Assembly: GCA_965153285.1 (NCBI GenBank)
Contig: OZ229112.1
DNA: 64,000 bases
Source of the DNA: Podarcis tiliguerta
Taxonomy: Eukaryota
Direction: 5' to 3' (one strand)
In this document: positions 1 to 64,000 of the stretch, one piece after another
Numbering within the stretch: position 1 is the stretch's first letter
Layout: each line of letters begins with the position of its first letter
The notes under the pieces: generated by a model
Seen by the model: only the letters and a program-made list of their open reading frames with translations
Told to the model about the DNA's origin: nothing
Database searches by the model: none
Program-made: the position numbers and the translations under genes

Positions 1-426
1 AACCCCCCCCATTACATTAAATAAGGACAGAATTAAAAAGTTGAAAGCCTATGCTTGGTCAATTTTCCAGGTTTCGGTTTGGTGTAGGAAACATTCCAAG
101 ATTTTCTGATTTATTTGTTTATTATTGAAGAACTAGGATCATTTCCAAGATAATCCAAGGGGAGCTCCGGTGAGCTCATCCATCTCTAATTGCATTGGCT
201 CTAGAGATCTAGTGAAGATCACTTGAGTTCTGGCTAGATATTTGAAATCAATCCCAGCATACAATTCTCTTGTCTTCTCCCCACATTATTTATCTGCTCA
301 CCCAACTCTCCCAGAAATACATCTACCAACCACATGAAGTTCTTCTATTAAGTTGGTCCATACTGTTTCCTGTAATCATCTATTTTTGGGTTTCTTTTCT
401 CAGCTAGTTCCCTATGGGCTACCTGA

Positions 427-485
427 GCGCATGCACATGCGTGCGTGTGTGCGTGCGTGCGTGCGCGCGCGCACACACACACACA
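427..485. repeat. Alternating purine-pyrimidine (GCGT/GC/CA)n microsatellite
   Basis: Direct reading. Confidence 0.9.
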
Positions 486-820
486 GTAGAATTGGCCCTA
501 TTAGGTTTAGAAACTGATCCACAGCTTGTGGGGCAAGCTTGTTGGTAGTATCAACTATGGCAAAGTGATGTAGAATACATTCCAGACATGTGCCAATGAG
601 ATGTGGCTAGTTGTGTTTCTGCAGCATCTGGCTGTTTGTGTTTGTAGTTCATACTTTATTTTCCATTGCAAACTCTGGTGTATATATATAGCACAACATA
701 TTCATTGAACAAATAAAAAAAAAAAAAGCTCCTGGCTGCTGTTTTGTTATGGTGCAAAAGAACTCTGCACAAAGACAAAATAATTTGATAAACAGTCTAG
801 GCAAAGCATAATTGTTGTAC

Positions 821-955
821 CTGACATATTGAGGTCTCAGGATCACACATGTCACTATGGCCATGGCACTGACACGGAACACAGGCACCAAACGCCGGCC
901 CTGGTCTTCTGCCAGCAGATGTGGAAGGAAGTCTATAGAAACCTGGGGAGCATGT
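821..955 (-). CDS. LAMA2: LAMA2 exon 29 equivalent (LEc)
   Basis: tttcag|ACA...CAG|gtacaa; 135 nt; [45 protein letters not shown]. Confidence 0.95.
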
Positions 956-2080
956 CTGAAAGAAAACACAGTGAGGAAGCCAAATGCCATTATATTGTGG
1001 CTTGGATAGGAAGGATTGGATAAGACTGCAAACACATCTCCATTCCCACTAGCTTTGACAGGCAACCTGCTCTTCGTCATTCCAACTGCATGCTTCAAGC
1101 TGTTTTACAAACAATGCACACTACACTTTAGAAGTAACAGAACCAATCCTAATTGAAAACTCTGCTGCCAGATCCCTTGGGTTGCAAAGCAACACTACTA
1201 GGCTTTTCATATTACAGCTAGAGAAACCTTTCATTTAGATGCTCCCTCCTTGTACATCATGTATCTCTCCCTCTATTTCCTAAGAAAGAGAACTCTCTCT
1301 CTGTGTTCACACACACACACACACACACACCACTGGCTGTGCAAAGTGAGCAAAAGTACTCTGTATTCACGTTGTCCTTGCTGTGTTTTTCTGAGATGAC
1401 AAGCTAATATCTGCCTACACACAGGCTGATAGATAACAAGCAAATGCCCAGTGATACTCAGCAAAATATGTCTTCATGGCTACATTATTTATACTTGTAT
1501 AATTTAAAGACCATAAAAATAAAGAATTCAGGAGAATAAAAATGCTACCATGGCCTGAGACCATTAGTCCTTGAAATAAAATTTATCTAGGTCTTGTACA
1601 TTTTCTTCACCCAGCAGTAAAAATCAGCAAGCATGCTGAAAATTCCCATCAAAGATGACAGATGCAAAGAAAGAGAAGCAAACCTGCATCTTCTGACCCT
1701 CCTTTCGTTCCTATTATTCCCTAATGCACCTCATCTTTAACCAGATTGTAAACCTGTGGACAGAGTTTGCCTTTTCAGAGTTCTACAGAACTGCTTTATA
1801 AAATAAAAACAGCAACAGTAAATAATGATGATAACAAAAATGGTAGCGTTATAATGCATCTATAGCTCTTCTGAGAAGTACAGAAAATCAACAATAAGTT
1901 AGGGAAGAGCCTTGGCTTAGTACATGCTATGAACGCAGAGGTTCAATCCCAGCATCTTTAAGCAGGATTGGTGGTGGAAGGACACTGTCTGAAAGAGCTA
2001 CTGCTGGACAATGCAGATCAGAGACGGGGAAGCTGAGGCCCTCCAGATACTTCTGGATCCTCTAAACAGCATGGTTATAG

Positions 2081-2417
2081 GTAAAGGGTAAAGGGGACTC
2101 CTGACCATTAGGTCCAGTCGTGACCGACTCTGGGGTTGCGGCGCTCGTCTCGCTTTATTGGCCGAGGGAGCCGGCGTACAGCTTCCGGGTCATGTGGCCA
2201 GCATGACTAAGCCGCTTCTGGCGAACCAGAGCAGCGCACGGAAACGCCGTTTACCTTCTTGCCGGAGCGGTACCTATTTATCTACTTGCACTCTGACATG
2301 CTTTCAAACTGCTAGGTTGGCAGGAGCAGGGACCGAGCAACGGGATTCGAACCGCCGACCTTCTGATCGGCAAGTCCTAGGCTCTGTGGTTTAACCCACA
2401 GTGCCACCCATGTCCCT
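2081..2417 (-). mobile_element. Sauria SINE (Squam1/POM-type), near full length
   Basis: tRNA-like head, (ACCTTT)-type tail, 13-bp TSD agcatggttatag (2068-2080 / 2418-2430); small internal deletion relative to the copy at 49622. Confidence 0.9.
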
Positions 2418-5064
2418 AGCATGGTTATAGAAAGCCCCCAAAAGCCACTGCTAGTCAGAAGAACCAGTGGTGTGCCTCACAAGCAGTTTCCTATGTTCCT
2501 ATGTTGCTAGCTGTGTCCTGGGACTCATCACACTTAGAGGGCCTTCACCTTTGAGCTTTCCCAATACTTTGTTTCAGTTATTCTCGGTTTAGGCTTACAG
2601 CTTAGCATTTTCGTAGCACCAAGACTGATTGGAACATTAAGTTTCCAGTGCTATGAACTAATCCTCATTCAGAATGACCGAATACAATGGGACTTGTTTC
2701 TGAGTAAACATGCACTCCTGGTGTACAGTATCATGAGACGGTGGCAGAGACATGGCAGCTGCTAACTCAGAACTATGGCTGCTGCACTGCAAGCAGAAGC
2801 CATAGTGGCCTGCCTACTTACTGAAACTCACTCAGCAGACATACACCTGCATAGTTTTGCTGAAGTAGTAAGTAGGGATGTTGGAGAGTTCAGACAAAAA
2901 TGGAAACAGAACAGAAATTGCTGATGTTAGCTTAATTGTCCCATGTCTGGAAAGGAAATCAATGCAGTGAATAAGATCTGTATTCATTGTTTTAGTTGCT
3001 TTCATTTCGCAAATGATGCATTATTGATTACCTTTCCCCCTAATTTACACCTTCGCATTGAAATGAATGGGGTGGAGTAACGTAATGACAACATCATTAT
3101 GTAAGTTATATAATTATACAAATTACATAATTTCACTACAGCAGATAGCAAGAATAATAACCTAGTTTTTGGAAGAAGATGAACTGCAGTAGAACAGAGA
3201 CAGTGCTGTGTGCAAGGAATACAGGGCAGAGTGGAAAATGATGCCTTCCCACAACCTACAGTAAGTAGTAGCCCACATATCTTTAACACAGCATGGTGGC
3301 AATGCAGGTAAGCCTGTCAGGTTCACTTAGCAGCAGAGCCAGCAGTCTTCCATGGAACCACCTCATAAACTGACACCAGCACACCTCTATCCCTCCTGCC
3401 ACAATTCTGCAACTTTTTTTTTCTAAAATCTATTCTTACTTTAAAAAACTAAACAAATGAAGAAATAACCATGTTCTTTAAAAAAGGGCGACAGCTTCTC
3501 TGAAGCATGGCAGGTTGGTGAAAGTGCTTGTTCAGCTATTATTTGAATAGCTGGAGTGTATGTTCCTCGTATAAATTACAAAACACATATGGTCCAGCTC
3601 ATATGGTCAGTGAAAAATATACTATAAGCCCTCCACAAGTAGCATAGGCTTTCTACACTATTTCTATTGATCCTGTAGAACAATATAGTTCAGGATGCAT
3701 TTGGCAAAAAGAACTAGAATCGTTATAAAGGTTAAAATGGACATGCAGTCTAAAGTGTGACAGAAGTCTCATGCATGCACTTCTACTCCATTCCTGAGGC
3801 ATTTCAAAAACTATTTCCAGCAGACTTGGGGCCAAACTACATAGATCACAAAGATCTGCAAGGAGCCAGCCAGCCAGCCTGTCTGCCTGCCTGCCTGCAG
3901 TATGGGATTGGGACTCTGTCTGGATCAGGATCCCAGCTCTGTAGTGGTGGGGTCGTTTTTTTAACCCTTTGTCCTCCACTCTTGGCTGAATCTACTTTAG
4001 CTCCCCTGCACCTATATTCTGCAATGCCAAAAGTCCTGTTTATATCATGTCCACAACAGGGGTGGGAAAAGCATTCAAGGTCCCTTAACCCCACACACCA
4101 AGATCCTGATTAAAGCTTGTGCCCCGGCAATTTGTCAAATAAACAACCCCACACTGAAAGGAGCAGCTACATGACTAACATCACATGTTTTTGGCCCTTT
4201 GGCTGATGGAAGGAGTTTCAATTCACATTCCCTACATTAACTTAAGTCTTGTTGATTTCAATGGACTTCAATTGATTTCAGCATGTTCAAGTCTGGATTC
4301 AACCCATTACTTTTAAAGGATTCAGCACATCATTTAAGATCTTTTACATTCACTTTGGATTTGGAAGATTTGGAATGTTAAAGCTGCCAACTGAACATAC
4401 CTTCTGCTCATTTGGCATCATCAAGGTTTGGAGAAAATTCTAATTGAGATGAATAGTAACACATGAAGAATTTGTTCTTCACTATATATTCCTTAATTCT
4501 GTGAACTGTAGTTATCAAAAGAAAAAGCACCATAATAGAATGTTTTAAAAGTGCCAGTAACTTTAGAAATTATACCCTTGACATCGGATATGAATAAATA
4601 ACCAATATGACAGTTCTTCGAATAACAATAAAATCTTTCCTGTTTCATCTGATATGCTATTTATATTCCTCTGTGAAATAATTTCAGAGAGGGAAATGTG
4701 AGCAAAATATGAATAACCTGAGCATATAATAATATTTCTCAGTTGATAAGGTGCACATAGTGTTTTTTGTGTTTTTTTTTTAAAAGAAAATCACAATTGT
4801 ACTTTGGATGTAAGATGTAAAGGTTTTCAAGTCGCTGTCATCTTTAAATTCCATTATAACAACTTTGATATGCACATTATGTATACAACTACGTAATAAC
4901 AAAATTAAAGAACACAAGTGCCAATCTCAATGAAAAAGCAGGAAAGCAAAATCACAAAGAACTGCAATACAAAATTGGTGCACTAATAGTATGCTCGATG
5001 ACTGCTTAGCATAGTCTTTACAGCCCAGTCCAGTTTTGTTTATATTCACCCCAATTTATTGACC

Positions 5065-5130
5065 CACCCATTTATTGAGCACCCATCCATTTTATTAGAG
5101 CACCCACCTATTTTATTAGAGCACCCACTT
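5065..5130. repeat. ~21-bp tandem repeat, 3 copies (cacccacctattttattagag)
   Basis: Direct reading. Confidence 0.8.
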
Positions 5131-5466
5131 ACTAACCTAGTTAAATCCTCAAAGTTCTGTCTGGATGGTCTCCTGCTGCACACTATGAAAATACCATTGC
5201 TCTGGAATTGTGACAGCAGATTCACAAGAACATAAGGATCACCTGGCATAATTAGACTAACTCCAATTTAATCTAGCGTCATGGGTCAAATCCAACTTAG
5301 TTATACCCAGAGTAGGCCTATGGAAATCAGTGGATGAGACTAACTTCAATGGTCCAAACTGGATGTTATAAAGGTACACGCATGATCAAATCTCCTGACT
5401 CTTCTCTAAAGTTTAAAAGCAGCCATAGGGATGCAGGGCTAAATGGGATTGGGTCCAGAGCACGGG

Positions 5467-5471
<5 letters not shown>

Positions 5472-5505
<34 letters not shown>
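5472..5505. repeat. (GT)n microsatellite
   Basis: Direct reading. Confidence 0.95.
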
Positions 5506-5506
<1 letters not shown>

Positions 5507-6405
5507 CCTTTTTTAATCAAAATAATGTCCTCCAAAGCTGCTCTTTGTCCTGCAGATGGAAACAGGTATTCTATATTAAAATGTGTGTGTGTGTGACGTG
5601 GCAGTGCACCTCTGAAAGTGTGCGTGTTTATAATGCCCCCCAACACACACACAAACTCCACACCACACCACACCACGCCACGCCATGCCACGGCACACTG
5701 TGCTTTGGTAGAACTGTATGTATGGCTGTATCAAGATTATTTGCATGGTCCTGATGCACAGAATATAGAGGGGTGGAGGAAGATACAGATGAGCTGAAGG
5801 AACAGAAAGCTGTAACAAACTGTGTAAGCTCCAGTTCTGGAACAAATTCTGGAACTTCACCAAGTTAAACTGGAATTCAGGAAAATAAGAACACAGGAAG
5901 AAACTGGAAGAAACAATAACAGGACAGGGAACCTGTGCTCTGTCCATGCCGAAATGTTGCTGGACTACAGCCCCCATCATCCATTACCTCTAGCCATGCT
6001 GACAGGGGCTGATTGGAGTTGGAGTCCAACAACATCCATAGGCCTATGTTTCCCACTCCTTTCATAAAGGAATGGAATGCTGCATGGGAGCTGACTTGGG
6101 CCCCAGATTATGGGTGCCCAGTGCGTGTGACGTCATGGCATCATGAAATCATGTGCAACCTCTGGTCTTGGGTTCAGAGGTCTCAGAAGGCTTCAGACAG
6201 CATCTCCAAGGCCTTGCGAGACCTCAGAAGTTGTGGGGGGGCCCTGAGGTGTGGGTGCTGAATACCCACAACAATTTCTGTGTGTGCATTCTGGCACCCA
6301 GAGCCCCCTATAGTTGGTGCCCCTGGAATGGTGGAAACCTTATTCATCTCATCACTACTGATAAAATGGCTACAGTATAGACACATAGTGAAAGAGTTAC
6401 TCTAC

Positions 6406-6523
6406 CTCACAAGACAAGCCAAAATAACCCAAAGGGCACTCGCATTTCTCAATCAGTTGTGCACGAGGCGTCCTTCCTGACACATTTCCTTCCTCTGCAA
6501 CTTCCATGGAGATCTCAGAAATT
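6406..6523 (-). CDS. LAMA2: LAMA2 exon 28 equivalent (end of L4b)
   Basis: tgccag|A...GAG|gtagag; 118 nt; ISEISMEVAEEGNVSGRTPRAQLIEKCECPLGYFGLSCE. Confidence 0.95.
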
Positions 6524-9500
6524 CTGGCAGAAGGGTGGAGAAAAAATTAAAACTAGCTAATGAATCTCTTCAGCATTGATTTGGCTTTAGTTGATACACA
6601 ACATTGAATATAGCTACTTTTTCCTCAGCCTCTTGGCATCATTCATATAAGAAAAAAACACCACACATTTATTTTTGTCTGTCTCAAAGGAAGATCAAAG
6701 CTAGCACCATTTTTAACATAGTTCATAGCCGCGATTAGTCTGCACCAAGGGAACGAATGTAAAGTATACTTGCGCATTCGCCTTCAGTGTTGTTTGGTTT
6801 TAATTTTAGAGCCAAAATAACAAGAGCTCGGCAAACAAAATGAAACTTACAGGATGTGCAACACACTTCAAAGACACTGCCGACTTGCCTTTCCAAGACT
6901 GTTTTTAAGATCTGCAGCCAGAATCTAGTATTTTGTCAGAATATCATGAAGAAACTCAAACAGATGCTCCAACACACTTATCATGCCATGTAAGGTTTTT
7001 CCCCCTATTTTTTTTTTTTAAGAGACAGCAAACACATTGCTGAGTCTTCTCCACCTCACCTCATTAGATTATACCTTCCTTATGAAGGATGCTGCTGTGC
7101 ATGTATGTGTGGTGCACGCGCGCGCACACACACGTACATGTGTGTGTATGAGTATGCATGGGTTTAAAGCAGGAGTGGGGAGGCAGTGGGGCAGAAGAGA
7201 TGTGTGGATGTTTATACTACAAAGAACACTTTGGAAGGGAGTACGCCATAGAAAGAGAAGAAAATAAATTGGGGGGGGGGGGGTTTCCCTACACATTCAG
7301 TGCCTGACTGGTGACTTACCTAGCAATTTCTGTACTTTTGTTACAAAGAACGTTGCCATTTTGGAGCCAGTAGAATTGGTCCATGTGCCATAAAAACAGA
7401 GTGCTAAGAGACAGAAGCAGCTAAAACAGAAAGCAGCTAACTACATACTTGAGTTCCAAAACAAAAACAAATCACCTGTAGCATGTTAGAAAGCTCATGA
7501 CAAGTGAGGGTTGGCTGCTGCCTAGAGTCCACTTAAAGGATTTTTAACACAGATACCCAGTTTATATTAGAAGTTCTGAAAAAATGACTAAAATGGAGCA
7601 AACAGTTCCAGTTCAAGCAAACAGAGTGTCCTTGTCCACTTTTCTTGAAAAAGGAAAACAGCCACATAATAGAAGAAATGTTTCAATTTTGAGTAGTAAA
7701 TCTGAATCTGGGAACAACCAAATTAGCACAGCAGGAGAAAAATGTTTGGCTTTAGGTTTTTTAATGGCAGCCTCTGAATCACTTGCTATAATAGCGTCAC
7801 TTTCATGCAGAAACATGATTAGCGTTGTGGCTAAATTACATAGCTAATATAGAGTTACCACTGGAATTAAGCTATTTTTACACTTGAACTTACTGTCAGT
7901 GTAAGGTCTCTCTATATTATTTTGCTGCAATATCTCGGTGATCTGTAGTGCTGCATTTGCAAACATGTCAGACAACTCCCCCTTTTAAAATATGTGCCAG
8001 AATTAAGGAATCAGTTCCCAAAGACTCATAGGAAAAGTCTGACTTCACTGAAGCTAATAATGGCCCTCTTAGCTGCCCCAATTCTCTTTGCCCCTGGTAT
8101 GCCCTGTACCTTTGCAGTTTGGAATCCTAGGTACATAGTGTCACTGGATCTGCAAACTTCTTAACGCACTGCTAAACTACCAGCCTTCTGGTAGGGGCAA
8201 GAAAGAGGCAAGAAACTAGAGAGCACTTGCTTTGCATTGGGATGGAGTTTGTCAAGGGTGAGGAAGATGCAGTGAATTTCCCCCCATTCTATAACTGTGA
8301 TTCGTCCCCTTCCCCCATGTTTCAGAGCAATACTTTGGACCACTTTTTCTTACATCTTACCCTCAGAAAAGAATTGTCCAAAATGATTAAGTTAAAGATT
8401 GTGTTGGCAAAAAGGTAGTGAAGAATTGTTTGATCTTTAATACACTTTGAAAAACTAAATGACATTGTGAATAATCAGCAAGGTGCATTACGCAACCCCT
8501 GCCCCCAGCAAAAGGATTGGTTTGGTAATAGAATCATTTCAATAAAAATACCAAATTTACAAGAGCTAGGAGTACCAGTGTTCCATAAAGGTAGGGTATT
8601 CAAGTCACCTAAGGGCAGCTTGCATCATTATTTCACATTGAGTTGGTTCCTATGATCAATAGCTAGAGAACAACTGCTCAAGCAAGCAAGCAAGCAAGCA
8701 ACTCATGTGAGCAGCAAACTCCAGTAACATTACGGCTCCTCTTCTATGAACTGGAAAATTTGTGTGGGCAGTGAGTCGGTGGCTGATCTGCAAAACTCAG
8801 TCATTTGTTAAAATTTAGAGCAACCGGGAAACTGACATGTTCTGCAGTGCAATTTATTATGATGCACACTCACACAGACACTCATAGTGCTCAGTTGGGT
8901 TTACATCAAGACAAGCATCATGCCTTGGCTTGGCCCTGGGATAGTTGTAGCTGGGATTTAGTTCAAGGGCAGATAAATGAGGATCAGAAAGGAAACAGAC
9001 ACGATCATAGATAGGCATGTAGTCAGACACTGGATTAGGCAGGGAAGGATCAAAGGTCCCAGGGTCAATAAGACATGGTTAAAGGTGTGGGGTGGTGGTG
9101 GTAGTACTAGATATGGCAGATGGGAAGAAAGAAAGAAAAACACAGAGGGAAGTGCAAAATCGTAACAGGGCAGAACACTGAGTTCCAAGGCAGCAATAGA
9201 GTTAAAGGGTCTAGAAGCAGATGCAAAGCAGAAATCAGGGGACGCTAACAAAGCATAGTCACAGTAAACAAATATAACTCAAACCAATAAGCTAGCTTCA
9301 ATGGGCTTTGTGTACTGATTGGTGTGGGGAGTCAGCTGATTCTCTTCAAGCTGGAAGGTCATGTGATTCTTTTCAGGCAACCTTCTGGGCACCTTTCCCC
9401 CTAAAACAGGCAAAGGAGAAGCCTAGCTTGCCTGGCTTCCTGAGGATCCAGAGACTACAGCTGCTGCACTCGCTGATTTGAATTCGCAGCCTTGGGGCTT

Positions 9501-10201
9501 TAGAGAAAGTGTGTGGAGAATTGCAGCCGAAGTGGTCGCAATAAATTGACTTTGTAATGTGAACAATTCTTCTAATTCTCCTACCTAGTCTATCCCTGGA
9601 CTAATGCAAGGCTAGCCATTGAATTTCATGGCTGAGTGAGGAGTTGAAAATGGGCACCTGCAGCTTAAAACTAACACACTATTACACCATACTGGCCTTG
9701 AGACATCCATGTTGGCTAATAGTGACCCCCTGAAGGGATTTGGTCCCACTACTCAAAACGTAACCCTCTTCTACTTTCTGCAATTAGTTACTGGCTGGCA
9801 ACTTTTTAGTTAGCAGATTTAAAATGGGTTGCTGTGTACCCTCATTCTCTTGGATTCTCTTTTACTGAATATAGTTGCTGTCAGTGCTTAATTTCAAGGA
9901 TGAGAGGTTCTGCCATTTAAGCCATATGGAGATTTATATAAAAAAAGGTAGTTTGCTGGCCTAGTCCAACACAGGTTCTCTTCAGCCTACTGACACCAAT
10001 GGTGCAAGATGGAGATAATACTGTGTGAGACTGTACATTAGAAGAGACTAGCTTAATCAGGCCAAATGGAAGCTGGACCTGAGGGCAACAACTGGTGGCT
10101 TGTGCCTTTCCTGTGAAAATGAATCCCCTCTGAAAATTACCTGGAGATTGATAACAGATGCCGAGGTTATAAATATTGATTGCATCATGCAAAATGGTTA
10201 C

Positions 10202-10335
10202 CTGCTTTGCCTCATGAAGCTGCCATGGGTAGCCTTAATGAGTATGTAATGAATGTTGTACAAAACATCCATGAAGTCCTCACGGGTCACAGTCCTACTG
10301 ACCCTTGGGTCGTCACTGTGATATTTCCACTCATG
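10202..10335 (-). CDS. LAMA2: LAMA2 exon 27 equivalent (L4b), after a 94-nt intron
   Basis: tttcag|CAT...AG|gtaacc; 134 nt; HEWKYHSDDPRVSRTVTREDFMDVLYNIHYILIKATHGSFMRQS(R). Confidence 0.96.
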
Positions 10336-10429
10336 CTGAAAGGGAAACAACATCAACGCCTCAAATGATTTAACTGTTTCCAAAGTGCCAGTGACACAGC
10401 TTCTTGAACAGGTTGGATTGAAAAATTAC

Positions 10430-10618
10430 CTCTGTCATTTCTATCTCATGTCTTGTCAATTGACCGTTCAGAGGAGCAGCTACGTGCCTGACAATAATCC
10501 TCGTATGGGTGGGAAGCCCACCTCTGATTATGACCTGTGGGTTGTAGGTTGCAAAGCCAGTCTCTTCTCGTGCTTCAAAGAAGATTGCATATTTCAGCTT
10601 TCCCCCATAAGCTGTCAA
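10430..10618 (-). CDS. LAMA2: LAMA2 exon 26 equivalent (L4b)
   Basis: tgttag|TTG...GAG|gtaatt; 189 nt; LTAYGGKLKYAIFFEAREETGFATYNPQVIIRGGLPTHTRIIVRHVAAPLNGQLTRHEIEMTE. Confidence 0.97.
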
Positions 10619-10837
10619 CTAACAAAGAAAATAAAACCCATATAAACATTGACTGGAAACCAACACCATATGCAGTTATTATTATTATCAGAAGAACATA
10701 CATATTAAATTAATCTTTTTTTCAATGAGACTAAAGGTCTGAAAGCATTATTTTGTGGATTTAAACATTATGTAGCTGTAGGTGAATGTATTTTTCCAAT
10801 ATGTTTAAAATATGTTTTTGAGCTCGTCAGTTAGCAA

Positions 10838-11093
10838 AAGAAGAGAAGAAGAAGAGTTTGGATTTGATACCCCGCCTTTCACTCCCTTTAAGGAGTCTCA
10901 AAGCGGCTAACATTCTCCTTTCCCTTCCTCCCCCACAACAAACACTCTGTGAGGTGAGTGGGGCTGAGAGACTTCCAAGAAGTGTGACTGGCCCAAGGTC
11001 ACCCAGCAGCTGCATGTGGAGGAGCGGGGACGCGAACCCGGTTCCCCAGATTACGAGACTACCGCTCTTAACCACTACACCACACTGGCTCTC
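10838..11093 (-). mobile_element. tRNA-derived SINE (Squam3-like), young copy
   Basis: Minus strand begins gagagccagtgtggtgtagtggttaagagcggtag...ggttcgcgtcccc (A and B boxes); MIR/CORE-like middle; (CTT)n tail. Confidence 0.8.
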
Positions 11094-12007
11094 AAAAACC
11101 TAATCAGTTCACTTCTGTGTTGTGTACTCCACATAACAGACCCACAAAATGACTTAAGATGAACCTATGAAGCCCAATTCCCCATGTCCATTTTAGGAAA
11201 CAGTCTCAGCCATTTTTGTATGGTGACGTGAAAAACAAATTTCTTGTTTTTCACAACACTCTTATTTTTCCTGTAACAGGCTAACAAGTCAATCCCTCTA
11301 GAATTTGAAATGAAACAAAGCAAAACACAGCAGCCTACATCAAGATAACCTAAAGCACATTCCAACATGGTGGCTGTTGTGGGAGATTTTTCTACTACAC
11401 TTCCCAAGTGCACCGCTCTGTATCTCAGTATAGCTGGAGGGTTAGGGTCAGCTAGAAAGAGACTGTGTTTCTTTCTGGATAATCCCAAATTGATCAAGGT
11501 CAGCTATAGCTATAGGCTATGAACAGAATTTTGTACTTCAGAGTATTGTATTGTAATGATTTCCTCAGTACTCAGATGGCTGTGCCTCAGCATACCATGA
11601 ACTGCAAATGTTATTAAAGAGTGTTTTTCCAGTATTCCAACAGAGCTGGCCTCTATCTGGGATGAGAAGAGCAAATAAGGAGAGTTCTGCCAGTTTTATT
11701 TTATTTAATAAATGCAATATATACTAACTTAGTTGAGAGTTGTTTTTCTGTATAAACAATAAAATCATGTACAGAAAGATTCATTTGGCTATTTGGGGGT
11801 GGGAACCCAATGGTTTTTCATGAAGATTTTAAAAAAACTTTTGCAAATCTTAGGGTTCTCCCAAGACTGCCTATTTAGCTACATAAGGACCAGCAGGTAA
11901 ACAGTTGTGACTGTTATATGATAAATTCAGTTTATCTTCCCCTTCCTAGGGAAACAAAATGTAAAATCTGCAAAATATCAGCTCCAATAAGAATTCATTC
12001 CCTTTAC

Positions 12008-12187
12008 CTTCCGTCCTTCAAACTGTTTTGGAAGTCTCCAGTAAAATGGTTCCGAGCGTAACTCTTGAGTGACCAAGTCGATATTTGCAATTGTCTCTGG
12101 GTATTGGTATATAATCCCTTGGACAGTTTGCTGCTTGACATTTTCATCAACAAGAGGAAGAATGACTTGATCTGGTTTCAGAGTCAA
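12008..12187 (-). CDS. LAMA2: LAMA2 exon 25 equivalent (L4b)
   Basis: ctgtag|TTG...AAG|gtaaag; 180 nt; LTLKPDQVILPLVDENVKQQTVQGIIYQYPETIANIDLVTQELRSEPFYWRLPKQFEGRK. Confidence 0.96.
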
Positions 12188-12375
12188 CTACAGTAATTAA
12201 AAGATTAGACAAATGTAAGATTTTCTTCTTCTTTCTGGACAAACGATATTAATTTGTGAATTATCTGAAGATTTAAATATTTTATCAAAAAAGCAAGATA
12301 ACAATAAAAGATACACTGGAATATGCAGAGTAAAACATTGAATAGTACATACTCAGAGACATCCTATAGACCATC

Positions 12376-12712
12376 TTGGCTGTGAGTCCTAGAAGACCTG
12401 CTCCTTGCCTTGCAGGCCTTTCCCCACCTGGCCTGGGAGGACAGGGCCCTGATTGACTCCAGCTGCAGAAGCTGAGGCAGCTGATCAGACTCTTGGGCTG
12501 GCTTGTTGTTGCGGGGCTGGGTTGTTGCAAGAAGGCGTTTTGTATCTGTATTTTAGATCTTGTGATTTACGTGGAAATTGTTAGTTTGGTTGTGCATGTT
12601 TTAATATTTTATTTATTGTTTATGATTACTTTTGTTATGTTATACTTATGTATTTTTTCATGTTATTAGCTGCCTTGAGCATGATTTGAAATGTGAAAAT
12701 ATGTATGTATAA

Positions 12713-12743
<31 letters not shown>

Positions 12744-12744
12744 T
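12376..12744 (+). mobile_element. Interspersed repeat with L2-like 3' end, copy 1
   Basis: Shares tgactccagctgcagaagctgaggcagctgatca and flanks with 63036-63415; ends agctgccttgag...(TATG)n. Confidence 0.75.
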
Positions 12745-15700
12745 TAAAATACTTAATAGCATTCACCTTTGTATCATTCAGGCAAAAGTGAATTAAACAT
12801 AACAAACTTTGCATAGTGCTCTATGGTTTGTTTACTATCTCTGCACTAGACGTATTGTGTAAGTTTAGCAACTGTTGCTATTTTCTATACTTCAGGGCAA
12901 AATCCTATTAAACAACGTAAAGGGCTATCAGATTTAGGACAAGCCCTGGGGGAATCGCAAATATGACACCACCACAAAAGAGTCAGAAGTACAAAGCCAT
13001 TGGAACAACAAAATCAAGTAAAGTCATGGTTGGGATTTGGGTAGCACAGGGAAGGAGCATGCTTACACTAAATCCTAAAATGTGGTTGTCAAGGGCAGAG
13101 GGATAGTCTGTCTATGCAGGAGCCAGACTCCTTTTGTATTTTCTGGTTGACTGTATTTCTCCTTCCCTACTAGGCTGAGCCCTGGCTATAGTGCATATTC
13201 CACTTGATGTTTTGAATCTTTGGTCCTGGAGAAATGTGAATGTAGGATTGCTCTGACTGATGGAGATGCACAGGCCAGAGAAAATGCCTGGGTTGGATGA
13301 ATGTAGATATTAGACCTCATTTAGCCTATATATAACTTAAGAGAGTCTCAGGTTTCACATCAAAAATCTATTGCTTGTGCAAGACCTCATGTGACATTTC
13401 TTAGTTTGCAATCTCATCTTGACCCAGTTTTTTAATTTTGAAAAAGTTTTTTAAAATAAAAATAAAACAGGTAGGTTTTTTGAAAACGGCAAAAACATGC
13501 CAGACAAACTTACAGAAATCAAAGAAATCTGAAAGTATATCACAATAATTAATTTCTCACATACAAAGAGAAAATGTGTAGAATACTAAACAAGTACGAG
13601 GGGAGAATCTGAAACTACACAGAATTGCACTGATGCTAAAGATGCAGATACGGCAATTAAATTAAGAAAAGAAAACCATCCTTGAAAACATCAGTCTCTT
13701 TGTGGAACTTCACAAAATTCCTGTCTAGCAAAGAAGAAGGGATGAGGCCCTGAACTGACATTATTATTTTTCTACTGTATCTGTAGCAGTATGACAGCAC
13801 ATTTCTTTGAAGTGCTAATGACAAAATGAAGTGTCTGATTTCACTCTGGAGGTGTTCCCAGCTCTCATGCATTAGACATGCTAATCAGCAAGAAACTGGT
13901 TAATGCACAAAGTATTTGAAATGTACGCCTCAGTGTCATGGTACCGGTGTATAAGAGGGTTTTGCCAGTTGCACTCAATCTGTTCTAAAATAGATGGGAA
14001 GAGTTACAAGTTTTTAATGTTCAGAAAGAAAGAGACTGCAGTGTGAAGCTGCAAGCCTCATTTGATATGAGAATTCAAGGAGGGATAATTGATCATTAGG
14101 GAAATATTAAATCAGTATTTTAAATCTGGTGCACCTGCACCTTCCAAAGGGAGTGGTTGCAGGAGAAGTGATGCTTTGATTAACTTAGGCTTCAGTCCTA
14201 TGCCTATTTACCTAGGAGTAAGCCCCACTTCTGCTACAATGCAATCCTATGAATGTTTACTCGGCTCTGCTCAACACACTTGGACTTACTTCAAAGTCAA
14301 CATGCATAGGTTTGCTTTGTCTATATTTAATGTTTATGGACTCTGTTTTATTCTCCTCCCAGGCGACAATCGATAAATGAAATTGGACCATACCTGACTA
14401 TAAAAGGTCTCCCCTTCAAGGAATGCATAATTCCCTATCAAAGGTATCTCCTTTCAAGGAATGGCAGAAGGCCAGTTGATAAATATATGTACTGTACTTC
14501 ACTTTATTTTTCATCACTTGATTAGTCAACAAATGGTGGCTAATTGTGTGAACAAACCCCAATTTGTGGAAGTGATATGTGAAAGTTCTGTATCTGGCGT
14601 TTGATCTGTAATGGCTCATTCATGTGCAAACCAACACTTAATGGTGCAGTCTTCAGTTGATGCGTGAACCAGCTTGGACTCTTCAACAACTTGTCACACA
14701 CAGCACAGTACTGACCTTTTTGGGGGGTCTCCCCCTCTAGTACTCAGTCTATTTGAAAATCTTGATGTGAGTTCTATGAAAGGTTCTGATCAGTACAGAA
14801 GCAAGATGGAACATGAATTTTAAAAGCTTAAATTTCCATATAGTGCAAAGGTAACGGTATAATAAGTGTCCCAAATCTGTCCCTACAGATTTTGCATTCC
14901 ATGTACAGTCAAGAAAAATGTGGATAAAGCCATTAAGCTACCGAAGTTGCATCATCTATGATTTTATGTTTCTGGAATTCCACTGTCCCTCTTTCTTCCA
15001 TTGCCTTTTAAAAACAAAACTGTAGCGTGGGAAGGGGCAAAGCAGGGAGAAGTGATCCCCCAAATATATTTCTTTATCTCCATGTCTGACAAAGAAGGTA
15101 TGCTTCACATGGCTCCTCAGTTTCTCAGGCTAAAAGAAAATGCCTATTTCTGAATTTTAATATTTGACAATTGCTGAACTATTTTGAATGATTGCATGGA
15201 TACTTTTTACCTTTATCAACAACAAAAGTCTTAAAAGGTGGATTTTTACTGCAGCTGGCAAGGGTAAGCTAACACATAACCCCCTCTCTGCTAGCCTTTG
15301 TCAGTAGGAAGAGAATCTCCAGCTGAGAGACAGGACCACTGCCACACTAGAGGTTCCAGCTTCACCCAACATGGTACCACTGGCAGTTCTCCTTCCAGCA
15401 GAAAGGACCAACATAGATATGTTGTTTGAAAAGCCACATGATAGTGTGGTACCCAGGAATTGACACAATGTTCTAAATGACGTTTAAACAGTGCAGCATT
15501 ATAATTTCTGATAGTCAGACATACTAAATCAGGGCATCTGACATCTGTAAAACACATGGGGATTATGCTAATCCACATGTTGATAACTTTTGGTCCATAG
15601 GATCAATGTAGGTGGACAGCAGAACTGGGGGGGGGGGGGGACAGCAACAATAGCACCAAACTGTACACTATTTGTTCTCTCTTTTATCCCATCTTTTCAC

Positions 15701-16962
15701 TAAGTACTACAGTGAGTGGGGAAGTGCCTTTGTCTTGGACACATTGGTTTAGTGATGACAATTTAATGCTCTTTTTTTGAAGTCACAGAATCACCCTGTT
15801 GGTTGACATGCATTATGTGACAGTGCCCCAAAATCCTTCTAAGTAGCCAATTATTCCCTTCTTGTGCGAATTATACATTTTGTCAAAGCACTGGCAAATG
15901 TTTCTTAATACTGAAATAAGCCTTAAAAGCAGAAGAAACTTGCTGGTTCCTAAGACAGGAAATCTTTCTACATTTTGATCACAAGGGACGTCCCACTGAA
16001 GAAGGTATGTCAACACCTAAAGTACTGGAAGGGGTTTTCAAAATTATTTGGCAGTGCTGGCTGGAGCTGATGGGAGTTGCAGAACAAAACATTTGCAGGG
16101 CACGAAGTTGGGGGAGGCTGGTAGAAAATGTTATATTCAAGGACACAAACAAGACAAAATGTATAATATATACAAGTGCCAGAAGATAATAACTGGCTAG
16201 GTGATAGCACTACTTAGAAATTTGGCACCCGATGCAAGACCTGCTGAGATTTGTTCTACTCTGAGCTCCCGGGTGCAAACCCTGCTTCCTTTGCAAACAC
16301 AGCCTGACTTTTAAAACACACGATCAAACGATGCCGAAAGAGAAACAGGGCTTCTTTCTGTAGGATTTGCAGCCACCACTCTACCACTGACAGCCATCCA
16401 TCTCCAAGGTAGTGGTGGAGCTGAAACTAAGTACAAGATAGGATGCCATACCATATCAATATTGCTTAAAGAACATGTCTGTTAAAGGTATGTTTCTTAC
16501 TTGTTTTAATTTCCTGGTATTTTGGAGCTTAAGTGGACATGGAAAACCCCGGAACTTATTAAACTGCAAGGTTCCCCCCCCCCCCCCCCCGTTAATGGAA
16601 TATATTAGCAATCCATTATTCTGGGTAGCAATGAAAACCTCTGATTTTCCACAGAGCTTTGCATTTGAAAAACAAAGCTCTGAAGTGCTACGTTTCCTCA
16701 TGGAACCATTTTCCTTGGTTGATTACATCACCTTTCTTCAGGGTTTTAATAGCTTTGCTCTGAGGCCTGACACCTATTGTGAATGTTTTGACCCTGATTG
16801 CCTACTGGAACATGGCCTTCTACCCATTTCTCATAAGTGCACATTGAAAAACACTGCTTAAATGTTTTCCTACACTTTCTAGTTCCATCTCTGTCTTGGA
16901 CTAAAAGACACCAGCAGGAAACAACATTATTGCATTACATGGCTCAGCAGCGCCTTACTCAC

Positions 16963-17106
16963 CCACATGCGGACCAGCCCCTTTGCCTCACTGCACTGCG
17001 ATGTCAGGCCAAAACAGTAGCAGCTGCTGCAGCCAAGTGGGTGTCTGGCAGAGAGTCCAAACCTGCCAGGTTTGCACCTGTCACAGTAGACACCCTCCAC
17101 ATTAAC
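16963..17106 (-). CDS. LAMA2: LAMA2 exon 24 equivalent (end of LEb, start of L4b)
   Basis: cactag|GTT...TGG|gtgagt; 144 nt; VNVEGVYCDRCKPGRFGLSARHPLGCSSCYCFGLTSQCSEAKGLVRMW. Confidence 0.96.
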
Positions 17107-19136
17107 CTAGTGTAGAAAGAGGGAAACACTTTAGAGACAACAGCTCCTTTTCACACATCAAAACACTTGCACACTGTGTGGGTCTTACAGCAAGTAGTTA
17201 TCACAGTTAGATTATTTAAGATATATATTGACTTGGACAAACGGTAGTATGACGACCTGGAGATAAACATGCTGACGTCTGCAGAATACATTGCCATTGT
17301 ACAAAACTTCAGAAACTTACTTGTCTGCTATCCTGTATTTAAACATGCATCACTGGGAAGCATGAGAACTGAGTTCTAGATCATAATGGTTTAGCTCCAG
17401 AACAAGTTAATATCCAGCAAGGCTCATCACAGGGATACACAGATCTGGTTCATGCTTTCAATTGTAGATCAGTGCAAAACACCCAAATGTGCAAGTTTCC
17501 AGACAGGAGATTGTAGGCACTACACTCATCTCCTGGTTCTACTGCTACTAAGCTATGGTTTGCCTTAGCATGTCATCTGGTTGCAGGCTGGTGGCTTGTC
17601 TCACTTCAGACAAACCATGAGCTACAACCAATGTGTTGCTTCCAGGTAGGCATAATAACGCAAGTATTTTGCCTTCAAACTCTGCTTGTGGGCTTTTCAG
17701 AAATATATAGTTGGGTACAGGGGCAAATAGGATTCTAGACTAGATGGACTTTTGGTTTGATCAAGCAGGGCTGCTCTTATGTTCTTCTTTAACTGTTTTT
17801 ACACATCATTTAACCATATAAATAAAGAGGGCAACGTAATGATCATTTACAATGGGGTAGTTACATTAAAGCCAATGAGGCTAAAAGTAAACAAACAGTC
17901 AATGAATTGTGCCTTAAGAATGAGAAACAATTGTGAATATATTCCGGCAGTGTTTTAACACAGGCTGACCATGCTGAAGAAAAGTATTAAAGTATTAAAG
18001 TTTTCTACAATCCATGACAATTTGTCCTGGCAAGTGTGTGTGTGTGCATGTGCGCGTACGCATGCACGCACAATTCATTTTAGTGGGTATGATGTTAATT
18101 CTATACATCGTTGATTAAAAGAGCAAACCTCAGGGCACCATATACAAGTCAATTAAGACAATGAACTTGGATTTAAGATGATTTTGCAGCCTATTGATCC
18201 AGTGCAAGTCAAGATGCTATCATCTCAGGTTCATTATCCTACAACAACAACAGCTACACAAAGTTGGAATTCCCATGTGCTTTAAGGGCGATTTTCATTA
18301 CAACGTCCAAAACTGTAGCTGCTACAAATGCTGAGCTCTCAGTGCCACACAGAGAGGGTGGCACCCACTTCTCTCTTTCAAAATTCTAAATGTGTGCCCA
18401 TTGCACCAAAAAGGTTGGTGACCCCTGTAAATCAATGGCCCTGGTTCAATGGGAATAAAATAGTCAAAGCTAATTTGACCTGTTAATGTTTTGACGCTTG
18501 AAGCATGGCTAATTTGGATAGGGGCAAGTGTATGTGCCACATTCTGTGCATGCTGTCAGTCTGAACAGGACTTCTGTGTGTTGCACCATTGCAGGTGATC
18601 ACTAAAGGTGCCTAGCAAAGCTCTCCAGAGCCAGGCTTGGAAAGTAATTTTAAAGGCTCATTTAAACTGGCCTCGAAGATTAGTAATCCTTTACAAGCTC
18701 CCCCCCTTCCCCCCCCCCCCATTCACTCTGAAATCCAAACTAGAGAAGAATTGAAGGTTTCCCCAGAGGTGGGGAGAAGTCCACTTATTTTCTCTCTCTC
18801 CTGCAGCTTCCTAAATCTTTCTCCAAGTAGTTAATTTGAAGTGATCTTAGAAGAGCAAGCCAATCTCTAGTGGCCAATTCTCAGCTATCCCACCTCAGTG
18901 CCAACTTTTCTATACATTATTACATTGCTGCACTTGGTGGGGGTCTGTTTATCCCACTGGCTCCTAGGGGAAAGAAATGTGGAATGGTCTTTTGCTTTGG
19001 GACAGGGGCAGGTAGATCCCATGAGGCCAGGGAGGCCAACAACTAAGGAGCTATGAACTCTAGTCACCAGATATAACAGCCCCACTACTGGTCAATTATT
19101 GAAGGATGAGAGAAAGGTAGATCAAGAAACCTAGAT

Positions 19137-19273
19137 CAGGCATAGGCAAACTTGGCCCTCCAGATGTTTTGGGACTACAACTTTCCATCATCCCTAGCTA
19201 ATAGGACCAGTGGTGAGGGATGGTGGGAATTGCAGTCCCAAAACATCTGGAGGGCTGAGTTTGCCTATGCCTG
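19137..19273. mobile_element. hAT-type MITE (palindromic, 137 bp)
   Basis: TIR caggcataggcaaact / agtttgcctatgcctg; 8-bp TSD acctagat on both sides. Confidence 0.9.
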
Positions 19274-19686
19274 ACCTAGATAGATCAGGGATTTCTGTCT
19301 TGCTTCCTTCATCCCTTGAATGTATAGCAGAAAAAATGGAGTTCAGGACCTGCTGTTTCAGGATAACTGATGGCCTGTTCTTGCTGGAAACCATGCAGCA
19401 AGTCAAGACAAGCAGCCTTGTTCTAATCGTGTGCACTCAAGTTCATCAAACACAAGTGTAAAAAAGGCTGCACACTTTATAACTATTTACTTGGAATTAA
19501 AAAACACTGAAATCAATGAGGCTTACTGCTGAGGGGTTCAGGCTGTGAGTGTGTGACCTGGTGGAAGACACTTGCTATTATTTAATCAACAGCTGTCTAC
19601 CAATTTGAGCCAAATGAAAGATGCTATAGTGGAGAACACTGAGAGACGAAGATAAAATATTTGGTGACTAATATTTCTTCTCTTAC

Positions 19687-19923
19687 CTTGCAGGTGCATT
19701 GTCCTGTATGATCAGAACATGAACATTTTTCCATTTCTGAATCACAAGTGTGTGGCTCAGTCCCTGCCGCCAGGCATTCACAGGCAATGCACTGTGGGTA
19801 ATTGCGATATCCCAGCCTGCATTCAGTGCATTTATCCCCAGAGAATTCTGGGCGGCAGAAACAGCAGCCAGTGTCAGGGTTGCACTGGAAACTGAGAGAT
19901 CCAGCTGGACTGCAGTCACAAGC
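19687..19923 (-). CDS. LAMA2: LAMA2 exon 23 equivalent
   Basis: ctttag|GCT...AAG|gtaaga; 237 nt; ACDCSPAGSLSFQCNPDTGCCFCRPEFSGDKCTECRLGYRNYPQCIACECLAAGTEPHTCDSEMEKCSCSDHTGQCTCK. Confidence 0.96.
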
Positions 19924-20207
19924 CTAAAGAGAAGAGGAGATATTCCATAAGAACATTTAATGATTCTATGTTAAAGACTTTCATCTTTAACTGAAGAAAA
20001 ACAACTCCCACAAGAACAACTGAAACTATTGCCAATTGTCAACATATTTACATCAATAGGCTAGGCAACTATTTTGTGCAGGTAAAGAGTCCACACATAT
20101 TGGATTCATTTCTTAGGTATTTTGTCACTTGAAGGACATTTTTTTAAAGTACATGGACTGGTATGGGGGTGGGGTTTGTTTGACTCAAAAGACAGCTGAT
20201 GAATTTT

Positions 20208-20244
20208 TAAACAAACAAACAAACAAACAAACAAACAAACAAAC
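20208..20244. repeat. (AAAC)n microsatellite
   Basis: Direct reading; a similar run lies at 35987-36030. Confidence 0.95.
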
Positions 20245-22921
20245 GTGGTAGGGTGCTAAAATAAACCTCACAGGATCACAAAGCCTGCATGAAAACTAAG
20301 GTCCGATAAATTCCACTAGTGAATCAATGCTTGCACAATGTTTTGGAGCTCTTTGTTTTGAGAAAGTCTTCAATCAAATCAAAGAAACAACTTTTGCAAA
20401 CCCAGAAAGGATTCCTTCTGTCCTGGAATCTTTGTCCAGTTTGCAGAGAAGTTGAAAAGGCATTTGGGAGTAAGGATCACAATGTTAATTCTGTATTGAA
20501 CTTACATTTCAAATCTACAATAATGATACGAATCACCTCGGTGCTGATCCTAAATTTGGATACCTTAGATTAATTTAAAATAGCAGTTTGTTACTTTAAG
20601 GTTTGGTCTGCTCACATTTGTTATTACTATAGTTTGCAACTGTAAAATTCTTTTATGAATGGAAACTAGGAGGGATAAAAATTTACAGAGTCAGCAAAAT
20701 AATACGTATATTACCCAACCAATATACACTAGAAAATGCTCACTGGTGTTGTTGTGGCACTAGCAGAAATATATTCTATTTGGACACATGCATAAGAGGC
20801 ATGTTGTATCAAGAATTGTGGCTTATATTAACAGGCAAGAGTACAACAGCAGCCATAGGCACTCTTGTTAAAGATGAAAAGGTAGAGCTGGAAGGCTTTG
20901 AAAAAAGTTGCTAGAAATGCAGTAGGTTATGATTCACACTGAAATCCCATCAGAGAGATAATTGGCAACACCTCAAGTTGAAATCATAAGATGTGTTCCA
21001 AACCTCTATTTCGCTCAGTATATATGGCAGCCAAATTCTGGATTGTATGTATCTGGGACCACTAACAGTTAAGAATTGCCTGGCAGGCTTCTGTGTAGTC
21101 TAAGAATTAAAGCCTATTTGGAGCAGGAAGCCTGCACAGTAAGTGATGCCAGAGGATAATGCCTACTGGGCAAATTGTTCACCATATGCAGAGTAAATTA
21201 CAATCAAATGTAATGTTTGTTTTGCAAGGAGGAAGCTTCACGCAATCTTCCCCTGCCAGTGAGTTATGATGGGCTCTGAAATCGGCTCCACTAAAAGCTC
21301 AAGTGGAGAGGGGGCAATCGCACCTTGCCTTAGAGAAATTAGTTGCCATGCGTTAAAAGGGAAGACTTGGCTGACATATCATTATTAATTTAGAGAGGGA
21401 TGTGGCAGCTGCCATACTAATGCACTCATATAATAGACAAGGCGAGGATAGATAGAAGAGATCCCAGAGCTGAAACAGAGGTCCTCAACCCCTATTAAGC
21501 TGGTTTGCAGAAGCCTGGTGATCTGTGTGGTGAAGAAAGGCAGAGGTTTTGTGAGAGGAGCTTTACAACTCAAAAAGAAAATAAATTATTCTGCATTAGT
21601 TAACTGGTTTGAATGGCCATGAAAAACAGCCTTTTAAGAGAGAGCACTGTGGCATTTGAGTGCTTGCCTACACTGAAAAAAAAAACTACCACAATGTTAA
21701 GTTAGGCCTCTTTATGTTCCTATTAATGATCATTTGTACACACGCTTGATATGTGGTGATTTTAGTCTTTATAATGTCCATTTCCAATATATCTCTAAGA
21801 GATGGTAATTTTGATTCTCACATAATGAGAGGGACCTGGAAGTGAGAGAAAGTAACTTGCCTGAGGTCACACAGTGAACCTATGGCAGAGGTAGGAGGTG
21901 AATCACATCCAAAGCCATCATGGTATTCACCAGACTACAAGTTGGCTCAAGAAAGACAAAAGAAAATACTTTACATACGGCTCATCCAGACTTCTGCTTG
22001 TCCCACCACTTTCCCTCAGGAAAACTTGATCTTTACTGCTGAATCAGAGCAAACGTCAATCAGTTTCCCTGTGGACTGACGTTTGGTATGATTCAGTGAA
22101 GAGTGGGTTTTCTTGTGGAAAGCAGTGGGGCAAACAGAATCCATGCCTAGGAAGCGTGGGGCAAGTGAAAAACCATGCTTTCTAGGTATGGGGCAATGAG
22201 AAGTGTCAACAAACCCATAGTCAATGATAAAAGGCTTAGACAGATCCTAGGGCCTACGCCATGGATCCTTCATTTTATTTTATTTTATCATATTTGCATC
22301 AATCGTCTTTCACAGAGCTCAGGGTAGTATACATGGAGACGATTCCAATCTATCCTCATAGGTAAGTTGGGTTGAGTACCAAATGAAATATTATTTAGGA
22401 GATCCACAATTGATCCTGTAACTCAGATAGGACCTCTATTGTATCTTTGGCTTCAGTTTTTAATTGGGACAATGTAATACCAACTGCAGTTCTAATACTG
22501 CTCATGAAGACTGGTATCCTTGAATGACACTCAGAATTCTATTAAAATTGTGCTTGGAACAAAGAAAGCTTTGTCAGACACAATACAAAGCAGTCTGAGT
22601 TATCCTTAGGCTCACTTTGCCTTTGTTTTGTGAAAAGGGATAAAATGATATCCAAATTTGGACAGACTGTCCTTCTGACTTCAGTACACAACAGCTGAAA
22701 TAAGGTACATGTGGAGTTCGAACACTTTGTCTTCTGAAAGATGCAGCTCCAATTCAAATATAGCACATCCTGTCATCTGGGCCAATGCCAATGCTCACAA
22801 AAGAGAACTTCAGTTCTATGATTCTTTAGAAAACTCCCACTGTGTTTTTGGTTCCAAAGACTAGTAGTTTACCACATGGAAAGCAAAGAAACACACAGAG
22901 ATAAAATACAGGTTCACTCAC

Positions 22922-23058
22922 CTTGCACCCGCTGATAATGTCATGACCCCAGTGATTTGGTGCACATTTATCACACCTCTGTCCTACAGTATTGGGAGGG
23001 CAAATGCAACGGCCGGTGTGTGGATCACAATTATTACCAAGATGGGCACACTCACAAC
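22922..23058 (-). CDS. LAMA2: LAMA2 exon 22 equivalent
   Basis: atgaag|GT...AAG|gtgagt; 137 nt; CECAHLGNNCDPHTGRCICPPNTVGQRCDKCAPNHWGHDIISGCK. Confidence 0.96.
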
Positions 23059-24896
23059 CTTCATGGGGAAGATGAAGAGAAAGAAAACACGAAGCACATT
23101 GCTTAAAATATCTGAAGAAAGCAAATTCTGTCATCGTAATGTCAGTTGTCCAAAATTTTAGCTTTTTATATTGTACTGTGATGTTTCGTTTTATTGTTTG
23201 ATGGATAATTGTTTTGATCATCAACTCTATCATGTTTTATGGTTGTATGTTATGTGATCCCCATGGGTGGTAAAGACTGGTCCAGAAATGAATTAATAGT
23301 AATAATAATTTATCTGTAGCGGTGCATCTAACCATGGACTGGAGAGATGAAAACTGAGCCAAAGTCATGTACCCAGTTGGGTCTGATATAAAAATAATAA
23401 AAACAACAGTGGTAGAGTTCCAGCCATGAACTATGTATACGTGCCCACATCATGAAATGCCTGAGACTTTATAGAGCCATCACTTGCCACATCTATCAGC
23501 CACATGAGGCAACACATTGCCAGCATACTCTTGGGGCTCTAGCTATGCCTCAGTCTCTTTTCTTATAATGACCAGAATATAGAGTATGAAACACAATTTT
23601 AGATAAATGCTATCAGGACTGAGCAAACATTTTTATTTCTGAGAGCCAAGTGTGGTGGTAAGTGGTCAGTCAAGGTCCGTATGCCAGTGGATGTAACTGG
23701 AGCCCACACTCCCACCCCCTCCATTGTGATTTACATGGGGAGCAAAACATGTATATCACCCTTCCCAACACAACTGCACTCCCTTGTCTGCCAATATTTT
23801 TTTGATGGCAGTGTGATTTACATGAAAAACATGGTGCACAGACATGACTGTGCATCCTCCTTCACAATAATTCATTCATTCATTCATTCAATTTATATAC
23901 CCCATAGTTCCTTTCCAAAGGAGCCTGGGGCAGCAAACACATCTGTAGCAAAAATAAAACCACATGGCAGGTAGCAAACATTGAAATATGGTGGGTTTCT
24001 TGGACACCTATAGTGGGCTGCACTGAGGGCCTCTGAGACCCATAGGGTGCCCGCCTTATGCTAAGGTAACTTATTTGGTGCTGGAAAGATGGAGGTGGCT
24101 TGCTAGAATGGGGTCATTCTATTTAACTTTTGTCCTGCTCATAAGCTTTGCCTAATGAAGCAAGTATCCGTTTGGGGGGGAGGCAATATTCATACTGTAA
24201 AAATGGTATGAAGAAAAGAAGCTCCCTAGTGACTATCTAAACCCCACACTTATTCTTGGCTGCATTAAAAATATTTATTTATTTTTTTAAAAAAGAGAGG
24301 CAAGAATTCAAATCAAGATTCCCCATCTCATTTAGATACACGGTCTCAACCATGAATCAACTAGAGACCCGGCTGGCTTTGAAAATCTAATAGTATAGTG
24401 CACCCTCATATCATGCTGTCTTCTCTCTGAATGGAGAGTTGCTTGCTGGATGCAGTTTTGAAGTACCATTGAATTAATGGAAGTTTGTGTATCTCTTTGG
24501 AATATTCTTAAGCAGTCTGAAGGCATTTGGCTTTTCTCAGGGTTTTCAGACATCAGTATCATTGTCTTTAATTAAAAAGATTAACTGGTAAGCCATTATG
24601 CTGTTCTTTCCTCTGCCCCTTACAACGTACTAGAAAATGAAATTCCAGAACTCATTAAAAGTAGAAACAGACTCTCTTTATATCTCTTGCACATCTTTGG
24701 TCTTCAAATGTCAATACTCTGCTCCCCCCCCCCCTGTTTTGCTATATATCTGCCAGATTTATTATGCCAAATGACATTTCTTTCTATCATATTTCATTTC
24801 AGAGATGTAATGGCACCAGTCCCATAAGGGGGTTCTTCCCTTGTTAAAATGGCTGATGTAGTGGAAATGAAGCAATTTCTGTGGCTAAGAGATGCT

Positions 24897-25068
24897 CGAC
24901 TGTAGAATGGACTCCCACGAGAGGTGGTGGACTCTCCCTCCTTGGAGCCTTTTAAGCAGAGGTTGGATGACCATCTGTCATGTATGATTTAGTTGAGATT
25001 CCTGCAATGCAGGGGGTTGAACTGGATGACCCTTGGAGTCCCTTCCAACTCTGCGATTCTATGATTCT
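24897..25068 (+). mobile_element. CR1 LINE extreme 3' fragment
   Basis: gtggtggactctccctccttggag...agaggttggat...ccttccaactctgcgattctatgattct, homologous to the 3' end of the 33425 copy. Confidence 0.85.
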
Positions 25069-28000
25069 CCTCTCACAAAACTGACAGCAGTGTCCATCTG
25101 CTTGACAGAGGAAGGGAAGATAATCCTTGTGTACACCAGCAAGCATTCAGCCCATCAATGCACAAAGACATTTCTGGATCAAGGCCAATTTCTTTTTTCT
25201 GTGGAACTCATATGATACTATATAATTATTCAATTTTTTTTTTCCAGAGCAAAATAGCTAAGAAGATTAAATGACTTTTCTTTTACTCAGAAAGTCTTCT
25301 GGGTTTCCCCATTCCCCTCCTGTAAAATAGAATTATTTTGAGTTGCTGGTTTTAAAGTGGTTATGATTTGCTGATCTGTGTCTCAAATTAAACATTAGCT
25401 AAATCCAGGAATTTCATTTCAGGGTGCATACAACCACTAAAGAGATTGGGAAACCCCAAAGAGATGTGGGGCTCTGTAAGTGCCCTCCTACAATTTTTAT
25501 CCATTGCATCTGCCACACTGATGTCTCATTTGTGTGACATTGATATCTCATGCATGTGTGTGTGCTAGAGCACAATTTATGGTGAAAATGTAAACACAAA
25601 TTAGTACATCATTCATTTCTACCATAGTATGATTGAAAATGCAACATTTTAGAATGAAGGAGCCAGAGCTAGACATTCTGGAATAAATCAGGTATCAGTT
25701 GCAGAAAGTTTTCACAAAAGAAAACAGCTTTCCAAACCTGCAACTGCTGCAAAAAATGACAAATCACAAAGATCATTCACTGTGTTCTCGTTCCATCCCC
25801 ATTTGTGCTAAGAGCCTTAAGACTACAGTTACCATTTGTTTTTCATTTCAAGTTTTCTCTTCCGTGAATCCAAAAGTTGACCTCTTACCCTTACCAAGTG
25901 CTGACATGTTTAAACTTTTACACAACAATAAACATGTCTTTATAGATCGACTCTTCTTGTAAGGGAACACAATAGCACAGAGCCATGGTTCAGCATGCAA
26001 TCTGTACAACTTTTAGGAAATATTCATCTGCCCAGAATATTGCTTTTTTGCTAGTTCATATACGGAATGGATTGAAATCACATTTAATATCCTTTAGGCC
26101 ACTGCTACACTTAAGCAGAACAGGTAAGGGATATAGTTCAATATTGCAATCCAAGTGTATAGATGAATTTCCAGATTCAATTCCTGATATCGCTAGTTAA
26201 GAAGAGGCTTTCTTTTTTGTGGGTGTTGGTGGGAATCAGGTGGTGGTGGTAAATACCTTGTTGTCTTAGACACTGGAGACAGAATGCTAGAGTAGATAAT
26301 CCTGGGCCAGATGATCCATAATCTGATTTAATATCCTATGCCTACTTCCTTGCAAGTCCCATTCAACACTCTTCTGAGTGAGTAGGACTGGGCATCATCA
26401 CACACCCATGACATAGATCAGGCACTCCAGAGTAGTGCAAATGTAAAGAGTCTGAAGGCCAGGAAGAATAAATACTTTATTGCATAAAATGCAGGGGTAT
26501 GAGTTTCTGGCTTTAAGTTTTTAATGAAGAGTAGCTCATATGAATTGCTGAGGAAAGAGAAAAAGATTAAGACTTAAATAGGAAGGGTTTCTATCAATCA
26601 CACACTATTAAGGAATATAAGCTGACCTGTGTAATTGCATCATTTGAATGCTTCAAACTAAGGATGAAATAATCATTCCTCAGATAGGCTTAATGTTACC
26701 CTTTTCAGCAATTCTGCCCAATTCAGCAACTTGTGTGCATCCACAATTTCCCTATGGAAGTTGCTCCATTGACTATTGTATCTTAGACTGAGAAATCTTT
26801 TCGTTACTCATATAGGTCATACTGATATTGCAGGTCCCATGAGGATGAATGTGTCCTATGGAGAGATGGCTTCAGACCCAAGGGAAGCAATGTTGCACCG
26901 AGTTTTGCCACACACACAAAAGTTTTCGTCTGGTTTTTTTTTAAATGGGAACAAATTAACATACAAAGATCCAATAGCACACAGGAAAGCTCACATTTGT
27001 GGACTTCAGGAGGCTCTCTCTGCATTGTGAATCTTTCCCCAATTTTCTAGGTCAGCTACTGGGAGAATGATGCCTTTGGCTAAAGTTTCTTGCTGGAAGG
27101 AAGGGTGGGGGACAGAGCAGAAACACTGTCACTTTAGCTTTGCCAGTAGATAAATGGAAAAGTAAAGGAACCCAGATTTGATGTTATCTGTATGCTCCTT
27201 GCTCCTGCTCAGCAAATTAATTCAGTGGACTGCAGTCTTCCTAGACCTATGACCCATTTCTAACCTCATCAGTTAAGATGAGAACCACTTTTAATTATCC
27301 CCCCTCTCTCGCCGTCTCTCTGACTTGCCATCGTGTAGTCAAGGGACAGGGAAACTTTGGTCGTCCTGATGTTGTAGGATAGAATTCTCATTATCCCTGA
27401 CCAATGGCCATGCTGGCAAGAGGCTGAAGGGAGCTGAAGTCCAGCAACATTTGGAGAGCCACAGGTTCTCCACCCTCGAGGTAACTATTGGGCCGTTTTC
27501 TTTCTTGGAAGACCCAAACAGATCAGAAACTGTGGACAAATTCAGGCATGTGTCTATCATGTGACAGATAATCTTACCTCTGAGATTTTGGTTTGCTGCT
27601 GAAAGTTTTTTAATAAACAAATAAATAAATTAGGAACCATGAGGCTGCTGGCACAAACCACCTTACAGAAAGTTGCAACTCCATTACACCACCAGTTGAA
27701 GATGAATGACTTAAGGGACGATGTAAGAGAGTGTGCTTTGGGAAGTGTGAAGCACTTAGAGCAAGAGATGGTGTGGGGAGAGAGGTAACACCATGTGGAA
27801 GAGAGAATGAACTGCCATTTTATTTTCTTTCTTATTGAGCTCCACAATGAACACAAATACACAAAGTAGGTGCCACATAGAAATTAGTTGCAATTTTTTT
27901 TTTACTGACAGGATTGTTTAAAAGAACTGAGGTACTTTCATGTCATTATATTTTTTCATTTAAGCTGACAATTTATTATTTCCATCAGTTTCACCTGGTA

Positions 28001-28968
28001 ATGCTTAGGCTCCATTTCTGTGGTACATTTTGTATAGATTAACGTGCACCTCCCAGAAATTGGTAAGGAATATTTTCCTCTTGCATTTACCTTCTGATGT
28101 GTCATGTGGAAACAGAAGATATATGCAACTAGACTACACCTGCTGGTTTGAAATGCAGTATGTAAAGCTAGAGTTTTGCACCCATTATATTCTACTTGTT
28201 TGACCTAGCTCTGGGTTGCTACATTTATCTCTAGGTAGCTCCAAGTCAAATGCTTATCATTTGTAAAAAAATAACATATTGCAAGGGAAAATAGTACAAC
28301 AGGAACATCACTTTATGCCAAACCATATCATTGGTTCACCTAGCCCAGTAAAACTAATGAGCAGTAGCTCTCCAGATTTTCAGCCGGCACCCTTTCCCCA
28401 GTCCTATCTGAAGGTGCCATGGATTGAAACTGGAACCTTCTAAATGCAAAACGCATGGCTTGGGATCAGATTATTTAAGAAACTGCTTCTCTGTGTATGA
28501 TTATCCCACTCTGCATTCACTATTAAGATATTTTGCATGGGCCTTATAGGTTCTAAGGAAGAACACTTCTTACAAGCCACAGACAATGGAATTGGTTACT
28601 AGAATAAACCTATCCTGGTGTGTGTGTGTGTTTAAAAGAAATGCAAAGTGCATATTTTGGCGTTAACCTTGGACATTTGTAATTCTCCTTGTCTTTAGAG
28701 CATAATGCTTGCTTTGCTTGTGTTTTCTTCATTGCAGATGGTTTATGGACATTAGAAAAAAAAAGATTTGCGCATTTTGCTACATGTAATTTTTTAAAAC
28801 AAAAACTAACTTGCATTTAAATTTTTTTCCCTAGAGTTAAATCCCAGAGAAACAGAATGTGATGAACTCAGATGTAGTGCTGGGACTGAAAGAAGTCTTT
28901 CTCCTCACACACAGAATAAAAAGGAAAGCTCCCCATCTATTAAATGAGAGTTGATGATCTATACTTAC

Positions 28969-29149
28969 GGGTGCATCCTCCTTCTTCAAAGCCATAAAAT
29001 CCATGAGCACAGCGGTCACACTTCTTTCCTCCAACACCTGGCTGGCAGTGGCACTGTCCAGTCTCATCACAGTCAAAAGATTTGGATCCAAATGAATTAC
29101 AGTTGCAAGGAACACAGCCTCTGGATGACTGTACGCCAAAGGTTCCAGG
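28969..29149 (-). CDS. LAMA2: LAMA2 exon 21 equivalent
   Basis: tgacag|CCT...C|gtaagt; 181 nt; PGTFGVQSSRGCVPCNCNSFGSKSFDCDETGQCHCQPGVGGKKCDRCAHGFYGFEEGGCT(R). Confidence 0.96.
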
Positions 29150-30902
29150 CTGTCACAGTAGACAGAGGAAAATCATTTAGCAGAAATAAAAATAGCAAGC
29201 AATGCTAAAGGAAAAAAGTGTGCGAGAAGCACTGACTCTTGAAGGGTCAATAGATGTGAATGAGCCAGTTTGTTTAAGTCCTAAGAGGTTAAAACAAATA
29301 GGAAGGTTCAAATTTGGCACCTCTCCTTGTAGCCCAATTTACCCAGTTCACGCTTGAAGTCTGAAATGAATAAGATACCAACATCTGAAGTACAAAAAAA
29401 GACAACTCTGAAAGCTCCAAAGTTAATTTGAAATCTGATTCATTGGTCCTCATTAAGGAATCAGTATAGTGTAACACCAAGCATTCTAAATTCTCAACTT
29501 GGTTCTGCTCTAATGGATCACCTTGCAAAAGCAACTTTTAATATGCACTCCCGATGTGTCTAATAACAAAGGATGAGCTAACAGAAGAGTCCTCATTTGG
29601 GCTACCACAGGGCTTTTGATTTAATGTGGTGGCTATCACTTTTCCATAGGACACATACAGCCATTATTCTGCCTTGCAGAGTTTAGCTTATGTGGCCTCT
29701 GAGGCCTTTAGATAATGTGGAGGCCAACTGTGCACATTCAAAATGAGATAGGGAAATGCCTCTCTTTTCCCATCTCCACAGACGACGTCCCTCCTTGCAA
29801 TGCTGCTGTATGGCATAGAACGGCAAGGATTTTCTGTTAAACCTGTATTAGCAGTAACTATTAGTGCAACATCATTGATCCAAGCATGCTCACAAATCCC
29901 AATTTGTGCGTTTGGAATATTGTGTAGGGCTCAACCATTGGAAAGTCCTGGCCTAAATTCAGCCCCATAAGTCTACCAGGTAAACTAGAGGTCCTTGGTC
30001 CACCAACCCTGCCTGTTCAGAAAGTACCTCAGAGCAAGGTTCTGTTCAATACATAAGCTTCAGTTATCCCTACTTCAGCATGGGATCAGCGGGCCTTGTT
30101 CAGATTACAGGCGCAGAGGCTGAAGTTGCTTCCTCATGCAAAGCCAAGTAACAGCAATAAGTATGCAATTTAACCACTGTTTCACCACTGTATATTATGA
30201 CTAGTACTATTGCATCATATCTCTCACTAAGAACAGAAAGGAATGCCTCAACATGCAATTAAACCAGCAAGCACCCGCCCTCTAAATCACCAGTGTCATA
30301 GGAAAAGTAAATCCTGTTTATAAGGGGGGAAAGGCAGAAAATCAAATTCCATTTTAGATAAAATTGTCTGCTTAACCTACAATTAACTTAAGAAGTTGGG
30401 TCAGTGGCTGCAGTGCACCAGTGAGGAGAAGTACAAATTCACATATAAAATTATGCTTTGTTAACTATTTTCTTACCGAGAGGGTGAATTATCTAATAAG
30501 AGTGATACATTTTGTGTTAATTACAATGCGCTGGATTCAACTAACTGGTACCGCTATAAGTAACTCTGTATAGAGAGTTACCTGAGAACATTACTTTAGG
30601 TGAATTCAAGTAATCACAATAACTTAGGTTACGTGGGTTACTAATATTAGCGAAGTTCCTTTGTAACTTGATTCTTAGTTATCTGAAAAGTCAGCATTCA
30701 AAATTTATTTTTTTCTCAGATATCCCCCTCATTAATTACCTCAATTGCCTGATGCATCACACTGCAACAGCATGGGTCCTGAACTTCAACTAAATCCCAG
30801 GAATTTCAATGGGATTTATTCTCTAGCGCATATTGTACCAGACAATGTTTTGATGTTGAGAGAACACTGACTGTTTTCTAAATGGTTTGCTTCTACTGCA
30901 TT

Positions 30903-30947
30903 GTTAGTGTATAACAACACAGACACATGCTAGAATGCAATGCATGC
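30903..30947 (-). promoter_or_regulatory. Putative intronic splicing enhancer cluster downstream of the cassette exon (2x GCAUG RBFOX core, 1x ACUAAC QKI)
   Basis: Minus-strand GCATG at 30943-30947 and 30926-30930, and ACTAAC at 30903-30908, all within 70 nt of the exon-20a donor. Confidence 0.5.
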
Positions 30948-30969
30948 TGTACATGGTCTTTTTGATTAC

Positions 30970-31233
30970 CAAAGAGGCAGGTTTGAAAGCACCTCTCGGG
31001 CACCCACTTGCACTGGAGTAGCCCCATCTCTGATGAGGTGCTCTGATTTGCTGAGCCGGTAATGGGTTTTCCTTCTGGATATACACCTGTCTGCTCAGCT
31101 CACATCGTTTACCAGCGAATCCTGATTTACAGATACATCTCCCTGACACATCACAGTTTAGTGACATGGATCCTAGAGGATTGCATCCACATGGTGTACA
31201 GAATTGCTTTTCTGGAACCCAAACATAACCAGG
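30970..31233 (-). CDS. LAMA2: Additional in-frame cassette exon ('20a') of LAMA2, 88 aa, one extra atypical LE repeat
   Basis: Long pyrimidine tract then tcaaaag|CCT...TTG|gtaatc; 264 nt, phase 0-0, no stop; PGYVWVPEKQFCTPCGCNPLGSMSLNCDVSGRCICKSGFAGKRCELSRQVYIQKENPLPAQQIRAPHQRWGYSSASGCPRGAFKPASL with LE-type Cys spacing. Confidence 0.85.
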
Positions 31234-32747
31234 CTTTTGAAGAGAAAGAGAGGGAAAACAAGTTAGAAAACAAAGTTGTACAAGAAAAGGTTAGAAGAGA
31301 AAGAGCAAGAAGTCTATTATAAATATTTGTACACCAAACAATTTGGTTTTCTTATTGTACATATGGAATTAAACTGAACCAACTAAAGATTACATAAATT
31401 CAATGTCCTTTTGTTTTACACTTAAAACTATCATATGCACATCTTATAAAGTCCAGTAAACTTTGCGCTAAACTACAACCGATAAAGCTCCAGTAATGTA
31501 AACACATCCGTATCTAGTAAATGAGCTAATGCCAAACATGATAATAATGGGGGTTGAATCCAATTGTGCTGATTCGCTCATGCAAGAACTTTTGACCCAG
31601 TGGTCACCTCTGCCAATGTAAGGGAGAGGCAATTTCCACCAACTCCATCTCACCCTGCAGTCCGTTGCACCCCTGAAAATCTGTTTCAGAAGGTTGGGGG
31701 ACCCTCCAGAACAGGCATAGAGGGTGACAGTGGGTAGAAAGAACTGATAAAAATTGCTTTCCTCCTGTTGGATTAAAAAGCCACTAAAAATGAAATTCTA
31801 TCCTGAGAGTGCTATTGAGATGATCATGTTACTTTTCAAATCCCAGTTTTTTACTGTTGATATTTTTTTTCTAATTCTCTTAATGGCTTCGTATTGTAAT
31901 TTCCCCCATAGAAAGTTAAAGTGCTCTAATGAAACATTCACACAGGAGAGAAATAAAATAATATTTCAGGGGAAGCCTTTGAAGTTCCACAGATGACCAC
32001 AGCACAGAATCACTTTCCTATTTTTCTGGACAGCCTTACCCATTTATTGGGCCAACCTGTTTCACTCATTTCAAATTGTTTATTTCAAATGCTTCGAAGG
32101 TTTGCTTTATTGTTGTAAACACTGACATAATCATTGTGACCAAGGTGTGAGATGAGTGGTCAGAAAACAGGTAACCGACCTAACCTCTTTTTTAAAAAAC
32201 AAAAGCAAATGGACAATGAGTCCACAACTGCACTGAATGATAATTCTAGAAGCCAAGAGGGTTCTTCCTTATGTTTTCTTTCTGAGAGACCCTTCTGTAT
32301 TTGTTTATAAAATTCAAAAAAAACAAACATGTGAATCATGATGCAACAATGCAAAAGGGGTGTGTTCCGCTCATTTTCTTTCTTTCTTTTTTCATGTCAA
32401 CTATTATGTCAGTTTTTGTTTTTTGTTTTGCAAAGAACTAAAATCTTCTTTATATACATAAAAAGATATTAACTATTCATGGTGTACATTTATTTTGTTT
32501 GACTTAAGTTTTAAAAGGGGATAGATTCTGTGCACCACAAACAACATGTTCCAATTAGCACCAATAATGATTCCAGAAAGCCTTAGAAATAAATTCTGAG
32601 ACACGTATCAAAGGCAGTTAGCACCCTTATTTCTAAGCCCCAAACCACCCTCAACATTTTATTTGAAGAACAACAAAGAGTCGTTATAATATAACACATA
32701 GAAAGGGGAGGGAAAGCAATAAGGATGGATCAGTTTTTATGGCTTAC

Positions 32748-32854
32748 CTTACACTCATCACATCTACGGCCCACCACGTTGGGTCTGCAGTCACACTGCC
32801 CAGTCTTAGAGTTGCAAGTCTCTGAAAATGAGCCATTGAGATGGCAACGACAAG
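32748..32854 (-). CDS. LAMA2: LAMA2 exon 20 equivalent
   Basis: atgtag|CT...AAG|gtaagc; 107 nt; CRCHLNGSFSETCNSKTGQCDCRPNVVGRRCDECK. Confidence 0.96.
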
Positions 32855-33424
32855 CTACATGGAAATAAGAAAGGGTGTCATAATGTAATGCATGCTGGCA
32901 CGCTATGATATGTACATGAAACAGAATGAACTCCACTTTTATCATGTACACACACACACACACACACACACACTGTAACTCTGTTCTTGGTCTACAATTA
33001 GCCCCACAAGAGAAAGAGGAGTGCCACTGCCCTCTCCCATTTTTAATTGACTCAGAACCATGCAACTAGAACCCTGCCATGAGCACACGATCCTGATTAG
33101 GTCACTGATGGCTTCTTCTGTATTTAATGGCAGATGCCAGGCTACACATGCTACATGAAAAAGTCATTGCCTGCACAAATAATGGAATTCTAGTACCAGA
33201 TTATGTGACTTATGATCACAGGAGAATTTTAATAATATAAATACACCCCTGGGAAAGCCACGCAATGCTGTGGCCCAGTAATCCCTGCAATGGATTACTC
33301 CAAGGACACACCTCATGGGTTTCAATGCACATCCATCCAGTATTTCCTTTGGCCACTTCCTACTGGGTGGTGGGTGCCTCTCCCCTCCAGACAGTTCCCC
33401 TAAACCATTTAGCTGTGCTTCAGA

Positions 33425-33758
33425 TAGCCATGTTCAAATATATAAAAGGATGTCACATAGAGGAGGGAGAAAGGTTGTTTTCTGCGGCTCCAGAGAAGCG
33501 GACACGGAGCAATGGATCCAAACTACAAGAAAGAAGATTCCACCTAAACATTAGGAAGAACTTCCTGACAGTAAGAGCTGTTCGACAGTGGAATTTGCTG
33601 CCAAGGAGTGTGGTGGAGTCTCCTTCTTTGGAGGTCTTTAAGCAGAGGCTTGACAACCATATGTCAGGAGTGCTCTGATGGTGTTTCCTGCTTGGCAGGG
33701 GGTTGGACTTGATGGCCCTTGTGGTCTCTTCCAACTCTATGATTCTATGATTCTATGA
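33425..33758 (+). mobile_element. CR1 LINE 3' fragment (5'-truncated, young)
   Basis: Intact ORF2 C-terminus FKYIKGCHIEEGERLFSAAPEKRTRSNG...FLTVRAVRQWNLLPRSVVESPSLEVFKQRLDNH, CR1 3' hairpin and (ATTCTATG)n tail. Confidence 0.93.
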
Positions 33759-35057
33759 TATAGGGCTTTACTTTCTTTTCTTTTTTTAATCTGCCTTGAA
33801 GACCATGCAACTTTCAGCTGTATGAATCTTGTGGTGTTTCCATAATTAAAAGCCAGTTGTGAAATAATGGACAAAAAGATCTGGGCTACTGGTTTGATAC
33901 TTTTATTTTACATTTCCCCCCCTTAAAAATAATGTTTAGGAATAACAGGGCTGGTGACAAAACTGAGCTGCCAATTGAACTGACTAATGTAAATGACCCC
34001 AGCAGGAAGGAAAGAAGGGAAAGGGAGGGGAAAAAACCACAGTATTTTGAGAGCAAGACTCTTGCTTTGCAAGTTTTCAATCACGGAGTTGATTCTTTAA
34101 TGAAAAGGAAAAATTGAAAGCAACAAAGCATAGGCACAGTCCCTCTGATTTCACAGCTGCAGGGCAAACTTCATGGAAGCCTGCCCAAGAAATATGCAAA
34201 AAAGAAAGCCTAGTCGTAATAGGAGGAGAAATAAATTTGCGGTAACTGCAAACACAAGAACATTAATATACTGAGAAGTTCTACTATGAACTCAGCTAAT
34301 GACAAAAAGCAAATAATATAAATATACATTAAAAAGCTATCTATTTTAATGTTTTTTTTGTATATATTGTATGTTTTCGCTCCACATACAATATATACAG
34401 CTGTCTCTGTAGAGGAAATGTTCAAAGTTTCAGCCATGTCAATGCCTTAAGGAAAGAAGCACAGCAATGGGAGTTTCAATTCTGCTCATAGTTTGATTTT
34501 TCAAATCCGCTGCTTTTTAAATGACAGCCTTAAAGAGCAAGTCACGAGGCACCGCACCAATGAATTATTAATCAACTCCAGTGCAGCTGCTGAAATTGGA
34601 ACCGGTAAAAATCCCAAATGTGCAGAAGTGGTGGTGGTGGGGAAATCTTATGAAAATCTTATTAGTGCAAGAGACTGAATTGATCCACAGAAGACTCTAC
34701 CTAGATGGAAGACAAGGAGCGGCTATGTTTGCATGACACTGTATTGCCTTGGAGATCCATGAATGAGCTGGTTGAAAATGATATTTAATGTTGCCAGGGG
34801 ATTCTTTGTAGATCAGATGTTCTGTGCCAAGTGGTCAGCTGGGGATTAACTGTGTTATGTATATGGATGGTGAGTACGGGTGAAGGTGAGGTGCTAAGGA
34901 TGTGTTTGGGAGATGCTACTGCAGAAGGAAGTGTTGTCACTCAAATGAGTCACCCAGTAGGAACAACAAAGCAGTACTATTGCACAATCTCTTTTTTAAA
35001 ACCAGTGGTGACATCCTTCTGATTACTCACGCACTGTGACAGACACTGAACATAAGG

Positions 35058-35192
35058 CAGGCACCCCCAAACTCGGCCCTCCAGTTGTTTTGGGACTACA
35101 ATCCCCATCATTCCTGACCACTGGTCCTGTAGCTAGGGATGATAGGAGTTGTAGTCCCCAAACATCTGGAGGGCCAAGTCTGAGGATGCCTG
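35058..35192. mobile_element. hAT-type MITE, same family as 19137
   Basis: caggca...tgcctg termini, internal palindrome gggactacaa/ttgtagtccc, 8-bp TSD acataagg. Confidence 0.9.
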
Positions 35193-36213
35193 ACATAAGG
35201 ACAGAAGAAATATGCAAAAGGAGTTGGCAAGAAAAGGGCAGCATTTACCTTCATTTCCTCATCAATATGCTTAAGGCAACCTTTTGTCAACCAGCAACAA
35301 GGTAAAAAGAAAGGTTCTCCTAAGCCCCAAACCTGTGGCCAGATTGACTAGGGGGAGAACGAGAAGAATATAAGGCTGCTGCATGTGCCTGTGTGCATAT
35401 GACAAGATCATCATTGTGATGTGCATTTTCTTCCTCTTGCTCCACATAATTGGTTGCCGCTGACAGGGGAGAGAAACACTTAGCCAAATGGTGTCATGAC
35501 ATGAGGTTAGCTATATTCAATCTTATGAAGAGGGCAAGCTCAACACAGTGCTGTTATTTTCATACCCTTGTTTATCATCATCTCATTTAGTCTGGCATAG
35601 GAAAGCAGAAGCAGCAGGGAAGAATTCTGCGGTTCCTCTCCAGGGTTCCTAGTTTTTAATTCTCCTATAGCAGGCAATTCGAAATGAGACTGGTAAGGGA
35701 GCAAGCCCTGTCCAGAGATGAAGGAAGGCATCACAGGCCATAACAGGGACAACAGGACACCCTCATAAAGTTGATTTTCCGCAAGGGTAAAAATGGGTCC
35801 CACAACGTCATCATGACAACCCGACTGTCAAACCAGCTCACTTATCAAACATGTGGCAGGGTGAATGGACTGGATCCAGTTCTCCACCCTTGGTATAATC
35901 TGAAGTTCAGATGAAAAAAGGGTGCTGGTGGCACCTGCCCTCTTTTAATATGTAAAATGCTGTGCGCAAGTGATAGAACCACAATAATAAACAAACAAAC
36001 AAACAAACAAACAAACAAACAAATAAATAAATAATGACCCTGAATCTAGATAGCAAGTAAGGAAATCTGAAGTAACTGCATTTTGGATAATGTGACACTT
36101 ACTGTACGTAATACCATGAAAATAAATGCATGTCCTATTTGACAGACCGTCATGCGCTATGCCCATAGGGAATGAATGCATTCTGACAGGAGAAGCAGGA
36201 TTCCAAGACTTAC

Positions 36214-36425
36214 GTTGACAGTTCTTTACATCAACAGCATCTCCGAAATACCCATCAGCACACTTCTCACAGTATTGGCCTGTTGTACCTGGCTTACATA
36301 TCAGACAAGCTCCAGACAAGCTGTCACAGCTGCCAGGAATGGAGAAGTCGAGGTTGTCATTACACTGGCAAGGCTGGCACGATCCCCCTGGTTTTAAAGG
36401 TTGTCCAAAATATCCTTCTGCACAC
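36214..36425 (-). CDS. LAMA2: LAMA2 exon 19 equivalent
   Basis: ccctag|G...C|gtaagt; 212 nt; CAEGYFGQPLKPGGSCQPCQCNDNLDFSIPGSCDSLSGACLICKPGTTGQYCEKCADGYFGDAVDVKNCQ(P). Confidence 0.97.
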
Positions 36426-37896
36426 CTAGGGCGACAGACATAACATCTTAAAGTATTTACATTGACCTGTTGGCATTTTTTTTTAAATAACATTGTTTAC
36501 AGCTCTGTTGCCTTACGAATCACTAAAGACAGCTTTATTTCCTCTCAAGTGTTTCTCAGAGTTTCCCTACCCACCCACCATTCCCATCGTTTTTTTCAGT
36601 TTCCTTAACAGCACTGAACATTCATTACTAGCTGAAATCCTGCCAGCTCCACCAGTTATTAGATGGAGGGGGGACCGCAGAAGAGCAGGGAGGGGGCGGG
36701 AGCTGGTCACTGGGGCTGAAGATGAGAAAAAGCATAATAAGAAACCTGTCTGTTACCATTCCAGTGGAAATCAGATGCATGTGGAGAACCCTTTATGATA
36801 TAGCCCATCGTGTGCAAGTATACAAGAAGGAAACTCAACTATGCCAGCTAACCAGCAAATCTGATATACTCCGCCATGCAACATAAAGGGTCTGGTTGAG
36901 AAAGGAAAACAAAAAAACCATGCAAATTGATGATGAAATAAACTGTATGCATAACAAGGGGTGGGAGCACGCATGCTAACACAAGAAACCTTTGATTTCA
37001 CCCCCTTTTCTCTAAAATTCCCTAAAGCATCTGAGCTGGCAACTCTTAAGTAAGTGGATGGCAGACTAGATGCTAGTTTTCCTTGGTTTGACTAAGCAGG
37101 CCTAGTCTGTTCATGAACTACATGGAACCTGTAGAACGAAGGGCCTCATATGGCCAGTCCAATGCAATTTCTGCAAGTATGCTGAGATAATACAGATGAC
37201 TCCTTCAATTGCTAATAATTTTCGCCTTCGCTTATCAGGGTTCATTTCTTTCGCTCTGCCCATCCTCTTTCATTTAAGCTTTTGTCTTGTATCGGATAAT
37301 GCCAGCAGAAATGTACAAAGCCAGTCATAAGAAGAACACCCAAAGGATTTGTGACTACTGATGTGCTAATCATAAATAACCCTTCTACTAATGACAAACC
37401 ACTTTGATCACTCCCCTCCCTCCCTGCTCCAATTCTCATCATTTCAGACTCTGCTAATTAAAGTTAACATAAACCTTGGTCTCCTGGCCTTTCCCAAGTG
37501 TTCTGGAACCACATTCTACTGATGTGTCTTGTGATGAATCCCAAATAGCTTTCAAAAGCACTGATTGCTGGGGCGGGGGAGGGCGGGGAGAAGTGACCCT
37601 AATCCTGTCTTGTCTCCCTTTTGCTTCCTTTTTCCTTCTCTGAATTTCCTGGTAAACCCTGAATGTTGTCTACTTTATAGCTCCGTATGTTTCCTTTAGG
37701 AATTCTTCCACTTCACTCGCTCTCTTCTGATCCAATGGGCTGTGCTCATGAGAACCGGCACAAAGGAGGAACGAGTCATGTGTAACATTAATATCTTATA
37801 TTAACAGGGAAGTCGTATCTTTAAACACAACAACAGTGCCGAATGGCTATAAGGAAAAGAAACAGAGGAAGAAAAATGCAGATATTATTAATATTA

Positions 37897-38215
37897 TTGT
37901 CTGCAAAGGTGACATGAAGGCTGGTAACATCAACCCCGCCATGTGGGAATCCCTTGCAAATGACTGCAGTGCCTGGAGACAGGCCATAAAGTCATGTATC
38001 CATAGCAGTGACCAGAGGAGAATTGACCCCTGGGAGGAGTGCAGAGAGAAGAAATGCCTTGGTGCATCTGTAGCTGCACAACTGGGTGCCTTCATCTGCC
38101 TCAGCTGTAACAAACATGTCTCTTCCTCATTGGTCTCTACAGCCACAGCAGGCGCTGTAACCTTCCAACAGCTTGACCTCACCCACAAAGGCACACTCCT
38201 CCATTGGATGCCAGC
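37897..38215 (+). mobile_element. RTE-clade LINE 3' fragment
   Basis: VCKGDMKAGNINPAMWESLANDCSAWRQAI...FICLSCNK, resembling the RTE ORF C-terminus (W..LA.DR..WR plus a degenerate CxxC finger). Confidence 0.7.
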
Positions 38216-41200
38216 ATCATTATTGTTGGAAAAGCTTTTTTTAGGCGGGGGGGGGAGGACATTCTTGTCCCTCTTAGATGTAGCTATAAACTAGAGTAAT
38301 ATCCTCCACATCTACCTGGCAGGCACATATAAGCCTTTTTCTCCCTAGGGTACATCCATTCAAATTGCAGGATGGATGGAATCACAGAGCATCAGATTAT
38401 GCTATTCAACCTGAACAACTTGTAGAATAGCAATATGAATGAGAGAAAATCATTAAGACTGTGTATACATACACAACTGAACAGCAGTCATTTGTGTAGG
38501 AACTGGGGGGGGGGGGGAGTTGTTAGCCCAAGGGTGTTCTTCATACTTAGTTTTTGGGGGGAGGCTGCAGCTTAGCTAAAGCTTCAGAACTATATCTGTA
38601 CACTTCTCAGAATGGTTCATGAATCATTATTTTTTTAAAATTAAGGAACATAAATTCAAATGACAATTTTGGCCCATTGTAAAGGCTGTTTTTGAACTCT
38701 TTGTCATGAATATAGAATCAATCAAATCATGTTGCTTCTAGTTTCCTGTCACTCTCATCCCCCATTTTCTGCTGTCTCTCCCTTTGTAGGTTATTTCAGA
38801 ATGCCCCCTTCTTACTCACTACTAAGGTAACATTATCAAAATGTCTGGCTGCTTGTCTCTGCCCCCCCCCCCCCCAACTGCTGCCTGTTCCTTTCTGAAT
38901 GAATCTCTAGCCTTAGTCCTTTCCTTTGAGGCTCTGAATTTGAGGGTCACTTTTCTTGCTGAACACGTGTTGGCCCACAAATGCCCAACTCATCTTCAGT
39001 CCTCAGATGTGCTTGTTGAGAGAGAGAAGATGGTGAGATGGGAAATAAAGAGAGAGATAAGAATTGAATTTTGCCAAAGGCAGAAAGACAGAGAGCCTCA
39101 AAAGCAAGGATTAGGGCACAAAATTGAAAGCAACAAAGGGACAGTTGAGAGATTTAAAGAAAGGGATGATGCTATCTTAGAAAGCAGAAGCATTCTAAAT
39201 GTATGGAAAAAGAGAAAGCAGAAGGAATGGAACAGCAAAGAAAGTGAATGCTAGAACACTAGAGCAAAAAGGAGTACAGAATGGTGAAGTGTTGTTTTTT
39301 TAGCAATGGGGGCCAATGCAAAAAATGAAAAAGGAACTTGGTAATGACCAATCCAACAAAACAAACAGAAATGCAGCCCAGAACTCGATCTGCATATAAA
39401 TAAATGGAACAATGTTCTTGATAACAACAAAAATCCTATAAAGTATTCTTAATTTGCTAGCATTATAAATACACAAAAGGAGATTTATTGCCAACTCTAG
39501 GAGTGAGAAATCATGGGTGGCTGCTGCAAGACAAAACTGAAAATAGAACACATCAGTTTAATTTTAAAGCAGTTAATTTAATAGCAACATGACTCAGAGC
39601 TGCGCCCCCAAGCTAAAAAAGAAAGATGGAATTCCATGCAAATTCCTGAAGTTATTACTCATTCACATAGGATAGTATATAAAGACAGCTTTCAAAATGC
39701 TGGCATGTTGTTGTTGTTTTCATAACCAATGGCTCGGTGCATTATTGTGCAACTTGTGACAATTAAAACAGACACACACTTATTCAAATTCCTTTCTTGT
39801 TGCTAATCTATGGACTACCCTCCACTCAAGAAATACTACTTGTTGCTTATGGGACTTGTCAGTGACCCCCTACACTGACAAACTGTCACAGAAGTACTCT
39901 TCGGCTGATTTGTTCTTGCATTCATTAACTCCACAGCCCTCAGGTTTGAGAGGAGGGTGATGACTTGCCAGCGAGACAGGAAAAGATAGACAGAAATAGC
40001 ACTCAGCAGCAATAGCCATAGTGATAAGCGGGTGAATGCCTAAGCCTTCTTTTGGCAGGTGCTTTTAGCCAAATATAACACCAAATGAATGTACAGAGAA
40101 AGTGTGGGCTTGGTATTTGTTCTGAGCCTTCTGCTTTGACTTTTAATGTTAACGAAGCATATGGCTAAATGGCTGCATTTTCTAAGATCACTCTCAAAAG
40201 TCTTTAATTGAAAGGAACATTCTACATTTGGAACCTCCCCCACTCCTTTTACACATGCCATACATTCTCCTGAGGCTTTGCAAATTGCTGACTGCTTGCC
40301 ATGTATGCTTAGTACATGAGCTGTATTCTTCTTTCCAAATGTCAGTTCTTCCACATTTTAAGGTTCAGAGGATGAAAGAACCTGGGTTTTCTAACTAGAA
40401 ATAATGAGCTGTAGACTTTCAGTACAACCCCCACCCCGCACCCAATGACTGGGTTTTCTTTCATATTGGGGAATGTCTTCAGTGATGTCATTCAGGAATA
40501 ACAATATTGAATGTAGGTCAGAATGATGAACAGTTAGAGCACTTTGCAGGGCGTAGCCATATAACCCAATGAACTGGGCAGTAGCCAACATGTTAAACAT
40601 TCCAGCTTCCATCACACCAAGGTAGTGGGTGATCAAGAATATTAACAGGATTTGTTGGGCCCAGCAAACTGTGTGTGGATTGGGCTCTTTGTCCATACTA
40701 ATGTGTGTCTGGATAGAAAATCACTTCAAAACACCACTTATGAGACCTTGAGCTCCCTCACTGATGAAAAGCAAGATAATTATAAGCATAAGAAAAATAA
40801 GAAAAATTGGTATTTAAGAGGTGACACTAACTTTGCATTGTTTTCATTATGTTCTCACTTCCTATAGTGACAGCAAGTACAAGGAAAAGAAGTAGTTTTG
40901 AGGTGTGGTGGCAACTCATCTCAAAGTGGGCACACTTCGAAGACATTTTCAACCTTACAAAAAGAATCTGAAAAACTCACGGCTGCAATCTTTCTTTGGG
41001 TGCCAACTGCTAAGTGTTGTTTATAAAACAAACATAAAATAAAGTGGCTTTTATCGGGGTGACTCCAGAAAAACGAGTTTGGGAAAATCAAAGGTAGGCA
41101 AAGACCATTATTAAGGGTGCAAGGTTTTATTCTGTGCTGTATATGACCTTAATATACTGGAAAGTATTTTAGGGAACACTACCAACCTCAGTAACATTTT

Positions 41201-42339
41201 GAGTTATCCCTGCCTTTCATGGACTTTCAATTTACATTCATTTTTTGGTGGTGGTTGTATCTCAAATCAAACTTTCCAGAATATCATTTTCCAGAACAAC
41301 AGGGCAAAGCGAAGGGTTGTAACTTAGTTGTAGAGCATATAGTTTGCATGCAGAAGATACCAGGTTTAACACCCAGTGTCTCCAGGCACTTTATTGTAAT
41401 CAATAAAGTTGTGGCCTAGCTCAACCCAAGACCAGTCTCCTGTGTTCCTTCTTGTGGCCCTCCCTTCACCTGATGCAGCCATTAAGTGCCTGTGCTGGCA
41501 AAGCCTTCTGCCCCCATACCTTAAAGAGCCAATGCAAGTCACTGCAGACAAGAACAATCTAGAAGGATCAGTAGTCAGATTCAGCATAAGCCTGTTTCTT
41601 AGCTGAGGATATGCAACACAAGATACCGAATTTCATCAAAATGGGATTCTCTTAGGGAAAGACTGATCATATACCCAATTTCTACATTTGTCCACCCTCA
41701 ATCACTTTGGAAACAGTGTGCCTGTATCACGTTGCAGGAGAACAAAAACAGCCCCTCTGAAATATTTTTAACACTGCAACTTTATTCATAGCCTAGTAAT
41801 TTCACATGCTAAATAGCCAAATTCAGAGGAGAATTAAGAGCAGCAAAGTCTGAAAATATGAGTTTTAAAGTGGTTGAGACAAATAAATCTAGCATCCACA
41901 ATTATATTGTTTGGCTCAGCATTAGGAGATGAAATAGCATTTCACTGAACAACTGATTAAATACACCCTCAATATTCGAGCCAAATTAGGAACACACAAA
42001 AATAACAACAGAAACTAACAGGTGCACAAAAATCCAGCAAAAAGAATCCCATCAAGTAATACTACTTCTATGGAAAATACTTTGTTTGTAGCTTAATGTT
42101 TATCTAAAGCATTAAATAGAAACGATTTTCGCAGGCCTATTGAGCAGAGAACAAATCTGCTGGACAAATGTGGAAGAGACAATGGAAATTCTCATTTAAA
42201 TAGGAATTTTGTATGACATCACCACCCCACAATTCTCACTCTGGGTGCATATGGATGCTTGAATACATAGAGACTTGGAAAAGAACCATGAAATGAAGTT
42301 CTGTTAGACAAAGACGATAAAATCCTGTATGGCGCTTAC

Positions 42340-42426
42340 CTCTCACAGCGTGAGCCAGCATACCCAGGGGGGCATTCGTCACATATTAATCCACGACTCT
42401 GATCCAAATGACATGTTGGGCTAAAA
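42340..42426 (-). CDS. LAMA2: LAMA2 exon 18 equivalent
   Basis: acaaag|T...AG|gtaagc; 87 nt; FSPTCHLDQSRGLICDECPPGYAGSRCE(R). Confidence 0.95.
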
Positions 42427-43173
42427 CTTTGTTGTTGATGAAGGGCCAGAAGAGGGACACAGAGGAAAGATAAAAAGACATTCATTAGCAGCATAGTTTC
42501 TGTCCTTCCTCAGAGAGCGCTGCTTTTACAGGGAAAGTCCTTCTGGTCTCACACATGGAGCTTAGGTTTGGCTCCAGCCGGTAGAGTTTGGAATGACTCT
42601 GCTATTTCTGCCGACACTGAATATAGCTCGAATGGGTGGCAGCATCCAAATGACATGTTGTTATGGGACTTTAGTCTATCAATGAGTCGCTACACCATTT
42701 AAAAGCAGGAATGTACAGCTGCTTGTCTGAGCCCTCCAGGGCCTGGCAATGCGCTCTATCCCAGACTTTGTTCCCAAGTTAAATCTCACTGCAGCTAACA
42801 GACAATTGACTGGAAAGCTCAGTAAACTCGACTTACATGAATAGTGGAATAAAACTGCCACATTAAAAACAGGGAAGGGGAAACTTTGTGATGATGTTTC
42901 TCATGGTATGTCAAAGCTGTATTTAAGTCAAGATCAACTAACGGTGATGACTTACATGATATTCTTTGGTATTCAGAATCAAGAATGGCAACCTTTGTAG
43001 ATATTTTCCATCCTTGATTCCTAACCTCCATGACTAAAGGTTAGGATCCCTAATACAACTGAAAAGAACCAGAGCTACATGGAATTCTTTAAACTTGAGG
43101 AAGACCTGTAACCTCATGAATGTAGCTTTAATCATTGCAATAGCAATTATTTAGTCATTGCAATAGCAAATGA

Positions 43174-43307
43174 NNNNNNNNNNNNNNNNNNNNNNNNNNN
43201 NNNNNNNNNNNNNNNNNNNNNNNNNNNNNNNNNNNNNNNNNNNNNNNNNNNNNNNNNNNNNNNNNNNNNNNNNNNNNNNNNNNNNNNNNNNNNNNNNNNN
43301 NNNNNNN
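43174..43307. other. Assembly gap (N run) in intron 17
   Basis: Ns; exons 17 and 18 are phase-compatible, so no canonical exon is hidden. Confidence 1.
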
Positions 43308-43694
43308 ACCAATCATTTGCATGCTTACAAATCCTCTGATAGTATTTTACTCTAGCTGTGTCCCTCTGCCTTCCAGCATATTGTTTTCTGAGTTTCCCCT
43401 CTTTGAGAATCTGATTGACACAATGTAATGAGGTAATCTGCTGGCACACTGGAAGACACAGTTTGAAACAACAGGATATCTGTCACTCCACTATTTTAAA
43501 GAGATAAGTCCTCAATTATTCTTCTTTTTATTTCGCTTAGAGGTTTGTGTGCACTACATAGCCATTCAATTTGCCAAACAACCCAGCAGTAGACCGGCAG
43601 CCTTAGGACAAAGCCTTGGCTTAATATGGGTATAGTGGTGAAATAAATATAAACAAGCATTGATTACAGTCATTTCTTCATTTTGTGATGAAAC

Positions 43695-43939
43695 NNNNNN
43701 NNNNNNNNNNNNNNNNNNNNNNNNNNNNNNNNNNNNNNNNNNNNNNNNNNNNNNNNNNNNNNNNNNNNNNNNNNNNNNNNNNNNNNNNNNNNNNNNNNNN
43801 NNNNNNNNNNNNNNNNNNNNNNNNNNNNNNNNNNNNNNNNNNNNNNNNNNNNNNNNNNNNNNNNNNNNNNNNNNNNNNNNNNNNNNNNNNNNNNNNNNNN
43901 NNNNNNNNNNNNNNNNNNNNNNNNNNNNNNNNNNNNNNN
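43695..43939. other. Assembly gap (N run) in intron 17
   Basis: Ns. Confidence 1.
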
Positions 43940-44210
43940 CTATGGATTATCACGTAATCGAAACTATGCCACATTTTTTTAAGGAAGTGGGGATCTGTGA
44001 AATTAGCAAAAGAGCTCAATAGCAGTCAATTTTCTGAATCTGATGGATTGATTCTGACACCTACTCAGGCTGCACTTATATTTCATATACACCCTTGCTG
44101 AGGGAGGGGGTGGGGGAACACTTCCATTCGGCCTTTCATTCAGCCTGCTTACTAATTGGGTATAGATACCACCAACAAACTTGTTTGAAGGTATACTTAA
44201 TACTCAGTTG

Positions 44211-44553
44211 CAGGGGCATAGTGTAGGGAGGGCCAGGGAGGCTGTAACCCCTGCCCTGCTTGCCACCAGGGTTCTCTGGGCCTCGGAGTCTGGTCTTGCC
44301 ACCACTCCCCTGGCTCCCTCGCCAAGGGCCATGTCAGCTGGCTAGGCTCCCTCTTGCTGTGGACGGGGGGAGGGGCAGGCAGCGCAGCACAGCCCCGTGA
44401 ACCCTCTGTGCCCCATGCCCGTCTGGCTGCGGCAAGGGTTTGGCTGGCATGGCAGGTTTTGTTCCCCCTCCACATCCAGCCCCTGGTCCCGCCTGGTGTG
44501 TACATGTGTGTTTGCGTGTACCCAGGGTTCCAATAAAGGACGCAATGCCACTG
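44211..44553. mobile_element. GC-rich non-autonomous hAT-like DNA element starting at intron position +19 from the exon-17 donor
   Basis: Imperfect TIR caggggcatagtgt / acgcaatgccactg (11/14); 8-bp TSD ctcagttg / ctcagtgg. Confidence 0.7.
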
Positions 44554-44571
44554 CTCAGTGGGTATACTTAC

Positions 44572-44699
44572 TTGTTGGAAGGTATACTCAGTGGGCAGGC
44601 ACACAGCTGGCAGTCATCAGGTTTCCCTTTAGTAGCATCTCCAAAGAAACCAGGAAGACATCTATCACAATACAAGCCACCTGTGTTGTGCCTGCAGTT
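44572..44699 (-). CDS. LAMA2: LAMA2 exon 17 equivalent
   Basis: gtttag|AAC...AA|gtaagt; 128 nt; NCRHNTGGLYCDRCLPGFFGDATKGKPDDCQLCACPLSIPSN(N); not represented in the ORF track. Confidence 0.96.
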
Positions 44700-44775
44700 C
44701 TAAACAGTCAGGGGAAGGAACAAAACCATCTTCTCAGAATGTCATAGAACATAGTTGATAAAGTCACATAGGACA

Positions 44776-44908
44776 AAGGCAGCCAACATGGTGCCCTCCA
44801 GATGCTGTTGGCCTACAACTCCCACCAACCCTGCCTATTGGCCTTACTGGTAGGGGCTGATGGGAGCTGGAATCCAACATCTGGAAGGAACCATATTGGC
44901 AACCTTGC
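44776..44908. mobile_element. Older diverged copy of the same palindromic MITE superfamily
   Basis: ccctccagatgctgttggcctacaactccca...tgggagctggaatccaacatctggaagg; related copies at about 27340-27476, 5950-6057 and 16056-16120. Confidence 0.7.
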
Positions 44909-44942
44909 AGTCGAGCATGAGTACATCTTCTCTTTCTCACAC

Positions 44943-45083
44943 AAACTCAGTTGGTAGAATATGAGACTCTCAATCTCAAGTTTGTAGGTTCCAACCCCAC
45001 ACTGGGTGAAAGATTCCTGCATTGCAGGGGGGTTGGACCAGATGACCCTCACAGTCCCTTCCAACTCTATGTTATCGTGATTT
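44943..45083 (+). mobile_element. Short SINE with tRNA-Lys-like head and CR1-derived tail
   Basis: ctcagttggtagaatatgagactctcaatctcaag...ccccacactggg (degenerate tRNA-Lys CTT) joined to agattcctgcattgcaggggg...ccttccaactct, shared with the CR1 end near 25000. Confidence 0.75.
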
Positions 45084-45246
45084 TGAGACAACTGTGTAGC
45101 CAGCCAGTGCTCCTTAGTGCTTCCGCTGCCTCCTGCAGGAGCAGCGAGCAACTCACAAGAGCAGTTGTAGCAGCTGTCACTATGTTTCTTTCAGTTGTGC
45201 AACGAGCACTAGCTCAGCTCCGCTGCCTCTGCAAAAGCAGGTAACG

Positions 45247-45461
45247 ATTACATACGCTTCAGGTTACGGACTCTACTAACCCAGAAATAGTACCTCGGGT
45301 TAAGAACTTTGCTTCAGGATGAGAACAGAAATCGTGCAGTGGCGGCGCGGCAGCAGCAGGAGTCTCCCATTAGCTAAAATGGTGCTTCAGGTTAAGAACA
45401 GTTTCAGGTTAAGAACAGACCTCCAGAACGAACTAAGTTCTTAACCGGAGGTACCACTGTA
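45247..45461. mobile_element. Tc1/mariner(pogo)-type MITE, left end truncated
   Basis: Right terminus ...ggaggtaccactg|ta (TA target); internal repeats ttcaggttaagaaca. Confidence 0.7.
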
Positions 45462-46583
45462 GCTGGGAAAGCAGCAGCCAGCCAGCAGCAGAAACTTATC
45501 AGCCTTCAGGCTATGCTTCTTTCGATTTTGCAGCAAACCCCAGCTCAGCAGGCTAGTAGCTGGCATGACAGGCCAGTAGGTGTGGTTTTCAGAGATGCTG
45601 GTCTGAGATAGGGCTTCTTGCTGGGAGCTCCCTTTCCCCCTGCCCCTTCGTTACCCCTGTGATAACATTTTATGAAACTGTTGTCGTGCAGTAGACTTCA
45701 TAACCGATTTCACTTCTTCATGTGAAAATTCAAAAACATTTTTGTGCGAATTCATCCTAATATAGACACTTTGCATGCAATTTTGCCTACTGTACCCATT
45801 TTTGCAAAGTAATTTTCTGTAATGTAATGCATTTTTTTATTTTCACAGATAGGGGCATCTTTCTGCACACTTTCCCTTGCAATATGCATTTTTGCACACA
45901 ATACTTGGCTAGAGAACCATGCTACAAAATAGTCAGAAGTCAGAATTCTAAAGAACTATGCTTTGGTTTGAATACCGTTTAAGTTATTCTGCCTTCAAAT
46001 GAAAGCTGAATCAAATTTCTTCCCCATCTCTAGCTGGGGCTAGCAGGAGTTGGAATTCAAGAATATCTGGAAGGTCCCAGGTTCTGCACTCCTGGCATAC
46101 AGAGCAAGATAAAGACTCTCACAGATGTGAGAGAAAGCAATAATGTGAGCTGTCCTTCAAAAATTCGTTTCTCACTCCCTCCCCCATCCCCCATTCTCTT
46201 GTTTGCACTTGCAGGTGATGGATTTTCATACAAACTCTGCCATGTCTTATTAACATGTATATGTGTATTTAAAAGACCCCCCCCCCATAAATTCAAGGTT
46301 CAGTCATGCAACTCAAGTATAAAGTGAACCTCTGAAGGATTTTTATTATATGGTTTGCTTTCTGTGGCTTCATGTGAATAATTGTGTCCTAATGCTCTGA
46401 TGCACAATTGTAACCATTTCTTGCTAAAACAGTTCCCTAAATAAACAGAGAGACTTTGAAATAAGTTTTAAGACTCAAGGAATTTTATATTCATGAATAA
46501 AACTATACCTGAGTTGTTCTTTGGGATGTAACTTTTTTTTATTTGCACACTTGCTCTACAATGATTTGACAAGCAGTAAACTT

Positions 46584-46633
46584 AATAGCTAGTATCCAAT
46601 CCAAATAACTTTATGGATTGGATACTAGCTATT
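46584..46633. repeat. Perfect 20-bp inverted repeat with 10-nt spacer
   Basis: aatagctagtatccaatcca - aataacttta - tggattggatactagctatt. Confidence 0.95.
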
Positions 46634-46757
46634 GTCCATGACAAATCTTAATAGTTCATATTCAGATGCAATGAAAAACTTTGATTCACTATTATGGGAA
46701 TAAGATTAGGCATGCATTTGACTTGTGCATTTTCCCATTGGGCTGTCTTAAGCATAT

Positions 46758-47030
46758 GCAGCGCCGGGGTGCAAAGATACGCCCGGTGCCCCCCCCCCAG
46801 GTTGCCAAGTCCCAGGCACGGAGGAGGGCAGAGCCGGCCGGCTCAGCATCTCGCTGGCTCGATCGCCCCTGAACTCGTGAAGAGAGCCCGCAGCAGAAGA
46901 GCCCGCCGCGGTGCTCTGACTGATGGGTGGGCTCTTCCCCGGACTCAACTCTCAGGCCCTGGACTCTCAGCCTGGCGCCCCTGAGAGCCCAGCGCCCGGG
47001 TGCCCGGCACCCCTAGTGCCTCTCCTGCAG
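46758..47030. mobile_element. GC/CpG-rich island-like insertion, probably a non-autonomous DNA element fragment
   Basis: Abrupt GC-rich block in an AT-rich intron, with ggcgcccctgagagcccagcgcccgggtgcccggcacccc; termini not resolved. Confidence 0.45.
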
Positions 47031-47239
47031 TGCAGATGTGAAAAGGAGATAGGAAGCTCTGGTTTCCATTTGGTTTTGTCCATTTGGTTTAGGCTTAACC
47101 TTAAAGTTTACTGAAACAAGCCTGCTTCAGGTCACTATCTGCACTTTCCAGAAACAGTTGAGTACATTTTTGTTCCAACAGGCTCTTCCAGCTTGACAAA
47201 TGGGTCCTTACCATGAGTATTCATTTCTTAGTGGCGTAG

Positions 47240-47490
47240 TCTTGTTTTAAATGTATTGTTTTGTTGTTGTTATTGTTGTTGTTGTTGTTGTTGTTACTAT
47301 TATTACTATCACTATTACTATTATTATTATGTGTTTTTAAAAGATCTTATGTGTAAATCTTATGTGTAATTTTATAATGAATGATTTTAAAGTGTTGTTT
47401 GTACTGTTTTATTGTTGTTAGCCGCCCTGAGCCCGGCTTCAGCTGGGGAGGGCGGGATATAAATAAAATTTTTTATTATTATTATTATTA
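47240..47490 (+). mobile_element. LINE/SINE 3' tail (L2-like) with (TTG)n/(TTA)n microsatellites
   Basis: tgttagccgccctgagcccggc...ggggagggcgggatataaataaa followed by (TTA)n. Confidence 0.6.
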
Positions 47491-49621
47491 AATTGCTTTG
47501 AGATGGTGGTTTAGAAAATGATTACTAAAATAATAATACTAATACTAATAACAGTAGTAATAATAATAAAGAATGGTAGTAGCAGTAGTAGTAACTTGTG
47601 AACCACCTTGCTGCTCAATAAGCCATAGTTAAGATTAACCACAGTTTAGGGTCCAAACATAATGCTAAACTGTGATTAATGAAAACAGGTGAAAGCTTCT
47701 GATCGGATCTCCTCCTTCTGGCTGGTCATGTTGGAGGACCTAAGCTCATCTCCATAACAATAAACTAAAGCTTATCATAATGCCCCAACACAGCCATTGG
47801 TCTAGTTTGCACATAATACTAAATGCCTCTTCGCCTGCCACACAGCCAGGAGGAGAACTTCAAACTGTGAGCTATGAAGCTGAGTTGTTTAACTAACTAT
47901 TGTTTGTACCAAGACAGGAATCTTGGTTCACAAATAATACTAAGCCAAGTTTGAAGTTGAACTGCCAGCCATGTAGGACAAAGATTGAGACGGCGGGGGA
48001 TGAGGGGAGTATGCAAGCCTGATGCTTCACTCTAGTTCACCAAGGCTCATCCCTGGAGTACTAAACCATGGCTTATAGGAGAACCAGCCCACTGTGTAAT
48101 AATCAGCCAAGTGCTTCCAAAGAATCTGGCTTTCCATAAATCAAATATGCAAAGTGAAGACAGGTAGGATTTTGATATCTGTTACAGGAGTGGTCAAACA
48201 TGAAATGTCTATTACCCACTTCACACATCATTACTTACAAACCTAAAAAAGCCTCTTAGCAGGGATTTATGTGAGAAGAGATATGTGTGGATGCGTTCTG
48301 TTAAAAGCTTGCACCATGATAATCCTCTAAATTAAAATTCAAATACTGGAAAGCTGCATTTCACAATATTGCTGGTGCACACATGCTTCATACTATCAAG
48401 TTACACTGGCAAGTATATCCAGTCACATTATTCTAGTAATATTAGAATACAGAAACCATGTTGTTTCTATATTGGTTCTATATTGGTTCTCCTCAAGCTT
48501 CTCTCATTTCCTTTCACAACAATTCTTTAAGTGATTTCTTATGTAAGGGAACATGAATGTGATTCCTTCTGAAGTTTCCGGCCCAGTTCAGATGTCATGA
48601 GGGCTGATCAATGAACCACTCTTTGGTGTTGACGTCATAATTTTGCCGTTCCTTCTCTACCAATGCAACCCCCTCCACATACACTTTCCTAGTCCACAGT
48701 AACTAAGCTTTACCAGAAATTAGGGGGTGTCACAACAATCCAGTAGTTTAATTTCCTATGAAGATTTTTTTTATCCCATATCTTCGTTACATATGATTCT
48801 ATCTGACTTACTGTCTGGGGAGAGAGCTGTAGGGACAATAACAAACAGTGGCTAGATGCACAGACTCTTGTGCAAGTTATATGAAGATACCGGATGTTTG
48901 ATCAAAATACACATCCAACTGCAAATGACTGCCAGTGCTATAATCTGAAGAGTATTCAGATGCACACCCAAAAGTAGCACAACACACATGTGCCAACTAT
49001 TGCTACAACAGGTGCATCCATTAGTGCAACTATTTTAAGTAAAACAACAACAAAGAAGCCTAAAGGAATTGACATTGTTGAGAAAACCAAGGATATCTGA
49101 AATACTCTGCACTTCCCAAAGATAAAAGAGGGTGGGAAGGCAAAACAGAAACCTCTGTGGAAATACTGTAGAGGGGAAGATGTCACATATCCATAACTGT
49201 AACTATGGTTACTTTTATTCAAATGTCACAATGAGTGAACTAACATTATCTCTAACTAGGAAAGTGAGTGAGAAGGAGCACACAAGGCTGACAGGAAAGA
49301 AGAGGAGTACACCATTCTGCCAGGTACCCTCAGCTGCTAAACCATAGTGTGGCAATTAGAAAGCATGACATCTGAACTGGACATCACTATTGTGGTGTGA
49401 TTATTTTGAACTCTCTAAAAACTACAGGAGTGCCTTCTACTTCATCTCTGCTGCATAACAAGATTAAAACCACTAAATATTTTAGCAAGGTTTTGTGAAT
49501 CTCAACCCCATGGATTGCATCCAATTAAGTTATACTCAGAGTAGGCCCATTGAAATTAATGGGCTTAAGTTACTCATGGTCATTATCGATCTGATCTGAG
49601 TATGACTAACTTTGGATACAA

Positions 49622-49978
49622 GGAGGTGGGTGGCGCTGTGGTCTAAACTACAGAGCCTATGGCTTGCCAATCAGAAGGTCGGCAGTTTGAATCCCCGTGA
49701 CAGGGTGAGTTCCCGTTGTTCGGTCGCAGCTCTTGCCCACTTAGCAGTTTGAAAAGCACATCAAAGTGCAAGTAGATAAATAGGTACTGCTCTGGCAGAA
49801 AGGTAAACGCCGTTTCCGTGTGCTGCTCTGGTTCACCAGAAGCGGCTTAGTCATGCTGGCCACATGACCGGAAGCTGTCTGCAGACGCTGACTCCCTCGA
49901 CCTATAGAATGAGATGAGCGCGCAACCCCAGAGTCGTCCGCGACTGGACCTAATGGTCAGGGGTACTTTTACCTTTAC
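49622..49978 (+). mobile_element. Sauria SINE, full length, inserted in the arm of an older palindromic element
   Basis: Homologous to the 2081-2417 copy; ends ...tttacctttacc; 12-bp TSD ctttggatacaa (49610-49621 / 49979-49990). Confidence 0.9.
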
Positions 49979-50421
49979 CTTTGGATACAAACCTATGGAC
50001 ACACAAACAGTGTGTCTGCAACATGACAAAATAGAACTTCTCTTTGTTTACAACTTGAGCTATTTATCATCTGTGTAACATCACAGTAGCCATGTGAATG
50101 TAATAGGCACCGCCTTCCACGGGTGTGTAAGTGATTTCCCCCCCCCCTCCACACTCAGACATAGGATAAAGCCATTGAGCTGAGCTCTTATTATAAGTCA
50201 AAGAAACACATTTCAACTTCTTTTCAAGTAAATTTCAAAGCTAAGGAAGAGTCAAAAGAAGTAACATATTCGTAAATTAGCTGCCTAAATTGTCTGTTGT
50301 ATTACTGGGGGCAAAAAAAACATACCATGAATAGTAATGAGAAGGCCAAAAGGCTCAGTACATTTCAATAGGGGGGAAGGAAACCCTTTGATGTGAAACA
50401 TGCCTCTCCTTTCAGCACTCA

Positions 50422-50426
<5 letters not shown>

Positions 50427-50455
<29 letters not shown>
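50427..50455. repeat. (CT)n microsatellite
   Basis: Direct reading. Confidence 0.95.
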
Positions 50456-50458
<3 letters not shown>

Positions 50459-51269
50459 TCAAAAGGCTTGCGATCCAAATTGAATTGCAGCATTTAACAG
50501 CCTGCTTGGGTATCAACCAATCCTACTTCACTTACAGTCAAGGCAAAATCCCCAAACAGATTTTGAAGAATTTGTTTCTGTGCACTTTGTCTCTACAGGA
50601 TGATATAGGACAAGCTTAGCTGCTGCAGTGAAGAGCAGAGACAGGACAGGATAAAGGTAGAGAGATTAGGAGATGCTACATGTTATTGTTTCCAGGGATG
50701 TATTTTTGCCCTCGACTTCTCAGTAATGTTGTATATCTGCCATATAACATTACAGATAACCAGTACTAGGGCTGCAACTTTCTCCAAGATTAAATTCTTC
50801 TAAACATTTCTGCCTGCTTCTTGAAGTGCTTCCTCTCACATCACTTGGCAGTAAACACCGGTTTGCGATCATACAGGATATCAGCATTTCTAACCATGTG
50901 TTTATTGCATATCGTTTCTAGATGTAGGCATACAAAATAAGCGAACCCCTAAAAAGAGCATACAAGCTCTAATCCAGTTATGACTAAGCCTGCAATTCCT
51001 ACATCCATGTATAAGCCCCAGTGAATTCAGTGGGACTCAGATCTGAAAAGACATGCATGGGATTGCATTGTAAACCCCACTGAGACACAACTAACTCAAG
51101 TCACATTTGTCTCAACAGGACTTAGTCATGAGGAACTTTCACTGGGTTGAGGCCAATGTGTGAACTTGCACTAAGTCACTCTGTTGGTGGAAGCGCAAGG
51201 AAGTGTGACTGCTTTCACCTCAAACCCCTAGGACAACAACAAGGGAGAATGAATGGCTGTTAGTTTATT

Positions 51270-51790
51270 CTTATTTTATTTTATATTAAAGATTTTGTTG
51301 ATTTACAAAAGTGTGTAATGTCTCTCTCTCGTGTTTTCCCCCCCATGTAACATTTTGACAAATCATTTTCATTTGTTGAGACATTAGGAAGAAAAGGGAG
51401 AAAGAGGTGGAGGGGGGAGAGATGGGTGAGAGTGGGGTCAGGTGGCAATGTTTCTATTTCACTTACTATATGTGGGGTTTGGTGTCAGCGTTGCTTGTGC
51501 AGGTTCATTGCTGTTCGCTTGTGTTCCTTTGGTGGTGAGAGAGGTTGGAGTTGGCCTAGGGTGTGATTATTCATTTGTGGTTGGCTGTGGTGATCTTTGT
51601 TATCATGTGTGAGTGGGGTGGGTGGGTGTTTTGGATCAGGTTAGCCATATTGATTTGTATGCTGCTGGTGGGTTTTTGTCATTGTCTTGTTGGGCTGTGT
51701 ATGTGATAAAGGGGAGCCATACTGGGGTGAAGGTGTCTTCTTCTATTTGTCCCCGTGTCAGTTCACTTTATTGGTTAATTTTTCTAGTAG
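51270..51790 (-). mobile_element. 5'-truncated L1-type LINE (ORF2 C-terminus, 3' UTR, A-rich tail)
   Basis: 15-bp TSD ggctgttagtttatt (51255-51269 / 51791-51805); minus strand reads LLEKLTNK..GQIEEDTFTPVWLPFITY; AATAAA/A-rich end. Confidence 0.75.
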
Positions 51791-53543
51791 GGCTGTTAGT
51801 TTATTTTAATAAGAACAAAGGAGGGAAATCCCAGGCCTCTGGGTGCAATTAGACCTTGTGCCCTGACATTGATCTAAGCACGTCTACCTCTAACCATCAT
51901 CTGGCCTAATATGATGTCAGGAATTGGGCAGGCAAAACTGAAGCACAGTGCTTTTTCAATTGGGCACTGTTTTCTGTTGCCCTATAGTACCAAATTCAAA
52001 CTGGGACTGCAAACGAAGTATCAGGTGCATGCTTAACAGTGTGTTTTGATTTTTTCTTTGTAGTTTCAGGTTACAGTCTGAATCACCTGACGCCATGTGA
52101 CATCAGGTGCTTGCCAAGTGGGCAGCCCTGCCTGCCTGTCAAAGTTGCCTGAAAGGAGCCAGGTTAGTTTCCCATCCCTGATAGCGAGCAAGTTCAGCAA
52201 ATGGCTCTAGAATTCTTTTCACTCATGTACTATTACAGAAATGGAATTGTTGATTTGCTGCCTGAAGCACACAGTTCCACACCACCAGCTGGTTTTGCTG
52301 TAAACCTTAACTAATTTCATTAGACATTAGCATTAGAAGACTGAAATCATGAAAAAGCAATGAAATAGGTTCTCTGAAGGCTGGTGAGGAAAACAGATCA
52401 ATTTCTGTCAGGTGATTTCCTCCCCCCACTAGATTTACGTGAAGTATTTCAAAATAAAGTTATCATGGCATGTTTTCTTTTCTAAGTACGTCTTAAGACT
52501 GAGCACGGGATTAATGCGAGAGCCATTTTGGGCATTTATTCATGAAAAAGCAATTTGAAAAATCCACCAATTTAAGCTATCTTGTTCAGAATTGGAGAGC
52601 AATTAAACACCATGTACGGAGGAAAACAGAAAGGCCAGTGATAATTTAAAATGCCAAATTGCATTGTAAAAACCCTGGATTTTCATTTAGATTTTTCCCT
52701 GAAGCTTTTCCTTGGGAAAATCAAAAAGAAGGGAGGAACACTTAAAAATATACACAATGCAGAGTTGGTTTGAATTCTGCAGGGAATCTGGAGTATGATA
52801 TCCTACTAAATTGGCAGTGGCTCAAATTGCATTTCTGCAAGACTAATGAAATGAGAAATGTTGTTTCAAGCTTCATGCCATGTCAGACAATATAAAACTA
52901 AAATGCCCTTGAGTTAATCAGAACAGTCTATTCAGCGTAATTCACCCATTCGAAATAGCTACTGAGCAGGCTGGAAACAGTGGCACACTGGGCATGATTA
53001 TTCTGGGTAATAAATGCACTAAAATTGCTGAATTAGTAGGCAGCTATCCCAAATATATGCATTCCATCAGGGGAAAGCACCTTTCCATCTTATTCAAAAC
53101 ATGCGCCCTCCCCAATCACATTATTTCTTCATAATTTTTGCAATATTTACACTTCTCCCCCTTGACCAACATTATTGCATGTCACACAATAACGAAACTT
53201 ACTATTCAGTTACTACTATTCTGTGTGTAAAGTAAACCCACAACAGAGGTTACCAGGGGTAGATCATTGTGCATTGCAAAGTTTGTTGCGATATTCTCTT
53301 CGCTGCTTTCTGCAGGACCTGTTGCTCTCCAGGTAATGTAAAGAACCCTTTTGGTTTGCCCTTATTTTCAGTAGCTACTTTATCATGTTACCAAGAGATT
53401 GTTTAACTTCAGAAGCAGTTCAATATAAAGATCTCTCCTGTCAAATCACTGCTTCTTTCCTTAAGTACTCATAGTCCCTAAGGTAGTTAATTCAATTGCG
53501 TTGGTATACTGAGCTGATCTCAGCGCTGTCAGTCAGCACTTAC

Positions 53544-53657
53544 CAGGCATTCTCCGGTGATATCATCGCAGGACTCTGCGTGACCAAAACATGTGCACGG
53601 CCTGCAGATTCCGCCAATGATGGTGCCATTGACTCGCCTGTGCCTTGGCTGACAAGA
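53544..53657 (-). CDS. LAMA2: LAMA2 exon 16 equivalent (LE repeats)
   Basis: cctgcag|TCT...CTG|gtaagt; 114 nt; SCQPRHRRVNGTIIGGICRPCTCFGHAESCDDITGECL. Confidence 0.96.
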
Positions 53658-55595
53658 CTGCAGGAGATGAAACATTGAGAATATATTTTAAAAAACGAAG
53701 AAGTAGTGCAGGAGCACATTTGACAAAAATAAAGGAGCTTAATATGTCATTCTGCCTCCTCCAAACCCAGCACCGACTTGTTCTATGGCAGAGAATGTTG
53801 CACTCAGGCTGTTGCTGTGTGCAAAGGTCTGTGGGGTGGCCCAATCCAACCGTAGTATTAGAAAAAGGAATAAAACAGCATCTCTCCAACAAAATATCCC
53901 CACAAATAATTTCTAGCGAAACACAATTACTGGGAGACAGGGACATACCACATGTTACTGAGCAAGAATAATGGGGCAATTACAAAATCATTCAAAGTTT
54001 CAATGATGACCTTTCACTAGAGGACATTCAAGTTGCCCATGTTTGTCTTGTTGGGGCAGGTGGGAAGGCTCCCTGTAACTTGGCACCCCCTTTCCAGGAG
54101 TTCTATGCCCCTCAAGGTGTCCCAGTGTTTGAAAACCACCATGATAAGCAATAAAGACCCAAGTGCTAAAACACCTCTCGAAAACCTATGTTCCTGACAT
54201 GATGTCTGTGAAAAACTGACCTTAACCGAATAGGCAGGTATAAGACTAAAGGAGGCATTAGCTTGCTCTTTCTTCTGAAAAGGTAAGAGAAATGAAGAGT
54301 GGAAAGTAAGACAGCTTCACATACCAAGATTTACAGAATGAAAATAGTTAGAAGACAAGTTACTGAAAGAAAGTGGGGAAAGGAGACAAGTGAGAAAAGA
54401 CAGGATCTTTTATTGACACTGCAAATCATAGCTGAAATACCACGTGAGTTATATTGGTCAAAGATTAATGAGAAGCAGAAGGCAAGGTAGAAAAGAAAGC
54501 ATGCATCACAGGCCTAGTGAGATGGGAGCTGCCTCCACATTGCTGGGAATGTGCATGCACATTACAACCACATGCAAATGCTACATGCCTCTTGCTTAAA
54601 TTTTCCCCAGACCATTGGAGTAATAGAGAAAGCCTTTCCTCAGTTTGGTGATACCAGAAACAAGCATCCTGTTTCTGTTCTCTGTTGGTCTGCCACCCCC
54701 CCTCCCCTTTATGGTCAACCTTTTCACATCTTCCCTCAAAGCAGTAAGGGACAAAGGGGATTGTGCCCTCATAATCTACATCCTGATGCTTTGCTATGTT
54801 ATCTCTCCCTCTCAGTAAGCAGGAGATGGATGGCAGGTGTGCAACACAGCACCTTCTGCGCCACCAGCTAGAACTGCTCAAATTACTATGGCATATTCTG
54901 TACTACTGGCTGGCAAATTGCCCTGCCTACTCAGAGGATGGCAGATGGGGCGAAAAAATGGAAAGTAATTAGTGCGGGTGCCAAACCCTCAGAAAAAGAG
55001 ATTGACTGGGTGAGAACTGAGCTCTAACCAGGACCCACAATAGGAAGTGGACCACATTGGGTAAATCCGGCATACAAACTAAGGCATTTATAGTTTCAAA
55101 TGTCGCAGACATGCTAAATAGTACATTTCACAGTCTAAGAAATAAATGATACTCTTAATGTTGTTAAAGCCGTAAAATAAGTTTAGGCTTGATAAGAAAG
55201 TAAGAATTGCATATATTTGCACAAATTTCAAAATTGTTCCTCATCCTTACCACTTGGCTTCAATATTTCCAGAAATTTTATATCTCTCCATATGTATGTG
55301 GGTCCTCATACAAGAAGTTAATTCTTTATACATGTAGTGATAGCTGTCATCTCAGAATGGGTCATCTCAGAACATACTTTTTGACATATACTTTTAGCAG
55401 TGGTAATTCAGTGTACTTTATTTTTATCAATGGGTATTTCATAGTGGAGGTGACATCTTGTAGGTGTGATTTATTAGCAAAACCCTGACTGTTGTGCTTG
55501 CTCTTCAGAATAAAATGCCAGGCAGCAGTCCTAACCTGCCATATATTTTAAAAATCATTGTATGGTTCTGAATTCAAGGGGAAGGGCTATAGCTC

Positions 55596-55950
55596 ATAAG
55601 AACATGTCAGGCCAAAAGCCCATCTAGTCCAACATTCTCTTTTCACAATGCCAACCAGAGGCCTATGGGAAGCTCACAAGCAGAATCCAAGTGCAACAGC
55701 ACTCTTCACATGATTCCCAGAAATTAGTGTTCAGGGGCATAACATAGCCATCATGACTAGTACTTATCCTCTATGAATTTGTCTAATCCTCATTTGAAGA
55801 CTTCCAAGTTGGTGGCCACCACTGCTTTCTATGGGAGCCAGTTCCAGAGTTTAACAATGCACTGTGTGAGGAAGCCATTTTTTTTTGTCTGCCCTGATCA
55901 TTTGCCTTGGCAACATGCATAATCTTATACACCTCTTTCAGGCCCCCTCT
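55596..55950 (-). mobile_element. Old CR1-like 3' fragment
   Basis: ataagaaca tail, cccatctagtcc, and ttccagagtttaacaatgcactgtgtgag (reverse of a CR1 ORF2 end), degenerate. Confidence 0.55.
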
Positions 55951-58919
55951 CGTTTTGTTAAAATACACCCAGAGAGAAGAACATAAATATTTGCTCAACA
56001 GCAAGCATGGTATGACTAGTTATGTTTTCTTTTGACAAGGGAACTTCCATGACAGCATGAAAGAAAGCAGCCAAAAGTATTTTAAAGAATTTGTTTATTT
56101 ATTCCCTTTCTTTTGAACTTCTGTCCTCCCTTGAACAATTCAAAGATTCTTCAGTATCTGCAAGCTTCTCCTCTTAATCAAAAGACATGTTGCCATTGAA
56201 GGTCAGGCAAGGAAGCAACACCTTATTATCTCGCCCAGTTCAAATTGCAAGCAGGATGCTCTTAAGAAATGCATGCAAGAAATGAATTCAATAAAATCAT
56301 TATTTCTTCACTGGCATTCTATAAAGGGCACAGAGTAGTTCTGAAGACCAAATGTAAAAATTATTTGTTTGGTAGAAAAGTCCCAGCCTTACAATGGATT
56401 GTATGTTATGAAGTATGCAACACCAACATAAAATCCCATATCTCCTCACCTCGAAATAGTGAGCAGGATCAAGTATGGAACATTGGAATTTAGAAGATCA
56501 GTCATGCAGCATCTCAATAGAACAGAATTAAAGCTTGCTTAACTGTCAAGCCCCAGGGAATCATGGGGATGGGAGTGGCTTTTCTTATTTGGCAGATATT
56601 TGGGAATTTTAACAGATGATTTTCAATAGCTTCACAAAAAAACCCCAAGATTCTTTGCTGGAAGCTGGTATAAAAGTGAACAAAAAAATTCCAGTTTATG
56701 TCCCTATGGGTGGGATTCATCCAGTGAGTCCTGTCAGCACAAGTCTTGTGCAATGCCACTGGTGTGACAGGGGTTTGTCCCTTCCCCTCCCACAAGGCCT
56801 CCTGAAATTGCCTCAGGGTGCAGTCAGGAGAACCCCCAGAACAGTCGGGGTGGGGGAGGGGGAAGCTGCAATGCTTGTGATGACAGGATGATCACCATTG
56901 CATGGCACAGAATTCCATCCATTATTTTTCAATAAGATTGCGCTTTGAAAGGGCCTTCTGAAAACCCAACAATCAGCTGCATGTCGAACCTTGTGAAGTC
57001 CCATTCAAATTTGGCACTACTATGTGCAGTGCTTTGCATCGACTTCAATGCATTAGACAATCTGTATGTGGCTTCCATTTTTGTTTATATTTAGTAATTT
57101 GTATTTGATTCCAGTTAGAGACTCTACAGAGGGAGCATCTATCTAAGGTTTTCAATACAGGGCAGGATAAACTTTAATTACAAAGAAGGACAGAGGCTGA
57201 TGAAGGTCAAGGTGGAAACTTCTCAATGCATGAGTCAGAGCTTCAGAAGACAGTCAAGGTAAGCAGTAGATATTTCAATAGTGAGCCAAATTGCTTGGCT
57301 GTGGACAAGAAGCCAGGATATGCTACTCCTCAGATCAAAGGTAGAACAGGATGTGAGAGAACAACAGAAATTAAAAGAACATATTGTTTCATTCTGTTGT
57401 CTCTCCATGGCATTTGTACACCACAAATGCATTTCAAAAGCTGTCAGGTTTCGTATGACTAGGGAATGCTTTTCAATGATCTTGTTGTTTGTCCTATAAT
57501 GGGAAGCACATAAAAATAATGCCCTTGAGACAGGCAATAGTGTTGCTGTTTGTTTGTTTTTCAAAGCAGAACATACAAGAGGGCCATCCTTGCCCATGGT
57601 GTACAGATTAATTTCTTTCCCCACACTGTCATTTCTGGTGAAACAAGGTTCTGAACAACGACAAAACCCACAAATCCCTTGCCAGCCTTTATGAGCTGCC
57701 TCTTCTTTTCTTTCTATATTATTATTTCTAATAGGAGGAACAAGTGAAAACGTTTACTATGAATCAAGGCTCTAAGTCCTAAATGAAATATATAAAATCA
57801 TGGCACACATTCAAGGAAAAGAGAGCTGACAAGTCAATGCCTAGAGTGCCTGTATAAATGGCATATTGTTTATAGTCTTGTGAAACCGAACATCTTTGTG
57901 TTTTAAAGTGCTTCCTTAGAGGCATGGTTGTGAAGGATTTTGCATTCCACCGTGAGCAATGCCTCTATGAGTTAGTTAAGCATATGTACACTTACTTTGA
58001 GAATATGCTGATAGCATTTTGGTGAAAGTGCTGAAATATGGGAATGTTACATTTATAACCTTCAACAAAACTGCACCCTCGAAACCAATGAAGCATGCAT
58101 CCCAGAAAAAGCGGAATGGGGGAAAGGCAATCACACCAAACTGTGGGGAAAGGGCTGCATATCAGATCAAGCACAAAGATGTCATTTTGCTTTGTAATAC
58201 TCAAGCATGACACATACTTTGATTGAATGTGTCAAGTTTCTGTAACTATAATGGCTGATAAAGAAGCGATCAAGCCAAGGGGAAACTGTTGATAACAAAA
58301 TTCTCTCTTATGTGTACATGATACAGAAATTATTGTTTTAAACAGTCACTTAGGAAAGTATCAAAAGCAATGTTTCTTTCTTTGCAAGTGTAAGGGACTA
58401 GAGTAAGAAAAGTTCCAAAATGTTTTAATATCTTACTGAAGCAGATTTTGGACAAATAATAGCAGGGAAGTGGGTGGGAGATTTTCAGCAGGAGTGAAAG
58501 GATTAAAAATAAATAAATCCCTAACTTGTGCAGTTGTCATAATTTGGCCCGGGGCCACCATGGTTGCTCTGAGTTTTAAATAGAAGAGGGCTTCCCCAAT
58601 CATGGGATGCAAAAATGAGGCTAGGGGGTGATTAAAAAAACACAAGAATGAAACACAACTGAATGGAAGAAAGGACGTCGTCCCCCCGTGCAATTCAAAC
58701 TAAAATAAAAGGCGGATCTGCAATTCCACACAGATTTACTTGAGATTCACTTAACACGGTGAGGCTTGCTTCCAGTATGCACACATAGGATTGTTTTGTG
58801 GGATTGCCAGAAAGAGATGTTACTTGCTGTTTGTCTATCCACTCACTTTCCATGAATTGGTTTGAACATTTCAGACATTTCTCTGAAGTGGAGCTGGATC
58901 TGTTCAATGAGATACTCAC

Positions 58920-59031
58920 TTCACAGGAGGTACCAGAATATCCTGGAGGACACTGGCAAACCTCCACAGCAGATGCATATTTTTGTCCACTTGAAAAGTG
59001 ATCAGCTGCTTCCAGGCTGACATCACTCAAC
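58920..59031 (-). CDS. LAMA2: Laminin alpha-2 exon equivalent to human exon 15 (end of L4a, resumption of LE)
   Basis: ctctag|G...GAA|gtgagt; 112 nt; (R)LSDVSLEAADHFSSGQKYASAVEVCQCPPGYSGTSCE. Confidence 0.95.
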
Positions 59032-62000
59032 CTAGAGTGCAAAAATGAGAGAGAGAGAGAGAGAGAGGAAGATTACTATTTACCTGTGAAAGAAACATCA
59101 ATCCTGTAATGTTTCCCAGACCAGATAGTGTGGTGGGGGAGTTGTTTGCTAAAAATGAGATGGGTCTTTCTATTCACCGCCTCTATCTCTTCTTGCTTGA
59201 TATCATTCATGTTTAGACTGTGGCAAGCCCACATTAGAAAGCTGTCACAACAAGTGGATCAGCAGCTGGGGGACTGTGCTTAGCTTGCAAGTTATGTATT
59301 TTTACATCCATCGCAGACACACACAGAAGCAGGCTGCTTGTCAAAACCCAGAGCTGTGGAACTGTCACCATGAAATCCTCTTTTCCAACTTTAAAGCACT
59401 GAAATCCTTAATTGCATTCACCAAGCATACATGACTTCTTAACATCTGTATGAATTCTTAACATACTGCATAGATTTATTAATTTCATACATTTTTTAGA
59501 AAAGCTACCTTTTAGGGCCCAGCCCTCACAAAGTGACTCCCAGCTGAAAACACAAGATATACAATCAAAATCTGAATTTAACCATAAATGCCATAAAATA
59601 TCAATAGGAATAACAATGAAAAAGACAGTGAGGCCAGCTATATTAATGGCAGTATCAACACACATCAGAGCAGCAGCACAATACTGTCCTTTAGGTATAA
59701 GTGGTTCCAAACACCTGTGTCTTTGTAGCCCATTTGAAGGTTGATAACGAAAAGAGGTGAGGCATACCTCAACAGGAACAGTATTCTGCAAAGGTGGAGC
59801 TACTGCCAGGAAGCCCTTATTTTTCTCTCATGCCCATCAACCAATTATCAATAGCAGGCCTGCAAAGAGCTTGTCTGAGGCCCGAGGTGGGAGTCTTGCT
59901 CATGAGATGTGCCATTGTGGCACCATCTAATCTGATGCTACATGTTAGTATGCAATGACACAGGTCCAGATTTTACTATTGAAGCCTTGCAACACATATG
60001 GGAAGCCATGAGTATTTCTCCCATGGCCATTAAGTCCCTGGTCGGCTAGGAGGCATGGGCCATTCTTGCCATGACCCCTGCACAGTCCTGATCAATATTG
60101 TTCATTCATTGTTGTTTACATTACTTGGGAGAGAGAACTACATTGCTAAAGAATGACTGTGTTTTGGTTAATACGTTGCTTTGGGATGTGCAAACTAGGT
60201 AGGTTTACCTTTAAATGTGAACTGAATCACATTTGTTCCCCCATCTGTATCTGTAATGTTCTGCTTTGGAACTTTACAATGACTACCACTAGGGCTGCTT
60301 TGCGCTTTTCTGTGCTTTTGTTATGTGGTTATTAGGACTACTCTGTGACAGTGGGTAAGAATTTCCCGGGGGTGGGGTGGGGGTGCGGAATCAATCGTTT
60401 TCATCTTTCTGATTTTGTTTTTATGTTGAAATCTCATTGTGGAGCTGCACTGAAAGTAAGGGGAAACAAATCTAGCAAAGTACTAGTAAGATTCTTAAAG
60501 GCAAAGAGTAAATCAAAAGAATTTAAAGCCTATTATAAACACAACAAAATTTGCCAGTGGTCTTATTATCCCATTTGCCTATTGAACCACAGATCGTCTC
60601 TTCCAGTGCTATGTGATATAATTTGGAACAATGAGAAACCGTTACACACAGAACATTTCACTCAGTATTATTCCACATTTGTATTCACTGAACAGTTTCA
60701 ATTTTCATTAGGTTCTGCTATTTGGTAAATGGTATTTTAATGTGTTTAACAGTTTTTACTCATTGAAAAAAACAACCAGCAGTGCAATTTTTCCCCACTT
60801 CAATGTAGTAATTTCTTTTCCTCTGTGCCATGCTGAAGACATTAAAGTACATAATGTTGGCAGTAATGGGACACAGGATCTTGGAGACACTTGAGAAATT
60901 TGAGTTTCCAGACCAAATATTTAATATGACTGCTAGTGTGGCAGACACTGTTGACTTGCAAATGCAAACAAGATTAAAAGAGATGCAGCATTTGGAGCAA
61001 TAGCTGCAGAGTTTACGATCTGCTATTATATTAATTGTAGTAGCTTGAGATTAAAAGAAAAAAGAAATCACCGCCCCCATATAATGCTGCTGGGAAGCCT
61101 CTGGGTTGCACGGTTTGCATTTCACGCAACATTATTCCACAGTTGTATTCTCTGACTAGCTTTCATGATGTACTGAAATCTGAATATTGGCTACATGTGT
61201 ACTGGCCTATTGCACTTCTTCGTTCCACATGGGGCTTAAGTCATCATTGCTGCAGCTTTTCATGAAAGCGCCAGGAAGTTTATTGTTCCAGTCACTACTG
61301 GACTGCTACTGAGCCAGGAAATATGCAGGTCACAGAAAAAGCACGGTGGCAATAAGAGTAGGGCACCTTCTTTTCTACCCTTGTAACAGCTCTAACAATA
61401 TTGGTTTGCTTACTTAATACACCGTCTCTGCAGATTTCTAGTATACTTTATGAAGGAGAAGTAGTTATCTGCCATAGTGATTGTAGCTAGGATGCACCAA
61501 GGAGGAGATAGATGTGAACATCTGCTACAGCACTTCCATGTTGATAGTGCAACAAGAAATATGAAGGAATGCCAAGCCAATTGCCCATACTGAGTTGGGA
61601 ACTCCTTTCTTTTTTTATATCCTGCCATCTGCTTTGGCATATTACTAGCCCTGTGCAGGCACTTGGAGTGGGTAGCGGTGAATACACAAAGGGCTGTGTG
61701 TACTCTGTGCTTGCTGTTTCCACACCAATGTCGTGCATTAGAGTCCCTGTCTGAGCAGGGGTCTACATGCATACATCTGGATGTGCAGGCTCTGGAGCAA
61801 CTTGAACACTGTCTGTGCCAGCTGGTGAGGAAAAGAGAGATGGGAGAGACCAGAAAATCTATCTGCACATTTATCTCCACCCGGCAGCCCCACTGACCTT
61901 GAGGCCCATGAGCTTCCTCAGGACTGGGAAGGGAAGAGAAACACCAGCTGCACCTTCTTGCTACCCCACTTTTATTTTACTCTGTTGCTGCTGTGAATAA

Positions 62001-63035
62001 GGGATGGGAATTTCTTGCTGTGGGTGCTTGTGTGCAACAAGGGTGAGAGCCTGGATGGTTTGCAGAGAAGGGTGAATGATCTTAAGTTACTCAAAAGCCA
62101 CAGAGCGAGAGTTTACTGGCAAGGAATGTGGCCCTCTTTGTGTGAGACACAGAGAGGGGGGGAATGGACTGCCGTAAGTGAAAAATGATGTGGGAATTGT
62201 TGCTAAAACCACTGGTTGTTTAATCTGCATCAATCTGTTGGAATGTATTGTTTGTTTTTACCTGGGTATTTGTTTAATTGGATTAAATATTAAATTGGTT
62301 AAATATTAACTTTAGCAGTTTTGCTTGTTTACCTTATCATACAATTGTTAAGTTGTAACTGCTGTCTGTTGTTTTTCTCTGTTTATTCTTTTACTTTGTT
62401 TCCTGCTCTGCAACTAAAAACATTCAGTGAAGAATGGGCTATAAATATTGTAAAAAAATAAATACATAGGCTCCAATTGCATGGGCTACACTGAAAAAAT
62501 GGAGGGTAAAGATCTGTTCTATGGATCCTACAGGTGTCAGGATATATGCAAACAGAAGGTGGAGGGGAAGTCAGCAGGCATGATCCTACTTTCCTCCATC
62601 TATTTATCTGTATCTGCTTCAAACATTCTGCACAGGGCTGCAATGTATAATAGATCCACTGTGTATGGTTCATCCTACAGGTGTAAACAGAAAAATGTGG
62701 AGGACTTGCAGTGCACAGCTGAATAAAGGAAAGACACAAAATGGGAAAAGGGGGAAATGCTTCACTTCCAATCTGTACATATGTCATAATAGCCTGCCAA
62801 AATCCTGCAACTTTTTATACCACAAATTTCCCACTCTATTTTTGTCCTGCTGTCACTGTGCAAGAGTGCTCCTCCATATAGCAACGATAGTATAACATTG
62901 GGGAAGCTTTGTAGAAAAACTATGGTGTCTCCATGGTCCAGTATAAATCCATCACTAATGCACTATTATTGCATCAATGGTTCCTTTTGAGTAAACCATT
63001 TAGAGGTTCTTTTTACAATCAAGTGGTTCAGAAAC

Positions 63036-63415
63036 TGTGAGTCCTGGATGACCTACTCCCTGCCTTGCAGGCATTTTCCCACCTTGCCAGTGAGAACAGG
63101 GCTCTGACTGACTCCAGCTGCAGAAGCTGAGGCAGCTGATCAAACACTTGGTCTGGGGTATTGTTTAGGAGTTTTTGTTGCTATTGATTTTTTAAATTAT
63201 TTTTAAAGATATTATATCTTTATTTTAGATTTTAGTATGATTTACGTGGCGATCGTTCAGTCTGGTTGTGTATTTTTTGATGTTTTATTTATTTATTGTT
63301 TATGACTGTTTTTCTTATGTTGTAATTGTGTATTTTTTCATGTTGTGAGCTGCCTTGGGCATAGTTTGGACTGTGGAAAGGCGGCATACAAATGAAATTA
63401 TCTATGTATGTAAAT
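63036..63415 (+). mobile_element. Interspersed repeat with L2-like 3' end, copy 2
   Basis: Colinear with 12376-12744; terminal tgtgagctgccttggg...gaaaggcggcatacaaat. Confidence 0.75.
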
Positions 63416-64000
63416 AGAAATAAACATTGCAAATTAAGCCCACAAAATAAGCCCAGGCTGGAGATGCTCCTCTAAAGCTGTGATGCTATTGCTGCATAGG
63501 GCAAGGAGGACATTCCAGACAGTATTTCCCACCATATGTGCAACTATAACAAAGGGGAAGGTGTAAGAGCAGTGAAACCACTCGTTGCAACTCTTTGGGC
63601 AACGTCAGGTAGTATTCCAGGGATTCTTCAAGTCTTGCACTGCTTGGGTTTGCCAGTTTGGGATGATTTGCCTTGCATGAGATTTCAAGCTGGCTGTATT
63701 TACAGGCTTATAGCTTACAGCTAGTTACGGAATAAGGTCAAGAGGTAGAACAGGTCTGAAAATGCATTATTTCTGAGGAGGAATTTGAAAGATAAGGAAG
63801 AGTTCAAACAGCGTAAGTGTTTGAAAAGCAAGTTCCAGGTACAAAAGAAAAACGCAGAGCACAGGCTGAGCTGACAGAGATCAAAGACCTTGAGATGACT
63901 CAAGGTTGAAGAGATACAGCAGTTAAAGACTCAGGTGGGGTGAACAAAGAAACAGAACAAACAACGGCTGCGTAAAGTCAAGGAGACATGAAATGGTAAG

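Follow-up and report, generated by a model that had tools for sequence, protein, structure and literature searches.

The LAMA2 locus

The window, by which is meant the whole stretch of 64,000 nucleotides analysed from the lizard Podarcis tiliguerta (assembly GCA_965153285.1, contig OZ229112.1), carries part of the laminin alpha-2 gene LAMA2 on its minus strand. The exon map, drawn by tblastn of isoform X1 of the LAMA2 protein from the skink Tiliqua scincoides (P0299) against the window, comprises 16 consecutive LAMA2 exons, which cover skink X1 residues ~704-1543 at identities of 65-97%. The alternative exon lies at 31233-30970 on this strand (264 nt, 88 codons) and aligns with skink X1 residues 970-1058 at 75% identity over 89 residues (E 2.6e-38). 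It is flanked upstream by a constitutive exon at 32854-32748 (minus strand, 107 nt; 77% identity to skink residues 935-973) and downstream by a constitutive exon at 29149-28969 (minus strand, 181 nt; 97% identity to skink residues 1059-1118), which the earlier note on this DNA had numbered exons 20 and 21, respectively.

Translation of 30970-31233 on the minus strand yields 88 codons with zero stops, bounded upstream by a pyrimidine-rich tract with a terminal AAG and downstream by GTAATC, which makes the donor TTG|GTAATC. The exon 5' of the cassette ends in a complete codon, reading ...GRRCDECK with its last base at 32748 and GTAAGC thereafter, and the exon 3' of the cassette starts with a complete codon after CAG at 29149, reading PGTFGVQ... 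(PGTFGVQSSRGCVPCNC). The cassette is thus in phase 0 at both ends and the LAMA2 frame is kept with or without it. The earlier note, which had been made from the letters alone, had proposed just such a stop-free segment of 88 codons, with AAG as acceptor and TTG|GTAATC as donor and in phase 0 at both ends, so that inclusion and skipping both stay in frame; these statements proved exact on translation and border check, as did all four of its splice coordinates (32748, 31233, 30970 and 29149). Chance open frames of about 88 codons occur at several other places in the 64-kb window, and an open frame alone proves nothing; the block stands beyond chance because of its domain match and its orthologues.

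Some further features of the window deserve mention. A second likely optional LAMA2 exon, of 54 nt and 18 codons, lies at 54221-54274 (minus strand) between TTTCAG and GTCAGT; its peptide, K-K-E-Q-A-N-A-S-F-S-L-I-P-A-Y-S-V-K, holds an N-A-S glycosylation motif and matches skink X1 residues 738-754, which are missing from skink isoforms X2, X6 and X8. On the plus strand, at 33265-33678, the intron upstream of exon 20 contains a 137-residue open reading frame ending ...RAVRQWNLLPRSVVESPSLEVFKQRLDNHMSGVL, by its appearance a fragment of a dispersed repeat. Runs of N occupy 43174-43307 (134 bases) and 43695-43939 (245 bases) of an intron.

An atypical LE module

The encoded peptide matches the Pfam family EGF_laminin (PF00053) with a score of 34.2 bits (cut-off 21, E 2.9e-8), with residues 15-56 aligned to profile positions 1-43 of 49. 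The LE pattern that had been read from the letters, C-TP-CGC-x9-C-x5-CIC-x8-C, is found in the translation as described. Three parts can be told apart on the minus strand: the core of the LE module at 31096..31200 (codons 12-46), with C12 followed by C15, C17, C27, C33, C35 and C44; a hydrophilic loop of about 30 residues at 31003..31095 (codons 47-77), with a serine at the site of the canonical seventh cysteine and an invariant W70 toward its end; and the exon tail at 30970..31002 (codons 78-88), which begins with an invariant C78 in the motif G-C-P-R-G-A-[FY]. Invariance is judged here from an alignment of the lizard block with those of 25 named species (26 sequences), from which the mammal-like open reading frames P0005, P0006, P0008, P0009, P0010 and P0014 were excluded, one cluster of these (P0009/P0355) being possibly of human or other primate origin. 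Eight cysteines, at positions 12, 15, 17, 27, 33, 35, 44 and 78, do not vary in these 26 sequences, and neither do P1, W5, G21, D28, G31, G41, W70, G77, R80 and A82.

The six cysteines from C15 to C44 have the spacing of cysteines 1-6 of a canonical LE domain, and the invariant G31 and G41 correspond to its conserved glycines, as in the laminin beta-2 domain of the LE5-LF-LE6 structure 5lf2 and in the LE domains of netrins. Whereas the canonical seventh cysteine stands three residues past the sixth (C-x-x-C), the cassette has S47 at this position and the 25 other species have S, R, G, M, K or N; the next cysteine after C44 is C78, beyond a loop of 33 residues and thus 34 residues past the sixth. 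Because the position three past the sixth cysteine is never a cysteine, and because C78 follows only after the long loop, the cassette is an atypical LE module, in which the seventh cysteine would be displaced. In neighbouring modules the seventh cysteine is followed by C-x-x-G-x-[FY], to which the motif G-C-P-R-G-A-[FY] around C78 is similar; C78 is most likely the displaced seventh cysteine, with the first cysteine of the downstream exon as its probable partner.

Both borders of the cassette fall between cysteine positions seven and eight of the LE repeat, which makes C12 the putative eighth cysteine of the preceding module. With its borders so placed and phase 0 at both ends, the exon would leave an even and pairable set of cysteines in amniotes whether it is included or skipped. 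On inclusion the rod of the alpha-2 short arm would gain one LE module: C12 would complete the module before it, C15 to C44 would make up the core of the new one, and a probably flexible and less conserved loop would then lead to C78, which most likely pairs with the cysteine that comes first in the downstream exon. Outside the amniotes this simple pairing scheme does not fit, since the blocks there have an odd number of cysteines. Codon 3 (31225-31227, minus strand) encodes tyrosine in squamates and in the other sauropsid open reading frames, and cysteine (P-N-C-W-W) in sharks, in ray-finned fishes except medaka, in the coelacanth and in amphibians, where nine cysteines result.

The best match among solved structures is the laminin beta-2 LE domain in 5lf2 (E 5e-8, residues 13-47), netrin LE domains being matched too, and no solved chain found in this search aligned past residue 68. 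An AlphaFold2 model of the exon alone, computed from an alignment of 17 rows, reached a pLDDT of ~70-74 for residues 10-48 and was under 50 over residues 1-9 and 49-82 (overall mean 55), which lends weak support to a folded core followed by a flexible loop. In ray-finned fishes (e.g. P0249 and P0171) the loops have in common a basic stretch, R-R-E-T-R-R-P, at a place equivalent to ~31060-31080 (minus strand), which tetrapods and sharks do not have; this stretch could be a dibasic processing site.

Splice signals and their possible control

The 3' splice region (31234..31300, minus strand) contains a branch-point-like CTAAC at -33 and a pyrimidine tract, the last 60 nt before the exon being 75% C+T with repeated TCTT/TTCT, and ends in a weak AAG acceptor. 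AAG is the least favoured among the common NAG acceptors. The codon before the exon is K in all sauropsid open reading frames that read through the splice sites, which fits AAG, and Q in 9 of 10 such fish frames, which fits CAG, a difference that may point to a loss of acceptor strength in amniotes. The donor in the 5' splice region (30903..30969, minus strand) is weak as well, base-pairing of TTG|GTAATC with U1 being limited to positions -1 to +4.

Downstream of the donor follow GCATG at +23 and again at +40, a TG-rich run from +43 to +57 and ACTAAC at +62. With 1.3 GCATG per kb as the background of the gene strand, two copies in the first 60 nt have a probability of ~0.003 by chance, a figure that was judged post hoc. 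Both copies are pentamers and neither is a full TGCATG, and they have the form and position of an RBFOX-type signal, (U)GCAUG within ~100 nt downstream of the exon. The first ~17 in-frame codons of the downstream flank, an S-M (..ATG) pair among them, are also conserved in two further squamate open reading frames, a comparison made on translations only.

Downstream GCAUG is the element through which RBFOX proteins enhance inclusion, ACUAAY is bound by QKI, and pyrimidine tracts by PTB. Weak splice sites combined with two GCAUG, a UG-rich run and ACUAAC within 70 nt downstream would fit a regulated inclusion, with possible activation by RBFOX-type factors, perhaps also QKI or CELF, in muscle, heart or nerve. 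The arrangement suggests tissue- and stage-dependent activation by factors of the RBFOX type.

Optional use in skink, amphibians and coelacanth

The optional use of the exon can be followed in the RefSeq XP isoforms of other species, which are predicted models. In the skink Tiliqua scincoides, isoforms X1-X4 and X7 include the block and X5, X6 and X8 lack it, the difference being exactly residues 971-1058 of X1. Isoforms X1 (XP_066470560.1, 3247 aa), with the block, and X5 (XP_066470594.1, 3159 aa), without it, come from the same gene and have the same junctions as in P. tiliguerta, and the block of X1 is likewise 88 residues long and 75% identical to the exon described here; the skink belongs to another lizard family, and its block starts with P-N-Y-F-W instead of P-G-Y-V-W. 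In the short skink isoforms ...CDECK runs straight onto PGTFNVQ..., and in the long form the borders read ...CDECK|P...L|PGTF.... The same division is found in the frog Xenopus tropicalis (X1-X5 with the block, X6-X9 without) and the caecilian Geotrypetes seraphini (X1-X6 with, X7-X10 without), again for 88 residues, and in the coelacanth, where several isoforms contain and several lack a block of 93 residues. Skink X8 lacks two other optional segments besides the block and has 3122 residues, as many as canonical human LAMA2. Elsewhere in skink LAMA2 (P0298, P0277) there are an optional LE module of 46 residues, at X1 residues 1633-1678 and missing from X4, and an optional segment of 20 residues, at residues 2856-2875 and missing from X3 and X8.

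Pairs of models that differ by exactly 88 residues in skink, Xenopus and Geotrypetes support the proposal that LAMA2 has an optional, in-frame insert of one LE module. The further description of the exon as hidden does not stand, because it is already contained in public gene models from sharks to skink; the exon is genuine but already public, and no discovery.

The pairs of isoforms also bear on the reading in which the exon is constitutive in P. tiliguerta and the short form absent, which is improbable. It draws on the models of fishes and sharks, all of which carry the block among those retrieved, although the searches retrieve only block-bearing models and are uninformative on skipping, and on species with a single RefSeq model that includes it (Scomber, Amia, Chanos, Microcaecilia and Rhinophrynus). 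Against this, the skink is the only lizard with named models and has both forms, an AAG acceptor and a donor with so short a match to U1 (-1 to +4) are typical of regulated exons, and the human event treated below is partial and dependent on stage. The preferred reading is that of an alternative exon, and both forms are presumably used in P. tiliguerta, to go by the models of other species.

Orthologues across jawed vertebrates

An exhaustive phmmer search of the 88-residue block against 1.84 billion representatives gave 47 matches below 1e-10, about 30 of which span all 88 residues at 43-77% identity, the upper value being that of the closest squamate open reading frame. Most matches are open reading frames of 130-220 residues on genomic contigs, which read through both splice sites into the intron. 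In all of these read-through frames a V (GTN) codon stands directly after the last exon codon, and the position of the donor after codon 88 is therefore conserved. Matches limited to residues 1-50 in various long proteins (P0100, P0116, P0130 and others), where they have comparable positions, were rejected as unrelated LE modules. In the carp record P0023 (Cyprinus carpio, KTG40058.1, 155 aa) the block follows on the upstream exon, ...GRQCDECM, with no intron between them, and both outer ends are intron-like; it is either a modelled gene or an incompletely spliced transcript, and the near-identical genomic open reading frame P0030 has an intron before the block.

Full-length LAMA2 models were collected by searches seeded with a croaker model, which returned ray-finned fishes only, and then with a gar model, which reached sharks, coelacanth, amphibians and skink; with ~105 models in each candidate list, nothing can be read from the lack of birds, turtles and mammals. 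The block-bearing models belong to teleosts, gar, bowfin, sturgeon, bichir, five sharks, the coelacanth, two caecilians, more than 12 frogs and the skink. In the named LAMA2 models the block always has ...CDEC[KML] on one side and ...GCVPCNCNSFGSKSFDC on the other; the lizard cassette likewise has its place between exons of which the first finishes with ...C-D-E-C-[KML] and the second opens with ...G-C-V-P-C-N-C-N-S-F-G-S-K-S-F-D-C. The lizard block is 45-60% identical to those of frogs, coelacanth, gar and sharks, with no frame breaks.

The isoforms X1 of Lepisosteus oculatus, Stegostoma tigrinum, Latimeria chalumnae and Xenopus tropicalis show what is common to these blocks, namely the junction, the eight cysteines, W70 and G-C-P-R-G-A-Y. 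The blocks of fishes, sharks, coelacanth and amphibians differ from that of P. tiliguerta in the additional cysteine at position 3, and also in length, the shark block being a few residues longer and the coelacanth block having 93 residues. Since sharks and ray-finned fishes carry the block in this very place, the exon is ancestral to jawed vertebrates and not to amniotes alone. The earlier note had suggested an ancient amniote isoform, and of this the age holds but the amniote origin does not.

Constraint on the exon

Conservation is uneven along the block. Across the alignment the mean pairwise identity is 69% for the module part (residues 1-46), 42% for the loop (residues 47-70) and 52% for the tail (residues 71-88), compared with 67% for the upstream and 70% for the downstream flanking exon; in these alignments the module part is conserved on a par with the constitutive exons on either side. 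Between lizard and skink the 75% identity of the cassette likewise falls inside the range of 65-97% seen for the constitutive exons in the window.

Exon and intron flanks were also compared within two clusters of closely related sauropsids, using the translated read-through open reading frames as a rough stand-in for dN/dS. In the cluster of P0004 the exon has 0.052 differences per site and the two flanks 0.137 and 0.116, with 17 of 88 columns variable in the exon as against 30 of 66 in the flanks (Fisher p 7e-4). The corresponding values in the cluster of P0003 are 0.023 for the exon and 0.112 for the upstream flank, with 9 of 88 against 22 of 50 columns variable (Fisher p 1e-5); its downstream flank has 0.018 differences per site, a value that comes from only 10 scorable columns. 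The exon is thus 2.4-5 times less variable per site than the better-sampled flanks, which points to purifying selection at the level of these translations. When the window is set against two other squamate open reading frames, the 88 codons align without gaps and the upstream flank is not alignable.

These comparisons speak to a second alternative, by which the block would be a relic, an ancestral exon that this lineage no longer uses, whose frame has stayed open by chance on the way to a pseudo-exon. The weakness of both splice sites and the mere 77% identity of the closest squamate open reading frame would agree with such decay. It is nonetheless very improbable, as no stop or indel has entered the 88 codons relative to the skink while the upstream intron flank can no longer be aligned, the eight cysteines and the G-C-P-R-G-A motif are intact, the divergence from the skink equals that of the constitutive neighbours, and the sauropsid clusters have accumulated several times fewer changes in the exon than in its flanks.

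The least probable alternative, and one that was rejected, is a shorter exon of 147 nt, which would end at CAG|GTGTAT, an internal donor in frame that lies just past the sixth cysteine, and would insert 49 residues and no loop. In its favour are the phase of this site, 0, and a context from -3 to -1 that is better than at the donor of the 264-nt exon. Such an exon would, however, have an odd cysteine count through the loss of C78, and none of the named models, in any species, stops at this point; from sharks to lizards conservation extends to the loop, W70 and the C78 motif, and the V (GTN) codon stands right after codon 88 in every read-through frame.

Taken together, the block is best explained as the P. 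tiliguerta copy of an ancient alternative LAMA2 exon that is common to jawed vertebrates, a reading to which a probability of about 0.85 is given.

LAMA2 exon inclusion in the human heart

A LAMA2 exon-skipping event of 264 nt has been reported in the human heart at chr6:129292803-129293066 (Table S5, Stem Cell Reports 2026;21:102757, PMC12925949; preprint 10.1101/2025.03.21.642423). Its delta-PSI is -0.41, classed as 'More Inclusion in Fetal Hearts' in the comparison of hearts at 18-19 weeks with embryonic hearts at 4-5 weeks, and a supplementary figure legend names the exon as 'LAMA2 exon 21 (LAMA2-206)' (PMC12925949). The event is covered there by the table row and a supplementary panel, with nothing on the encoded protein or its function (PMC12925949). 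Exon 21 of human LAMA2-206 belongs to the same gene as the lizard exon, has the same 264 nt and directly follows exon 20, a match by length and exon number. On this match, the exon would be part of a human transcript, with an inclusion that shifts during heart development. A review of polymerizing laminins from 2024 names alpha-3B alone as a major splice variant and mentions no such variant of alpha-2 (PMC11260871), and a literature search for an alpha-2 LE splice variant, or for its control by RBFOX or QKI, returned nothing beyond the human heart study.

An optional module in the laminin rod

Alternative exons that add whole modules to matrix proteins are familiar from the EIIIA and EIIIB cassettes of fibronectin and the fibronectin type III cassettes of tenascin-C. 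The LAMA2 exon resembles these in adding a module of ~90 residues to a rod-like matrix protein, in frame and under developmental control. The fibronectin and tenascin-C cassettes, however, have the fibronectin type III fold and no disulfides, whereas the LAMA2 exon is offset from the module borders and would so keep cysteine pairing across its junctions. Tentatively, the loop with its invariant W70 and its G-C-P-R-G-A-[FY] end might serve as a binding or processing site under splicing control, and the long form of alpha-2 might have a distinct role in the maturing basement membranes of heart, muscle and nerve in all jawed vertebrates, though this is rather unlikely to hold as it stands.

That a genuine alternative exon with exact borders can be picked out from raw sequence alone is one outcome of this analysis. 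The meaning of the long-form protein and its relevance to LAMA2-related muscular dystrophy make an interesting question, which is not new to this window; the exon lies outside the canonical human transcript, and disease variants in it could therefore be overlooked. Among laminins it would be a rare case in which a whole module of the rod can be added or omitted with cysteine pairing undisturbed, and the retention of the exon spans well over 400 million years.
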